Source: Actinomycetota bacterium (GTDB lineage: Bacteria; Actinomycetota; UBA4738; HRBIN12). Taken from it: a stretch of 62,472 nucleotides of DNA. The translations under genes were made by a program, and so were the position numbers. Shown here piece by piece: positions 1 to 62,472 of this stretch. Position 1 is the stretch's first letter. Each line of letters starts with the position of its first letter. The notes under the pieces were generated by a model that was given only the letters and a program-made list of their open reading frames with translations, was not told where the DNA came from and did not search any database. Where the stretch lies: assembly GCA_040754475.1 (NCBI GenBank), contig JBFMCN010000092.1, positions 1-62,472 of the forward strand, in the 5' to 3' direction.

Positions 1-51
1 AACGTTCGGTGAGGCCCCAGGGAGGGGCCGCGCGAGGTAGATTGCGCTTTA

Positions 52-125
52 GGGGCGGTAGCTCAGTGGGTCAGAGCAGCGGACTCATAATCCGCCGGTC
101 GCAGGTTCGAGTCCTGCCCGCCCCA
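52..125 (+). tRNA. tRNA-Met (anticodon CAU at 86..88), elongator-like
   Basis: Hand-folded cloverleaf: acceptor GGGGCGG/CCGCCCC, D stem GCTC/GAGC, anticodon stem GCGGA/TCCGC with loop CTCATAA, T arm GCAGG-TTCGAGT-CCTGC, discriminator A125. The G1:C72 pair and the lack of a GGG/CCC anticodon stem argue against an initiator. A lysidine tRNA-Ile2 cannot be excluded. Confidence 0.9.
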
Positions 126-173
126 CCCATCTAGCTGTTTGGTTCTGTGAAGCTTCGGCACCTCTGTCCCACA

Positions 174-230
174 CCGGCTCCGGCTCCTCTGTCGCACTCT
201 CCGACCCGGCTCCGGCTCCTTGGCGACACT
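174..230 (+). repeat. Direct repeat with a 32-nt period. CCGGCTCCGGCTCCT is perfect at 174..188 and 206..220; similarity extends to 25 nt (20/25).
   Basis: Read directly from the sequence. Lies about 50 nt downstream of the tRNA-Met 3' end in non-coding DNA. Confidence 0.7.
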
Positions 231-291
231 GGCTTCGGGACCGCCGGTGCGGCTGGGTCGGCCCGCTTGCTGCAGCTCTTCTGCCTCCGTC

Positions 292-549
292 TCAGTAGGT
301 GAACGGGATGAGCCTCTTGGTCTTTCGCTCGTAGGCGACGTACCCGTGACCGTATGCCTGCCGCGACCCTTCCTCTCGCGCGGGGATGAGCAGCAGGATC
401 AGCGCGAGGTAGACTCCGAAGACGCAGGCCAGGGCCCTCGACTGAACGAGGCACGCGAGTCCGAGAGAGACACACAGCGCCGCCGTGTGCATGGGGTGTC
501 TGGCCAACCTGTAGGGCCCGGCGGTGGCCCGCCGTGACCCGACAGCAAC
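292..549 (-). pseudogene. C-terminal fragment of an isoprenylcysteine carboxyl / phospholipid methyltransferase (ICMT/PEMT) family membrane protein
   Basis: The tail of ORF 292..786 reads GPYRLARHPMH..., then two hydrophobic helices, then REEG..YG..Y..Y...TKRLIPFTY. This matches the conserved C-terminal half of the ICMT family. The upstream part of the ORF is Arg-rich nonsense overlapping the next gene. A 66-aa product starting at ATG 492 is possible. Confidence 0.45.
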
Positions 550-577
550 CCAAGCCCGACGATCCACGCGTCTGCCG

Positions 578-1147
578 CTAGGACCGCGGGCGATGCCAGG
601 GCGAGCGCCGCACCAGAGGGGCCTCACGCTTGCGTTCCTCCCGAGTGCCTGCCGGCCGGATCGCGAACGGCTCTCCGCGATGCACCCCGGCCCGCTCGAG
701 CGACTGGCAGATCGCAACCAGGACGGGATTCGTGGCCCTGCCGAACTCCAACGTGGTGCGCGTGCGGGCGACCGGTCGTTCCGCATCTCCCCACCGGAAC
801 CACAGGAAGTGGTGCTGGGGGACGTGCTCCATGCGCGCGTGCGGAGCGTGCTCGAGCCTGAGGACCGGGCGATTGTCGTGCCGGCGACCGAGCGTCCACT
901 CCGTGATCTGATCGAAAGCGAGTGAGCTGCAGACCCACTCGCCGCGGTGTGGCGGATGGGAGAGCTGGTGCGCCTGCAGGATCCGGCGGTCCGTGACGAG
1001 CGGGTAGTCTCTGCTGCGGGCCACGACCAGTTCGCCAGGTTCGAGCTGGGCCTCCAGAAACGCGTTTCGCTCGGCGCGCCGTCGCTCGCGGCGCCTCAAC
1101 GCCTCATGCCTCAGACGACGTCTGTCTGCCGGTTCAGAGGGGGTCAT
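578..1147 (-). CDS. Hypothetical protein (189 aa), possibly with a bacterial PH-like fold
   Basis: In-frame ATG at 1147 overlaps the stop of the upstream gene (ATGA). High third-position GC. No confident family match; the motif YPLVTDRRIL resembles bPH/YdbS-like proteins. Confidence 0.6.
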   Translation of the reverse strand: MTPSEPADRRRLRHEALRRRERRRAERNAFLEAQLEPGELVVARSRDYPLVTDRRILQAHQLSHPPHRGEWVCSSLAFDQITEWTLGRRHDNRPVLRLEHAPHARMEHVPQHHFLWFRWGDAERPVARTRTTLEFGRATNPVLVAICQSLERAGVHRGEPFAIRPAGTREERKREAPLVRRSPWHRPRS

Positions 1148-1461
1148 CTGCAGTCCAAGGCCTCCATCCACGCGACGGCCGCAGCGGCCACCTCCACAAG
1201 GTAGCCGCGGAGCTTGGCTGGGTCGGATTCCGCGAACGCCGTGAAGACCCCCTCGCTCAGGATGTGGCGCCAGGCCAGCGAGCCTTGCTCGGCCTTGGAC
1301 CGACGGACCTGCCCTGCTTGCTCCGCCATCTCGCGGAAGGTGTCTTGGCCGGTGCCGTCGGGGAGGGCGGATCGATCGCCGTAGGCTTCCCTCTGACGAT
1401 CCAGCTCCCTCGTCACGTCGATCAGCCACGGCGCCCGTTCCCCTGGGTGATGGACGTTCAC
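1144..1461 (-). CDS. Hypothetical all-alpha protein (105 aa) with weak resemblance to phage/actinobacterial MazG-like NTP pyrophosphohydrolase family
   Basis: ORF with high GC3. Pattern ...YGDRSALPDGTG...W..ILSEGVFTAFAESDPAKLRGYLVEVAAAAVAWMEAL resembles the MazG-like helices, but the EExxE acidic motif is degenerate. Confidence 0.55.
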   Translation of the reverse strand: MNVHHPGERAPWLIDVTRELDRQREAYGDRSALPDGTGQDTFREMAEQAGQVRRSKAEQGSLAWRHILSEGVFTAFAESDPAKLRGYLVEVAAAAVAWMEALDCR

Positions 1462-1593
1462 TCCTCGCCCCCTTCCATCCGCACACTCGCGTCGCCCGGT
1501 GCTCCGCTACTCGCGCTTGCGTCGCCGTGCGGACTCAGAGTCTCATTCGGACCGACGCGACGACGAGGCGGGATCCCTCGGGACGTCTCCGGC

Positions 1594-1642
1594 CGGACTC
1601 ATGACCAGTCGGTCGCAGGTTCGAGCCGTGTCCGCCCCACTC
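1594..1642 (+). repeat. Degenerate direct copy of tRNA-Met positions 80..128 (anticodon stem through 3' end); att-like scar
   Basis: Hand alignment at a constant offset of 1514 gives 41/49 identical. This includes a 16/16 run (96..111 vs 1610..1625) and the anticodon-loop string CGGACTCAT (80..88 vs 1594..1602). Confidence 0.8.
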
Positions 1643-3437
1643 CGACCGCGGCCGACGAGCGTGGTACCCACGCGCGGACGGTTGTTCCCTCACCGGGCCG
1701 GCTTTCGACCTGCAGGCTCCCTCCGGCCATCTCTGCACGCTCTCGCATGCCCACGAGACCGAGGTGACCGCCGGCGGCCGGTTGCGAGATGTCGAAGCCC
1801 ACACCGTCGTCGGAGACTTCGAGACGCACGAACTCGTCCGAGTCGAGGAATCGTATCTGGGCATGGGCCGCCCCGGCGTGCTTCACGACGTTGGTCAAGG
1901 CCTCCTGAACGATCCGGTAGAGGACGGTCTCGACCTCGGGAGGGACGCCGTCGAGCGTCTCGGTCCCGCCCTCGACCGAGACGAGCAGGCCCGTTCCTTC
2001 CTCCAGACGCGCCGCATGGTCGCGGAGCGCGTCCAGAAGCCCACGCTGGTCGAGGACCGGCGGCCGAAGCTCGCTCATCAATCTCCTCAGCAGGCTGATC
2101 TCCTCCCCGATCTGCGACTGCACCTCCTCTATCGCCTCCTGCGATGCTTGGGGGTCGCCGCGGGACGCGGCCATCCTCGCGATCTCGAGGCGGAGGGTGA
2201 GCGCCGTCAGTCGCTGGATCGGCCCGTCGTGGAGGTCGCCGGCGATACGGGTGCGCTCCTCCTCGACGATGTCGACGATCCTCTTGAGTAGGCGCCGCCG
2301 CATCGCGTGGGCTCCGCGCAGCTGGCTTGCGCGTTCGTGGGCGTCGATCGCCCGCGCGGCTTGGTTCGCGAACAAACTCAGGGCCACGAGCTTCTCCTCC
2401 GTCGGAAGCATGAAGTCCATCGGATCGTCGGCCCAGATCAGGCCCTCGATCTTTCCGGCGGGATCGTGGAGGGGGACGAGCAGCCAGTGCCCGGACCACG
2501 CCCGAGGGCCGGTACCGTTCCTGACCGATTCGGGAGGCACCACCCGAGCGGGGACCCTGGCGGCGGCGATGTCACCCGGGATCAGGTAGCAGCCCGCGAT
2601 CTCGAAGGCGGGATCGAACAACGCAGACACGTCGGAGAGGGAGTAGGGGGCGCCGGAGTCACCCCCTCCCGCACGCCATCCTGTGGCGGCCTTCGTGCGG
2701 AGCACGCCACTGGTCCGGTCCATGAGCTCGACGGCGACCTTCTCGAAGCCGAGCGCGGTGCTGGCCCCGTCGCAGACCGCCTGCAGGAGCTCCTGGAGGT
2801 CGTACGCGTGGCCCAGCCGGGTCGACACGCGCAGGAGATGCTCTAGAGCTCGGCGGTGCTCCGCGCTTGCCGCGGCCTGCCGTGCGTTCTCGACGGCGGC
2901 CGTCGCACAGGACGTGAACGCGACGAGCATTCGCAGAGCCCGCTCCGAGGGCCGGCGGCCGGACGTCGGCTGGTCGACCGAAAGCATGCCGACGATCTCC
3001 CCACTCGAGCGTCGCATCGGGACGAGCAGCCAGTCCCTGGGTCCCCAGGTGTCCGGGTCATCTACGGGCGCGAGATCGGGCACGTACACCGCCCCCAGGC
3101 GGGTCTGCTCGACGTCCATCCTCGCGAGGTAGGCCCCTGAATGATCGAAGCGCTCGTCGAGAAGCGGCGAGAAGTCCTCCAGGCGGTTTGTCGTCCCGAG
3201 AAGGAGCCTCGCTCCCGGGTGATCGGAGCGGCAGGTGGATGCGATGAAGTCGTCCCAGGCAGGTCGGTAGAGGTTGATCACGACAACGGAGAATCCCAGG
3301 CACCGCGAGATGGCCTCGGCCGTCGCATCCAGGAACGAGGCGAGGTCGGTCTGAGAGCCGACCGCGCCGCTCTGTTCTACGAGACGCCAGAGCGACTCGA
3401 GCGTGCCGAGCTCATCGACGTCCGCGCCGTTCTTCAT
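1599..3437 (-). CDS. Sensor histidine kinase with tandem GAF domains, HisKA_3 dimerisation domain and HATPase_c
   Basis: 612-aa ORF. GAF-like N-terminal two-thirds; H-box DLHDGPIQRLTAL (NarL-partner HisKA_3 type); N/G boxes EALTNVVKHA, DDGVGF, GLVGMRERA. No response regulator gene is adjacent. Confidence 0.85.
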   Translation of the reverse strand: MKNGADVDELGTLESLWRLVEQSGAVGSQTDLASFLDATAEAISRCLGFSVVVINLYRPAWDDFIASTCRSDHPGARLLLGTTNRLEDFSPLLDERFDHSGAYLARMDVEQTRLGAVYVPDLAPVDDPDTWGPRDWLLVPMRRSSGEIVGMLSVDQPTSGRRPSERALRMLVAFTSCATAAVENARQAAASAEHRRALEHLLRVSTRLGHAYDLQELLQAVCDGASTALGFEKVAVELMDRTSGVLRTKAATGWRAGGGDSGAPYSLSDVSALFDPAFEIAGCYLIPGDIAAARVPARVVPPESVRNGTGPRAWSGHWLLVPLHDPAGKIEGLIWADDPMDFMLPTEEKLVALSLFANQAARAIDAHERASQLRGAHAMRRRLLKRIVDIVEEERTRIAGDLHDGPIQRLTALTLRLEIARMAASRGDPQASQEAIEEVQSQIGEEISLLRRLMSELRPPVLDQRGLLDALRDHAARLEEGTGLLVSVEGGTETLDGVPPEVETVLYRIVQEALTNVVKHAGAAHAQIRFLDSDEFVRLEVSDDGVGFDISQPAAGGHLGLVGMRERAEMAGGSLQVESRPGEGTTVRAWVPRSSAAVGVGRTRLEPATDWS

Positions 3438-3509
3438 CTATCCCCTCTGTTCAAGCAGTCGGACGGCATGGGGTCGAGGTTGAGTGGGGCGACGCCGGCG
3501 CTTCGCGTC

Positions 3510-4280
3510 TCAGGTGGTCGGTTCCACGATGTCGCCGACCCGAACCATGCCCGGCTCCACGACATCCGCGTAGACGCCGAACGGCAGGTTGTTGTCCGCG
3601 GTCACTCCCCGGTACTTCCTGATGACCGACAGCGTGGGGAAGTCGCGCAGACCCGTGGTCGGACTCAGGGTGGTGGTGGCGCAACGGGGGACCTGTCTTC
3701 CGACCTCGACCGTTGCCCCGCCGATCCGCACGCGCCGTCCGCTCCAGGTGTCTTCTTCGTGAGGGGCGCAGCCGTCGATCTCGAGCAGCATCCGGAACCT
3801 GCCCGGGTCGACGCGGCTCTCGACTCCGCCCCATCGGCTGAGCTCGTCGACCGATGCGAGCGAAACGATCGTGACCGGGCGCACGTCGACCCCGGTGCCC
3901 GGATGATCTACCCGGACGAGCCGCACCGGCTCGCCCGTGTAGCGCGTGAGCGCCTCTTCGAACCCGCCCTCCACGACGTGGCCCTGCACGTCGCGCCCGT
4001 AGAAGCGCACGGACAGCGCCTCTCCGTTGGCGGCCGCCGATCCGGCAGCCACGACCCCGCCGGGAAGCCGAAGCACTAGCCGGTCGCGCTCGAAGTCGTA
4101 GTCCGAACCGATCCGAAGGAGCTGAGCCTTCTTCGCGCCGGAGAACCGCTTCCCGTCCTTGTCGACGACGAAGAAATCACGGTTCCCCACAGCCCCGTGG
4201 GGTTCGAGGCGGATCTGCTCTGGATGCAGAAGGGCCGTCGACTTCACCGGCGTGACGTTCAGGCGCGCGACGATCGGCAT
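3510..4280 (-). CDS. MOSC domain-containing protein
   Basis: The last 256 aa of ORF 3510..5123, from MPIVARLNVTPVKS (ATG at 4280), cover the MOSC N-terminal beta-barrel and the MOSC domain with conserved Cys (VPRCATTT). The upstream part of the ORF overlaps lhr and is Arg-rich. Confidence 0.85.
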   Translation of the reverse strand: MPIVARLNVTPVKSTALLHPEQIRLEPHGAVGNRDFFVVDKDGKRFSGAKKAQLLRIGSDYDFERDRLVLRLPGGVVAAGSAAANGEALSVRFYGRDVQGHVVEGGFEEALTRYTGEPVRLVRVDHPGTGVDVRPVTIVSLASVDELSRWGGVESRVDPGRFRMLLEIDGCAPHEEDTWSGRRVRIGGATVEVGRQVPRCATTTLSPTTGLRDFPTLSVIRKYRGVTADNNLPFGVYADVVEPGMVRVGDIVEPTT

Positions 4281-4318
4281 CCGCGCAACGCTACCAGCGG
4301 GGCGGGGCGAAGGTCGTC

Positions 4319-7300
4319 TCAGGGGCGGAGCACGAGACCTCGGTAGCCCTCCGCGAACCCCACGCCCCGGAGCCGCTCGCCGAGCGGGGACTCTTGGGCG
4401 GGGACTCCGTCGATCCTCCGGAGCTCGATCCTTCGGAGGCGCCCGTCCTTGGGCAGGCTCGCGAGGGCGAGGATCCACGCATTCCCCTGGTCCGCAGCGG
4501 GAAACGTCGTCAGCGTCCGGCCGCCGCGCTCGAGGAAGGCGGCCAGCTCCCCGTTCAGCAGGATCACGTAGGCCCCGGCGGTCCTTGCCGGCCTGCCGGG
4601 GGAGTCGGGCCAGGGCAGAGCGGCTCCGTAGGGCTGCGCCGGATCCGCGGCTGACAGTGCGATCGCGCGCGCTTCGGCGTCGACGCGCACTTCGCCCCCC
4701 ACGGACGCCTCGGCTGCGACGGCGCGGAGGTCGCGGAGGCGATCGACCGCGCCGGGGAGCGCGAACTGTGCGGCTCCGAGGCCGGCGACGAAGTAGCCCC
4801 GGCGCACCTTGCCGGATTCCTCGAGCGCTTTCAGGACCCCGTAGACCGACGCGAACCCGCCGGGCGAGCCCTCGGCGAGGACGGCTTCCCTGGTGAGGAC
4901 GCCGTGGCGATCCAGGAGCTGGAGCGCACGGGCGTGGGCCGCTTCGGTGGCGGTCGGCACAGGTCCGAGGAGCGGCGCCACGAGCGACCACCGTCCACGA
5001 CCGGCCGTGGGGCCGACCCGTCGAAGCGCGCCCGGCCGCGGCTTGCCCCTCGGCGCTCGGGGCCGCCGTGCGAGGAAGGCGCGAAGCGGCGCGAGAGTGT
5101 CGTTCGTGACCTCTCCCGACCACACGAGGTCCCAGAGAGCCCCAAGGACCACCCGCTCGTCGGCCGTATCCGCCGCGGCGACGAGGTCCGGCCAGAAGGA
5201 CGCTCCGCGGGAGTCCAGACGCCGGCGGAGGGCGTCGTGGAGCGGTTCGGCGGGCTTCTCCTCAGGTGGCGGCGGAACCAGCAGGGGAAGTCGGTCGCGG
5301 AAGCACAGGCACACGCGCCCGTCGTCGGGACCGAGCGCTCCGGCGCCCGCCCAGACGAGCTCTCCCGAGGCGCATAGGGCGTCGAGATCGGCGGGCCGGT
5401 AGGCGGCGACGCGGGCGGGGAGCACGTCGACCTCCAGGATCGAGGCCGGGATGGCGGCACCCTGGAGCTGCACGAGGGCGTCGACGAGGGCATCGGGCCC
5501 TCGGCGCGGACGCGTGAGGCCCTGCCACTCGGGCAGGAATCTGGCGAGCGCGGCTGCGTCGACCGGCTCGACCTCCTTGCGGAGCGCGGCGAGCGAGCGA
5601 CGCCTGAGCGCGCGGAGCACGTCGACCTCCACCCACTCGCGCTCCATACCCGCGGGGCGGAACTCGCCGGTGACGACGCGTCCGTCGGTCTCGAGCGACG
5701 CGAGCGCCGACGCCACGCGCTCCGGGGAGACGCCGAACCGCCGGGCGACGTCGCTCGCGTGGAACGGGCCGTGGGTCCGGGCGAAGCGCCACACCAGCCC
5801 ATCGAGCGGCGCCTCGCCGGGCTCGGCGAACACCGCCGGGACGCCCCGCGGGATGCTCACACCCAGCGCGTCCCGGAGACGGCCGGCGTCTTGGACCGCG
5901 GCCAGGCGCTCTTCGCCGGCGAGCCGAACCCGGATCGCCCGGCGTTCACCTACCAGCGTCTCGATCCACGCCGACGGGTCCGAGACGCTCCGCGCAGCCA
6001 GCTCCTCGGCGGTCAGGTCGCCCAGGCGGCGGAGGAGGTCGTGGAGGTCGTCCGCGTTCCGGGCCTTGCGGTTCTCGGCCAAAGACTGGAGTTCGAGCTC
6101 CAGGGCAGCAAGGGCCCCGGGGTCGATCAGCTCCCTGAGGTCCTCGGAGCCTATGAGCTCGCGGAGCAGGTCGCGATCGAGGGCCAGCGCCGCCGCTCGT
6201 CGCTCGGCGAGCGGGGCGTCGCCCTCGTACATGTAAACGGCGATCCAGCGGAACAGCAGCGACTGGGCGAACGGCGAGGCGCGCGCGGTGTCGACCGCGG
6301 CGATCCGGATGCGCCGGGTGCGAACGTCGGTGAGCACGTCCTTCAGCGCCGGCAGGTCGAACACGTCGCGCAGGCATTCGCGCGTGGCTTCGAGCAGGAT
6401 CGGGAACGTCGGGTGCTTGGCGGCGGCCCGGAGCAGGTCGGCGGATCGCTGACGCTGCTGCCACAGCGGCGTCCGCTGGCCCGGGCGCCTTCGGGGTAGC
6501 AGGAGCGCGCGGGCGGCGGCCTCTCGGAAGACCGAGGCGAAGAGCGCGGTGGCCGGGAGCTCTCGCAGAACCAGCTCCTCGATGTCCTCCGGGTCGAACG
6601 TGAGGTCCTCGAGTGGGATCCGGTCCTCGGACTCCGGGAGCCGGATGACGATGCCGTCGTCACTCCAGAGCACCTGGACGTCGGCGCCCATGCGTTCGGA
6701 GAGGCGGGCTTCGATGGCCATCGCCCACGGCGCGTGGACCTTGGCGCCGAACGGCGACAGGAGGCAGACGCGCCAATCGCCGAGCTCGTCGCGGAACCGT
6801 TCGACGACGATGGTGTGGTCGTCTGGGATCGCCCCGGCCGACTCGCGCTGGTCGTCCAGGTACGTCACGAGGTTCTCGGCAGCGAGGGCGTCCAGTCCGT
6901 AATCCTTGCGCAGCAACGAGACTGCGCGACCTCGCTTCTCGGACGCGATCGTGCGTGAGAACTCCCCGATCGCGCGCCCGAGCTCGAGGGGGCGTCCCGG
7001 CTTGTCGCCCTTCCAGAACGGCATCTTGCCCGGCTCGCCGGGCGCGGGCGAGACGAGGACGCGATCGTGCGTGATGTCCTCGATCCGCCACGACGAGGCG
7101 CCGAGCAGGAAGACCTCCCCGCGGCGGCTCTCGTAGACCATCTCCTCGTCGAGCTCGCCGACGCGCGTCCCGTCCGAAAGGAACACACCGAACAGCCCTC
7201 GGTCGGGGATCGTGCCTCCGCTCGTGACGGCGAGGCGTCCGGCGCCCTCGCGCGCTCTGAGGACGTTCCGTCGGCGGTCCCACACGATCCTCGGACGGAG

Positions 7301-8791
7301 CTCGGCGAACTCGTCGCTCGGGTAGCGTCCCGAGAGCAGGTCCAGGACCGCGGCAAGCAGGTCGTCGGACAGGTCGGCGAAGTTGGCGGCTCGGCGCACC
7401 AGCGCACCGAGCTCGTCGACGGACCACTCCTCGAGCGCGCACATCGCGACGATCTGCTGCGCGAGGACGTCGAGCGGGTTGCGTGGGAAACGCGTCTCCT
7501 CGATCAAGCCTTCCCGCATCCTTTGCACGACGACGGCTGCCTCGAGCAGATCTCCCCTGTACTTCGGGAAGACCTTGCCGCGGCTCGGCTCGCCGACCTT
7601 GTGGCCGGCGCGGCCGATCCGCTGCAGCCCGCGGGCGACCGAGCCCGGCGACTCCACCTGCACGACCAGGTCGACGGCGCCCATGTCGATCCCCAGCTCG
7701 AGCGAGCTCGTCGCGACGAGCGCCCGGAGTGACCCCTGCTTCAGCCGGTCCTCGATCTCCAGCCGCTGCTCGCGGGCGACCGAGCCGTGATGCGCCCGGA
7801 CGAGGTCCTCGCCGGCGAGCTCGTTCAGTCGGGCCGCCAACCTTTCGGCCAGGCGGCGCGCGTTCACGAACACCAGGGTCGACCGGTGTTGACGGATGAG
7901 TTCGAGGAGCTCCGGGTAGACCGCCGGCCAGATGCTCACGCGCTCCGGCCCGGCAGCGGCGGGACCGCTCGGGACTCCGGCCCTGGGACCGACCCCGGCG
8001 GCGGGACCGCTCGGGGGCCGGTCGGAGAGCTTGCCGAGCTCCGACATGTCCTCGACCGGGACGATCACCTCGACCTCCATCGGCTTGCGGTGGCCTGCGT
8101 CCACGATGGTGACGGGACGCGGGCCCTGGAGCGTGCGTCCGCCGAGGAAGCGCGCGATCTCGTCGAGCGGACGCTGCGTGGCCGACAGGCCGATCCGCTG
8201 GGGCGGGCGACGTGCGAGGGCCTCGAGTCGCTCGAGCGACAGCGCGAGGTGCGCGCCCCGCTTCGTCGCTGCCATCGCGTGGATCTCGTCGACGATCACC
8301 CAGCGAACGGCGCGCAGGATCTCGCGGGCCGAGGAGGTGAGCATCAGGTAGAGCGACTCGGGTGTGGTGATGAGGATGTCGGGCGGGCGCCGCTGGATCC
8401 GCCGACGCTCGTCGGTGGGCGTGTCGCCCGTCCGCATCGCGACGCTCGGAACCCGCGCGTCGAGGCCGAGACGTTCTGCCGCGAGCTGGACTCCCTGGAT
8501 CGGTGCGCGCAGGTTCTTCTCGACGTCGACGGCGAGCGCTCGGAGCGGCGAGATGTACAGGACCCGGCAACGCTCGGCCGCCGGGGGTTCGGGCTCGCCC
8601 GCGAGCCGGTCGATGGCCCACAGGAAGGCTGCGAGCGTCTTGCCCGAGCCGGTCGGCGCCAGGATCAGTGTGTGGTCGCCCTTCGCGATGGCCGGCCACC
8701 CCAGCACCTGGGCTGGCGTCGGGGCCTCGAACGAGGCCTGGAACCACTCACGGACCGCGGGGGAGAACCGGTCGAGCGCCATCGCCCGCAA
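4319..8791 (-). CDS. lhr: ATP-dependent helicase Lhr (large helicase-related, DEAH superfamily 2)
   Basis: 1490 aa. Walker A APTGSGKT, DEIH box (VIVDEIHA), helicase C motifs and the long Lhr-type C-terminal extension. Confidence 0.9.
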   Translation of the reverse strand: MRAMALDRFSPAVREWFQASFEAPTPAQVLGWPAIAKGDHTLILAPTGSGKTLAAFLWAIDRLAGEPEPPAAERCRVLYISPLRALAVDVEKNLRAPIQGVQLAAERLGLDARVPSVAMRTGDTPTDERRRIQRRPPDILITTPESLYLMLTSSAREILRAVRWVIVDEIHAMAATKRGAHLALSLERLEALARRPPQRIGLSATQRPLDEIARFLGGRTLQGPRPVTIVDAGHRKPMEVEVIVPVEDMSELGKLSDRPPSGPAAGVGPRAGVPSGPAAAGPERVSIWPAVYPELLELIRQHRSTLVFVNARRLAERLAARLNELAGEDLVRAHHGSVAREQRLEIEDRLKQGSLRALVATSSLELGIDMGAVDLVVQVESPGSVARGLQRIGRAGHKVGEPSRGKVFPKYRGDLLEAAVVVQRMREGLIEETRFPRNPLDVLAQQIVAMCALEEWSVDELGALVRRAANFADLSDDLLAAVLDLLSGRYPSDEFAELRPRIVWDRRRNVLRAREGAGRLAVTSGGTIPDRGLFGVFLSDGTRVGELDEEMVYESRRGEVFLLGASSWRIEDITHDRVLVSPAPGEPGKMPFWKGDKPGRPLELGRAIGEFSRTIASEKRGRAVSLLRKDYGLDALAAENLVTYLDDQRESAGAIPDDHTIVVERFRDELGDWRVCLLSPFGAKVHAPWAMAIEARLSERMGADVQVLWSDDGIVIRLPESEDRIPLEDLTFDPEDIEELVLRELPATALFASVFREAAARALLLPRRRPGQRTPLWQQRQRSADLLRAAAKHPTFPILLEATRECLRDVFDLPALKDVLTDVRTRRIRIAAVDTARASPFAQSLLFRWIAVYMYEGDAPLAERRAAALALDRDLLRELIGSEDLRELIDPGALAALELELQSLAENRKARNADDLHDLLRRLGDLTAEELAARSVSDPSAWIETLVGERRAIRVRLAGEERLAAVQDAGRLRDALGVSIPRGVPAVFAEPGEAPLDGLVWRFARTHGPFHASDVARRFGVSPERVASALASLETDGRVVTGEFRPAGMEREWVEVDVLRALRRRSLAALRKEVEPVDAAALARFLPEWQGLTRPRRGPDALVDALVQLQGAAIPASILEVDVLPARVAAYRPADLDALCASGELVWAGAGALGPDDGRVCLCFRDRLPLLVPPPPEEKPAEPLHDALRRRLDSRGASFWPDLVAAADTADERVVLGALWDLVWSGEVTNDTLAPLRAFLARRPRAPRGKPRPGALRRVGPTAGRGRWSLVAPLLGPVPTATEAAHARALQLLDRHGVLTREAVLAEGSPGGFASVYGVLKALEESGKVRRGYFVAGLGAAQFALPGAVDRLRDLRAVAAEASVGGEVRVDAEARAIALSAADPAQPYGAALPWPDSPGRPARTAGAYVILLNGELAAFLERGGRTLTTFPAADQGNAWILALASLPKDGRLRRIELRRIDGVPAQESPLGERLRGVGFAEGYRGLVLRP

Positions 8792-8832
8792 CCGTACCGC
8801 GAACCTCGGACACGGCCCGCTCCACCGGTAGG

Positions 8833-9780
8833 ATGCTCAGGATGCCGAGCGCTCGCCGTCTCCTGCTGCTGGGGTGCGCCGCTGCTGCGGTGCTGGCCCT
8901 GCCGGCGGCGGCGTCGGCCGCCGGGCTCGCGCCGTCCAAAGGCGACCAGATCGTCTTCTCGGGCACGGTGACCGTGCCGAGGGGCGAGGTCGTGGACGAG
9001 GTGGTCGTCCTGCACGGAGAGGCGGTGATCGAGGGCGTCGCCCTGGGCGACGTCGTCGTATTCGACGGCGCGATCGTCGTGACGGGGCAGGTGAGCGGAA
9101 GCGTCATCGCCGTGAACGGCCCCGTGCGACTCGGGCCGAGCGCTCAGGTCGGTGGAGACGTCCTCGCCCGCGGCTTGGTCGAGGCCCCGGAAGGGGTGAA
9201 GGTCGACGGGGAGGTCCGGCAGCACGTCGCATTCATGTGGCGGACGCCGGCGAGCCTGTTCGGGCGGTTCGCGAGCTGGCTCGCGGTGACCGTGTCGACC
9301 CTCGTCCTCGGGCTCCTTGCGATCTTCCTCACGCCCCGGGCGGCGGACGCCGTGTTCGCGGCGCTCCGGACCTCGCCCTGGTCCTCTATGGGCTGGGGGG
9401 CCGCGCTCACGGCGGTGATCCCTGTCGTCGCCCTCCTGGCGGTCGCCTCGATCGTCGCCCTTCCGTTCGGGTTCGTCGTGGCCCTCGCGCTGGCGTTCGT
9501 CGCCTTCGCCGGGTACGCGCTGAGCGCCTACGTGTTCGGCCGGCTGTTCTGGGGCGCGCCGAAGAACCGTGCCATCGCGTTCCTGATCGGGTGGGCGATC
9601 CTGCGCGCCGTCGGGATGATCCCGTACACGAGCGGCATCACGTTTGGGGCCGGCGCGGTGGTCGGCCTCGGCGGGGCGGCGGTCGCGATCTGGCGCGCGA
9701 GGGCGATCGGCGGCAAGCACCGCGAGGGACGAGCCGCCGTGCCGCTGCCGGAGGAGATCAAGGAAGAGGCGGGGTTCTGA
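8833..9780 (+). CDS. Membrane protein with signal peptide, bactofilin-like (polymer-forming, beta-helical) domain and C-terminal polytopic TM region
   Basis: In-frame ATG at 8833, with an alternative ATG at 8842 seven nt after a TAGGAT -10-like hexamer (possibly leaderless). Signal peptide LLLLGCAAAAVLALPAAASA. Repetitive V-x-G-x-V beta-helix segment, then 4-5 hydrophobic helices. Confidence 0.7.
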   Translation: MLRMPSARRLLLLGCAAAAVLALPAAASAAGLAPSKGDQIVFSGTVTVPRGEVVDEVVVLHGEAVIEGVALGDVVVFDGAIVVTGQVSGSVIAVNGPVRLGPSAQVGGDVLARGLVEAPEGVKVDGEVRQHVAFMWRTPASLFGRFASWLAVTVSTLVLGLLAIFLTPRAADAVFAALRTSPWSSMGWGAALTAVIPVVALLAVASIVALPFGFVVALALAFVAFAGYALSAYVFGRLFWGAPKNRAIAFLIGWAILRAVGMIPYTSGITFGAGAVVGLGGAAVAIWRARAIGGKHREGRAAVPLPEEIKEEAGF

Positions 9781-9800
9781 GCCCGGGGCCGGTCCCAGGC

Positions 9801-10202
9801 CTACCGGCGGAACAGTCGCACCAGGCCGAACACGATCCCGAACGCCACGCCGAGCGCCGCCGCCTGGGGAACGCTCATCAGCACTCGGGCGCCATCCTCG
9901 ACGCTCACGCGAGGCGAGAGCACGATGCCGACGAACGAGCTTCGGCCGAGCGTGGCACTTCCACCCGAGATCACGCTCTGGCAACCGCCCTGCGTGATCG
10001 AGACATCGCCCCCGGCGATCATCGGGCCACACCCACCTTGGGTGATCGAAACGTTCCCCCCGGCCAACATCGGCCCGGCGCCCGACCTGGCGAGGCTCAC
10101 ATCCCGAGCCCTGACCATCCCGACCAGCGAACGTTCTACCTGCGCCCCGTTCGCCTTGACCGATCCGATGATCCTTCCCTTGCCCTGTCCGTTCGGTTCC
10201 AT
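9801..10202 (-). CDS. Small tail-anchored protein with internal GG(N/D)VSITQGGCxxxIxGG beta-helix-like repeats
   Basis: 133-aa ORF. Two adjacent ~16-aa repeats, also visible as a ~48-nt DNA repeat around 9985..10080. C-terminal hydrophobic helix AAALGVAFGIVFGLV. Confidence 0.6.
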   Translation of the reverse strand: MEPNGQGKGRIIGSVKANGAQVERSLVGMVRARDVSLARSGAGPMLAGGNVSITQGGCGPMIAGGDVSITQGGCQSVISGGSATLGRSSFVGIVLSPRVSVEDGARVLMSVPQAAALGVAFGIVFGLVRLFRR

Positions 10203-10343
10203 CGCGCCCCTCCTTCGCCGCGCCCATCCTAGGCACCCTTCGCGAGTCTCGTCGCCGCGGCGGTTCCTGCCGCCAGGGGCCGCATGGCGCTGCTGGGGTG
10301 GCTATCCTTTCGAGCCGTAAGCTCGGCGAGCTGCAGTTCGGCG

Positions 10344-10418
10344 GGGCGCTTAGCTCAGCGGGAGAGCGCTGCCCTTACAAGGCAGAGGTCGATGGTTCGA
10401 ATCCATCAGCGCCCACCA
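10344..10418 (+). tRNA. tRNA-Val (anticodon UAC), CCA encoded
   Basis: Acceptor GGGCGCT/AGCGCCC, anticodon stem CTGCC/GGCAG with loop CTTACAA, T arm GATGG-TTCGAAT-CCATC, discriminator A, CCA at 10416..10418. Confidence 0.9.
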
Positions 10419-10549
10419 TTCGTTGTCTACTGCTCACCTCAGCGATCACCGATCTGTAGTACTCGCCGCCGGGTTGGCCGGGTCCTACAACAGGGCATCG
10501 GACCTCTCCCACGCAGCCGTCAGGCCCGTAGGCATATGTCAACGATGCC

Positions 10550-10566
10550 ATACCGGGGTAGGGTAT
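10550..10566. promoter_or_regulatory. CsoR-type operator-like box ATACCGGGGTAGGGTAT upstream of the SHOCT-copper ATPase operon
   Basis: 17-bp box with ATACC...GGTAT ends and an internal G/C tract. Same length and ends as the box in front of csoR (24918..24934). Its reverse complement begins TACCCTAC, like known CsoR sites. Located 19 nt upstream of the ATG at 10585. Confidence 0.45.
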
Positions 10567-10584
10567 ATGCAGGAGGTGGGAACC

Positions 10585-10845
10585 ATGATGTGGGACGGAT
10601 GGGGCCCGGACGGGTGGGCGGGATGGCTGTTCATGGCATTCACCATGGCGCTGGTGTGGGGTGGACTCATCGCCCTGGTCGTCTGGGCCGTCAGGTCATT
10701 CGCACACCCAACGACCCCCAATATCCGGGACGAGCATGGATCCGACGCGCTGGCGATCCTCGAGCAGCGCTTCGCCCGCGGTGAGATCGACAGGGGGGAG
10801 TTCGAGGAGCGGCGTGCGGTCCTTCGCGATCAGAGTGCGACCTGA
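10585..10845 (+). CDS. SHOCT domain-containing small membrane protein
   Basis: AGGAGG at 10571..10576 lies 8 nt before ATG 10585. One TM helix, then the C-terminal motif ILEQRFARGEIDRGEFEERRAVL typical of SHOCT. Confidence 0.7.
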   Translation: MMWDGWGPDGWAGWLFMAFTMALVWGGLIALVVWAVRSFAHPTTPNIRDEHGSDALAILEQRFARGEIDRGEFEERRAVLRDQSAT

Positions 10846-10900
10846 GGAGAGCTGAGGAGTGGGCGCGGCTCGATGAGCGCAGGAGGGAAGTGACGTCCCG

Positions 10901-13897
10901 ATGACGGGTGCGGAGATCCTGGTTACCACTCTCGGCATGGCTCTCATAGCCGTGCTGGCCTGGTTCTTCTTCGGACCGAAGGAGGCTCGCCGGGCCGAGG
11001 TCCGAGGTGGGGTCCAGGAAGTGAAGATCATCGTCAAGGGTGGCTACTCGCCGAACCTGATCCGTGTCCAGGAGGGGGTGCCTCTCCGCCTCCTGTTCGA
11101 TCGACAGGAGAACAGCGACTGCTCCTCGCGCGTGGTGTTCCCCGACTTCGGGGTGAGCAAGTCACTCGCAGCGTTCGGCAAGACCACGGTCGACCTCCTG
11201 CCTGATCGGAGCGGCGAGTTCGGGTTCGCCTGCGGGATGAACATGCTCCACGGCACTCTGGTTGTGGAGGCCGCGGGGGCGAACGGGCACGTGCAGTCGG
11301 GTGGGATCGGTGACGAGGCGGTAGGGGCCGCGGTTGGAGACGAGGCCGCCGGACGAGCGCACGAGGGACACACACACGAGGCGGCCCGGGCCGTCGGCGT
11401 CGGCCCGACACTCGAGGTGGGGGAAACCGACAGGGTGGAACTCGCCCTGCGGGGAGGAGGGGTGACCTGCCCGACGTGTGTGACGAACATCGAGACGGTT
11501 CTTGATCGCCTTCCGGGCGTGGATCGCGTACAGGCGAACTTCGGGGCAGAGCGGGTCACGGTCGACTTCGATCCGAAGACGGTCAAGGTCGCCGACCTCA
11601 CACGCGTCGTGAGCTCAGCCGGCTACCGGGTGGAGGAGCGCCCCGAGCCCGGCTCGGCGGAGACCGAGGATGCCGAGGCCGCTGCCCACAGGGCAGAGAT
11701 CGCCGACCTCACGCGGCGTGTCGCCGTCGGTGCCATCTTGGCGGCCCCGGTGCTGTTCGCGGTGATGGTCGGCGACTACCTCAATCCGTCGTGGCTCCCG
11801 GAGATCCTGTCCAATCACTGGTTTCAGTTGGCGCTCATCACCCCGGTGATGCTCTACACGGGTTGGCCGATCCACCGGACCGGCTGGCTGACCCTGAGTC
11901 ACCGCACGGCGGACATGAACACCCTGATCACCATCGGTTCGACGGCGGCGTTCGGCTACAGCTTGGCTGTGACGGTGGCGCCCGAGGTCTTCTCGGAGGG
12001 CCTGCGTTCCGTCTACTACGAGGCGGTGGGCGTGATCTTGACCCTGATCTTGCTTGGCAGGCTGTTGGAGGCCAGGGCGAAAGCGGGGACCGGTGAGGCG
12101 ATCCGCAAGCTGATCGGGCTGCAGGCGAAGACGGCTCGTGTGATCCGCGACGGCGAGGAGACCGAGCTCCCGGTCGACGGAGTGTTGCCCGGTGACATCG
12201 TCTCAGTCCGTCCCGGCGAGAAGATCCCAGTCGACGGGGAGCTCACCGAGGGCCATTCGGCGGTGGACGAGTCGATGGTGACCGGCGAGCCCATCCCGGC
12301 GGAGAAGCGTCCGGGCGACACGGTGATCGGCGCGACCATCAACCAGACGGGAGCGTTCCGGTTCCGGGCCACCAAGGTCGGCAAGGAGACCATGCTGGCC
12401 CAGATCGTGAAGCTCGTTGAGCAGGCGCAGGCCTCCAAGGCCCCCATTCAGCGCCTTGCCGACCTGGTCGCTTCGTACTTCGTCCCTGCCGTGATCTTCA
12501 TCGCCATAGGTACCTTCGTCCTATGGTTCGACTTGCGCGCCGTGTCTGCGCTCACGTTCGCCCTGGTGACGGCGGTGTCGGTGCTGATCATCGCCTGTCC
12601 TTGCGCTCTGGGGCTGGCCACTCCGCTCTCGATCATGGTGGCGACGGGCAAGGGCGCCGAGCGGGGGATCCTCATCCGGTCTGCAGAAGCCCTGGAAACC
12701 GCCCACAAGCTCGACACGATCGTCCTCGACAAGACCGGCACGATCACGCGCGGCCAGCCGTCGCTGACCGACGTGGTCGCGGTGAACGGCTTCGGCGAGG
12801 AGGAGCTCCTGCATCTGACCGCCTCCGCCGAACGTCTATCCGAGCACCCCTTGGCTCTGGCTGTCGTGGTGGGGGCTCAGGACCGCGGTCTGCGTCTGGA
12901 GGATGCGTCGGAGTTCGATTCGGTCACCGGCAAAGGCGTCCAGGCCACGGTGGCGGGCCGGAAAGTGGTCGTGGGGCGCCGAGGCCTGTTGGAGGACCAG
13001 GGCGTCGACCCATCGTCCTTGGACGCGGCGGCCGAGCGCCTGGCCACGGAAGGCAAGACGTCGATCTACGCGGCGGTGGACGGGACTGCGGCCGGAGTCG
13101 TGGCTGTGGCCGACACCCTCAAGGATGGATCGACGAAGGCCGTCGGCGCCCTTCGGCGGGCTGGCCTGGAGGTGGTCATGATCACCGGCGACAACCGGCG
13201 GACCGCCGAGGCGGTCGCGCGCCGGGTCGGCATCGGACGGGTCCTTGCCGAAGTCCTGCCTCGGGACAAGTCCCTGGAGGTCCGACGGCTTCAAGACGAG
13301 GGCAGGCTCGTGGGCATGGTGGGCGACGGTATCAACGACGCCCCTGCTCTGGCCCAGGCCGATGTCGGCATCGCCATCGGCACCGGCACCGACGTGGCCA
13401 TCGAGTCCTCCGACGTCACCCTCATCTCCGGGGACCTGGAAGGTGTCGTCACGGCGATCGCGCTGTCTCGTGCCACCATGCGCAACATCCGCCAGAATCT
13501 GGTCTTCGCCTTCGGCTACAACTCGGTGGGTATCCCCATCGCCGCCGGAGCTCTGTATCCGCTGACGGGACTGCTGCTCAACCCGATGATCGCTGCGGCG
13601 GCCATGGCGGCCTCATCGCTATCCGTCGTGGGCAACGCCAACCGCCTGCGGAGGTTCGTGCCGACGCCCATCGAGGGGGCAGGATCGACGGCCGAGACGC
13701 TGGCGCCAACGGTGGAGGTCGGGCAGCGTGGGGAAGGGAGGGAGGAGAAGATGGAGACCGTGAAGGACGCCGTGTGCGGGATGGAGATCGACCCCGCGGG
13801 TGCCGCCGCAAGCGAGGAGTACGAAGGGCAGACCTACTACTTCTGCTCGCAGGTCTGCCACGAGAAGTTCATGGCCGACCCTGCCGCCGACGGGTAG
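10901..13897 (+). CDS. Copper-translocating P1B-type ATPase with N-terminal TM + cupredoxin-like domain, HMA domain and C-terminal YHS/TRASH domain
   Basis: 998 aa. Cupredoxin_1-like block (...[18 protein letters not shown]), His-rich linker, HMA with [11 protein letters not shown] motif ([12 protein letters not shown]), [13 protein letters not shown], and C-terminal VCGMEID...[15 protein letters not shown]. Confidence 0.9.
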
Positions 13898-14231
13898 TCG
13901 CGCTCGAGGGGCGTGCCGCGTTCCGATTCCCGCGGACCGAGGGTGCCGCCACGGCTTCAACTCCGCGTCCTGGATCTCCGCGTCTTCACCCCGTCGGCCG
14001 AGCATGAACCGACCGCCGGGCCAGACGAAGAATGCGTAACCCCCGAGTCCATCTACCGCTCCGCCAAGGCCGAGGAACCACACGCCGACGGCAGTTGCCG
14101 GGTCCGTCAGCTCGACCACCTCTGCCCTCACACCGACCACGTGGGCGGTTCGGACGAGCTCAGGGACGCTGCAGTGAGAGCCGATCGCGGCCGTCCGCGG
14201 GCCCGCCTAAGATGCGCTCGGAGGTCGTTGC

Positions 14232-15377
14232 ATGGCACAGCAGAGGCGCTCGCTGGGGGACGAAGCCTGGGTGAGATTGCTGGGCGGTGACCCACGTTCG
14301 TTGCTCCTCAAGTCGGGGGAGCCGGCCGCTCGCTGGGTCACGCTCACCAAGCTCTTGGGCCGCCCGGAGGGAGATCCGGAGGTCCTCCAAGCGCACGAGG
14401 AGGTCCTCGCCGACGCTGGGACCCGTTCGCTGATCGATCGCATTCCCGACTGGGAAGTCGACACGAAGCTCTCGGGGCACAATGCGCCCGGCTTCGCCCC
14501 GAACCTGCTCAACCTGCTGGCCGACATGGGTCTGCGGGCCGGCGACGATCCCGCGGTCGAACGGCTGCTCGACCAGATGCTGGAGCATCAAGATGCCGAC
14601 GGGCGGTTCGCCTCCTACGGGACGAGCCGAGCGACCCCGGAGCCGATCTGGGGCGCCCTGCTCTGCGATGCCCATGCCGTGACCGAGGTGCTCGTCCGGT
14701 TCGGGAGGTGGGACGACCCGCGGACGTCGGCAGCTCTCGAGCGCATGGAGATCGACCTCGCCAGAACGGACCAGGGACGTGCTTGGCCCTGCGTTCCCGG
14801 CTCGGGCACCGGGTTCCGAGGACCCGGGCGCAAGACCGACTTCTGCCCTCAGGTCACGCTCGAGGCTCTGCGAACCTTCGCCCGGCTCCCCGCTCGGCGA
14901 AGACCGAGGGGCCTGCTGGACGTCGCCAGAACGTCGCTTCGCGCCTGGAGGGTCAGGGGGGAGGAGAAGCCGTACGTGTTCGGTCACGGGGTTCAGTTCA
15001 AGACCGTGAAGTGGCCGACCTCCTGGTACGACGTGCACATGGTGCTCGACACGCTGAGCCGGTTCCCCGGGCTGTGGCGCGGCCCGCGGTCGCGGCCCGA
15101 GGATCGCCGAGCGCTGGCCGAGCTCGCCGCATGCATGGTCGCCTACAACGTGGGCCCGGACGGGCGGGTCACGCCCAGGTCGTGCTACCGAGGCTTCGAG
15201 GGCTTCTCGTTCGGACAGAAGAAGGTTCCGTCGGCGTTTGCGACGGCGCGACTTGCGGCGGTGCTCCGCCGTTTGGACGACCTGGCACCCGAGATTCGCG
15301 CGGTCGACGTCCGGAAGCTGACGAGCTCCAAGGGCGGCTCCGGCACGGCCGTCCCACCGAAGGTTAGGCCGGCGTGA
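14232..15377 (+). CDS. Hypothetical protein, possibly a prenyltransferase/terpene-cyclase-like alpha/alpha-toroid repeat protein
   Basis: 381-aa ORF with good GC3. Repeated Q..DG-like segments (HQDADGRF, NVGPDGRV). No catalytic motif recognised. Confidence 0.6.
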   Translation: MAQQRRSLGDEAWVRLLGGDPRSLLLKSGEPAARWVTLTKLLGRPEGDPEVLQAHEEVLADAGTRSLIDRIPDWEVDTKLSGHNAPGFAPNLLNLLADMGLRAGDDPAVERLLDQMLEHQDADGRFASYGTSRATPEPIWGALLCDAHAVTEVLVRFGRWDDPRTSAALERMEIDLARTDQGRAWPCVPGSGTGFRGPGRKTDFCPQVTLEALRTFARLPARRRPRGLLDVARTSLRAWRVRGEEKPYVFGHGVQFKTVKWPTSWYDVHMVLDTLSRFPGLWRGPRSRPEDRRALAELAACMVAYNVGPDGRVTPRSCYRGFEGFSFGQKKVPSAFATARLAAVLRRLDDLAPEIRAVDVRKLTSSKGGSGTAVPPKVRPA

Positions 15378-15434
15378 GGCTGGGGCTCGAGCCTCGCGAT
15401 CGGCTCGGCTAGGATCGCCGCCGGGGGGACCCGG

Positions 15435-17372
15435 ATGCAGGAGCGACCGGTCGCGGCATCGTCCATGCGGAGGCGATTGGTCGCGGCGCCTTGGATGCAG
15501 GTGGCGCTTGTGGCCGTCTGCGTCGTCCTCGGGATGCAGGCGATCCGCGTTCTCGTTCCGCTCGTCTATCACGTCCGCGAGACCTCGAGCGTCGTTCTGG
15601 CGCTCGGGATCGCCGTGGCGGCGTTCCTCGGGCCGCTGGTCGCGATCCCGCTTCGCCGGATGACGGGGCCGGCCACGACGGTTGTGGCGGTCGCCGTTCT
15701 TGCCATCCTGCGGGTCGCCTTGCAGCTCCTTCACCCGATCCCGATCTGGATCGCGGCCGTGACCGCTGGGTGGGCGATGCTGACGTGGGCGGTCCTGTTG
15801 GATACGGATGGCGAGCCGACCCTCAGCGGGCGCGCGGGTTTCGTCCTGGGCTTCTTCCTCGGACTTGCGACCGACACGGCGCTTCGGAGCCTCTTCCGGA
15901 CGTGGGACCTCGCCTGGCAGGCCGGCGCGGTTCCGCTCGTCGTCACCGGCGTCCTGGGCCTGGCGGCTGTGTGTCTCGCCGTCATCGCGCGGCCGAGCCC
16001 TTCCGGCGGAGAAGGTCCCGACGGGCGCGCCGGCGGGACATTTGCCGTGGCGTTGATCGGGCCCTTGCTCATGCTCGAGCTGCTGTTCCTTCAGAACGTG
16101 GCCTACGCGGACTCCGCCGCTGGGGTCTCGCTGGCGGTCGGGGCGGCGGTGGTCTTGCTGGGTGACGCCGCGGCGATCACGGTCGCTCTCCTCATGAATC
16201 GGGGGCGCGTGAAGGCCAGGGCGCTCGACTGGATGGCAGGGGGGTTTCTCCTGCTCGCTTCATGGCTGATATCGACCGAAGGTGCGGGCGTCCTGGCCTT
16301 GATCCTTGTGGCGCAGACTTGCGCCGGGGCGCTTCTCGGGTCGGCGCTCGTTCGCGACGGCCGGCCTGCCGATTCTCACTTGACTCCACTCGCCGTGGCG
16401 CTCGGTGGCGAGGTGTTCTTGGTGCTCGCCTTCCTGTACCAGATCAACATCGTGAGCCCGTTGCCGTTCTCGGGTCGACTCATTCCGGTTGTGGCCGCGG
16501 GGGCCATGATGCTTGGAGCCGTCGGAGTGGGACCCGTCGCCGATCGCCAACGGACATTCCCGCCGGCCCTGATGGCTGCCTGGGTCGCGGTGCTGCTCGT
16601 CGTGCCCCTCGGGCTCGGGGCGACTGCTCCGGCCCCGACCGTCCAAGCCGGTTCCGGCCGCAGCTACCGCTTGATGAGCTGGAACATCCACTCGGCGATG
16701 AACGGGAACGGTCAGCTCGACCCCGAGGAGATCGCACTCGAGGTGGGACGCCAGGATCCCGACGTCCTCGTCCTACAGGAGGTGCCGAGGGGATGGGCGA
16801 TCTCCGGCTCGTTCGACATGGCGGAATGGCTCCTGGACAGGCTCGACATGCCCTACCGGTGGGCGGCGGCCGCCGACGGGCAGTTCGGCAACCTCGTGCT
16901 GAGCCGGCTGCCGATCGGTTCCGTCCGGAAGGCGCTGTTGCCGTACGGAGATGGCCCCCAACACCGCAGCTACCTGTTGGTCGAGCTCGACGTGGACGAC
17001 GGTCGAGAGGCGACCGTCGTCTGCACGCACCTCGAGGGGGGCTCGCCCACCCGCGCGACTCAGATCGAGACGATCCTGCGAACGGTGGAAGGGCGGACTT
17101 CAACGGTCATCGCCGGCGACATGAACGTGCAGCCCGACGACGAGGCGGACGTCGCCCTCTTCACCGGTGCCGGGTTCGCGAGCGCCCAGGACGCGACCGG
17201 GCACGGGTCGGAATCGACCGCCCGCGACCCGAACTTCCCCGGCGACCGGCCGGACTGGATCTTCGGAACGTCGGACGTCGCGTTCGACGACTTCCGCATC
17301 GTCCGAAGCGAGGCCTCGGACCACCTCCCGCTCGTCGTGACGATCTCGTTCGGCGGTCACGACAGGGGCTAG
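15435..17372 (+). CDS. Polytopic membrane protein fused to a C-terminal endonuclease/exonuclease/phosphatase (EEP) domain
   Basis: 645 aa. About 400 aa of hydrophobic helices, then EEP motifs SWNIHS, LVLQEV, GDMN and SDHLPL. Confidence 0.8.
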   Translation: MQERPVAASSMRRRLVAAPWMQVALVAVCVVLGMQAIRVLVPLVYHVRETSSVVLALGIAVAAFLGPLVAIPLRRMTGPATTVVAVAVLAILRVALQLLHPIPIWIAAVTAGWAMLTWAVLLDTDGEPTLSGRAGFVLGFFLGLATDTALRSLFRTWDLAWQAGAVPLVVTGVLGLAAVCLAVIARPSPSGGEGPDGRAGGTFAVALIGPLLMLELLFLQNVAYADSAAGVSLAVGAAVVLLGDAAAITVALLMNRGRVKARALDWMAGGFLLLASWLISTEGAGVLALILVAQTCAGALLGSALVRDGRPADSHLTPLAVALGGEVFLVLAFLYQINIVSPLPFSGRLIPVVAAGAMMLGAVGVGPVADRQRTFPPALMAAWVAVLLVVPLGLGATAPAPTVQAGSGRSYRLMSWNIHSAMNGNGQLDPEEIALEVGRQDPDVLVLQEVPRGWAISGSFDMAEWLLDRLDMPYRWAAAADGQFGNLVLSRLPIGSVRKALLPYGDGPQHRSYLLVELDVDDGREATVVCTHLEGGSPTRATQIETILRTVEGRTSTVIAGDMNVQPDDEADVALFTGAGFASAQDATGHGSESTARDPNFPGDRPDWIFGTSDVAFDDFRIVRSEASDHLPLVVTISFGGHDRG

Positions 17373-17671
17373 CGGCTGGAGCGGTCGGAGCGCTTGCCGA
17401 TCCCGCGGCCGCCGCCGCCGAGCAACCCGAGATCGATCGCTACGCCGAGCACGATGATCAGGATTCCGCCGGCGCGGAGACTTCCCTGGGGTGTGGAGAA
17501 GGCATTCCGGGCCATCGCGTAGGCGATCGTCGTCGTCGGCAGGAGGAAGAAGCCGAGCGTCGGCCATTCCCATCCGCCGAACGCCCTCGAGAGGTAGTCC
17601 GTGAACAGCCAGAGACACAGGATCACGAAGCGTGGGGCGATCAGGCCGAGAAGTACTACTAGGCATCCCAT
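17369..17671 (-). CDS. Small hypothetical membrane protein (100 aa)
   Basis: ORF with 3 predicted hydrophobic helices and a Gly/Arg tail. Its 3' end overlaps the EEP gene by 4 nt, convergently. Confidence 0.5.
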   Translation of the reverse strand: MGCLVVLLGLIAPRFVILCLWLFTDYLSRAFGGWEWPTLGFFLLPTTTIAYAMARNAFSTPQGSLRAGGILIIVLGVAIDLGLLGGGGRGIGKRSDRSSR

Positions 17672-17720
17672 GGCAAGATGGTTGCCAGGTTAGCCCAGGG
17701 GAGGGGGACCTAGGGGCTCC

Positions 17721-19088
17721 GTGGACGCGCTCGACCTCTCGCGGTGGCAGTTCGCGGTCACGATCGCATTCCACTTCATGTTCGTGCCGCTCAGCATCGG
17801 TCTCGCGCTCATCGTCGCGGTCATGCAGACGATATGGCACCGGACCGGGAACGAGACCTACCTGCGGATGACGCGGTTCTGGGGGAAGCTGTTCCTGATC
17901 AACTTCGCCCTGGGCATCGTCACCGGCCTCGTCCAGGAGTTCCAGTTCGGGATGAACTGGTCGACCTACTCGCGATTCGTCGGGGACGTCTTCGGAGCAC
18001 CGCTGGCAATCGAGGGACTCCTTGCGTTCTTCCTCGAGTCGACGTTCCTCGGCTTGTGGATCTTCGGCTGGAAACGGCTCTCGCCCCGGGTTCATCTGGC
18101 CACGATCTGGATAGTGGCGTTCGGGACCGTCATGTCGGCGCTGTTCATCCTTGCTGCCAACTCCTGGATGCAGCACCCCGTCGGGTACGAGATCAACCCG
18201 GCGACCGGTCGAGCCGAGATGCACGACTTCCTCGCGATGCTCACCAACTCGACGCTGTTCACGCAGTTCCCCCACACGGTGCTGGCCGCGCTGGCGACGG
18301 GCGGCATGTTCGTCGTCGGCGTGAGCAGCTACCACCTGATCCGCAAGCACGAGGTGGACGCGTTCCTCCGCTCGACCGCCATCGGGCTCGTCGTCGCGCT
18401 GGTCGCGACTGTGGGCGTCGCACTCTCCGGCCACCAGCAGGCGCAGATGGTCACCAGGCAGCAGCCCATGAAGATGGCCGCGGCCGAGGCCCTTTGGGAG
18501 ACGGAGTCGGGAGCCGGCCTGTCGCTCGTCGTGGTCACCGACTTCGATGATCGCCGCAACAGCGTCGACGTCCGGCTCCCGAACCTGCTCTCGCTCCTCG
18601 CAACGAACCGCTGGAACGGAACGGTCGAGGGCATCAACGATCTGCAGGCGAAGTACGAGGAGCAATACGGGCCCGGCAGCTACATACCCTTGGTCCCCGT
18701 GATCTACTGGGCGTTCCGCCTCATGGTCGGGGCCGGGCTCCTTATGATCCTGTTCACCGCGATCGGGCTGTGGCTGCACCGGCGGAGGAGGCTCGAAGAC
18801 GCGCGCTGGTTCCACCGTCTGGCGCCCTGGGGCATCGTCCTTCCCCTTGCCGCCAACATCCTCGGGTGGACGGTCACCGAGATGGGCCGCCAGCCGTGGG
18901 TCGTCTACGGGCTTCTGAAGACCCGGGATGCGGTCTCGCCCTCGGTCGGGGCGACGTTCGTGCTGGTCACGCTCATCGGGTTCACGCTGATCTACGGCGT
19001 GCTGGCGGCGGTGGACGTGTACCTGCTGGCGAGGTTCTCGAAGGCGGGGCCGGCGCCTGCCGAGGCGACGGCGAAAGACGCGTACTAG
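17721..19088 (+). CDS. cydA: Cytochrome bd ubiquinol/menaquinol oxidase subunit I
   Basis: N-terminus LSRWQFAVTIAFHFMFVPLSIGL and the overall 455-aa CydA pattern, including the GRQPW motif. Confidence 0.92.
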   Translation: MDALDLSRWQFAVTIAFHFMFVPLSIGLALIVAVMQTIWHRTGNETYLRMTRFWGKLFLINFALGIVTGLVQEFQFGMNWSTYSRFVGDVFGAPLAIEGLLAFFLESTFLGLWIFGWKRLSPRVHLATIWIVAFGTVMSALFILAANSWMQHPVGYEINPATGRAEMHDFLAMLTNSTLFTQFPHTVLAALATGGMFVVGVSSYHLIRKHEVDAFLRSTAIGLVVALVATVGVALSGHQQAQMVTRQQPMKMAAAEALWETESGAGLSLVVVTDFDDRRNSVDVRLPNLLSLLATNRWNGTVEGINDLQAKYEEQYGPGSYIPLVPVIYWAFRLMVGAGLLMILFTAIGLWLHRRRRLEDARWFHRLAPWGIVLPLAANILGWTVTEMGRQPWVVYGLLKTRDAVSPSVGATFVLVTLIGFTLIYGVLAAVDVYLLARFSKAGPAPAEATAKDAY

Positions 19089-19099
19089 GGGTGACAGGC

Positions 19100-20146
19100 A
19101 TGGACTGGCACAGCTACATGAACCTAGAGACCCTGTGGTTCGCCCTGATCGCCTTCATGTGGGTCGGCTACTTCTTCCTGGAGGGGTTCGATTTCGGCGT
19201 CGGGGTGCTCCTGCCGTTCCTCGGCCGTGACGACACTGATCGCAGGGTCATCATCGACACGATCGGCCCCTTCTGGGACGGGAACGAGGTCTGGCTCATA
19301 GTGGCCGGCGGCGCTACGTTCGCGGCGTTCCCCGACTGGTACGCGACGCTGTTCAGCGGGTTCTACCTGGCTCTGTTCCTCATCCTCGCCGCTCTGATCT
19401 TCAGAGGCGTGGCGTTCGAGTTCCGGGGCAAGGACCGCAGCCCCAAGTGGCGTGGCTGGTGGGACCGCGCGATCTTCTGGGGCAGCGGAGTCACGGCGCT
19501 CCTTTGGGGCGTCGCGTTCGCGAACATGGTGCGCGGGGTACCGATCGACGCAAACCACGAGTGGGTTGGCTCGTTCTTCGACCTGCTGAACCCCTACGCC
19601 CTGCTCGGCGGTCTCACGATGCTCTTGCTGTTCACGCTCCACGGCGGTGTGTTCCTGACGCTGCGGACCGACGGCGAGCTTCGCGACCGTGCCCGACGCG
19701 TGGCGCAGCTGCTTGCGCTGCCGGCGGCGGCGGCCGTCGTCGGTTTCCTCACGTGGACCTTCTTCGGCATCCGCGAAGGCGACGGGGTCAAGCCGGGTGT
19801 CACATCCCTCCTGACCCTCGTTGCGGTCTCGGCGGTTGCGTGGCTCGTTCGCAGGAGGGTGGACGGGTGGGCGTTCGTCGCCACCGGTCTGTCGATAGTG
19901 CTGATCATGGGGACGATCTTCCTGGATCTGTACCCGCGCGTGATGCCCTCGAGCCTCAGTGCCGCGAACGACCTCACGATCCGAAACGCGTCTTCCGCCC
20001 ACTACACGCTCAAGGTGATGACGATCGTCGCGCTGATCTTCACGCCTCTCGTCGTTGCCTACCAGGGGTGGACGTACTGGGTGTTCCGAAAGCGCGTCCG
20101 GCGGGAGGACGTCGAGGAGGGACAGCCGACCGAGGCACCGGCGTAG
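19100..20146 (+). CDS. cydB: Cytochrome bd oxidase subunit II
   Basis: In-frame ATG at 19100, 11 nt after the cydA stop. LWFALIAFMWVGYFFLEGFDFGVG is a typical CydB N-terminus. Confidence 0.9.
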   Translation: MDWHSYMNLETLWFALIAFMWVGYFFLEGFDFGVGVLLPFLGRDDTDRRVIIDTIGPFWDGNEVWLIVAGGATFAAFPDWYATLFSGFYLALFLILAALIFRGVAFEFRGKDRSPKWRGWWDRAIFWGSGVTALLWGVAFANMVRGVPIDANHEWVGSFFDLLNPYALLGGLTMLLLFTLHGGVFLTLRTDGELRDRARRVAQLLALPAAAAVVGFLTWTFFGIREGDGVKPGVTSLLTLVAVSAVAWLVRRRVDGWAFVATGLSIVLIMGTIFLDLYPRVMPSSLSAANDLTIRNASSAHYTLKVMTIVALIFTPLVVAYQGWTYWVFRKRVRREDVEEGQPTEAPA

Positions 20147-20220
20147 CGGCGGTTACCCGAGCCTGACCTCTCGGAACCACGTGGCCCGCCGGATCCTGCG
20201 CATCCGTTACCCTTGCGCCC

Positions 20221-20931
20221 GTGAGGGGCATGGACCGGCTGCTCGAGCTGCAGGAGGTCGACACGGCGATCAGCCGGCTCGAAGCCCGTCGCCGGGAGCT
20301 GGAGGGTGGGGAGGAGCTTCGAGCCGCACGGGCGGCGATGGAGGACGCCGAAGGGCGACTCGGCGAGATCCGTCTGGCACTCGACGCCGTCACCCGGGAG
20401 CAACAACGCCTTGAGCACGAGATCGACACGATGTCCCTCAAAGCAGAGGCGGAGGAGAAGCGCCTCTACGACGGGAGCATCGCGAACGCGAAGGAGCTCG
20501 AGGCGCTCCAGCGCGAGATCGCAAACGTGAAGGAGCGGCGGGCACGCACAGAGGACGACCTGCTCGAGCAGATGGTGCGTCGCGAGGACCTCGAGGACCG
20601 CGCCACCATGGCCGAGCGAGAGGTTGCCGATGCGCGGGCAAGAGCCGAGGAGATCGGAGGCGACGCGGTCCGCGAGCTGAACGAGATCGAGGCGACGCTG
20701 GCCGATAGGCACGCGGCGCGGGGTGCTCTCGTTCCGGAGCTCGACGAGGAGCTCCTGCGGCTGTACGAGGATCTCCGCCCACAGAAGAGGGGGATCGCCG
20801 TTGCTGCGCTCGTCGACGGCGTATGTCAGGCCTGCCACGAGAAGCTCTCCGCGCTGGAGCTCGACCGGCTGAAGAAGACCGACGGCGTGAAGAGGTGCGA
20901 GTACTGCCGACGGATCGTGGTCTTCGGTTGA
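20221..20931 (+). CDS. Zinc-ribbon coiled-coil protein (DUF164/COG1579 family)
   Basis: Long coiled coil followed by C4 zinc ribbon CQACHEKL...CEYCRRIV. The start may be ATG 20230. Confidence 0.8.
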   Translation: MRGMDRLLELQEVDTAISRLEARRRELEGGEELRAARAAMEDAEGRLGEIRLALDAVTREQQRLEHEIDTMSLKAEAEEKRLYDGSIANAKELEALQREIANVKERRARTEDDLLEQMVRREDLEDRATMAEREVADARARAEEIGGDAVRELNEIEATLADRHAARGALVPELDEELLRLYEDLRPQKRGIAVAALVDGVCQACHEKLSALELDRLKKTDGVKRCEYCRRIVVFG

Positions 20932-21392
20932 TCGTCGCCTGCGACGGGGCGGCTCGGGGCAACCCGGGTCCGGCCGGCATCGGGGTTCACATCACCGACG
21001 CCCGCGGGCGCGAGCGCGCACGGATAGCGCGAGGGATCGGCGTCGCGACGAACAACGTCGCCGAGTACACGGCCGCCATCGAGGGCTTGAGCCGGGCCAA
21101 GGAGCTGGGTGCCACCACGGTGCTGCTCCGGACGGACAGCCGGCTCCTCGTCGAGCAGCTCTCGGGGCGCTTCAAAGTGAAGAATCCGACCCTTCAGCGC
21201 CTGCACACCGAAGTCCGCCGCCTGGCCGCCGGCTTCCGGCGCGTGGCGTACGAGCACGTCCCCCGCGAGCTGAACAGGGAGGCCGACCGGCTCGCAAACG
21301 CAGGCGTCGTCGAGTGGCTCGCCGGAGAAGGCGCCGGCTGGCAGCCTCCGGAACCGTCCCCCCGTCTGTGGGAGGGGTCGGCGCCCGAGTGA
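20928..21392 (+). CDS. rnhA: Ribonuclease H (RNase HI family), single domain
   Basis: TTG at 20928 overlaps the upstream stop (TTGA). Motifs CDGAARGNPGPAG, NNVAEYTA, RTDSRLLV and EADRLAN supply the DEDD catalytic residues. Confidence 0.8.
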   Translation: MIVACDGAARGNPGPAGIGVHITDARGRERARIARGIGVATNNVAEYTAAIEGLSRAKELGATTVLLRTDSRLLVEQLSGRFKVKNPTLQRLHTEVRRLAAGFRRVAYEHVPRELNREADRLANAGVVEWLAGEGAGWQPPEPSPRLWEGSAPE

Positions 21393-21425
21393 CCGGCCGC
21401 TTCACACCGTGAGTACACTGGAACT

Positions 21426-21791
21426 CGGAGGAGCCGACCGGGCGGCCGCGGGCGCAAGCTCGAGGAAAGTCCGGACTCCGTAGGGCAGGGTGCTGGGTAA
21501 CGCCCAGGCGGGGGCGACCTCGCGGATAGCGCAACAGAAAGCAGACCGCCGCGAAAGCGGTAAGGGTGAAACGGTGAGGCAAGAGCTCACCAGCGGGCCG
21601 GGTGACCGGTCCGGCTAGGCAAGCCCCACCCGGAGCAAGGTCAAGCAGGGAGCGTTCGAGGGCGGCCCGTCCGAGCTCCCGGGTAGACCGCACGAGGGTT
21701 TCGGCCCCGGGGCCCGCGAGGGCCCAGAGAGATGGTCGCCGCCGGCCCGCGAGGGTCGGCACAGAATCCGGCTTACAGGCCGGCTCCTCCG
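21426..21791 (+). ncRNA. rnpB: RNase P RNA, bacterial type A
   Basis: P1 pairing CGGAGGAGCCG (21426..21436) with CGGCTCCTCCG (21781..21791). Universally conserved blocks GAGGAAAGTCCGG, ACAGAAA, GGTAAGGGTGAAA and ACAGAATCCGGCTTA. Confidence 0.92.
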
Positions 21792-21802
21792 CTCTCCTCG
21801 AC

Positions 21803-22783
21803 TCAGGGCTGAGACAGCTCCGCGGGCGATCGAGCAGCGGCGGCGAGGGCCCGGCGGAGCTGCTTGCCTGCGTGATACGAGCTGCGCACGAGCGGCCCGG
21901 CCTCGACGTGGGCGATGCCGAAGGACTCACCGACCCGCTTGTGCTGGGCGAACTCGTCCGGCGTGACCCAGCGGTCGACCGGCAGGTGGAGCTGCGTCGG
22001 CTGCAGGTACTGGCCGATGGTTACGATGTCGCACCCGGCATCCGCGAGGTCGTGGAGCGCCTCCGTTGCCTCCTCCTGCTGTTCACCCATGCCGAGGATG
22101 ACGTTGGACTTCGTCACCTGACCGGCACGCAGGCGCTTCGCCGTCCGCAGGACCTCGAGCGATCGGTCGTAGCCGAACGCGGGTCGGATCCGCGCATGCA
22201 GACGACGGACGGTCTCGAGGTTGTGCGCGAAGACGTCGGGCTCGGCCTCGATGACCGTCGCGATGTCCTGCTCACCGCCCTTGAAGTCGGCGGGCAGCAC
22301 CTCGACGCCGCAACCGGGAACCGCGCGCCGTATGGCTCGGATCGCCGCCGCCCAGATCCTCGCGCCGCCGTCCTCGAGGTCGTCGCGGGCGACCCCGGTC
22401 AGGACGACGTACCGCAGGCCCATCGCCCGGACTGCCTCCGCGATCCGCTCCGGCTCGTTCTCGTCTACCGGGTCGGGTCTCGCGGTCGTCACGTCGCAGA
22501 ATCCGCAGCGACGGGTGCACTTGTCTCCGAGGATGAGGAACGTCGCCTCCTTGTCCTGCCAGCACTCGCCGATGTTCGGGCACATCGCCTCCTCGCAGAC
22601 GGTGTGCAGGGACAGGTCGCGCATGAGTTCTTTGAGCTCGGAGTACGCGGGGCCGGAGGGGAGCTTGACCTTCAGCCACGGGGGTTTGCGCGCGCCGGGA
22701 GCGTTGACGCCCAGGTCGCTCGTTCCGGGCGCGCTCGGCAGATACAGGCGGCGCTTGTGGGGATTGTGGTTGCGAACCTGCAT
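21803..22783 (-). CDS. lipA: Lipoyl synthase
   Basis: From MQVRNHNPHKR (ATG 22783). Cluster motifs CPNIGECW and CTRRCGFC (radical SAM CxxxCxxC). Confidence 0.92.
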   Translation of the reverse strand: MQVRNHNPHKRRLYLPSAPGTSDLGVNAPGARKPPWLKVKLPSGPAYSELKELMRDLSLHTVCEEAMCPNIGECWQDKEATFLILGDKCTRRCGFCDVTTARPDPVDENEPERIAEAVRAMGLRYVVLTGVARDDLEDGGARIWAAAIRAIRRAVPGCGVEVLPADFKGGEQDIATVIEAEPDVFAHNLETVRRLHARIRPAFGYDRSLEVLRTAKRLRAGQVTKSNVILGMGEQQEEATEALHDLADAGCDIVTIGQYLQPTQLHLPVDRWVTPDEFAQHKRVGESFGIAHVEAGPLVRSSYHAGKQLRRALAAAARSPAELSQP

Positions 22784-22819
22784 CTGAGCCAGTCTATCCA
22801 CGCTCCCGGTGTTCGTTCG

Positions 22820-22843
22820 GCCCGGCGGACTCCCAGGCCGGGC
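22820..22843 (-). terminator. GC-rich hairpin (GCCCGGC-N10-GCCGGGC) between the E1-beta stop and lipA
   Basis: 7-bp perfect stem read from the sequence. No U-tract, which is common in high-GC genomes. Function not established. Confidence 0.3.
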
Positions 22844-22850
22844 TCGAGGG

Positions 22851-23837
22851 TCAGTACCTCGCAAGCTCCAGCATGCGATCGAAGATCAGGTCGGTGTCGG
22901 GCATGAAGGCGTGTTCGAGCGAGGCGGCGAAACCCATGGCCGGCACGTCGGGACCGCCGATCCGCACGATGGGGCCGTCCAGGTCGAACATGGCCTCCTC
23001 CGCGATCGTGGCCGAGATCTCGGCACCGGCGCCGTAGGTGCGATTGTCCTCGTACACGACCAGCGCCTTGCCGGTCTTGCGGACCGACGCCAGGATCGTC
23101 TCCTTGTCGAGCGGCTGGATCGTTCGGACGTCTACGACCTCTGCCGAGAGCCCCTGCTCGTCCCGTAGCCGCTCAGCCGCCTCCAGGCACTGGCGCAGCA
23201 TCAAGCCGTACGCAACGACCGTGAGGTCGTCTCCCTCGCGCTTGACGTCGGCTGCACCGATCGGAACCGTGAACGGCTCGTCGGGGACGTCGCCCTTGAC
23301 AAGCCGGTACGTCTTCTTGTGCTCCAGGAACAGCACCGGGTCGGGGTCGTGGATCGCCGAGCGGAGCATGCCGGCGGCATCGTAGGGCGTGGATGGGACG
23401 ACCACCTTCAACCCCGGCACGTGACCGAAGAAGGCCTCGACCGACTGTGAGTGGTAGAGGGCGCCGTGGACCCCGCCTCCCCAGGGGCACCGGACGACCA
23501 TGGGGAGCCCGAAGTCGCCGTTCGACCGGTAGCGCATCCGCGCCACCTCCGAGACGAGCTGGTCGAAGGCCGGGTGGATGAAGTCGGCGAACTCGATCTC
23601 GGCGACGGGGATGAGGCCGTGGAGCGCCATGCCGATCGCAACGCCGATGATGCTGGATTCGGCGAGCGGGGTGTCGATCACGCGCTCCTCGCCGAACTCC
23701 TCCATGAATCCCTGCGTGACTCGGAACACGCCGCCGCGCGCGCCGACGTCCTCGCCGAGCACGACGATGCGCTCGTCGGCCGCCATCTCGTCGTGGAGCG
23801 CGTCGTGGATCGCCGCGACGACGGTCTTCTCGCTCAT
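22851..23837 (-). CDS. 2-oxoacid dehydrogenase E1 component, beta subunit (set 1)
   Basis: From MSEKTVVAAIHDAL (ATG 23837; ATGA overlap with the alpha stop). Transketolase-like pyrimidine-binding and C-terminal domains. Confidence 0.9.
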   Translation of the reverse strand: MSEKTVVAAIHDALHDEMAADERIVVLGEDVGARGGVFRVTQGFMEEFGEERVIDTPLAESSIIGVAIGMALHGLIPVAEIEFADFIHPAFDQLVSEVARMRYRSNGDFGLPMVVRCPWGGGVHGALYHSQSVEAFFGHVPGLKVVVPSTPYDAAGMLRSAIHDPDPVLFLEHKKTYRLVKGDVPDEPFTVPIGAADVKREGDDLTVVAYGLMLRQCLEAAERLRDEQGLSAEVVDVRTIQPLDKETILASVRKTGKALVVYEDNRTYGAGAEISATIAEEAMFDLDGPIVRIGGPDVPAMGFAASLEHAFMPDTDLIFDRMLELARY

Positions 23838-24844
23838 CAGGGCTCCGCGAAGAGGTGTCGGGTGAGCGTCGCGGGATCGGGGTCGGGCGAGTTCCACGCC
23901 TCTTCGATCTGGCGGTCGAGGTCGTCCTTGACCTCGGCCGCGAGCGCCTTCACGCCGGGGTCGTCGATCAGGCCGTGCTCCTTCAGATACGCACCGAAGC
24001 GCATCAGCGGGTCGCCGAGCTTGGCCCTCTCGACCTCCTCACGCGTCCGGTAGGTTCGATCGTCGTCGTCGGACGTGTGCGGCTGGAAGCGGTAGGTCTT
24101 CGCCTCGATGAGGGTGGGCCCCTCGCCTGCCCTTGCGCGCCCGACGGCCTCCTTCATGACGCCGTAGCAAGCGAGGACGTCGTTGCCGTCGACGACCACG
24201 CCCGGGAACCCGTACGCGCCGCCCCGGTCGGCGACGTTCTGGACGGCCATCTGCTTCCTCTGCGGCACGGAGATGGCGTACTGGTTGTTCTCGCACACGA
24301 AGACCACCGGCAGCCGGTGGACTCCGGCGAAGTTCAGGGCCTCGTGCCAGTCGCCCTCGCTGGTCGCCCCCTCGCCGAACCAGCAGGCGACGACCGCGTC
24401 CTCCCGCCGGAGCTTCGCGGCATAGGCGATCCCCGCGGCGTGCGGGAGTTGCGTTCCGATCGGCGAGGAGTGGCAGATGATCGACAGGCGCCTCGAGCTC
24501 CAGTGCGACGGCATCTGGCGGCCGCCCGAGCACGGGTCGTCCGCCTTGGCGAAGAGCCCCAGGAAGATGTCCTTGGGAGTCATCCCTGCCACCAACACGA
24601 CGGCCACGTCCCGGTAGTAGGGGAGCCAGACGTCCTTGCCGCGCTGCATGGCCCAGGCCGTACCTACCTGGCATCCCTCGTGCCCCGACACAGGGACGAC
24701 GAATGGGGCCTTGCCCTGCCGGTTCAGCCGAAAGGCGGCCTCGTCGCATTGGCGCGCGGTGACCATCATCCGGTACATGGAGAGGAGGCCCTCGCCGGAA
24801 AGGCCCAGCGCCTCGTGTGAGGTCTCGCTCAGCCGAGTCGCCAC
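23837..24844 (-). CDS. 2-oxoacid dehydrogenase E1 component, alpha subunit (TPP-dependent, set 1)
   Basis: 335 aa. TPP-binding motif GEGATSEGDWHEALNFA...VCENNQYAIS. Confidence 0.9.
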   Translation of the reverse strand: MATRLSETSHEALGLSGEGLLSMYRMMVTARQCDEAAFRLNRQGKAPFVVPVSGHEGCQVGTAWAMQRGKDVWLPYYRDVAVVLVAGMTPKDIFLGLFAKADDPCSGGRQMPSHWSSRRLSIICHSSPIGTQLPHAAGIAYAAKLRREDAVVACWFGEGATSEGDWHEALNFAGVHRLPVVFVCENNQYAISVPQRKQMAVQNVADRGGAYGFPGVVVDGNDVLACYGVMKEAVGRARAGEGPTLIEAKTYRFQPHTSDDDDRTYRTREEVERAKLGDPLMRFGAYLKEHGLIDDPGVKALAAEVKDDLDRQIEEAWNSPDPDPATLTRHLFAEP

Positions 24845-24917
24845 GTCGCCATCCTCAGTGGCGAGTCTAGCAGTGGCCTGGTTGGGAAGCGGCGGGACCG
24901 GGAAGCGTTGTCATAGC

Positions 24918-24934
24918 ATACCCCCCTAGGGTAT
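24918..24934. promoter_or_regulatory. CsoR operator ATACCCCCCTAGGGTAT
   Basis: Near-perfect GC-tract pseudo-palindrome (ATACCC-N5-GGGTAT), 10 nt upstream of the csoR start. Matches the known CsoR box architecture. Confidence 0.6.
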
Positions 24935-24943
24935 CGTGGCCCT

Positions 24944-25243
24944 GTGAAGAGCGACCGGGGGAACGGCATGCACGGGTACGCGAGCGGCAAGAAGGAGCTC
25001 CAAGACCGGCTTCGGCGGATCGAGGGCCAGGTCCGAGGCCTACAGCGGATGGTCGAGGAGGACAAGTACTGCATCGACATCCTGACGCAGGTGAACTCCG
25101 TCACCGCGGCACTCAGGGCCGTCGGCATGGGCCTGCTCGACGGGCACGTTCGTCACTGCGTCAGGGAGAGCATCGAGCATGGGACCGGGGAGGAGAAGGT
25201 GGAGGAGCTCCTTGCCGCGGTCGGGAGGTTCGCGGGGAGGTAG
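24944..25243 (+). CDS. csoR: Copper-sensing transcriptional repressor CsoR
   Basis: DUF156 family helix bundle with the C-H-C ligand pattern (YCIDIL ... GHVRHC). The start could be GTG 24944 or ATG 24968. Confidence 0.85.
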
Positions 25244-25245
25244 CC

Positions 25246-27402
25246 GTGTCGAGGACGATGGAGGAGACCTCCAAGGTGGCGAGGGAGCTTCGGCTCGACG
25301 TGGTCGGCATGACCTGCGGGTCGTGCGCCGCGAGGGTCGAGAAGACCCTCAACAAGCAGGCGGGGGTCGAGGCCACGGTCAACTTCGCCACCGGGGAGGC
25401 GGTCGTACGCCTCGCGGATCAGGCGCCCCCCTTCGAGACGCTCCGTGAGGCCGTCCAGGCGCGAGGCTACGACATCCGGCTCCATCGGGACGAGACCGAG
25501 GAGGCGGCCAGGCGCGAGGAGCGCTCGTGGCTGGTCCGTCTGCTCGTCGCGTGGCCGCTCGGCGTTGTGACGATGGTGCTCTCGCTCGCGTTCATGGACC
25601 GCGGCTGGGCGCGGTGGACCACCTTCGCGCTCGCGACACCGGTCCAGTTCTACGCGGGCTGGCCCTTCCTGAGAGGTGCCGCGATCCGTGCGAAGGCGCT
25701 CACCGCCAACATGGACACGCTCATCGCGGTCGGCACGCTTGCCGCCTACGCCTACTCGGTCTGGGCGCTCTTCGGCGGCGAGGACCTGTACTTCGACACG
25801 GCTGCGGTCATCATCGCGTTCCTGCTGCTCGGCAAGTACCTCGAGGCCCGGGCCAGGGGTCGCGCCTCCCAGGCGATCAAGCGTCTGCTCGAGCTCGGTG
25901 CCAAGGAGGCGCGCGTCGTGCGCGGTGACGAGGAGCTGAACGTCCCGATCGATGCCGTGAAGCCGGGCTGGGTGCTCAAGGTCCTTCCCGGGGAGAAGAT
26001 TCCGACGGACGGCAGGATCGTCGAAGGCTCGGCTGCGGTCGACGAGTCGATGCTGACCGGCGAGTCGGTTCCGGTCGAGAAGGGGCCGGGCGACGCGGTG
26101 GCCGGTGCCACCTTGAACACCGACGGCGTGCTGCTCGTCGAGGCCACCCGGGTGGGGGCCGACACGGCATTGGCGCAGATCGTGCGGCTGGTCGCCGAGG
26201 CCCAGGGGTCGAAGGCCCCGATCCAGCGCCTTGCCGACAAGGTGGCGGGCGTCTTCGTGCCCGTCGTGATGGTTGTCGCGGCCGTCACCGCGATCGGCTG
26301 GTACCTCGTCGACGGGACCGTGCGTGGCGCCCTCGTGCCGGCGGTCGCCGTTCTGATCATCGCGTGCCCGTGTGCGCTCGGACTGGCGACGCCGGCCGCC
26401 ATCATGGTCGGCACCGGTCGTGGCGCGCAGCTCGGGATCCTCATCCGCGGCGGCGAGACCCTCGAGCGGTCGCGGAAGGTCGACGTTGTTGTCTTTGACA
26501 AGACCGGCACCCTCACCGAGGGCAGGATGCAGCTCGTCGAAACCGCCGGCTGTGTGGAGACGTTGGAGCGGGCGGCGGCCGTCGAGGCAGGAAGCGAGCA
26601 CCCGATCGCGCGGGCGGTCGTCGAAGGCGCCGAGACGCGGGGAGTGCGCATTCGGCCGGCCACCGGCTTCCGCGCGGTCCCGGGGCGCGGCGCCCGCGCG
26701 AACGTGAACGGGACCGAGGTCCTCGTCGGGCGGCGCGCGTTCCTCGAGGCGGAAGGATTCGACGTCCCGCCGTCGATCGATCGATACGCGGCGGACTTCG
26801 AGGCCCGAGGATTCACCGTCTTCTGGGCAGGGTGGGACGGCGAGGGCGCCGGGGTCGTCGCCGTGGCCGACACGTTGAAGCCGGGAGCTCGCGAAGCGGT
26901 CGACGCTCTCCACCGGTTGGGGGTGGAAGTCGCGATGATCACCGGCGACAAGCGCGCGACCGGAGAGGCGATCGCCCGGCAGGTCGGGATCGATCGAGTG
27001 CTCGCCGAGGTTCAACCGGAGGACAAGGTCGAGGAGATACGTCGGCTGCAGTCCGAAGGGAAGGTCGTCGCGATGGTGGGGGACGGGATCAACGACGGAC
27101 CGGCGCTCGCCCAGGCCGATCTGGGGATCGCGCTGGGAACCGGAACCGACGTCGCGATCGAGGCCTCGGACATCACGCTGATCAGGAGTGACCTCGAAGG
27201 CGTCGTCGCGGCCGTCCGACTCTCACGCAGGACCTTCCGGACGATCGCCGAGAACCTGTTCTGGGCGTTCGGCTACAACGTCGCCGCGATCCCGCTTGCG
27301 GCGTTCGGATTGCTGAACCCGATCATCGCCGGCGCCGCGATGGCGGCCTCGTCCGTGTCGGTCCTCGCGAACTCGCTGCGACTGAGGCGGTTCAAGGGAT
27401 AA
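25246..27402 (+). CDS. copA: Copper-exporting P1B-type ATPase
   Basis: 718 aa. [18 protein letters not shown] ([12 protein letters not shown]), [13 protein letters not shown]. The start lies 2 nt after the csoR stop. Confidence 0.92.
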
Positions 27403-27456
27403 GTCACGTAGGCGTCGCGCCGGAACATCACAGGTACGCTGAGGGGAGATAAGGGA

Positions 27457-28266
27457 ATGGAGCAGGTGGCAGCGGTGGAAGACCGGCAGTCGGTGGTCAT
27501 CGAGGTGACCGACGCCGACTTCGTGGAGAAGGTCGTCGAGGAATCGAAACGGCGTCCCGTCGTGGTCGACTTGTGGGCGGCTTGGTGCGGCCCGTGCAGG
27601 ACGCTAGGTCCGATCCTCGAACACGTGGCGGATCAGCGAGACGGGGAATTCCTGCTCGCCAAGCTCGACGTGGACGCAAACCCTTACACGGCAAGTCAGT
27701 TCGGCGTTCAGAGCATCCCTACCGTGATCGCGTTCCGGGACGGCGTCCCCGTGGACGGCTTCGTCGGTGCGATGCCCGAGCCGATGGTGAACGAGTTCGT
27801 CGACCGCATCCTGCCCTCGGAAGCGGATCTCGTCGCCAGGGAGGCGATGCAGGAGGAGGCCGAGGGCGACGTGGCCGACGCCGAGCGCGGCTACCGGGAG
27901 GCGCTCGAGGCCGACGGGAACAACCGGGCGGCACGGCTCGGACTCGGGCGGATCCTGGCCGAACGCGGCGACCTCGACGAGGCGCGCCAGACGCTGATGC
28001 CGCTTCTGCCCGACGAAGAGGCGGAGGTGCTGCTCGCCTCCATCGAGGTGTCTTCGTGGTCGAACCTCAGAGAGCTGGGCACGCTCGCATCTGCCAAGCG
28101 GCTTGCCGCCCAAGGGAGATGGCGGGAGGCGCTAGACGGGATGCTGGGGGCGCTCCGAGACGATCCCGACGCGCGGCAGGCGATGCTCGAGGTGTTCACG
28201 GTCGTCGGCGACGAGGATCCGCTGGTCGTGGAGTACCGGCGCAAGCTGGCCAACGCGTTGTTCTGA
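27457..28266 (+). CDS. Thioredoxin-domain protein with C-terminal TPR-like domain (YbbN/CnoX-like)
   Basis: WCGPC active site in an N-terminal thioredoxin fold, followed by a helical repeat C-terminal half. Confidence 0.85.
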   Translation: MEQVAAVEDRQSVVIEVTDADFVEKVVEESKRRPVVVDLWAAWCGPCRTLGPILEHVADQRDGEFLLAKLDVDANPYTASQFGVQSIPTVIAFRDGVPVDGFVGAMPEPMVNEFVDRILPSEADLVAREAMQEEAEGDVADAERGYREALEADGNNRAARLGLGRILAERGDLDEARQTLMPLLPDEEAEVLLASIEVSSWSNLRELGTLASAKRLAAQGRWREALDGMLGALRDDPDARQAMLEVFTVVGDEDPLVVEYRRKLANALF

Positions 28267-28276
28267 GCGGAACGGG

Positions 28277-29047
28277 CTACGTCCGCTCGCACCAGAGCAC
28301 GTCGGTCCGGTACGGGAATCCGAATCTCTCGCGCCCGGCCAGCTCTGGGTGCCTACGTGTGAGCTTCACCACCTGTTCCTGAACGCGGTCGCGACCTGAT
28401 TCCTCGAGGGCCGCGATGAAGCTCGTGGAGAGCACGCGATCGACGAGCCCTTCTGGGGTCGTCTCGTGTGCATGGGGGAAGCTCCGCTCCTTCATCTCGC
28501 CGAACAGATCCGTTCGATCGAAAGCGGCTCGCCACACGCCGGACCGGTGCCGTGGGGTATCGCCTGCATACGGATCCAGGATGTCCGTGAGTCGTGCGAC
28601 CCAATCGACGGACTCGTCGCGAACGTTCCAGACGAGCCCGAGGCCCCGACCCGGACGCAGCACGCGGTGGATCTCGCGGAGCGCGAGTTCGCCGTCGAAC
28701 CAGTGAAAGGCCTGAGCGACTGTGACCGCGTCGGCCGACGCGTCGCCGAGCGGGATGGCCTCGGCCGTCCCTCTGAGCGTCCGGATCGCCGGAATGCGTG
28801 CCTGGAGCCGGTCGCGCATCTCATCCACGGGCTCCACGGTCACGAGCTCCGCGCCGGTCGAGACGAGAAGCTCCGTGAGCTTTCCCGTTCCGGCCGCGAG
28901 GTCGAGGACGGTGTCGGAGGGACCGATCCCCAGAACCCGGATCAGGTGGGCGACGGCGTCGGCCGGGTATCCGGGCCTGCCCCGCTCGTACGCTCCTGCC
29001 GCCGACCCGAACCCTGCGTCGGCAGCCGGGTGGATCGCGTTCGTCAC
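28277..29047 (-). CDS. Class I SAM-dependent methyltransferase
   Basis: GTG 29047 overlaps the lipB stop (GTGA). SAM motif VLDLAAGTGKLT; Methyltransf_11-like. The longer 435-aa ORF is an Arg-rich extension over lipB. Confidence 0.8.
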   Translation of the reverse strand: MTNAIHPAADAGFGSAAGAYERGRPGYPADAVAHLIRVLGIGPSDTVLDLAAGTGKLTELLVSTGAELVTVEPVDEMRDRLQARIPAIRTLRGTAEAIPLGDASADAVTVAQAFHWFDGELALREIHRVLRPGRGLGLVWNVRDESVDWVARLTDILDPYAGDTPRHRSGVWRAAFDRTDLFGEMKERSFPHAHETTPEGLVDRVLSTSFIAALEESGRDRVQEQVVKLTRRHPELAGRERFGFPYRTDVLWCERT

Positions 29048-29742
29048 GACGGGACCGGGGCCGGCGCGAATCGTTCGGCTTCGGCGGCGTTCGGGTGGAG
29101 CTCGACGTCGAACACCCTCTCGAAGTGACGCAGGATCGGCAGCGTCACCTGAGCCACGGTCACCTCGCGCCCGGCGAGCTGCGAGAGCGACGCGACTCGC
29201 TCGTTCGGCAGACCGCACGGCACGATCCCATCGAACCACGACAGCTCGGTCATACAGTTGAGCGCGAAGCCGTGGAGGGTGACCCGAGCCCGCATCAGCC
29301 GAACACCGATCGCGCACACCTTGCTTCCGCCCGACCACACGCCGGTCTGCACGTCGCTCCGCGCCAGCTCGACGCCGATGTCCGCGGCCGCCCGGATCAC
29401 GACCTCTTCGAGGCGCCGGACGTATCCGAGGGCGTCGGGCTTGACGCCGAGGTCCACGATCGGGTACCCGACGAGCTGCCCGGGGCCGTGAAACGTGAGC
29501 GAGCCGCCGCGGTCGATGTAGCGGAGCTCGGCGCCGGCATTCCGGATACGGTCCTCGCTCCAGACGATGTGCTCTGGCTTCCACCGGCGCCCCGCCGTGT
29601 AGACGGGCGGGTGCTCAAGAAGGATCAGCGAGTCGGGGACCTCGCCGGCGAGGCGCCGTTCGGCGAGATCGTGCATCGCCGCGTTCGCTTCGTCGTAGGG
29701 CACGAGTCCCGGCGGACGGATCAGCCAGCCTGTGCGCGCCAT
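29044..29742 (-). CDS. lipB: Lipoyl(octanoyl) transferase
   Basis: 232 aa. LLEHPPVYTAGRR, and KVCAIGVRL with the catalytic Cys. Confidence 0.9.
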   Translation of the reverse strand: MARTGWLIRPPGLVPYDEANAAMHDLAERRLAGEVPDSLILLEHPPVYTAGRRWKPEHIVWSEDRIRNAGAELRYIDRGGSLTFHGPGQLVGYPIVDLGVKPDALGYVRRLEEVVIRAAADIGVELARSDVQTGVWSGGSKVCAIGVRLMRARVTLHGFALNCMTELSWFDGIVPCGLPNERVASLSQLAGREVTVAQVTLPILRHFERVFDVELHPNAAEAERFAPAPVPS

Positions 29743-29746
29743 CTCT

Positions 29747-31105
29747 CTACAGCCCGAGCTCCACGGCGAAGTCCCACGTCTCCAGGTTCTGCTTCACGCG
29801 AACGAGAAACTGCGAGGCGAGCGCACCGTCGGTCACGCGGTGGTCCCACGACAGCGAGAGGTAGACCATGTGCCGGATCGCGATGGCGTCGTCGACGACG
29901 ACCGGCCGCTTCTCGACGGTGTCGAACGCCAGGATCGCGGTCTCTGGCTGATTGATGATCGGAACCGAGATCAGCGATCCGAAGGGTCCCGGGTTCGTGA
30001 TCGTGAACGTTCCGCCGTGAACCTCGTCGGGCTTCAGCTTCTTCGCCCGAGCGCGGGTCGCGACGTCGTTGATAGCCCTCGCCAGGCCCACGAGGTTCAT
30101 CGACTCGGCGCCCTTGACCGCGGGGACGATCAGCCCGTCCTCGTAGGAGACGGCGATGCCGAGGTTGACGTAGTGCTTGAGGACGATCTGGTCGCCCCGC
30201 ATCTCCGCGTTCACCATCGGGTAGGCGAGGAGTGCGTCGGTCACCGCCCGCGAGACGAACGGCATGTACGTGAGGTTGAAGCCCTCTCGCGCCTTGAAGG
30301 CCTCCTTGGCACGCTCGCGGAGACGGGCGACGCTCTCCATGTCGACCTCGACGGCGTTCCACGCTCGGGCCGAGACCTGGAGGCTCCGCGTCATGTGCTC
30401 GGCTATCAGCTTGCGGATGTGCGAGACGGGAACGACCTCCTCGCCCGCTCCAACAGCAGCCGGAGTGGGAGGAGCGACCGGAGCAGGAGCCGCGGGCGCC
30501 GGGGCCACCGCAGGGGTGGGGGCCGCCGCCAGTGGAGCGGCCCCGGGGGCAGCTTGCGCCCGCGATGCCACGAAGGCGAGAACGTCGGTCTTCGTGATGC
30601 GCCCACCGGTTCCGCTTCCGACGATCTGCGAGAGGTCGACGTCGTTCTCCTCCGCTAGGCGCCGGACGAGTGGGGATAGGACCCTGGACCGCGGCCCCCG
30701 ATCCGGCAGCGTCGCTGCAGCAGGGGCTGCGACGACGGAGGCCGGCGCGGAGCCGGGCCCTGCGCCACGGGTGGTTTCTGCCTCAGCGGGACCTATCACG
30801 GGACCTGACGCAGCGGGCTGCGCAGATTCCGGCTGAGAGCCGGCCTCCGTCGATCCCCCTGCTCCGGCCCCGACCTCCTCGATCTCGGCCAGGGGCGTGT
30901 TCACGGCGACCGTCTGGCCCTCGGGCACGAGGATCTTCTTCAGGACACCCGCGGCGGGGGATGGAACCTCGGTGTCGACCTTGTCGGTGGAGATCTCGAA
31001 CAATGGCTCGTCGAGGGCGACGATGTCTCCCTCCTTCTTGAGCCAGCTCAGGATCGTGCCCTCGACGACGGTCTCGCCGAGCTGAGGCATGCTCACGGTC
31101 GTCAT
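29747..31105 (-). CDS. Dihydrolipoamide acyltransferase (E2) with one lipoyl domain, PSBD and catalytic domain
   Basis: Lipoyl-Lys motif EISTDKVDTEV, PSBD SPLVRRLAEENDVDLSQIVGSGTGGRITKTDV, catalytic DHRVTDGA. Confidence 0.92.
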   Translation of the reverse strand: MTTVSMPQLGETVVEGTILSWLKKEGDIVALDEPLFEISTDKVDTEVPSPAAGVLKKILVPEGQTVAVNTPLAEIEEVGAGAGGSTEAGSQPESAQPAASGPVIGPAEAETTRGAGPGSAPASVVAAPAAATLPDRGPRSRVLSPLVRRLAEENDVDLSQIVGSGTGGRITKTDVLAFVASRAQAAPGAAPLAAAPTPAVAPAPAAPAPVAPPTPAAVGAGEEVVPVSHIRKLIAEHMTRSLQVSARAWNAVEVDMESVARLRERAKEAFKAREGFNLTYMPFVSRAVTDALLAYPMVNAEMRGDQIVLKHYVNLGIAVSYEDGLIVPAVKGAESMNLVGLARAINDVATRARAKKLKPDEVHGGTFTITNPGPFGSLISVPIINQPETAILAFDTVEKRPVVVDDAIAIRHMVYLSLSWDHRVTDGALASQFLVRVKQNLETWDFAVELGL

Positions 31106-31118
31106 GGCCCCTCCTGGG

Positions 31119-32165
31119 TCACCACGCGGACAGCTTCTCGACGGCCGCCTCTATGTCGGCCACCTGCGGAAGATACGCATCCTCCAGCACCGGGGAGAAC
31201 GGTACCGGCACGTTGGGCGGAGCGAGACGCGTCACCGGGGCGTCGAGGTGCTCGAACCCTTCCTCAGCGATCATCGCTCCGACTTCGGAGCCTACCCCGA
31301 GGAACCGATGGCTTTCGTACACGACGAGCGCGCGGCTGGTCTTCTCGACCGACCGAAGGATGGTCTCGTTGTCCAGAGGCGTGATGGTGCGAACGTCCAC
31401 GACCTCGGCCGAGATGCCCTTGTGGGCAAGGTTGTCGGCCGCCTCGAGCGCGTTGTGGACCATCATGCCGTAGGTGACGATCGACACGTCGGTGCCCTCG
31501 CGCTGCACCTTCGCGCTGCCGATCGGCACGAGGAATTCGGGACCTTCGGGGACGGCCTCCTTGATCCGCCGGTAGATCCACTTGTGCTCGAGGAACACGC
31601 ACGGGTTGTCGTCGCGGATCGCCGACTTCAGCAGCCCCTTGGCGTCCGAGGGGAACGCCGGGCACATCACCTTCAGGCCGGGTGTGTGCGCGAACCACGG
31701 CTCGGGGTTGAACGAGTGGAAGCTCGAGGCCCGCACCCCGCCGCCCGACGGCCCGCGGAGGACGACCGGGGTGGGCACCCCGCTCCGGTAGTGGTACCGG
31801 GCGAGAGCGGTGGTGATCTCGTCGAATCCGGAGGACATGAAGTCGGCGTACTGGAACTCCGCGACCGGCCGGAATCCCTCCATCGCGGCTCCGAGCGCCA
31901 ATCCGACGATCGTCTCCTCGGCGATCGGAGTGTCCATCACCCGATCCGGGCCGAAACGCTCGATGAAGCCCTCGGTCACCTTGAACGCGCCTCCGTACAC
32001 CCCGATGTCCTGGCCGAGCAGGAACACGCGGTCGTCGCGCTCCATCTCCTCCCACAGGGCCTCGGCGATCGCGACGAGGTATGTGGCCTGCCCATCCTCG
32101 GTGCGCTTCCCCCGCGGCTCGGCTCCGTGACCGGCGGCGGCCGCCTCGGCCTGGGCCTGCGCCAT
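31119..32165 (-). CDS. 2-oxoacid dehydrogenase E1 component, beta subunit (set 2)
   Basis: 348 aa from MAQAQAEAAAAG (ATG 32165; ATGA overlap with the alpha stop). The rest of the 582-aa ORF is an out-of-context extension. Confidence 0.9.
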   Translation of the reverse strand: MAQAQAEAAAAGHGAEPRGKRTEDGQATYLVAIAEALWEEMERDDRVFLLGQDIGVYGGAFKVTEGFIERFGPDRVMDTPIAEETIVGLALGAAMEGFRPVAEFQYADFMSSGFDEITTALARYHYRSGVPTPVVLRGPSGGGVRASSFHSFNPEPWFAHTPGLKVMCPAFPSDAKGLLKSAIRDDNPCVFLEHKWIYRRIKEAVPEGPEFLVPIGSAKVQREGTDVSIVTYGMMVHNALEAADNLAHKGISAEVVDVRTITPLDNETILRSVEKTSRALVVYESHRFLGVGSEVGAMIAEEGFEHLDAPVTRLAPPNVPVPFSPVLEDAYLPQVADIEAAVEKLSAW

Positions 32166-33229
32166 CAGCCGGTCCCCCCTTCGCGAGACGGCTCCGCCGC
32201 CCAGTACCCGTCGTCCGTGTAGAGGCCCTTCGTCACGTCTTCGGGGACGGGGAACGGCGAGGACTGCGCGAACCGGTAGCCCTCGTCGAACTCGCTCTCG
32301 ACTTGCCCCCGGACTCGCTCGACCCCCTCCTCGTCGAGGACCCCCTGGGAGACGAGGAGGCGCTCGAATCGCTTGACCGGGTCCTTGTGAACCGTGTGGT
32401 CGTCCAGGAGTTCCTTCGGGACGTACTTCGCCGGATCGTGTCCCGCGTGGCCGCGCCAACGAAGGGAGACGCTTTCGACGAGCGTGGGCCCGCCGCCCTC
32501 CCGCGCCCGCTCCACGGCCTCGTGCGCGACCCGATAGACGTCGAGCACGTCCTTCGCGTCGACGCGGACGCCGGGCATGCCGTAGGCGACGGCGCGCTCG
32601 GCGATCGTCGGGACGTGGAACTCGAGCGGATTCGGCGTCGAGTACGCGTACTGGTTGTTGTTCACCACCCACACGACCGGGAGCTGGTGGATCGCCGACA
32701 CGTTCAACGCCTCGTGCCACCGGCCGTTCGACGTCGAGCCGTCCCCGCAGATCGCCATCGCCACACGAGGCTCGCCGCGTCGCTTGTACGCGAGTGCTGC
32801 GCCGCAGGCCACGGGGTAAGCGATCGGCAGATGCGACATGACCGTCCATGTACGGCTGCCCGCCCAATCCCCGATGTGGCTGTTGCCGTCACGCCCGCGC
32901 GTATAGCCGTCGATCCGACCCCAGAACTGCGCCATCACTCGCTTGAGGTCGAGGCCCTTCGTCAGCTGCGCGGACAGGTCGCGGTGGGTAGGGAACAGCG
33001 AGTCGTCCTTGCGGAGCGCGTAGGCGACGCCGACGTGAGTGCCCTCCTGGCCCCGGCCGGAGTAGATCGCTCCGGGGAGGCGGCCTTGCCGATAGAGCGC
33101 TTCCATACGCTCATCGAAGTAGCGGCAGAGCTTGAGCAGGTGAAGGACCTCCTTCAGCTGGTCGTCCGACAGCCCGGCACGCCAGTCGGCCTCGGCTGTG
33201 CGCTGCTGCTCGGAGATGCTGGTCGCCAC
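32165..33229 (-). CDS. 2-oxoacid dehydrogenase E1 component, alpha subunit (set 2)
   Basis: 354 aa. TPP motif GDGSTSNGRWHEALNVS...VVNNNQYAYS. Confidence 0.9.
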   Translation of the reverse strand: MATSISEQQRTAEADWRAGLSDDQLKEVLHLLKLCRYFDERMEALYRQGRLPGAIYSGRGQEGTHVGVAYALRKDDSLFPTHRDLSAQLTKGLDLKRVMAQFWGRIDGYTRGRDGNSHIGDWAGSRTWTVMSHLPIAYPVACGAALAYKRRGEPRVAMAICGDGSTSNGRWHEALNVSAIHQLPVVWVVNNNQYAYSTPNPLEFHVPTIAERAVAYGMPGVRVDAKDVLDVYRVAHEAVERAREGGGPTLVESVSLRWRGHAGHDPAKYVPKELLDDHTVHKDPVKRFERLLVSQGVLDEEGVERVRGQVESEFDEGYRFAQSSPFPVPEDVTKGLYTDDGYWAAEPSREGGTG

Positions 33230-33241
33230 TCGTTCTCCTTG

Positions 33242-34630
33242 CTAGGTGTGGAGAGGCTTTCCGGCGAGAGCCAGGTGTGCCTCGCCGATCCCCTCGGACA
33301 GGGTGGGATGGGGGTGTATGAGAGCGGCGACCTCCGCCGGCACCGCTTCCCAGTTCGTGATGAGCATGGCTTCGGAGATGAGGTCGGTGACATGAGGCCC
33401 GACCATATGGACCCCGAGGACCGGACCGCCCTTCTCGGCCACGAGTTTCACGATGCCGCCCTCGCCGACGATGTTGGCCTTGCCAACGGCCTGGAAGTTC
33501 AGCTTCTCGGTCTCGACCTTGTGCCCGCGCTCCACGGCCTGCGCCTCGGTGAGCCCGACAGACGCGATCTCGGGCGTGCAGTAGGTGACGCGGGGGATTC
33601 CGTCGTAGTCGATGTCGGGGACGTCGATGCCGCCGATCCGCTCGGCCACGGCCATGGCTTCGGCAAACGCGACGTGCGCGAGCTGCAGCGGCGTGGCCGC
33701 CACGTCGCCCACGGCCCACACGTGGGGGACCGAGGTCCTGAGCTGTCCGTCGGTCTTCACGAAGCTCCTGTCCAGGTCGACGCCCGCCTCCGCCAGTCCT
33801 AGACCCTCGGTGACGGGTCCTCGGCCCACGGCCACGAGACACACCTCGGCGGTGACGGTCTTCGTCTGCCCGGCCACCTCGAACACCACCTTGACACCCT
33901 CGTCCACCTCGTCCACGCCCTGGACCTCGGCGTCCGCGTGCGCCTCGATCCCGCGCCTGCGGAACGCCCGGCCGACCTCCTTGGACACGTCCTCGTCCTC
34001 GAGCGGGGCGATCCGCGGCAGGGCCTCGAGCAGGGTGACTTCCGCGCCGAACGAGCGGTACAGGGACGCGAACTCGAGTCCCACTGCGCCGGCCCCGATC
34101 ACGACGGCCGAGGATGGGACCGTCGGGTACCAGAGGGCCTGGTCGCTCGTGATGATCCGATCGGTGATCGAAAGGCCCGGGAGCAGCTTCGGCGCCGACC
34201 CCGTGGCGAGGACCACGTCGCTGGCCGCAAGCGTTCGCCCTCCGACGTCGACGGCCGGCCCCGGGGCGACGAGGTTGCCCGTTCCCTGGACCACATCGAT
34301 CTTCCGCGCCTCGACCAGGCCGGTCACGCCCGACACCAGCTTGTCGACCGCCTTGGTCTCGAACGCCTTGACCGCTTCCCAATCCAGCTCGCCGGTGGCC
34401 TTGACACCCCATTCCTCGGAACGGCGAACGGTGTCGAGCACGGCTGCGGACTGGAGGAGGGCCTTCGTCGGGATGCACCCTCGGAGCAGACAGGTCCCGC
34501 CGAGACGTTCGTCGCGTTCGACGAGGGTGACGCGCTTGCCGAGTTGCGCGGCTCGTAGGGCGCAGGCGTATCCGCCCGTGCCCGCTCCGATCACGACTAC
34601 GTCGTACTCATCGGACATCCGAACGGCCAT
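33242..34630 (-). CDS. lpdA: Dihydrolipoyl dehydrogenase (E3)
   Basis: FAD motif VVVIGAGTGGY and redox disulfide GGTCLLRGCIPTK. The start is ATG 34630 or 34618. Confidence 0.9.
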   Translation of the reverse strand: MAVRMSDEYDVVVIGAGTGGYACALRAAQLGKRVTLVERDERLGGTCLLRGCIPTKALLQSAAVLDTVRRSEEWGVKATGELDWEAVKAFETKAVDKLVSGVTGLVEARKIDVVQGTGNLVAPGPAVDVGGRTLAASDVVLATGSAPKLLPGLSITDRIITSDQALWYPTVPSSAVVIGAGAVGLEFASLYRSFGAEVTLLEALPRIAPLEDEDVSKEVGRAFRRRGIEAHADAEVQGVDEVDEGVKVVFEVAGQTKTVTAEVCLVAVGRGPVTEGLGLAEAGVDLDRSFVKTDGQLRTSVPHVWAVGDVAATPLQLAHVAFAEAMAVAERIGGIDVPDIDYDGIPRVTYCTPEIASVGLTEAQAVERGHKVETEKLNFQAVGKANIVGEGGIVKLVAEKGGPVLGVHMVGPHVTDLISEAMLITNWEAVPAEVAALIHPHPTLSEGIGEAHLALAGKPLHT

Positions 34631-34763
34631 GTTACCGCCGTCCTCGGTTATGAAGGACGAGTAGGAGCGGCTCTGACCTGCGGCGCACCGCGTTCGCGCC
34701 ACGCCTCACCGCTTTCGCGCCACGCCGTGCCGTTCCCGGGCCCCATGTGTCTCCGGCCCGGAG

Positions 34764-34769
34764 TAGAAT
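34764..34769 (+). promoter_or_regulatory. -10-like hexamer TAGAAT upstream of the cobalamin riboswitch
   Basis: The only AT-rich TANNNT hexamer in the lpd/btuF divergent spacer. Position fits a transcript starting just before the riboswitch. Confidence 0.3.
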
Positions 34770-34789
34770 CCGCCGCAACTGAACAGGTT

Positions 34790-34995
34790 CGGCTCTCGAG
34801 GTGATCTCGGCCGGCGGTTCCGGCCGAGGTCGTAGCGGGGCGGGCCATCCCGCACCGCCAAGAGGGAAGCCGGTGGGAGTCCGGCGCGGTCGCGCCACTG
34901 TGACCGGGGAGCGAACCCGACGTAGCCACTGGGGAGTCATCCCGGGAAGGGTCGGGGGAGCGGCGATCCGGGAGTCAGGAGACCTGCCCCGAGGG
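34790..34995 (+). promoter_or_regulatory. Cobalamin (B12) riboswitch
   Basis: Conserved core AGAGGGAAGCCGGTGGGAGTCCGGCGCGGTCGCGCCACTGTGA, GCCACTGG...GGGAAGG, and B12 box AGTCAGGAGACCTGCC (34973..34988). Ends about 40 nt before the btuF-like start. Confidence 0.88.
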
Positions 34996-35032
34996 CGAGC
35001 GACGGTCGTCCTTCGCACGAAAGGAGACGCGC

Positions 35033-35992
35033 ATGCGCCCACACCGACCCCTGTTGGGGGCGGCTCTCGTCCTCTCGGTTTCGCTCGTTCTTCACGGATG
35101 CGTGTGGTCGTCGACCACCTCCGACCGTGGCGCACGGTCCCCGGAGGCGTCGTTGCCCTCCGCGTTCCCAGTCACGATGTCCGACGACGACGGCGTTCGG
35201 GTGAGGATCGACGCGCCGCCTCGACGGATCGTGACGTTCGCCCCGTCGGCCACAGAGATCGTCTTCGCTCTCGGCATCGGTGATCGTCTCGTGGGAGTGT
35301 CGGGCGCGTACGACGACTACCCGCCCGCGGCCACGCGCATCCCGGAGGTCGGAGGCGCTGGCGATTTCGGCGTCGAGCCGAACGTGGAGAAGGTCGTCTC
35401 GCTCCGGCCCGATCTCTTCCTGACGATCGAGGGTGGCGACCAGTGGAAGGAGCGGCTCCGTGAGCTCGGGATCCCCGTGTTCACGATCGACTCCGTGAGT
35501 CTGGAAGACACCCTCCACGACATCGAGACCGTCGGTCGCCTGACCGGCACGACCGAGGCCGCCGAGCGGCTCGTCGCGAGCATGCAGACCGAGTATCGAC
35601 GTATCGAGGCGGAGATCGCCGGCGAGGCGCGGGTCTCGTGCTTCTTCGAGGTCTTCTACCCGCCGCTCACAACCGTCGGCCCCGACACGTTCATCGCCGA
35701 CGTGCTTCGACGGGCCGGTTGCGACTTGGTCTCGGCAGACGCCAGGAGCGACTACCCGGCCTGGTCCGTCGACGATCTCGTCCGGGAGGACCCCGAGGTG
35801 TATCTCGTGTCCTCGGAGTCGGGCACGAGCACGGCGGCTGTGGGCGACCGGCCGGGGTTCGGGGCCGTCGCCGCCGTGTCACGAGGCGACGTTGCGCTCG
35901 TCGACTCGGATCTCGTGAGCCGTCCAGGACCGCGGATCGTGGACGGCCTGCGTGAGCTGGTGGAAGCCCTGCACCCCGGCATGTTCGGATGA
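35033..35992 (+). CDS. btuF: ABC transporter periplasmic substrate-binding lipoprotein (cobalamin/Fe-siderophore type, BtuF-like)
   Basis: Lipobox LVLHGC. Peripla_BP_2-like sequence. AGGAG RBS. Preceded by the B12 riboswitch. Confidence 0.8.
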   Translation: MRPHRPLLGAALVLSVSLVLHGCVWSSTTSDRGARSPEASLPSAFPVTMSDDDGVRVRIDAPPRRIVTFAPSATEIVFALGIGDRLVGVSGAYDDYPPAATRIPEVGGAGDFGVEPNVEKVVSLRPDLFLTIEGGDQWKERLRELGIPVFTIDSVSLEDTLHDIETVGRLTGTTEAAERLVASMQTEYRRIEAEIAGEARVSCFFEVFYPPLTTVGPDTFIADVLRRAGCDLVSADARSDYPAWSVDDLVREDPEVYLVSSESGTSTAAVGDRPGFGAVAAVSRGDVALVDSDLVSRPGPRIVDGLRELVEALHPGMFG

Positions 35993-37029
35993 TCGCGTCG
36001 CGCAGGTACCGGCGGACCATGGGGGGGCTCCTCGCGGCACTCGTCGCCTCGTTCCTGCTGGCAGTCGCGGTGGGGGCCGTCTGGATCTCGCCGTGGTCGA
36101 CCATCCGGCTTGTCGCGTGGAAGCTCGGGTTCGTCCCTCGGCCGGCCGGCGTTCCGCATTCGACCGAGGTGATCTTGTTGCAGCTTCGGCTGCCTCGCGT
36201 CGTTCTGGCGGGGGTCGTGGGCGCGGCGCTGGCCGCGTCGGGCGCGGTGTTCCAGGGGCTGTTCCGGAACCCGCTCGCCGACCCGGCGATCATCGGGGTC
36301 TCGTCCGGGGCGGCGCTTGGGGCGATCGGCGTGATCGTGTTCGCGGGGTCGGGAGCCCTGGGAGCCTTCGGCGTGCCACTCGCTGCCTTCGCGGGTGCGT
36401 TGCTCACGGCGCTTCTCGTGTACCGGCTGGCGCGGATCGGACCGACGGTGCACGTCGCCACCCTCCTGCTGGCCGGGATAGCGGTCGCGGCCGTGATCTC
36501 CAGCGTCATGTCTTTGGTGATGTCGTTCTCGGGTCAGCAGGTTCGGGACATCTACGCGTGGCTGCTCGGGGGGCTCGTCGGCCAGGGTTGGAGGTCGATC
36601 GCGGCGATCGTGCCGCTGGTGGGACTCGGAGTGGGAGCCGCGGCGGTTACGGCCCACGACCTGAACCTGATGGCGCTGGGAGAGGAACGAGCCGCGCAGC
36701 TCGGTATCGATGTCGATCGGTTGAAGCGCCGGTCGATCGCCATCGGGGCGCTCCTGGCCGCCTGCGCGGTCTCGGTGGCGGGCGTTATCGGCTTCGTCGG
36801 GCTGATGACGCCGCACCTGCTGAGGCTGTTCGTCGGCGCGGACCACCGTCGGCTGCTGCCGGCGGTCCTGCTCGCGGGTCCGGTCCTCCTGATACTCGCA
36901 GACCTCGTCGCGAGGGTGGTGCTCGCTCCGCAGGAGCTTCCAGTGGGGATTGTCACGGCGCTTCTGGGTGGCCCGTTCTTCCTGTACCTGCTTCGTCGAG
37001 AGGGAAGGAGGGCGCGTGCCTACGGGTGA
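35989..37029 (+). CDS. btuC: FecCD-family ABC permease (BtuC-like)
   Basis: 346 aa, about 9-10 TM helices. Typical FecCD motifs (LPRVLLA-like LPRVVLAGVVGAALA; GxIGFVGL). Confidence 0.88.
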   Translation: MIASRRYRRTMGGLLAALVASFLLAVAVGAVWISPWSTIRLVAWKLGFVPRPAGVPHSTEVILLQLRLPRVVLAGVVGAALAASGAVFQGLFRNPLADPAIIGVSSGAALGAIGVIVFAGSGALGAFGVPLAAFAGALLTALLVYRLARIGPTVHVATLLLAGIAVAAVISSVMSLVMSFSGQQVRDIYAWLLGGLVGQGWRSIAAIVPLVGLGVGAAAVTAHDLNLMALGEERAAQLGIDVDRLKRRSIAIGALLAACAVSVAGVIGFVGLMTPHLLRLFVGADHRRLLPAVLLAGPVLLILADLVARVVLAPQELPVGIVTALLGGPFFLYLLRREGRRARAYG

Positions 37030-38263
37030 GCCGGCGCTGGTCCTCGAGGCGGTCACGGCAGGCTACGGCGGGCCGCCGGCCTTGAGAGACGTGAGTCTCG
37101 ACGTTCGGCCGGGGGAGGTTGTCGGGCTCGTCGGTCCGAACGGGTCCGGGAAGACCACGCTCGTGCGGGCCGCCTCGCGCGCGCTCCGTCCGCTGTCGGG
37201 GGCCGTTCTCGTGGCCGGCCGCGACCCGTACCGCCTTCCGGCGCGCGAGGCGGCCCGCCTGGTCGCGGTCGTTCCTCAGGATGTGACCCCCGCCTTCTCG
37301 TTCACCGCGCTTGAGATGGTCCTGATGGGCCGTACTCCTCACCTCTCAGCCTGGGGGGGTGGAGGACCTGAGGATTGGCCGAGGGTGCGCGAGGCCATGG
37401 CGGCGACGTCCGTGCAGCACCTGGCGGACCGACCCGTGGAGGAGCTCTCGGGTGGCGAGCGGCGACGGGTCGTGCTGGCGCAGGCGCTCGCCCAGGACGC
37501 ACCTGTGCTGCTTCTGGACGAACCCACCGCGCATCTCGACATCCGCCACGTCTTGGAGGTGCTCGATGTCGTTCGCGGCCTGGCTGCCAGGGAGGGAACG
37601 GCCGTCCTCGCGATCTTCCACGACCTGGATCTGGCCGCCGCCAACTGCGACCGTCTCGTTGCCCTTCACCGGGGTGAGGTCGCAGCGGCGGGAGCGCCGG
37701 AGCGGGTGGTCACGCGCGAACTGCTCGAGACGGTGTACGGGGTCGAGGCGGAGGTCGTCGCGGACGAGGTCACCGGCCGCCCCGCCGTACGTCTCGGCGC
37801 GCGCCCGGCGGCACCGGCGGCGCTCGGGCGGCGCGCTCACGTGATCGGCGGCGCGGGGCGCGGGGCGCCGCTGCTTCGCCGGCTCTCCGAGGCCGGCTTC
37901 GAGGTCAGCGTCGGCGTGCTGCACGCCACCGACACCGACGCCGTCGTCGCCGAGCGACTGAACCTGCTTCGTGTGAGCGTCCCCCCGTTCTCAGAGATCG
38001 ATGGCGAGAGCGCGGCGGAGGCCCGGAGACTCGCCGTGAGCGCCGATCTGCTCGTCGTGTGCGACGCCCCCTATGGCGCCGGCAACCTGGAGAACCTGCG
38101 CATAGCCCTCGAAGCTGCAAAGGGCGGAGTCCGAACCCTTCTCCTCGAGGAGGTGCCTATCGCCGAGCGCGACTTCACGGGCGGGATCGCCACGGGACTC
38201 TGGTGCGCGCTCCGCGAAAGGGCCGAGGTCGTCCGCAGCTACGACGACGTGGCCGTCTGCTGA
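37016..38263 (+). CDS. btuD: ABC transporter ATP-binding protein (BtuD/FepC-like) with an additional ~144-aa C-terminal domain
   Basis: GTG 37016 after GGAAGGAGG. Walker A GPNGSGKTT, signature LSGGERRR, Walker B LLLDEPT, H-loop. After about residue 270 comes an extra Rossmann-like segment (HVIGGAGRGAPLLRRLSEAGFEV..., DLLVVCDAPYGAGNLENL...). Confidence 0.85.
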   Translation: MPTGEPALVLEAVTAGYGGPPALRDVSLDVRPGEVVGLVGPNGSGKTTLVRAASRALRPLSGAVLVAGRDPYRLPAREAARLVAVVPQDVTPAFSFTALEMVLMGRTPHLSAWGGGGPEDWPRVREAMAATSVQHLADRPVEELSGGERRRVVLAQALAQDAPVLLLDEPTAHLDIRHVLEVLDVVRGLAAREGTAVLAIFHDLDLAAANCDRLVALHRGEVAAAGAPERVVTRELLETVYGVEAEVVADEVTGRPAVRLGARPAAPAALGRRAHVIGGAGRGAPLLRRLSEAGFEVSVGVLHATDTDAVVAERLNLLRVSVPPFSEIDGESAAEARRLAVSADLLVVCDAPYGAGNLENLRIALEAAKGGVRTLLLEEVPIAERDFTGGIATGLWCALRERAEVVRSYDDVAVC

Positions 38264-39543
38264 TCAACGCGCTCGGCGCCTTGCGGTTCGGTGGGTTCGG
38301 CGTCGATCGGCTCGGTCGGGGTCGTCACGGGCGGGATCGTCGCGTCGGCAGGAAGCAGCGGCGGCTTCATCACCCGCTCTCCGCGGTGGAGTGGCATGCA
38401 GAAAGAAACGCGGGTGCCTCCGGCCGGCAAGGGGTCCGCCCACATGATTCCGCCGTGCTTGAGCACGAGCTGTCGCGCGAGGTTGAGGCCGATCCCCACG
38501 CCGGACCGCTCCTTGCGCAGGATCTCCTCACCGGTCGAGAAGGGTTCGCTGAAGGCCCGGGTGATCAGTTCGCGGTCGATCCCCTGGCCGTGATCGGTGA
38601 TCGAGACGACCACCCCCTCCTCCATCGACCGAGCCCGGAGATGGACCGGCGCGCCCTGCGGCGAGTAGCGGCACGCATTGTCGAGGATCTGACGCACAAC
38701 CTCGGCGATCTGGGCGGGATCGGCCATGGCGGGGAGCGTCGCCGGTATCGCGTGATCGATCTCGATGCCTGTGTATCGCTTGCCGATCTCATCGATGACG
38801 TGGCGGAGGATCGGTGCGAGATCGAGCTCGGAAACCCTGAGAAGGAGCGTCCCGCGGTCGAGTTCGGTGATCGTTACCATCTCGTCGACGGTCTTCATGA
38901 GCCGCTCGAGCGATGAGTCGAGCTGGGAGAGGAACTCCTCCTTCTCCTTGTCGGAGACGTCGGGACTCTTGAGCACGAACGCGATCCCTTTCGCGATGGT
39001 CACGGGCGTCCGCAGCTCGTGGGAGATGTTGGCGAGGAAATCCGCTTTGACGGTCGTCAGGTGCTCGAGCCTCTCGGACGTTTCGGCCAGCGCGACCTCG
39101 AGCTGACGTTGGTGCTTGATGGACTCGGCCAGACGCTCCGCGATCTGGGAGGCCACGCGCGGGCTGAACACGACGTTGCCGTCGAGCACCGCCCGGATCC
39201 CACGGACGACGGCTTCGGCTCCGTCCTCCTTCAGCAGGTACCCGGAGGCGCCTGCCTCGAGCATCTCTGCGATGGCGAACGGCGAGGGCACGCCGGTCCA
39301 GCAGATGACGCGGGTCTCGGGCACCATCGCGATCAGCCGCTGGAGAAGCTCGCTCCCGGAGAGGCCCTCCAGGCCGATCTCGGCAACGACGACTTGGGGC
39401 TGGGTTCGCGCTGCCACCTCGACGGCCCGGAACCCCTCGGTCACGACCTCGGTCGCGAAATCGTCGCCCGACCTGATCAGCGCGTACTGAAGCTGGGCGA
39501 GCGCGTCCGCCGTGTCACACAAAAGGAGCTTGGTCGGCATCAC
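38239..39543 (-). CDS. Histidine kinase with N-terminal receiver-like (pseudo-receiver) domain, HisKA and HATPase_c
   Basis: 434 aa. REC-like fold in which the phospho-acceptor position reads VVVAEIGLEGLSG (Glu instead of Asp), with the T (CWTG) and K (LLKE) positions retained. H-box ANISHELRTP; G-boxes DHGQGI and GVGIGL. Confidence 0.85.
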   Translation of the reverse strand: MMPTKLLLCDTADALAQLQYALIRSGDDFATEVVTEGFRAVEVAARTQPQVVVAEIGLEGLSGSELLQRLIAMVPETRVICWTGVPSPFAIAEMLEAGASGYLLKEDGAEAVVRGIRAVLDGNVVFSPRVASQIAERLAESIKHQRQLEVALAETSERLEHLTTVKADFLANISHELRTPVTIAKGIAFVLKSPDVSDKEKEEFLSQLDSSLERLMKTVDEMVTITELDRGTLLLRVSELDLAPILRHVIDEIGKRYTGIEIDHAIPATLPAMADPAQIAEVVRQILDNACRYSPQGAPVHLRARSMEEGVVVSITDHGQGIDRELITRAFSEPFSTGEEILRKERSGVGIGLNLARQLVLKHGGIMWADPLPAGGTRVSFCMPLHRGERVMKPPLLPADATIPPVTTPTEPIDAEPTEPQGAERVDQQTATSS

Positions 39544-39629
39544 CCAAGGTATCGACCCATGGCAAGGCGAGTTGAGGCCGACAGACCCTTTCCTCTTGGC
39601 CGTTCGTACGAGCGACCCGAACGACCGGC

Positions 39630-40295
39630 CTACTCGACCAGGCCGCCTCGGATCGCGATGGCGACCGCCTGGGCGCGGTCGTTGGCACCTAGCTTCTCGA
39701 AGATCCGCTCGAGGTGGGTCTTGACCGTGTGCGGGGAGATCCCGAGGTCGTGCGCGACTTCCTTGGTCGTCGCACCGTATGCGACCTTCTGAAGGATCTC
39801 CTTCTCACGCTTGGACAGGGTGGCGACCTCAGGGCGGCGCTCGGCGAGCTGCACCTCCTCGATGAACGCCCGCGTCAGCTGCGGGTGGATGACGGCTTTT
39901 CCTTCGAGCGCGAGTCTCGCCGCGTTCACGAGCTCGTCGGCGGAGGCGTCTTTGAGCAAGTACCCGGACACGCCGGCCTGGATTGCCTCGGCTATCGAGC
40001 TCCGAGACTCGTCGACGGTGAACAGGATCACGCGTGTGTCGGGGGAGGCCTGGCGGATGGCTCTGGTCGCCTCGATGCCCCCCATGCCGGGCATGCGCAC
40101 GTCCATGAACACGATGTCGGGCGCTTGGTCGCGGACGACGTCGACGGCCTCCTCGCCGCTCGCGGCCTCGCCGACCACTACCACGTCATCGGAGAGGTCA
40201 AGCGCGGCGTGCAGTCCTTCCCGGGTAACTGGGTGGTCGTCAACGATCAGGATGCTGATCGGCGACGTCTCCCCCTCGGATCCCCTCGTTCGCAT
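39630..40295 (-). CDS. NarL/LuxR-family response regulator
   Basis: ILIVDDHP, DIVFMDVRMPGMGG, LFTVD, GYLLKD, and a C-terminal LuxR HTH (LSKREKEILQKVAYGATTKEVAHDLGISPHTVKTHL). Confidence 0.92.
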   Translation of the reverse strand: MRTRGSEGETSPISILIVDDHPVTREGLHAALDLSDDVVVVGEAASGEEAVDVVRDQAPDIVFMDVRMPGMGGIEATRAIRQASPDTRVILFTVDESRSSIAEAIQAGVSGYLLKDASADELVNAARLALEGKAVIHPQLTRAFIEEVQLAERRPEVATLSKREKEILQKVAYGATTKEVAHDLGISPHTVKTHLERIFEKLGANDRAQAVAIAIRGGLVE

Positions 40296-40341
40296 GAGCC
40301 CCCATAGAATAGAGGTTCAGGACCCGCGAAGGAACGGACCA

Positions 40342-40749
40342 ATGGACGAACTCGCCCCCGACCTTTCAGCTACCTCGGACTCGGCTACCTCGGACGAGGC
40401 CGGCCCATCGTCAGGTCGGCATCAGGCTGACGAGACGGCCGACGGAGCCTCGCCGACCGGCGACCTGGTGCTCGACGCTCTGCGCAATGTGTACGACCCA
40501 GAGCTCGGCATCAACATCGTGGACCTCGGGCTGGTGTACACGGTCGAGGTCGAGGGAGGCGTCGTCCGCATCGAGTACACGCTCACCACGATGGGATGCC
40601 CGATCGGCCCGCTCATCGAGCGGCAGATGCACGCGCTCGTCGCCGGCATCCCCGGGGTGGAAGAGGTCGACATCGAGATGGTGCTGCGGCCGCCCTGGGG
40701 CCCAGACATGATGTCCGAGGAGGCCAAGGCGGCGCTCGGGTTCTTCTAG
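40342..40749 (+). CDS. DUF59 (MIP18/SufT-like) Fe-S assembly protein with a Ser/Thr/Asp-rich N-terminal extension
   Basis: Core VYDPELGINIVDLGLVY...TMGCPIGP, typical of SufT/PaaD-like DUF59. The N-terminus contains a 15-nt tandem repeat (40369..40395). Confidence 0.8.
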   Translation: MDELAPDLSATSDSATSDEAGPSSGRHQADETADGASPTGDLVLDALRNVYDPELGINIVDLGLVYTVEVEGGVVRIEYTLTTMGCPIGPLIERQMHALVAGIPGVEEVDIEMVLRPPWGPDMMSEEAKAALGFF

Positions 40750-40901
40750 GGTCGGCTGACTGACCGGCCTGATCCGGGTGGGGCGCCAGGCACCGGGAAG
40801 TGTCTCCGATGTGCTATTCCGACTGGTCAGGTGGACTTACGCCTCCCCTGCGACGTAACCTAGGGACGATCAGCCGGAACAGGGTCTAGGAAGGACGAGA
40901 G

Positions 40902-42314
40902 GTGGCCGTCAGCCAGGAAGAGCACCTCAGGGAGCTCTCGAAGGGCTACCGCTTCGATTGGAAGGATCCCGAACACTCGGTCTTCCAGCCGAAGCGAGGC
41001 CTGAGCGAGGCCGTCGTGGCGGAGATCTCCGAGCGCAAGGGGGAGCCCGACTGGATGCGCAAGTTCCGGCTGAAGGCATACCGGCACTTCTCCAAGCGCC
41101 CGATGCCGTGGTGGGGCGCCGACCTGTCGGGGATCGGTTTCGACGACATCTACTACTACATCAAGCCCACGGAGCAGCAGGCGAAGAGCTGGGACGACCT
41201 TCCGGAGGACATACGGGGGACCTGGGACAAGCTCGGGATACCCGAGGCGGAGAAGAAGTACCTCGGCGGCGTGTCGGCCCAGTACGAGTCCGAGGTCGTG
41301 TACCACAAGGTTCGCGAGGAGCTCGCGTCGATGGGGGTGCTGTTCAGCGACATGGACGGCGGTCTGCGCGAGCACCCGGACATCGTGCGCGAGTACTTCG
41401 GGACCCTCATCCCGGCGAACGACAACAAGTTCGCGGCGCTGAACTCCGCCGTGTGGTCCGGCGGATCGTTCATCTACGTGCCGCCGGGCGTGCACGTGGA
41501 CATACCGCTCCAGGCCTACTTCCGCATCAACGCCGAGAACATGGGCCAGTTCGAGCGGACGCTGATCATCGCCGACGAGGGCTCCTACGTTCACTACGTC
41601 GAGGGCTGCTCGGCGCCGATCTACACGAGCGACTCCCTACACGCGGCGGTCGTGGAGATCATCATCAAGCGGGGTGCGCGGGTCAGGTACACGACGATCC
41701 AGAACTGGTCCACCAACGTCTACAACCTCGTGACCAAGCGCTCGGCTGCTTACGAGGACGCGGTGATGGAGTGGGTCGACGGCAACATCGGGTCTAAGGT
41801 CACGATGAAGTACCCGTCGATCTACCTGCTCGGCAAGGGCGCCCGCGGAGAGGTGCTTTCGGTGGCCTACGCGGGTCGCGGCCAGCACACCGACGCGGGT
41901 GGAAAGGCGATCCACGCCGCGCCGTACACGACGAGCGTGATCACGAGCAAGTCGGTCTCCAAGGACGGGGGTAGAACGGGCTACCGCGGTCTCGTCCGCG
42001 TGGAGCCCGACGCGCACCACGCCAAGTCCACCGTCCGATGCGACGCGCTGATCCTCGACGAGGACTCGCGCTCGGACACCTACCCGTACATCGAGGTCGA
42101 GGAGGAGACCGCCGCGCTCGGCCACGAGGCGACCGTGTCGAAGGTCGGCGAGGACCAGCTCTTCTACCTGATGAGCCGCGGCCTCACCGAGCCCGAGGCG
42201 ACCGCGATGATCGTGAACGGGTTCATCGAGCCGATCACTCGTGAGCTGCCGATGGAGTACGCGGTCGAGCTGAACCGCCTGGTCGAGCTCCAGATGGAGG
42301 GCTCGGTCGGCTAG
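40902..42314 (+). CDS. sufB: Fe-S cluster assembly scaffold protein SufB (intein-free)
   Basis: 470 aa with characteristic SufB sequence throughout (…[15 protein letters not shown]…, …[23 protein letters not shown]…-like). GTG start after AGGAAGGA. Confidence 0.93.
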
Positions 42315-42319
42315 CCCGA

Positions 42320-43060
42320 TCAGTTCAGCGGCGTGAGCGGCCCATCTCCGATCTCTGTGAGGATCTCGTTCACTAGGTCCACCGCTCGCTGACGGAGGCG
42401 ATCGAGCTGGGAAGCGAGGGCACTATCGTGTGTGAACAGATCGTCGTATCGGTCGAACATCCATCGGCCGAAGCCTCCATGCTGATAGAAGTCGACGTTG
42501 AGGCCGAGCCCGTCGCGCAACTGCTGCCTGGCAGCGTCGATCGCCGCTACCGCTTCATCAAGCTTGCCCCTCCAGACCGGATTGGCGACCTGACTCTTCC
42601 CCGCTACACGTCTGATCACGAACCCATCGCGAGTCCGCCAGCACCCCGTATTCACGGCCAGGACTGTGTCCTCAAGAGCCTGATCCAGGTCTGAGAAGCT
42701 CATCTCTTGGTGGAATCTCGTCCGGAAGGCCGGCCGGTCGAAGCATTGAGCATAGAAGCGCACAAGTTCCACGTCTGCGAACCACTTCGGGTTCCCCGGC
42801 CTGATGGAAGATGCGTCTGCGGCCAGGTTGATGGTCCGGTCGAGGTGCCCTCGAAGCTCTTGCTCGGTGTATGCCCGAGTTGTCCGGCCTGGGCCCTGGT
42901 GCGCGTGGACCTCGTCGTGGCAGTTGGGGCACAGCGGGATGGCGTTGGAGGGATTGTCGGAACCCCCCTCACTCCTGGGCAGAATGTGGTGCACCTGCAC
43001 GCCGTGGAGGCGGTTACAGATGGCGCACATCCGGCCAGTGCGGGCAAGAACTTCACTCAC
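42320..43060 (-). CDS. HNH endonuclease domain protein with an uncharacterised ~170-aa C-terminal domain
   Basis: HNH motif CAICN...VQVHHILPRSEGGSDNPSNAIPLCPNCHDEVH. The stop lies 5 nt after the sufB stop. Start uncertain: GTG 43060, ATG 43030, or ORF-track start 43168, which has poor GC3 and overlaps vapB. Hand GC count is about 60% versus 65-70% in the flanks. Confidence 0.75.
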   Translation of the reverse strand: MSEVLARTGRMCAICNRLHGVQVHHILPRSEGGSDNPSNAIPLCPNCHDEVHAHQGPGRTTRAYTEQELRGHLDRTINLAADASSIRPGNPKWFADVELVRFYAQCFDRPAFRTRFHQEMSFSDLDQALEDTVLAVNTGCWRTRDGFVIRRVAGKSQVANPVWRGKLDEAVAAIDAARQQLRDGLGLNVDFYQHGGFGRWMFDRYDDLFTHDSALASQLDRLRQRAVDLVNEILTEIGDGPLTPLN

Positions 43061-43136
43061 TGTCTTCCGGGGGAAAGCCACGAGCGGATTCTGACACACG
43101 CAACTGGCCCCGGTGGGTGGGTAGGGGCAACTGCTG

Positions 43137-43142
43137 TATACT
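43137..43142 (+). promoter_or_regulatory. -10-like hexamer TATACT, 9 nt upstream of the vapB-like ATG
   Basis: AT-rich TANNNT hexamer in the HNH/vapB divergent spacer. Spacing is compatible with a very short or leaderless 5' UTR. Confidence 0.25.
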
Positions 43143-43151
43143 GCGCTGGAT

Positions 43152-43382
43152 ATGGCAGCTACACGCACCCAGGTCTACCTGACCAAGGAACAGAGGGCGA
43201 AGCTCGACGAGCTCGGGCGGCGTGGGGAAAGGACGCTGGCGGAGCTCATCCGAGAGGCTGTGGACCGCTACCTGGAGGAAGAGCGCCGAGTGGACCCGAA
43301 CGAGGCGCTCGAGGCTACCTTCGGCGCGTGCCCGGATCTTGAGATCCCCAACCGCGGCGAGTGGAACCGGGACCTTGGCTGA
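43152..43382 (+). CDS. vapB: Ribbon-helix-helix (CopG/VapB-type) antitoxin
   Basis: 76 aa. The N-terminal TRTQVYLTKEQRAKLDELGRRGERTLAELIREAVDRYL matches the RHH pattern. Overlaps the downstream PIN gene by 8 nt. Confidence 0.75.
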   Translation: MAATRTQVYLTKEQRAKLDELGRRGERTLAELIREAVDRYLEEERRVDPNEALEATFGACPDLEIPNRGEWNRDLG

Positions 43383-43725
43383 CGTCCTCGTCGACACCGA
43401 TGTCTTCGTTGACCATCTGCGGGGACACGCACGGTTCGATCCCGGGCCGGATCGGGTTCTCTACTCGGTCGTGACCAGGGCCGAGCTGTTCGCCGGCGCG
43501 GGAGCCAACGAGGCGGTCATCAGGAAGCTCCTCGAGCCGTTCGCGGAGGTGCCGGTCGAGCGTGAGATAGCCGAGGCGGCGGGGACTCTTCGACGGGCAG
43601 TGGGGGTGTCGCTCCCCGATGCGCTGATCGGCGCCTCGGCGCTTTCCCGTGGGGCCACGCTCTTGACCCGCAACCGGCGGGACTTCGACCGGATCCCCGG
43701 CTTGAAGGTTCGGGCACCGCGCTGA
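43375..43725 (+). CDS. vapC: PIN-domain ribonuclease toxin (VapC-like)
   Basis: TTG 43375 in frame. Acidic PIN residues at VLVDTDVFVD, TRAELF, LPDALIGASA and TRNRRDF. 116 aa. Confidence 0.75.
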   Translation: MADVLVDTDVFVDHLRGHARFDPGPDRVLYSVVTRAELFAGAGANEAVIRKLLEPFAEVPVEREIAEAAGTLRRAVGVSLPDALIGASALSRGATLLTRNRRDFDRIPGLKVRAPR

Positions 43726-43737
43726 TGAGCCGAGGGG

Positions 43738-43760
43738 AATCCTATCCCCTTGATAGGATT
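43738..43760 (+). promoter_or_regulatory. AT-rich perfect 9-bp inverted repeat AATCCTATC-N5-GATAGGATT immediately upstream of sufD
   Basis: Read from the sequence. The right arm contains TAGGAT/AGGA (43754..43759), 7-8 nt before the sufD ATG (43767). This could be an occluded SD, a -10 element for a leaderless sufD mRNA, or a terminator for vapC. Confidence 0.5.
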
Positions 43761-43766
43761 TGATCA

Positions 43767-45086
43767 ATGAGCACTGTGGAGACGAGCGCGGGCGCGTTCG
43801 ACGAGGAGACACTGGCCGCGCTGCCGGCCTCGACCCCGTTCGTGAAGTCGCTTCGGAAGCAGGCGTTCGAGGAGTTCGTCGCGCTGCCGATCCCGTCGCA
43901 GGAGACCGAGGAATGGCGCTACACGGACCTGTCCGACCTGAACCTGTCCTTCACGCCGTTTGCGGCCGGAGGCAAGGCGGACAACCTGGACGACGTTCCC
44001 GGCGAGATCCTGGAGGCCGCGGGCGTCGTTGGCGAACGAGCCGGGCTCCAGATCCAGCGGAACTCCGAGGTCATGGTCGCGCACCTGGATCCGGAGCTCG
44101 CGGCCAAGGGCGTCGTCTTCGCCGATCTAGACCGCGCGGCCGCCGAGCATCCCGACCTCGTCGAACCGAACCTCCACGCTCTGGTGCCGACCTCGCGCAC
44201 CAAGTTCACCGCCCTTCACGGCGCCTTCCGAGCCGGCGGTACGTTCCTGTACGTGCCCCCGGCCGTGACCGTCGAGCTGCCGCTGCAAACCCTCACGTAT
44301 CTGGACGCGGACGGCGCCGCGGTCTTTCCACACACCCTGATCGTTGTCGGGGAGGACGCCGAGGTGACGTTCATCGACCGCTTCGCCTCGCCGAACCTCA
44401 CGCGGGGCCTCTCAGACGCGATCGTCGAGATCTACGCGGGGCCCGCATCGCGGGTCCGCTACGTGTCGATCCAGGAGTGGGGGGACGGCGTCACGCACCT
44501 CGGCATCCAGCGCACGCACGTGGAGCGGGACGCCGACTTCCGCTCGCTCGCCGTGGGGTTCGGCGCCTCGCTCGCCCGCGCCGAGGCCGAGAGCCTCCTC
44601 GCGGGGCCGGGAGGATCAAGCGAGATGCTCGGCGTGTACTTCGCTGACGGGACCCAGCACTTCGACCACCGCTCGGAGCAGGATCATCTGGCGCCGGGCT
44701 GTACCAGCGACCTGCTCTACAAGGGAGCGCTCCGGGACCGATCCAGAGGCGTCTACTCCGGTTGGGTGCACGTGCGGCCGGGTGCCCAGAAGACAGACGC
44801 CATGCAGACCAGCCGCAACATCCTGCTCTCGGAGGGGGCCTTCGGCCGCGCCATCCCCAACCTCGAGATCGAGGCGAACGACGTGCGCTGTGGCCACGCG
44901 GCGAGCGTGGGACCCGTCGAGGAGGAGACGCTCTTCTACCTCGAGAGTCGCGGGATCCCCCGCAAGGAGGCCGAGCGCCTGATCGTGTTCGGGTTCTTCA
45001 ACGAGGTCCTGGACCGGGTGCTCCTGGAGGAAGTCCGCGACAGCGTCACTGCGGCCATCGAGGCCGAGCTGGCGAGGGGGGGCTGA
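43767..45086 (+). CDS. sufD: Fe-S cluster assembly protein SufD
   Basis: 439 aa. SufB/SufD-family beta-helix C-terminal region (…SRNILLSEGAFGRAIPNLEIEANDVRCGHAASVGP…). Confidence 0.9.
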   Translation: MSTVETSAGAFDEETLAALPASTPFVKSLRKQAFEEFVALPIPSQETEEWRYTDLSDLNLSFTPFAAGGKADNLDDVPGEILEAAGVVGERAGLQIQRNSEVMVAHLDPELAAKGVVFADLDRAAAEHPDLVEPNLHALVPTSRTKFTALHGAFRAGGTFLYVPPAVTVELPLQTLTYLDADGAAVFPHTLIVVGEDAEVTFIDRFASPNLTRGLSDAIVEIYAGPASRVRYVSIQEWGDGVTHLGIQRTHVERDADFRSLAVGFGASLARAEAESLLAGPGGSSEMLGVYFADGTQHFDHRSEQDHLAPGCTSDLLYKGALRDRSRGVYSGWVHVRPGAQKTDAMQTSRNILLSEGAFGRAIPNLEIEANDVRCGHAASVGPVEEETLFYLESRGIPRKEAERLIVFGFFNEVLDRVLLEEVRDSVTAAIEAELARGG

Positions 45087-45087
45087 G

Positions 45088-45411
45088 ATGCCGCTCACAA
45101 GGATCTGCGCCGTGACGGACGTCCCCGAGGGGGAGGCGCGAAGGTTCGAGGTCGGCGACCGGCCGGTCGCCGTCGTGAACCTGGGCGAGGAGGGTTTCCG
45201 CGCGGTCGATTCGATCTGCTCGCATGCGCGCTACTTCCTCGACGAGGGCGAGGTGGACGTCGACTTGGAGACCATCGAGTGCCCGAAGCACGGCTCCACG
45301 TTCGACCTGAACACCGGCGAGCCGCGGACCCTCCCCGCGACGGTGCCGGTGCAGACCTTTCCAGTGAGGATCGACGACGACGATGTTCTGATCGAGGTGA
45401 CCGATGACTGA
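45088..45411 (+). CDS. Rieske [2Fe-2S] ferredoxin-like protein
   Basis: CSH...(17)...CPKHG Rieske ligand motifs. 107 aa, wedged between sufD and sufC. Confidence 0.85.
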   Translation: MPLTRICAVTDVPEGEARRFEVGDRPVAVVNLGEEGFRAVDSICSHARYFLDEGEVDVDLETIECPKHGSTFDLNTGEPRTLPATVPVQTFPVRIDDDDVLIEVTDD

Positions 45412-46198
45412 CACGGCGGTAGCAACGGTGACTCTCGAGATCCGCGAGCTTCGCGCGGAGGTCGAGGGCAAGGAGATCCTCAAAGGCATCGACCTGGTGG
45501 TCCGCCAGGGCGAGACGCACGCGCTCATGGGTCCAAACGGCTCCGGCAAGTCGACGCTTGCCAATGTGCTGATGGGTCGGCCGGGGTACACGGTGACCGG
45601 GGGCGAGGTCCTGTTCAAGGGCGAGGACCTGCTCCAGCTCACGGCCGACGAGCGGGCCAAGCGCGGGTTGTTCCTGGCGATGCAGTACCCGGTCGAGGTT
45701 CCCGGCGTCTCGGTCGTCAACTTCCTGCGGACCGCTTACCAGTCCATCAATGGCGGGGACATCAGCGCCTTGGCGTTCCGCAAGCACATGAAGGAGAAGA
45801 TGAACCTGCTCGGCGTCGAGGACGCCATGGTCAACCGGTATGTGAACCAGGGCTTCTCCGGTGGTGAGAAGAAGCGGAACGAGATCCTCCAGCTTGCCGT
45901 GCTGGAGCCGGAGATTGCGATCCTGGACGAGACCGACTCGGGGCTTGACATCGACTCGCTGAAGCAGGTGGCCACAGGGGTCGAGCAGCTGATCGGACCG
46001 GGCCTCGGCGTGCTGCTTATCACGCACTACCAGCGGATCCTGAACTACATAACGCCGGACTTCGTCCACGTCATGCTTGACGGTCGTATCGTGCAGTCGG
46101 GCGGCGAGGAGCTCGCGCACGAGCTCGAGGCCAAAGGCTACGAGGGCATCCGCAAGGAGCTCGAAGTCGAGGGAGGCGGCGAGCCGGGCGCGGACTGA
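45404..46198 (+). CDS. sufC: Fe-S cluster assembly ATPase SufC
   Basis: Walker A GPNGSGKST, signature FSGGEKKR, Walker B ILDETDSGLD. Confidence 0.93.
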   Translation: MTDTAVATVTLEIRELRAEVEGKEILKGIDLVVRQGETHALMGPNGSGKSTLANVLMGRPGYTVTGGEVLFKGEDLLQLTADERAKRGLFLAMQYPVEVPGVSVVNFLRTAYQSINGGDISALAFRKHMKEKMNLLGVEDAMVNRYVNQGFSGGEKKRNEILQLAVLEPEIAILDETDSGLDIDSLKQVATGVEQLIGPGLGVLLITHYQRILNYITPDFVHVMLDGRIVQSGGEELAHELEAKGYEGIRKELEVEGGGEPGAD

Positions 46199-46214
46199 AG
46201 GAGGCGAACGCGCG

Positions 46215-47465
46215 ATGTCGGTGACCGAGGAGGCCAAGGGCGCGCTCGACGTCGCCCGGGTCAGGGCGGACTTCCCGATCCTTGCCCGTACAGTCGAGGG
46301 GAAGCCGCTCGTCTACCTGGACAGCGCAGCGACCTCGCAGAAGCCGCGGCAGGTCATCGACGCTGAGCGCGAGTACTACGAGCGCCACAATGCCAATGCC
46401 CACCGGGGGATGCACCTGCTCGCGGAGGAGTCCACCGAGCTCTACGAGGGCGCACGAGCCAAGGTGGCCACGTTCCTCGGGGCTCCAGACCCGGCGACCA
46501 TCATCTTCAATCGCGGCACGACGGAGTCGGTGAACCTGGTCGCGCATGGCTGGGGCCGCAAGTTCCTGAAAGAGGGCGACGAGGTCCTCCTCACGGACAT
46601 GGAGCACCACTCCAACGTGGTCCCCTGGCAGCTCTGCGCGAGGGACACGGGGGCGGCGCTCCGGTACGTCCCGCTGACCGACGACGGCCTGCTCGACCTG
46701 TCGGACCTGGGGTCGCTGCTCACGGACAGGACGAAGATCCTCGCGGTCACCGGGATGTCGAACGCGCTCGGCACGATCCCACCGCTCCGGGGGCTGATCG
46801 AGGCCGCGCACGCGTCCGGCGCGCTCGTGCTGGTCGACGGCGCCCAGCTCGTGCCGCACACGAGCGTGAATGTGGCGGATCTCGGCTGCGACTTCCTCGC
46901 CTTCTCGGGCCACAAGATGCTCGGGCCGACGGCGTCGGGGGGCCTGTACGCGAAGCGGGAGCTGCTGGAGGACATGGATCCGTTCCTCGGCGGCGGCGAG
47001 ATGATCAGCGAGGTCTTCCACGACCACTCGACCTGGAACGCGGTGCCGCTCAAGTTCGAGGCGGGGACTATGAACATCGCTCAGGAGGTCGCACTCGGCG
47101 CAGCCGTGGACTATCTGGAGGCGCTCGGCATGGGCAACGTCCGTGCCCACGAGGAGGAGGTAACCGGATATGCGATGGACCGCCTCCTCGAGGCCGGTGC
47201 CACGGTGTTCGGACCGAAGGACACGAGCATCCGGGGGGGTGCGGTGTCCTTCTGGTACAAGGACATCCACCCGCACGATCTCGCGACGGTCCTCAACGAG
47301 GAGGGGATCGCGATCCGCGCCGGGCACCACTGCGCGCAGCTGGTGATGCGCCGTTTCGGCGTGCCTGCCACGGCGCGGGCGTCGTTCTACGTCTACAACA
47401 CCAAGGAGGAGGTCGACGCGCTGGTGGCCGCGCTCGCGAAGGCCGAGTCCGTGTTCGGTCTGTGA
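46215..47465 (+). CDS. sufS: Cysteine desulfurase SufS (class V aminotransferase)
   Basis: ATG 46215 (MSVTEEAKG). YLDSAATSQKP, HHSNVVPW, PLP-Lys SGHKMLGPT, catalytic Cys RAGHHCAQ. Confidence 0.93.
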   Translation: MSVTEEAKGALDVARVRADFPILARTVEGKPLVYLDSAATSQKPRQVIDAEREYYERHNANAHRGMHLLAEESTELYEGARAKVATFLGAPDPATIIFNRGTTESVNLVAHGWGRKFLKEGDEVLLTDMEHHSNVVPWQLCARDTGAALRYVPLTDDGLLDLSDLGSLLTDRTKILAVTGMSNALGTIPPLRGLIEAAHASGALVLVDGAQLVPHTSVNVADLGCDFLAFSGHKMLGPTASGGLYAKRELLEDMDPFLGGGEMISEVFHDHSTWNAVPLKFEAGTMNIAQEVALGAAVDYLEALGMGNVRAHEEEVTGYAMDRLLEAGATVFGPKDTSIRGGAVSFWYKDIHPHDLATVLNEEGIAIRAGHHCAQLVMRRFGVPATARASFYVYNTKEEVDALVAALAKAESVFGL

Positions 47466-47477
47466 GGGAAGGATTCC

Positions 47478-47930
47478 GTGCCGCTCGACGACATCTACAA
47501 AGAGGTCATCCTCGACCACTACAAGAGGCCTCGGAACAAGCGCGAGATGCCGGAGGCCGAGCGTTCCTGCTCGCGAAACAACCCGCTCTGCGGGGACGAG
47601 ATCACCGTCTTCGTGCACGAGGAAGACGGGAGAGTGGCGGCCGTCTCGTTCGTGGGGCGAGGGTGCTCGATCTCGCAGAGCTCCGCCTCGATGATGACGG
47701 AGGCAATCACGGGGAAGACGCTCGAGGAAGCCGGGCGGCTGGTCGCGGACTTCCGCGCGATGATGGCCGGCGAGGCCGATCCCGGCGAGGACCAGCTTGG
47801 CGATCTCGTTGCCCTCAAGGGCGTGGTGAGGTACCCGATCCGTATCAAGTGCGCGGTGCTCGCGTGGGACGTCCTCCAGGAGGCGCTGCAGGGCTCCGAC
47901 GGTGAGGCTGCTGGCTCCTCCGTCCACTAG
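47478..47930 (+). CDS. sufU: SufU/IscU-type sulfur acceptor scaffold
   Basis: YKEVILDHYKRPRN, NPLCGDE, GRGCSISQSSASMM, C-terminal KCAVLAW. Confidence 0.9.
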   Translation: MPLDDIYKEVILDHYKRPRNKREMPEAERSCSRNNPLCGDEITVFVHEEDGRVAAVSFVGRGCSISQSSASMMTEAITGKTLEEAGRLVADFRAMMAGEADPGEDQLGDLVALKGVVRYPIRIKCAVLAWDVLQEALQGSDGEAAGSSVH

Positions 47931-47960
47931 GGTGGAGGAGTGCTCCTGCGGTGGTAGCGG

Positions 47961-48959
47961 ATGAAGATCGTCTTCTCGGAGGACGGGCGTGACTTCGCCC
48001 GCCGCGACTGGGGCAGCCTCGTCCGAAACGATCCCGCCTCGACCGTCTTCCATACCCCTCAGTTCCTCAAGCTCTACTGGGAGGCGTTCGGCGAGCGCCC
48101 CGAGCATCTGCTGCTCGCCTTCGGGGAGGCCGAGGACGGCGCGCAGCTGGGTGCGGTCGCGTTCGAGCGGGTAAGGGGCACGCTCCGGTTCCTCGGCGGG
48201 ACCGAGGTGACGGACTACATGGGACCAGTCGCCGCGCCCGGCACAGAGGGCGCGTTCGCGAGGGAGCTGTTCGCAGCGCTCGATCGGCGTGACGATTGGT
48301 CGAGCGCGGATCTCCGGGGCCTCCTGGAGAACGGTCCCTGGTTGGAGCGGCTCGCGGGGTCGGCGTCTGCACGAGGGTTCTCGGTTGAGGTCGTAGACGA
48401 CAAGAACGGCGTGGCGCCGTTCATCTCGCTGCCCGGCTCATACGACGCATACCTGGCGCAGCTTCCTGCCAAGCTCCGGCACGAGATCAGGCGGAAGGCG
48501 AGGAGGCTGGAGGCCGAAGCGGGCTCGTACCGGATCACCCTCGCCCAAGAGGACACGCTGAAGGAGTGCCTGGATCGCTTCGTTGCGCTCCATCGGTCGA
48601 GCGAGGGACCAAAGGGTGTGTTCCTCCAGCCCCACATGGAGCTGTTCTTCCGCCGCCTTGGCGAGGTGTTCCTGCCACGCGGGATCTTCAACCTGGCCTT
48701 CATCGAGACCGACGGACAGAAGATCGCTGGCACGATCGGCTTTCGATTCGAGGGGACCTACTACCTCTACAACTCCGCTTTCGACAGAGAGTGGCGGCGG
48801 CTGTCGCCCGGCATGGTCCTGGTCGCGGAGGACATCCGTATCGCGATCGAGGCGGGTTGCGCCGGGTTCGACCTGCTGAAGGGCGACTACGGGTACAAGT
48901 ACCGATTCGGCGCTCACCCTCGGCGCGTGAAGAGGATCATCGCGCGCAGAGCCGGCTAG
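47961..48959 (+). CDS. GNAT-fold acyltransferase of the FemAB-like/CelD (Acetyltransf_6, COG5653) type
   Basis: 332 aa. C-terminal pattern YLYNSAFD...SPGMVL...FDLLKGDYGYKYRFGA is typical of this family. Confidence 0.7.
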   Translation: MKIVFSEDGRDFARRDWGSLVRNDPASTVFHTPQFLKLYWEAFGERPEHLLLAFGEAEDGAQLGAVAFERVRGTLRFLGGTEVTDYMGPVAAPGTEGAFARELFAALDRRDDWSSADLRGLLENGPWLERLAGSASARGFSVEVVDDKNGVAPFISLPGSYDAYLAQLPAKLRHEIRRKARRLEAEAGSYRITLAQEDTLKECLDRFVALHRSSEGPKGVFLQPHMELFFRRLGEVFLPRGIFNLAFIETDGQKIAGTIGFRFEGTYYLYNSAFDREWRRLSPGMVLVAEDIRIAIEAGCAGFDLLKGDYGYKYRFGAHPRRVKRIIARRAG

Positions 48960-49007
48960 GCGGATGCTTTCCGACGCCGTTGGCGCTGCCGAGCTATCCT
49001 GCGGCGC

Positions 49008-49478
49008 GTGAGCGGAGCGATCGACCGTTTCCTCGATGCCGCGCAGGTCCTCGGGCGCGAGGTCGAGGTGCGGCGCTTCCCCCAGGGGACGAAGACCGCG
49101 CAAGACGCTGCGCGGGCAATCGGCTGCGAGGTCGGGCAGATCGTGAAGTGTCTGGTGTTCGTTGCGGGGGATCGGCCGGTGCTAGCCATGACCTCGGGGG
49201 CGAACCGGGTCGACACGGAGCGGCTCGCGGCGCTTGTGGGCGCAAGGAAGGCGCGCCGTGCTACCCCCGATGAGGTCCGAGAAGTGACGGGGTTCGCGAT
49301 CGGAGGCACCCCGCCCTTCGGGCATCCACAGCGCCTGGTCACGTTCTTGGACCGGGACCTCACGGGCTACGACGCGATTTGGGCGGGGGCCGGAGCGCCG
49401 GATGCCGTCTTCTGCGCGTCGCCCCAGGAGCTCCTCGCCGCGACGGACGCCACGGTCGCGGACATAAGGGAGGTCTGA
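49008..49478 (+). CDS. YbaK/ProX-type aminoacyl-tRNA trans-editing (deacylase) domain protein
   Basis: 156 aa. KCLVF..., and TGFAIGGTPPFGH, characteristic of the YbaK/EbsC family. Confidence 0.8.
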   Translation: MSGAIDRFLDAAQVLGREVEVRRFPQGTKTAQDAARAIGCEVGQIVKCLVFVAGDRPVLAMTSGANRVDTERLAALVGARKARRATPDEVREVTGFAIGGTPPFGHPQRLVTFLDRDLTGYDAIWAGAGAPDAVFCASPQELLAATDATVADIREV

Positions 49479-49517
49479 CCCGCAGCTCGTCCCAGGATCG
49501 GGACAGACGCCGGAGGC

Positions 49518-53168
<3,651 letters not shown>

Positions 53169-53200
53169 AGGCGACACATCGTACCTTGCGTCTGACCAGG

Positions 53201-53226
53201 ATCGTCGGCGACTCGTCGCCGACGAT
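53201..53226 (-). terminator. Perfect GC-rich hairpin ATCGTCGGCGAC-TC-GTCGCCGACGAT between the AKR gene and metH
   Basis: 12-nt arms read from the sequence (effective ~10-bp stem). Located 41 nt past the AKR stop. No U-tract. Confidence 0.4.
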
Positions 53227-53266
53227 GCGAACTGATCTGAGGACGCCCGGGCCGGCTGCGGCTCGT

Positions 53267-54226
53267 CTACCCGAACGCCGGGCCGAGGGGTAGCAGCTCC
53301 TCCAGTTCGGTGAGGGTCGCTTCGTCGAGCTCGACCTCGCCGGCGGCGGCATTGGAGCGGACGTGCTCCGGGTTGCGGCTGCCGGCGATCGCGGCGGTGA
53401 CTCCCGGCTGGTGGAAGTTCCAGGCGAGAGCGAGCTGTGCGAGCGTGACGCCCAGGCGGTCGGCGATCGGCCGCATGGCGCCTGCGACGGCGAGGCTTCG
53501 CTCGATCCTCCCGGGCTTGAACATCTCGTCGTAGGGGTGCCAATAGTCGGGGGTCCCGCGAAAGTCGCCCGGCGCGAAGGTAGTTCCGGAGCCGATCGCA
53601 CCGCTCAGCAGGCCGTATGCGAGCGGGCCGTACGAGAGCACGCCGACGCCGGCTTCGCCGCACCAGCGGATCAGCTCCCGGTCGTCCAGGTGGAGCATCG
53701 AGAGCTCCTGCTGCAGCGAATCCACACGTCGAACCTCCTCGCAACGCTCGATCATGCCCCGGTCGAAGTTCGACACGCCGGCGAACCGGACGAGACCCTC
53801 GTCCACGAGGGCGGCCATCGCCCCCCATGTGTCCTCCACCGGGACTCCGGCTTCGTCCGGCCAGTGCAGCTGGTACACGTCGATTCGGTCGGTCTGCAGA
53901 CGCTGCAGGCTCTTCCTGCAGGCCTTGCCAATCTGATCCGGGCGGAACCCGGTGCCGTCGGGCTCGGGTGCGACCTTCGTGGCGATCAGGACCTCGTCCC
54001 GGCGACCGGCGATCGCCCGGCCGACAAGCTCCTCCGACCTTCCGTCTCCGTAGACCTCTGCGGTGTCGATCCAGTTGATGCCCGTGTCGAGCACGGTGCG
54101 GATGGCCTGCACGATCTGGTCCTCGGGCGGAGCCACTCCCCACTCGCGTCCCATGCCGGCCTCCCAGGCCCCGAAACCGACGACGGAGAGGTCCGGTCCG
54201 GCATGACCCAGACGCGCTGTCCTCAT
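53267..54226 (-). CDS. Aldo/keto reductase
   Basis: 319 aa from [19 protein letters not shown] (ATG 54226, GGGAGG RBS). AKR motifs IDTAEVYG and LHWPD. Confidence 0.88.
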
Positions 54227-54359
54227 GTCGACACACCTCCCGATCGAGGGATGGGGACAATCTACCGTCTGCCCGATCCCAGCCAAGAGGAGGCTGTAGG
54301 CTAGGGAGTGGATCACCCCCACACGTAGGGAGGCGGCCGGGCGCCGCCCGGCACACAAC

Positions 54360-56198
54360 ATGACCAAGGCGGTCGAAGAGAAAGACCACGTCGTCATCCG
54401 GTTCGCCGGCGACTCGGGTGACGGGATGCAACTAGCCGGCGAGAGATTCACGAACGCGACGGCGGTCCTCGGCAACGACCTCGCGACACTCCCGGACTTC
54501 CCGGCCGAGATACGTGCGCCCGCAGGGACGGTGCAGGGCGTCTCGGCGTTCCAGATCCAGTTCGCTGCGGGCGACGTCACGACGCCGGGCGACCATCCCA
54601 ACGTGTTGGTCGCCATGAACCCCGCGGCCCTGAAGGCCGAGCTCGGATCGGTACCGAAGGGCGGCACGGTCATCGTCAACGAGGACGCCTTCGCCGGGCG
54701 GAACCTCGAGAAGGCCGGCTACGGCTCCGACCCGCTCCGGGACGGCACGCTCGACGGCTACCTCGTCTATCGGGTCCCGATGACCTCGATCACCGTCCGC
54801 GCGATCGAGGAGATCGGCCTCACTCGAAGGGAGGCCGAGCGGTCCAAGAACATGTTCGCGCTCGGGCTCCTGTCGTGGATGTACGGGCGGCCCACGGAAG
54901 TCACGTTGGACTGGCTGGACAGGACGTTCCGGACGAAGCCGCATCTCCACGACGCGAACGTGGCCGCGTTCAAGGCCGGATACAACTTCGGGGAGACGAC
55001 GGAGGTCTTCGGCACCACCTACCGGGTGAAGCCGGCTCCGGCGATGCCCGGCGTATACCGGAACGTCTCGGGCTCGACGGCGCTGGCCCTCGGCCTGGTG
55101 GCCGCGAGCAAGCGGGGCGGGCTGCCGCTCTTCTATGCGAGCTACCCGATCACACCGGCCTCGGATCTGCTTCACGAGCTGTCGCGGCTCGAGGACTTCG
55201 GTGTCCGAACGCTCCAGGCGGAGGACGAGATCGCCGCCGCCGGGATCGCGCTCGGAGCCGCGTTCGCCGGAAGCCTCGGCGTCACCGGCACAAGCGGTCC
55301 GGGCATGGATCTGAAGGCTGAGACCGTCGGTCTCGCCGTCATGCTCGAGCTGCCGATGGTCATCGTCGACGTGCAGCGCGCCGGCCCGTCCACCGGCATG
55401 CCCACGAAGACCGAGGCGTCTGATCTCCTCGCTGCGATGTTCGGACGCCACGGCGAGTCACCGGTTCCGATCGTCGCCGCCCACACGCCGGCAAGCTGCT
55501 TCGAGGCGGCCATCGAGGCGTGCCGGATCGCGGTCGAGTACCGGACGCCTGTGATCCTTCTCTCCGACACGTTCCTCAGCAACTCGTCCGAGCCGTGGCG
55601 GATTCCGGAGATCGACTCCCTGCCGGTGATCGACCCCGACTTCGCGGCCCAACCGAACGCTGGGACCGAGTTCCTGCCGTATCTGCGCGACGAGAACCTC
55701 GTCAGGCCCTGGGCCACCCCCGGCACCCCGGGGCTGAGGCATCAGATCGGCGGGTTGGAGAAGGATGAGTCCGGGGGCATCAGCTACGACGCCCAGAACC
55801 ACGAGCGAATGACACACATCCGGGCGGCGAAGGTGGAGAGGATCGCCGACGACATCCCGTCGCTCGGCGTGGATGACCCGGGGGGCGACGCGGAGCTGCT
55901 CGTCCTGGGCTGGGGCTCTTCGTACGGGGCGATCCAGGCCGCGGCGCGGCGCGTCCGCGAGCGCGGAGTGAAAGTGGCGACGGCGCACTTCCACCATCTC
56001 AACCCGTTCCCGAAGAACACGGGCGAGGTAGTGCGTGCCTACCCGACGGTCCTGATCCCGGAGATGAACACGGGACAGCTGGCCCTGCTGATCCGCGGTA
56101 GATACCTGGTCGACGCGAGGAGCTTCTCGAAGGTTCGAGGTCAGCCGATCTTCGCGGAGGAGCTGGAGAACGAGATCCTGAAGGTGATGGAGGCATGA
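54360..56198 (+). CDS. korA: 2-oxoglutarate/2-oxoacid:ferredoxin oxidoreductase, alpha subunit
   Basis: 612 aa. N-terminal gamma-like domain fused to the alpha domain, as in actinobacterial KorA. YPITPAS motif. Confidence 0.9.
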
Positions 56199-57244
56199 GC
56201 GATCCGGATCACGCCGAGGGCAGGGGTGTCGGCCGGCCGGCCGTCGGCACGCTCGGGAAAGAGGACTTCATCGCCGACCGGGAGGTCCGTTGGTGCCCTG
56301 GCTGCGGGGACTACGCGATCCTCGCAACCGTCCAGTCGTTCATGCCGGAGCTTGGCGTGTCGCCCGAGAAGACCGTGTTCGTGTCGGGCATCGGCTGCTC
56401 GGGGCGATTCACCTACTACATGGACACGTACGGGGTTCATGGGATCCATGGTCGGGCGCCGGCCCTGGCGACCGGGATCGCGACCGCTCGGCCCGACCTC
56501 AACGTATGGGTCGTGACAGGAGACGGGGACGGGCTGTCCATCGGGGGCAACCACCTAATCCACGCCCTCCGGAGGAACGTGAATATCAAGATCCTTCTGT
56601 TCAACAACCAGATCTACGGTCTGACCAAGGGCCAGTACTCGCCGACCTCGGAGGAAGGGACCGTAACGAAGTCCACGCCGTTCGGCTCGATCGATCATCC
56701 GTTCAATCCGATCGCGCTTGCGCTCGGAGCGGAAGGGACGTTCGTCGCCAGGACGATCGACAACGACCGTCGGCACATGACGCAGGTGCTGCGTCAGGCG
56801 GCCGCGCACAGAGGGTCGGCCTTCGTCGAGATCTATCAGAACTGCAACGTATTCAACGACGGGGCGTTCGACCTGCTCCGAGAGAGGCTGGAGGGTTTCC
56901 ACAGCCAGATCAGGTTGGAGCACGGCAAGCCGGTGATCTTCGACGAAGGGAGGCGGTGCATCTCGGTCACCGAGAACGGAAGGCTCACGATAACCGAGGT
57001 GGCGGCCACACCCCCCGAGCGGATCGTCGTCCACGACGCGCACGGGCGACCGTCGCTCGCTTTTGCCCTCGCTCACACCGAGTCAAGGCCGACGGCGCCG
57101 AGCTGCATGGGCGTCTTCCGCGAGGTCGAAAGGCCGGTCTTCGGAGACGTGATGGACAGCCAGATCCAAGTGGCCAGGGACCGTCTGGGCGAGGGCGATC
57201 TCGAAAGCCTCCTTCACTCTGGAGACACTTGGACCGTGGAATGA
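56195..57244 (+). CDS. korB: 2-oxoglutarate/2-oxoacid:ferredoxin oxidoreductase, beta subunit (TPP-binding)
   Basis: WCPGCGDY, GIGCSGR, TGDGDGLSIGGNH. ATGA overlap with korA. Confidence 0.9.
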   Translation: MSDPDHAEGRGVGRPAVGTLGKEDFIADREVRWCPGCGDYAILATVQSFMPELGVSPEKTVFVSGIGCSGRFTYYMDTYGVHGIHGRAPALATGIATARPDLNVWVVTGDGDGLSIGGNHLIHALRRNVNIKILLFNNQIYGLTKGQYSPTSEEGTVTKSTPFGSIDHPFNPIALALGAEGTFVARTIDNDRRHMTQVLRQAAAHRGSAFVEIYQNCNVFNDGAFDLLRERLEGFHSQIRLEHGKPVIFDEGRRCISVTENGRLTITEVAATPPERIVVHDAHGRPSLAFALAHTESRPTAPSCMGVFREVERPVFGDVMDSQIQVARDRLGEGDLESLLHSGDTWTVE

Positions 57245-57265
57245 CGGAGCCCCGCCGGGGCCAAG

Positions 57266-57952
57266 CTAGGGCTTGAGAGTCGCGCGCTCTCGCAGGAAGA
57301 CGCCCCAGTACAGGACCGAGGCGATCACCGCTCCCACCGTGGGCCCAACCCAGTAGATCCACCAGTTCGCCCACGTCCCCGAGACGAGTCCGGGTCCGAA
57401 TGCGCGCGCCGGGTTCACGCTCGCGCCGGTGAGCGGCCCGGCAACCAGGACGGCGAAGGCGAGCACGAGGCCGACGGCGGGACCGAACGCGTTCGGGGGA
57501 GCCCGGTCGTCCACAGCCGTCCCGAACACAGCGAACACCAGGAAGAAGGTTAGAGCGGCCTCGATGACGATGCCCTTGCCGGCTCCAACGCGCGGTGCCA
57601 GAAGCGGGGTGCCGAGCCTGGCCGCTCTCCAGACGACCTCGGGAACGACCAGACGCAGGAGTAGGGCTCCGAGGGCCCCGCCCACGAGCTGCGCCGCCCC
57701 GTACGCCACTGCCCTTAACGTCCCGATCCGGCCGGCAACCCAGAGGCCGACGGTTACGGCGGGGTTCAGGTGACCTCCCGAGGTGCGGGCGGTGACCGAG
57801 GCCATCACGGCGACGACCGAGCCGTACGCGAGGGCCTCGCCCACCAGACCGCTGCCCGATTGTCCGGCGACGATCAGGGAGCCCGCGGCGACGAAGACGA
57901 GCGCGAAGGTGCCGACGAGCTCGGCGACTGCGGCCTTCCAGGTTGCTTCCAC
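57266..57952 (-). CDS. MIP-family channel (aquaporin/glycerol facilitator)
   Basis: Two NPA boxes (HLNPAVTVG, SVNPARAFG). GTG 57952 preceded by GGAGGAG; the ORF-track start at 58021 is less likely. Confidence 0.85.
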   Translation of the reverse strand: MEATWKAAVAELVGTFALVFVAAGSLIVAGQSGSGLVGEALAYGSVVAVMASVTARTSGGHLNPAVTVGLWVAGRIGTLRAVAYGAAQLVGGALGALLLRLVVPEVVWRAARLGTPLLAPRVGAGKGIVIEAALTFFLVFAVFGTAVDDRAPPNAFGPAVGLVLAFAVLVAGPLTGASVNPARAFGPGLVSGTWANWWIYWVGPTVGAVIASVLYWGVFLRERATLKP

Positions 57953-58131
57953 CGCTCCTCCGTCCGTCGCGACGGACCCTATTCGATGCGCCCTGTTGCC
58001 GCACGTGGGGCCGAACCCCACGGGTAGAATGCCGAACGTCCAGGTGGCCGGGCGGACGCTTGGCCGGGGAGGTCGGTCGGCCCGTTTGGTTTGCCGACTG
58101 GTTGCCAGCTCGTGGCCTCGAAGGAGCGTAT

Positions 58132-58413
58132 GTGAAGATCAAGGGGACGTGCCGACGCTGCGACCGGGGCTTCCTGGTTGAGCAGGTGGTGGAGAACGGC
58201 GGGAAGTGCCCCTGGGACGGAATGCCGTTCCAGGCCGACTACGCCGTAGTGTTGGTCGATGCGCTGCGGCGCGCGGAGGCGGCGGGCAACGCTCTCGAGA
58301 ACGCCCTGCAGACGGTGGCTGACGTCCGGCCCGACTTCTCGCTGGAGACCGATTCGGTCCTTCGCGAGTCGAGGGAGCACCTCGAACGGCTGGAGCAGAG
58401 TAACGACGCCTGA
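58132..58413 (+). CDS. Hypothetical small protein (93 aa), N-terminal Cys-rich (CxxC...C) segment plus helical tail
   Basis: GTG 58132 preceded by GAAGGAG. Sequence KGTCRRCDRGF...GGKCPWDG. No family recognised. Confidence 0.45.
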   Translation: MKIKGTCRRCDRGFLVEQVVENGGKCPWDGMPFQADYAVVLVDALRRAEAAGNALENALQTVADVRPDFSLETDSVLRESREHLERLEQSNDA

Positions 58414-58420
58414 ACCGACG

Positions 58421-58636
58421 GTGGCAGGGGAGAACGCCTACCGGGTTGACGTCCGTCGGGACGAGGACGGCTGGACGGTGGCCATCGTCGATGGGGCGGG
58501 TCGGGACGCGGCGGTGCACTCCTGTCGCAGTGAGACCGAGGCGTGGGTGTATGCGTCCACGGTCCGACAGCACGTCTACTGGCTCTCGGAGGAGAAGTTC
58601 CGGGAGTACTACCAGCTGCCCGATCCTGACGGCTGA
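58421..58636 (+). CDS. Hypothetical small protein (71 aa)
   Basis: GTG 58421, 7 nt after the preceding stop. Coding-like GC3. No family recognised. Confidence 0.4.
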   Translation: MAGENAYRVDVRRDEDGWTVAIVDGAGRDAAVHSCRSETEAWVYASTVRQHVYWLSEEKFREYYQLPDPDG

Positions 58637-58654
58637 GGGCGGTGATCCGGGAGC

Positions 58655-59026
58655 GTGGGCGACCCCGATCTCGCCGTACTCGACTACTGCTACTTGACGA
58701 CGACGGGTCGGAGCTCGGGTCGACCTCACACGATCGAGATCTGGTTCGCACTCCACCGGGATCGGGTCTACCTGCTGGCGGGCGAAGGAGAAGGGAGCGA
58801 CTGGGTCAGGAACCTCCAGGCCCATCCGACTGTCGGGCTACGGCTCGGCGACCGCGACATGCTTGCGCGGGCATACGTGGTGGCGGACCCCGAGGAAGAT
58901 GCTCTGGCGCGTCGCCTGCTCCTCGAGAAGTACGCCGTCAGGTACGGCGGCGACCTGGAGGAGTGGGGTGGGTCGTCACTGCCCATCGGGATCGAGCTGC
59001 CCCCGACCCCGGAAGTCTCGGAGTAG
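58655..59026 (+). CDS. Deazaflavin (F420)-dependent nitroreductase family protein (DUF385/Ddn-like)
   Basis: 123 aa. LTTTGRSSGRPHTIEIWF..., and GSDWVRNLQAHPTV, typical of the family. Confidence 0.75.
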   Translation: MGDPDLAVLDYCYLTTTGRSSGRPHTIEIWFALHRDRVYLLAGEGEGSDWVRNLQAHPTVGLRLGDRDMLARAYVVADPEEDALARRLLLEKYAVRYGGDLEEWGGSSLPIGIELPPTPEVSE

Positions 59027-59049
59027 CTGCCCGGCCGGCAGAGACTCCG

Positions 59050-59337
59050 CTATTCCTCGTCGAACCCGATGGCGAACAGGCGCTCCAGATCGTGTCTCGA
59101 GTAGACCTGGAACGCGATGAGCGTCTCCGTACGCACGACCCCGTCGACCTTCGCGATACCGCCGGGAATGACCTCCGCGAGGTCCTCGTGGTTCAGGACG
59201 CGCACGATCGCGACAAGGTCGAACTCTCCGGCGACTGAGTAGACCTCGGACACGCCCTCGATCTCGGCGATGGCCTGGGCCGCCTCGGGAATCTCGTCGA
59301 TCTCGCAAGCGATGAGGACAACCGCATGAACCGTCAT
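59050..59337 (-). CDS. Stand-alone Lrp/AsnC ligand-binding (RAM) domain protein
   Basis: 95 aa from MTVHAVVLI (ATG 59337; ATGA overlap with the thiolase stop). EIEGVSEVYSVAGEFDLVAIV pattern. No HTH domain. Confidence 0.75.
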   Translation of the reverse strand: MTVHAVVLIACEIDEIPEAAQAIAEIEGVSEVYSVAGEFDLVAIVRVLNHEDLAEVIPGGIAKVDGVVRTETLIAFQVYSRHDLERLFAIGFDEE

Positions 59338-60509
59338 GACCGCTCCAGGATGATAGCCAGGCCCTGCCCGCCCGAGATGCATATCGTAGCGAGGCCGAGC
59401 GAGAGGCCCTCATGTCGCATCTGGTAGGCGAGGGTGAGAACGATCCGAGCACCGCTCGCGCCGACCGGGTGACCGAGGGCGATGGCCCCGCCGTACCGGT
59501 TCACCCTGTCCCGGTCGAGTTCCAGCTCTTGCTCGCAAGCGATGAACTGGGCCGCGAACGCCTCGTTGAGCTCGATGAGGTCCAAGTCGGCGAGCGACAG
59601 GCCGGTCTTCTCGAGGATCTTCCTCGTGGCCGGCACCGGGCCGATACCCATGATCGCCGGATCGACGCCGGCCCAGGACATGCTCATGATGCGGCCCAGT
59701 GGCTCGCGACCCTCGGACTTCGCGCGGGACTCCGACATCAACACCATGGCGGCCGCGCCGTCGGTGATCCCCGATGCGTTGCCGGCCGTGACGCTTCCGT
59801 CCTTTCGGAACACGGGCGGGAGCTTCGCCAGCTTCTCCATGGTCGTATCCGGGCGTGGGTGCTCGTCCTCGGTGACGGTGAGCGTCGTCCCCTTCGGGCC
59901 CGGAGTGTCCACCGGGAACATCTCGGCTGTGCGCGCGGCCTTGCCGGCCTCGGCCTTCTGCTGTGACTCGAGCGCGAACTCGTCCTGCTCCTGGCGGGAG
60001 ATGTCGTACAGGTCGACGAGGTTCTCCGCCGTCTCACCCATGATCAGACCGCAGAGCGGGTCGAGCAGACCGTCCCGGTACATGGCGTCGTACACCGTCG
60101 CGTCGCCCAGCCGGTAGCCGGTCCGCATGCGATCGAGCAGGAAGGGCACGCGGGTCATACTCTCCATGCCGCCCACGAGAACCACCTCCGACTCGCCGAG
60201 CATGATCTGCTGGGCACCGAGCTGGATCGCCTTCATGCCCGAGCCGCAGGCGATGTTGACGTTGTACGCGGAGATCTCGTTCGGCACGCCCGAGCGGACG
60301 GAGACCTGGCGTCCGGTGTTCGGGCCGTTCCCGGCCTGGCGGGCGTGTCCGAAGATCGTCTGGTCGATCTGATCGGGCTGGACGTTCGACCGCCGCATTG
60401 CCTCCTTTGCCGCGAGGGTGCCGAGCTCAACGGTCGTGACTTCGGAGAGGCCTCCCAGGAACTTGCCGATCGGAGTGCGGGCACCTTCGAGTATGACCGC
60501 GGTATCCAT
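59334..60509 (-). CDS. Acetyl-CoA C-acetyltransferase (thiolase II)
   Basis: 391 aa from MDTAVILEGARTPIGKF. Active-site blocks NIACGSGMKA, GHPVGASGAR and CISGGQG. Confidence 0.93.
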   Translation of the reverse strand: MDTAVILEGARTPIGKFLGGLSEVTTVELGTLAAKEAMRRSNVQPDQIDQTIFGHARQAGNGPNTGRQVSVRSGVPNEISAYNVNIACGSGMKAIQLGAQQIMLGESEVVLVGGMESMTRVPFLLDRMRTGYRLGDATVYDAMYRDGLLDPLCGLIMGETAENLVDLYDISRQEQDEFALESQQKAEAGKAARTAEMFPVDTPGPKGTTLTVTEDEHPRPDTTMEKLAKLPPVFRKDGSVTAGNASGITDGAAAMVLMSESRAKSEGREPLGRIMSMSWAGVDPAIMGIGPVPATRKILEKTGLSLADLDLIELNEAFAAQFIACEQELELDRDRVNRYGGAIALGHPVGASGARIVLTLAYQMRHEGLSLGLATICISGGQGLAIILERS

Positions 60510-60588
60510 GGCGGACAGTCTAGCCGCGAGCGGCGCGAGACCCAGCGCCGGAGGCTCGATCGACGGACAGTCGGGGTAGAGTGGGCCG

Positions 60589-61452
60589 GTGCGGTACGGG
60601 ATCAGCGTCCCGAACATGGGCGACCTCGACCTCCTGGTTCGGATGGGGGAAGAGGCAGACCGTGCGGGATGGGACGGCTTCTTCCTCTGGGATCACATGC
60701 GGATGATGCGGGAGATCCCAGTGCCGCTGTTCGATCCATGGGTGGCGCTGGGCGCGATCGCAGCAAGAACCGAACGTGTGCGGATCGGCACCATGATCAC
60801 GCCGCTCGCCAGGCGGCGCCCGTGGAAGCTCGCGCGCGAGACCGTCACACTCGACCATCTGTCGAAGGGGCGGCTGATCCTCGGCGTGGGGCTCGGGTAT
60901 CCGACGGATGCCGACTTCGAGCTCCTCGGCGAGGACTCCGACGACCGGGTCCGGGCCGACAAGCTGGACGAAGGGCTGCAGCTGCTCGTCGGGTTCTGGA
61001 ATGGGGAGCCGTTCGAGTTCCACGGAAGGCACTTTCACGTGCGCGAGGCGCAGTTCCTCCCGACGCCCGTTCAGCGGCCCCGGATCCCGATCTGGGTCGG
61101 CGGGATGTGGCCGAACCGGGGTCCGTTCCGCCGGGCGGCCGCTTGGGACGGCGTGTTCCCGATCGGAGTCGACGAACGGGGGGAACCGACCGGACTGGCA
61201 CCTGAGGGGGTTGCCGAGGTCGCGGCGTACGTCCGTGCCCGCCGGCGGACGCACGAGCCGTTCGAGATCGCGGCGGGTGCGGTCGGCCTCGACGCCGACC
61301 AGATCGCGGCGTACGAGGCGGCCGGAGCGACGTGGTTCTTCCCGGATGCCGGTGTCGAGGGCCCTGGCTGGGAGGAGCCGACGCTCGAGCTGATCCGCCG
61401 GGGGCCGCCCGGTTGCGTCAGTCCCGGGGGTACAGCGCCTCCTCGACCATGA
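60589..61452 (+). CDS. Luciferase-like monooxygenase (LLM) class flavin/F420-dependent oxidoreductase
   Basis: 287 aa. MRYGISVPN...AGWDGFFLWDH and TIM-barrel LLM pattern. The 3' end overlaps gmhA by 35 nt, so the true stop context needs checking. Confidence 0.78.
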   Translation: MRYGISVPNMGDLDLLVRMGEEADRAGWDGFFLWDHMRMMREIPVPLFDPWVALGAIAARTERVRIGTMITPLARRRPWKLARETVTLDHLSKGRLILGVGLGYPTDADFELLGEDSDDRVRADKLDEGLQLLVGFWNGEPFEFHGRHFHVREAQFLPTPVQRPRIPIWVGGMWPNRGPFRRAAAWDGVFPIGVDERGEPTGLAPEGVAEVAAYVRARRRTHEPFEIAAGAVGLDADQIAAYEAAGATWFFPDAGVEGPGWEEPTLELIRRGPPGCVSPGGTAPPRP

Positions 61453-62002
61453 GCGCGAGGAGCTGCCCGACCGCGATGTGGCACTCCTGGATGTGCGACG
61501 TCACCGAGCTGGGGATCTTTATCGCGACGTCGGCCATGGCGGCGAGCACACCGCCCGACTCGCCGGTGAGCGCGATCGTCCGGACTTTCTGAGCGGCGGC
61601 CTGCTCGAAGGCTCGCACGACATCGGTCGAGTTCCCGCTCGTGGAGATGCCGATCAGGACGTCGCCGCTGTGGCCGAGCGCCTCCACCTGGCGGGCAAAG
61701 ACGCCCTCGAATCCGAAATCGTTGGCGATGGCCGTGAGGATCGAGGTGTCGGTCGTGAGTGCGATCGCCGGGATCGCCGGACGTCGATTGTCCAGGGTCA
61801 GGGTGCTGACGAACTCGGCCGCGAGATGCTGGCTGTCGGCAGCGCTTCCGCCGTTGCCGCAGAGGAGGATCTTGCGGCCGCCGAGCAGGGCGTCCTCCAG
61901 GAGCTCGGCGGCGGCGACGATATCTGCGGCGCACGCATCGGCAGCGCGCCTGGCCGCCTCCGACGTCTCGAGGAGGTAGGCGCGCGCCCTCTCGGCGTTC
62001 AT
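61418..62002 (-). CDS. gmhA: D-sedoheptulose-7-phosphate isomerase (SIS domain)
   Basis: 194 aa. LCGNGGSAADSQHLAAEF and ISTSGNS motifs. Confidence 0.85.
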   Translation of the reverse strand: MNAERARAYLLETSEAARRAADACAADIVAAAELLEDALLGGRKILLCGNGGSAADSQHLAAEFVSTLTLDNRRPAIPAIALTTDTSILTAIANDFGFEGVFARQVEALGHSGDVLIGISTSGNSTDVVRAFEQAAAQKVRTIALTGESGGVLAAMADVAIKIPSSVTSHIQECHIAVGQLLALMVEEALYPRD

Positions 62003-62472
62003 CGAACAGCTCCGGCCATGACGATCTCGCGGATGATGCCCGCCCCTTCATGCAGATCCGCGACTATGTGGTCGGCGAAGGCGTCGGCGCCTCTCTCGAG
62101 CTCTTCCCGCCCGTGCCCGGTCCGGAGCAGTATCGACCTCGCCCCGATCCGCCTTCCCATCTCCACGTCTCTCATGTGATCGCCGACGACGAAGGCTTCC
62201 GCCGGGTCGAAGCCGTGGGCTTCGGAAGCACGAAGAGCCAGTCCCGGCTTGGGCTTGCGGCAATCGCAACCGTCCTCGGGCCGGTGGGGGCATACGTAGA
62301 TGCCGTCGAGCTCGACTCCGCCGTCGCGCAGCATCGCGCGAAGGCGATCGTGGATGGCCTCCAGCTGATCCTCGGTGATCCAGCCGCGGCCGACCGGCGA
62401 CTGGTTCGTGACGACCAGAAGTCCAAGGCCGAGCGACCTCAGCTCGCGCAGAGCCTCGATCGCGCCTGGTAT
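61999..62472 (-). CDS. gmhB: D,D-heptose 1,7-bisphosphate phosphatase (HAD-IIIA), 5'-truncated by the window edge
   Basis: The frame stays open to the window end (IPGAIEALRELRSLGLGLLVVTNQSPVGRG...). Also CPHRPEDGCDCRKPKPG and VGDHMRDVE. ATGA-type overlap with gmhA. Confidence 0.8.
   Translation of the reverse strand: MPGAIEALRELRSLGLGLLVVTNQSPVGRGWITEDQLEAIHDRLRAMLRDGGVELDGIYVCPHRPEDGCDCRKPKPGLALRASEAHGFDPAEAFVVGDHMRDVEMGRRIGARSILLRTGHGREELERGADAFADHIVADLHEGAGIIREIVMAGAVR

Follow-up and report, generated by a model that had tools for sequence, protein, structure and literature searches.

We found that the 1452-bp spacer separating sufB from sufD in the window (the whole 62,472-nt stretch of actinomycetotal DNA analyzed here) is probably made of two unrelated accessory modules lodged in a slot of the suf operon that is variable and specific to this lineage, and that the HNH gene it contains probably encodes a defense-type nuclease. 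The second module, an RHH–PIN gene pair, appears from its distribution to be an older resident of the junction than the HNH gene. The old resident (VapBC-type) could be told from the newcomer (HNH) only by comparing the junction across relatives. These comparisons rely on metagenome-assembled genomes and metagenomes, and the HNH-containing junction is known from a single contig. This interpretation does not overturn current views.

Anatomy of the sufB–sufD junction

The features of the junction are listed in Table 1. The initial annotation had placed 1452 bp between the two genes, and this span is exact (42315-43766). The TAG stop codon of sufB (42312-42314) is followed by five nucleotides (CCCGA) and then by the reverse-strand stop codon of the HNH gene (42320-42322), and the coordinates thus agree with the 5-nt distance and the minus-strand orientation originally described. 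The plus-strand vapBC-like pair leading to sufD was confirmed by Pfam as one RHH and one PIN gene. Both flanking genes match the SUFBD_core family (1e-81 to 1e-86; Pfam), and SufB is 84-96% identical to the SufB proteins of the relatives. A terminator scan of positions 40700-44000 yielded one terminator-like site only, at chance level. Our literature search found no papers treating sufB/sufD together with VapC.

Table 1. Features of the sufB–sufD junction and its surroundings (positions in the window)
Feature	Position	Strand	Description
Diverged copy of the suf motif, CTATTCCGACTGGTCAGGTGGACT	40813-40838	+	64-89 nt upstream of sufB
sufB	40902-42314	+	470 aa, no intein; Pfam SUFBD_core 7.6e-86
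Hypervariable slot	42317-43131		Sole part of the spacer without DNA homology to any relative (blastn)
Solitary gene with HNH plus unknown domain	42320-43081	-	253 aa, GTG start 43081 (most likely); Pfam HNH 9.4e-10
Conserved C-terminal domain of the HNH protein	42323-42799	-	aa 95-253
HNH zinc-finger core	42896-43036	-	~aa 16-62, within the HNH gene
Possible few-codon remnant of an HsdR-Schlafen gene 3' end (cggtggg..tag)	43111-43124	+	By-eye alignment
RHH promoter/operator-like box, CTGCTGTATACTGCGCTGGAT	43131-43151	+	GTATAC palindrome; TATACT 9 nt before ATG
RHH (CopG-type) antitoxin-like gene	43152-43382	+	76 aa; Pfam RHH_1 1.5e-7
PIN-domain VapC-like toxin gene	43375-43725	+	116 aa; Pfam PIN 5.4e-14
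suf promoter-like motif, GAATCCTATCCCCTTGATAGGATT	43737-43760	+	TAGGAT ends 7 nt before sufD ATG
sufD	43767-45086	+	Intact (Pfam and ORFs)
Rieske gene	45088-45411		Directly after sufD; intact (Pfam and ORFs)
sufC, sufS, sufU			After the Rieske gene; all intact (Pfam and ORFs)

We compared the spacer to the junctions of related loci (designated by L numbers) using blastn. Against L122, L123, L126, L013 and L016, homology on the left stops at 42313-42316 and starts again on the right at 43132-43134, i.e., about 20 nt before the RHH start. From 43132, the homology runs through RHH, PIN and sufD in L122, L123-126, L013 and L016, and this block is also found in L207. The three genes had been taken as one cassette, a description that does not survive this comparison: adjacent selfish-looking genes are not necessarily a single cassette. 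Neither the HNH gene nor the spacer as a whole is bordered by terminal inverted repeats or target-site duplications above chance level, the spacer contains no integrase (Pfam), and no convincing direct or inverted terminal repeats were detected in it.

The HNH ORF presents a GC-content of 62.0% and a GC3 of 73%, relative to 65.3% and 93% for sufB, 88-93% GC3 for the suf genes and 68.4% GC for the whole window. When all 849-bp windows of the 62 kb are ranked by GC-content, the ORF falls at the 0.08th percentile (62.0%, the minimum being 61.7%). Based on a crude set of 50 genes, its GC3 z-score is only about -1.5, and PIN and HNH rank 6th and 7th, respectively, in atypicality of codon usage. These windowed GC and codon-usage statistics indicate that the intact HNH gene is compositionally atypical. 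The hand count of the initial annotation (~60% GC) was close to the computed value for this gene, whereas for sufB it gave 65-70%, a slight overestimate.

The junction is a variable hotspot across relatives

The sufB–sufD junction is a variable hotspot across the clade. The gap between the two genes ranges from -14 to 4607 bp, and 28 of the 69 scorable junctions contain more than 300 bp of cargo, which is unrelated among relatives. The premise that sufB and sufD are normally adjacent therefore does not hold reliably in this clade. In the nearest relative (L007; SufB 96% and SufD 90% identical), the junction is empty (138 bp) and the RHH–PIN pair is also absent; in relatives bearing RHH–PIN, the slot is not cleanly empty but contains other genes or remnants. 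We did not detect a scar of cassette deletion in the L007 spacer (local alignment score of 24 vs. 22.7 +/- 2.5 for shuffled sequences). Comparing junctions thus supports the accessory nature of the spacer, since it is empty in L007, but the RHH–PIN–sufD arrangement is shared with relatives and the HNH gene alone is unique to the window.

Within the sub-clade bearing RHH–PIN, the cargo includes HsdR-SLFN, Fic, HicB, Phd-PIN and two HNH families. The slot is occupied by an intact HsdR-SLFN gene in L013, L016 and L207, by an intact DUF222-HNH gene with a SLFN remnant in L123, by remnants of both DUF222-HNH and SLFN in L122, and by a methyltransferase gene with a DUF222-HNH remnant in L055. The DUF222-HNH gene of L123-126 has the same orientation as the HNH gene of the window, and its stop codon lies 3 nt from the sufB stop codon. 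An intein or an enlarged SufB was considered for L013 and L016 and rejected, as the long upstream ORFs are HsdR-like/Schlafen fusions. Positions 43111-43124 of the window were aligned by eye with L122, L013 and L016, whose HsdR-SLFN ORF ends in RWG(R) and a stop codon before the RHH promoter box. These few codons, too short for statistics, faintly suggest that part of an HsdR-Schlafen gene, its 3' end, was left behind. The HNH gene is probably the newest arrival, having displaced earlier occupants between the sufB stop codon and the RHH promoter; judging from the relatives, a DUF222-HNH gene may have preceded it and, before that, an HsdR-Schlafen gene.

Core-gene-flanked defense hotspots have been described as the core defense hotspots of Pseudomonas aeruginosa (PMC10250203) and the defense islands of E. 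coli (PMC10121019). The suf junction is similar in that conserved core genes bracket a variable slot with restriction-modification-like, Schlafen, Fic, HicB, toxin-antitoxin and nuclease genes. It differs from them in its location within an essential operon, where it separates genes of paralogous subunits that are coupled as a rule, and in that the motif upstream of the operon is found a second time before sufD. In addition, much of the cargo of other relatives is metabolic or of unknown function rather than defense-related (DinB-like, YciI-like, GMC oxidoreductase), and no integrase or att repeats were seen.

A promoter-like motif precedes sufD

The motif just before sufD occurs once in the window, and no match is expected by chance. 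The same 23-nt motif frame was found upstream of sufD 49 times (48 relatives and the window), with sufD starting 4-10 nt past the motif, mostly 6-7 nt, where the start codon was found. The diverged copy upstream of sufB has counterparts in 22 related loci, which present GAATCCGACC-N5/6-RTAGACT about 70-115 nt upstream of this gene. The sufB and sufD motifs share the form GAATCC-N-AC ... TAGNNT. Cargo larger than 300 bp was found in 28 of the 38 junctions with a copy of the sufD motif and in 0 of the 31 junctions without it (Fisher test, 3.5e-11, not corrected for phylogeny). Reverse causality could also generate this association, with insertions selecting for a new promoter.

Several natures were considered for this motif. 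The copy of the window is a perfect 9-5-9 palindrome, which could have indicated an RNA or DNA hairpin; however, relatives with TAGCAT or TAGACT are unpaired without compensation. An Rfam search with the sufD motif returned no match, and we thus prefer a sequence-specific promoter/operator over a hairpin. The motif was also rejected as an att site: there is no second copy at the left edge of any cargo, and the extra copies are found upstream of sufB instead. By eye, the motif fits none of the known regulator sites with which it was compared: those of IscR (types 1 and 2), of the SufR of cyanobacteria and Streptomyces (CAAC-N6-GTTG), of M. tuberculosis SufR and of SigR (GGAAT-N18-GTT). A scan of positions 40700-44000 with the sigma-70 consensus revealed no promoter-like site, which counts against a promoter function.

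We propose that the second copy of the motif may act as sufD's own promoter/operator, giving a leaderless sufD transcript. Alternatively, the AGGA of TAGGAT could serve as a Shine-Dalgarno site in some copies. If sufD does have its own promoter, the expression of sufDCSU would be independent of read-through from sufB, and the junction could take foreign genes. We propose more tentatively that the split of the suf operon by this second copy forms a tolerated landing pad and that the HNH protein belongs to an undescribed single-protein immune family, a combination that we consider conceivable but short of an even chance. It is possible that this landing pad is used in uncultured Actinomycetota, with toxin-antitoxin, restriction-like and nuclease genes turning over inside the essential suf operon. 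If this were true, an internal promoter freeing downstream genes would turn an essential coupled operon into a hotspot of accessory genes, offering a testable mechanism for the origin of hotspots.

The RHH–PIN pair is a VapBC-type module

By its sequence features, the RHH–PIN pair is a bona fide type II toxin-antitoxin module of the VapBC type, in agreement with its original description as vapBC-like. The small RHH gene is followed by a PIN gene starting at a TTG codon (43375) with an 8-nt overlap with the RHH stop, which fits translational coupling of the two. The Pfam match of the 116-aa PIN protein spans positions 1-119 of the 120 positions of the profile. Residues D7, D9, E37 and D82 are invariant among 24 homologs, and D103 is present in a TRNRRDF motif; small size, overlap, D7, E37, D82 and TRN..DF are all as in VapBC systems. 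The best solved relatives of the PIN protein are VapC ribonucleases (7by2 at 2.1e-9). The pair departs from known VapBC systems in that the PIN protein is far below the NCBIfam cut-offs for equivalogs of characterized VapC proteins, such as the tRNA-fMet-specific one (33.7 and 23.8 bits vs. cut-offs of 140 and 80, respectively). Unusually, several relatives also share its linkage to sufD within an operon for Fe-S assembly.

The RHH protein is 92% identical to the copy of L122, and its identity with the other suf-linked copies is 65-78%; for PIN, identity is 87% with L122 and 74% with L123-126 (four samples). The pair is continuous with sufD in at least eight related contigs, and synteny was observed in L122, L123-126, L207, L208, L013, L016 and L055, although four other genes intervene between PIN and sufD in L208. 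The box preceding RHH is conserved in all seven suf-linked loci examined (the window, L122, L123, L207, L208, L013 and L016), and CTGTATACTGCGCTG is the form common to the suf-linked pairs. We infer that this GTATAC box functions as a promoter/operator. In an RHH+PIN tree of 74 pairs, the suf-linked pairs group together. The tree of PIN alone places L013, L016 and L055 apart from the clade of the window, so the pair may have been acquired at this site twice independently. Across 80 metagenome relatives of the pair, 74 retain the pairing, and in the vicinity of 79 no suf gene and no gene of the two HNH families was seen; the remaining one (L127) is the L124 contig. The VapBC-type module probably entered the junction long ago and was then inherited with sufD and its own GTATAC box, and its persistence would probably reflect addiction or stabilization.

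The HNH protein carries a domain shared with immune-type effectors

The homologs of the HNH protein begin with MAF and are about 253-255 aa long, which makes GTG 43081 the most likely start; a longer ORF of 282 aa, overlapping the start of RHH, is not the likely product. We identified 126 homologs (41-68% identity) that are conserved over their full length, and every residue invariant in this family is present in the protein of the window. Residues H31/H32, N46, H55/H59, C19, C22, C51 and C54 are invariant or nearly so, and the comparison with the family indicates that the HNH catalytic motif is intact. The AF2 model of the protein has a pLDDT of 87.6. Searches by fold and by sequence matched the HNH core only (McrA, Cap5, Cas5-HNH and IscB). 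We looked for an independent contig with an identical HNH C-terminus (P0241) and found no record.

The C-terminal part is a helical domain of about 160 aa, which we refer to as 'DRPAF' from its motif (DRPAFR...E.SF...EDT...NTG..R.RDG). This domain is matched by 294 representative proteins, and it co-occurs in some of them with TIR, ThsB_TIR, CAP12-TIR, Mrr_cat, CHAT, SLFN_AlbA_2, SMEK_N, EAD7 or EAD11. Most of the 88 proteins sharing the domain have no recognizable effector domain. The genomic contexts of six homologs of the HNH protein, of mobile-element or defense type, all differ (integrase/Mrr/DEAD-MZB/SNF2, TIR, IS4/IS110, RelE-MqsA and DUF2637 among them), and no homologous neighbors that would indicate a conserved partner gene were found across these six contexts.

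No system was assigned to the three proteins by PADLOC-DB 2.0, and RHH and PIN had no match. The HNH protein matched mREase_IV (2.6e-7), DpdF and PDC-M01B over its core only (aa 39-100), and this counts against a defense role. The window protein shares with McrA/ScoMcrA type IV and Cap5-type nucleases the beta-beta-alpha-Me core of HNH and a CxxC...CxxC zinc site (best matches: 6ghc, 5zmm and 8fm1). In contrast to these nucleases, it has no SRA, SBD, SAVED or N-terminal recognition domain, its partner domain has no solved or annotated homolog, and there are no CBASS genes nearby. The protein would consist of an N-terminal McrA/Cas9-type HNH nuclease joined to the conserved helical domain, which comes after TIR, Mrr, CHAT or Schlafen effectors in other proteins, and it probably acts as the nuclease of a single-protein conflict system in which the C-terminal domain would serve as a sensor or regulator. 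It is possible that the 'DRPAF' domain is a new sensor/adaptor module common to HNH, TIR, Mrr, CHAT and Schlafen effectors. An unannotated domain travelling with several classic immune effector domains would, if this is true, be a candidate for the discovery of defense systems.

Alternative explanations

The HNH, RHH and PIN genes could instead form one defense or maintenance unit, as the initial annotation had envisioned, with divergent genes sharing a regulatory region. The starts of the divergent HNH and RHH genes are 70 bp apart, -10-like hexamers extend on both strands from the GTATAC palindrome, and another HNH-type gene is divergent from RHH in L123-126. However, this hypothesis is largely refuted by the distribution of the genes and we consider it highly improbable: suf-linked RHH–PIN pairs exist without any HNH gene in L013, L016, L207 and L208, nearly all metagenome relatives of the pair (79/80) lie away from suf and HNH genes, RHH–PIN neighbors none of the six HNH-family contexts, the homology boundary at 43132 divides the two modules, and PADLOC recognizes no system. 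It can also be imagined that the RHH–PIN pair now serves sufDCSU as a domesticated regulator, with RHH acting on transcription into sufD or PIN tuning the suf mRNA under stress. The pair has kept its place immediately upstream of sufD even where SufD is only 60-80% identical, neither gene is disrupted and the catalytic residues are retained, and PIN, which has the same orientation as sufD, stops 41 nt short of it with no terminator detected. Yet the nearest relative and most of the clade lack the pair, other genes separate PIN from sufD in L208, the same toxin-antitoxin family is common at unrelated loci, and the sufD motif is conserved with or without the pair, which leaves domestication improbable.

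The remaining alternative, also favored initially, is that the HNH gene is a free-standing homing-type or otherwise selfish nuclease gene, which became inserted when its product cleaved a naive genome between sufB and RHH and the break was repaired by copying. The gene stands alone, with an atypical composition and sharp boundaries, its stop being so close to that of sufB, and transposases and integrases are found near its homologs. An unrelated DUF222-HNH gene (REP13E12-type) occupies the same slot in the same orientation in L123-126, with remnants in L122 and L055, and two unrelated HNH genes in one slot are also predicted by such a model. As in phage free-standing HNH homing endonucleases, a lone HNH gene stands between two conserved genes, and the BFVD matches, over the core only, include phage proteins named 'HNH homing endonuclease'. 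On the other hand, no member of the family was found at a suf junction in 80 related genomes (0/80) or in the six homolog contexts (0/6), and there is no full-length member among the 2.9 M viral contigs of IMG/VR; recurrence at the same site is thus not seen. The best homolog is only 68% identical, indicating no visible recent spread, and the flanks are 92-98% identical to L122, the only comparator, right up to both boundaries, so that no co-conversion tract is visible in this comparison. Finally, the C-terminal domain is fused elsewhere to TIR, Mrr, CHAT and Schlafen effectors, which fits immune effectors better than the target-recognition modules of homing enzymes. For this reason we favor a single-protein defense-type nuclease over a homing endonuclease, and we regard the latter as rather unlikely.

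Among the repetitive elements listed for mycobacteria is the DUF222-HNH/REP13E12 family (PMC10589994). Both DUF222-HNH and the gene of the window are solitary actinobacterial HNH genes filling an identical slot. However, the protein of the window has no DUF222 (Pfam), its HNH domain lies at the N terminus instead of the C terminus, and the remainder of the protein is unrelated. The sole similarity between this protein and the DUF222-HNH protein of L123 is 35% identity over the 43-aa HNH motif.

The slot between sufB and sufD

The source of the window (62.5 kb, 68.4% GC), judged by its SufD relatives, appears to be an uncultured member of the Actinomycetota. The HNH, RHH and PIN genes were all found where the initial annotation placed them, and all three are intact. 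Alignment with 26, later 73, homologues sets the HNH start at a GTG codon, leaving a divergent intergenic region of 70 bp before RHH. Our comparisons indicate that this trio is a composite, which sits within the suf operon in a variable slot specific to this lineage.

Features of the window and of related suf loci
Feature	Position	Strand	Remark
tRNA-Met and tRNA-Val	52-127 and 10344-10418
RNase P RNA (class A)	21430-21791
Cobalamin riboswitch	34828-34988		upstream of cluster including ABC ATPase ORF (36950-38263)
Histidine kinase, LuxR-type response regulator		- (both)	first in listed suf locus
SufT-like FeS_assembly_P gene			between two-component genes and sufB
suf motif before sufB	40813-40838		diverged copy
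sufB	40902-42314
Spacer	42315-43766		1452 bp, sufB to sufD
HNH ORF	GTG start 43081	-	253 aa; stop codon 5 nt past sufB stop
HNH C-terminal domain	42323-42799		~160 aa
RHH promoter-like box	43131-43151		GTATAC palindrome
RHH gene	43152-43382
PIN gene	TTG start 43375		8-nt overlap with RHH stop
suf motif before sufD	43737-43760
sufD	43767-45086		followed by Rieske, sufC, sufS, sufU
1638-aa ORF	49518-54431	-	GC3 0.79, coding-like (crude gene set)
Rhodanese gene, L123/L124	1963-2805		between SufT-like gene and sufB
HsdR-Schlafen, L013	579-4349		directly upstream of RHH-PIN
HsdR-Schlafen, L016	27-2624		directly upstream of RHH-PIN
HsdR-Schlafen, L207	2007-5519		directly upstream of RHH-PIN
Second TA pair, L208	2008-3453		PhdYeFM antitoxin and PIN, plus two small ORFs; between RHH-PIN and sufD

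We located sufB and sufD in 80 loci of related MAGs, obtained by a SufD scan with one genome per species. Adjacency of the two genes, previously assumed to be the normal state, does not hold reliably in this clade: junction lengths are strikingly variable, so that sufB and sufD are often not neighbours. The junction measures -14 to 94 bp in 31 loci and ~350 to 4600 bp in 27 further relatives, where it is filled by unrelated ORFs including DinB-like, YciI-like, GMC-oxidoreductase plus RDD, methyltransferase and sigma-factor genes (by sequence appearance; Pfam for some). The junction of the nearest relative, L007 (SufB 96%, SufD 90%), is 138 bp long; none of HNH, RHH and PIN was found in it, nor was a scar of a three-gene insert detectable. 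Upstream of suf, the divergent two-component system keeps its synteny between L123/L124 and the window. The rhodanese gene of these loci is absent from the window (40750-40901), a further indel near the same operon.

Directly upstream of sufD lies a motif, GAATCCGACC-N5-G-N-TAGGATT (variants TAGCAT and TAGACT), present in every cargo-bearing relative and in some cargo-free ones. Its 23-nt frame is identical in all 49 copies (48 relatives and the window), a sufD start codon, where found, begins 4-10 nt further on (6-7 in most), and the window holds no second such match. Cargo longer than 300 bp occupies 28 of 38 junctions with the motif versus 0 of 31 without it (P = 3.5e-11; Fisher test, uncorrected for phylogeny). 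A copy with TAGACT precedes sufB by ~70-115 nt in 22 loci, some of which have a motif-free sufD; downstream of these copies lies another conserved element, GGGTACCCTGTA or GGCTATCC. The form shared by both genes in the clade is GAATCCGACC...TAG(A/G)(C/A)T. The second copy, before sufD, plausibly renders the slot permissive to insertion.

The actinobacterial -10 element is TANNNT, which the right half of the motif seems to resemble. The invariant distance from this half to the start codon suggests that the sufD mRNA may be leaderless, and the left half is conserved beyond what a spacer should be, suggesting that a regulator may bind there. No sufR gene adjoins the suf operon, and the motif has no known cognate regulator. 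A hairpin reading of the sufD motif was rejected because its variants disrupt pairs without compensation; an Rfam search gave no match. In a third class of junctions, with spacers of 63-98 bp and neither motif nor cargo (L008, L009, L011, L014, L015, L019-L021, L054, L057-L059, L079, L083, L084), a strong GC-rich hairpin (GAGGGCAGGCCG-N4/5-GGTCTGCCCTC) precedes a Shine-Dalgarno-like GGAG. This hairpin may serve as a stabiliser or attenuator between the cistrons.

Origins of the RHH-PIN pair and the HNH gene

Homology between the window and its relatives (blastn) stops at the sufB stop. It restarts at 43132, which is 20 nt short of the RHH ATG, and spans RHH, PIN and sufD in L122, L123, L126, L013 and L016. 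Every one of the closest PIN homologues is suf-linked. PIN identity is 87% in L122 (sufB, 580 bp, RHH-PIN), 74% in L123-126 from four samples (sufB, minus-strand DUF222-HNH, RHH-PIN, sufD-Rieske-sufCSU), 74-76% in L207 (Fic, DUF3024, HicB, HsdR-Schlafen of 1170 aa, RHH-PIN, sufD), 70% in L208 (RHH-PIN, four minus-strand genes including a Phd-PIN pair, sufD), and 53% and 56% in L013 and L016 (HsdR-Schlafen, RHH-PIN, sufD). The box CTGTATACTGCGCTG just before RHH is common to the window, L122, L123, L207, L208, L013 and L016. In an RHH+PIN tree built from 74 pairs, the suf-linked ones group together; in a PIN-only tree, L013, L016 and L055 stand apart from the others. This toxin-antitoxin (TA) family is common outside suf: 79 of 80 metagenome relatives (<=67% identity) showed no nearby suf genes, the remaining one (L127) is the L124 contig, and L209 and L210 (67%) carry the pair away from suf. 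The pair in the slot is probably an old one of VapBC type that has been vertically retained. The second TA pair of L208 lies downstream of RHH-PIN, so cargo entry is possible on the sufD side too.

The HNH protein belongs to a family of 126 clusters (41-68% identity) conserved end to end, and known matches are confined to ~residues 10-100. This core matches models of generic HNH (Pfam, PHROGs) and of IscB, McrA, DpdF and mREase_IV cores, and structures of McrA, Cap5, Cas5-HNH and IscB. The AF2 model is confident (pLDDT 87.6); for its C-terminal half, which is helical, no structural match was found. The gene contexts of six homologues all differ from one another, are of accessory or mobile type, and share no conserved neighbour gene; IMG/VR contains no full-length member.

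Searched exhaustively, the C-terminal 159 aa matched 294 representative proteins (P0245-P0387 among the carriers) sharing a domain (DRPAFR...E.SF...EDT...NTG..R.RDG) that no Pfam model covers. TIR, Mrr_cat and CHAT lie N-terminal to it in P0252, P0315 and P0342, whose positions were checked. ThsB-TIR, CAP12-TIR, Schlafen/AlbA_2, SMEK_N, EAD7 and EAD11 occur in some other members (Pfam), and HATPase_c lies on the C-terminal side of the domain; most carriers have no recognisable partner domain. Partner domains of this kind are typical of prokaryotic conflict systems (PMC7159879). The modular swapping of effectors on a shared C-terminal domain argues for a predicted effector-plus-sensor immune-type nuclease, not a sequence-specific homing enzyme.

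Base composition points in part to foreign origin, as first proposed. GC3 is 73% in the HNH ORF, 81% in RHH and PIN, and 88-93% in the suf genes. The GC-content of the HNH ORF (62.0%) ranks at the 0.08th percentile when set against every 849-bp window of the contig, and codon-usage atypicality ranks PIN 6th and HNH 7th (crude 50-gene set). Windowed GC and codon usage thus support a foreign source, above all for the HNH gene, and the signal is moderate.

Turnover of the slot

Remnants of earlier occupants were detected by tblastn: the C-termini of DUF222-HNH and HsdR-Schlafen in the 580-bp slot of L122, a Schlafen remnant in L123 (its "38-aa ORF"), and a DUF222-HNH remnant beside a methyltransferase in L055. 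The intact DUF222-HNH of L123-126 (407 aa) ends 3 nt past the sufB stop. The window has no DUF222-HNH, Schlafen or methyltransferase remnant, bar ~14 nt just before the RHH box that are weakly suggestive of one. In the most economical order of events, HsdR-Schlafen would have adjoined RHH-PIN, DUF222-HNH would then have inserted with a deletion, and the 253-aa HNH gene would have replaced the earlier occupant in the window lineage. The flanks are 92-98% identical to L122 up to both boundaries of the HNH slot, and the arrival of the HNH gene in the window shows neither terminal repeats nor duplications. This gene is probably a recently acquired, solitary nuclease of an uncharacterised family.

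The initial annotation had interpreted the spacer as a single selfish cassette or homing endonuclease, which our results bear out only in part. Its genes are real, but they appear to combine an old RHH-PIN pair with a newer HNH gene. The use of the same slot by two different HNH genes leaves some room for a selfish element, a reading that we consider unlikely. The composite slot varies on familiar themes, namely hotspots with core genes on either side (PMC10250203, PMC10121019), TA modules and HNH effectors. It is conceivable, although speculative, that the HNH gene is divergently transcribed from the RHH box under RHH control, since -10-like hexamers lie on both strands of its palindrome (TATACT, plus; TATACA, minus).

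The HsdR-Schlafen fusions are large proteins in which a helicase resembling the R subunit of type I restriction systems (HSDR_N, SWI2_SNF2/ResIII, T1R_D3) is joined to a Schlafen/AlbA_2 domain at the C-terminus. Neither hsdM nor hsdS is visible in L207, where the fusion gene neighbours the Fic, DUF3024 and HicB genes.
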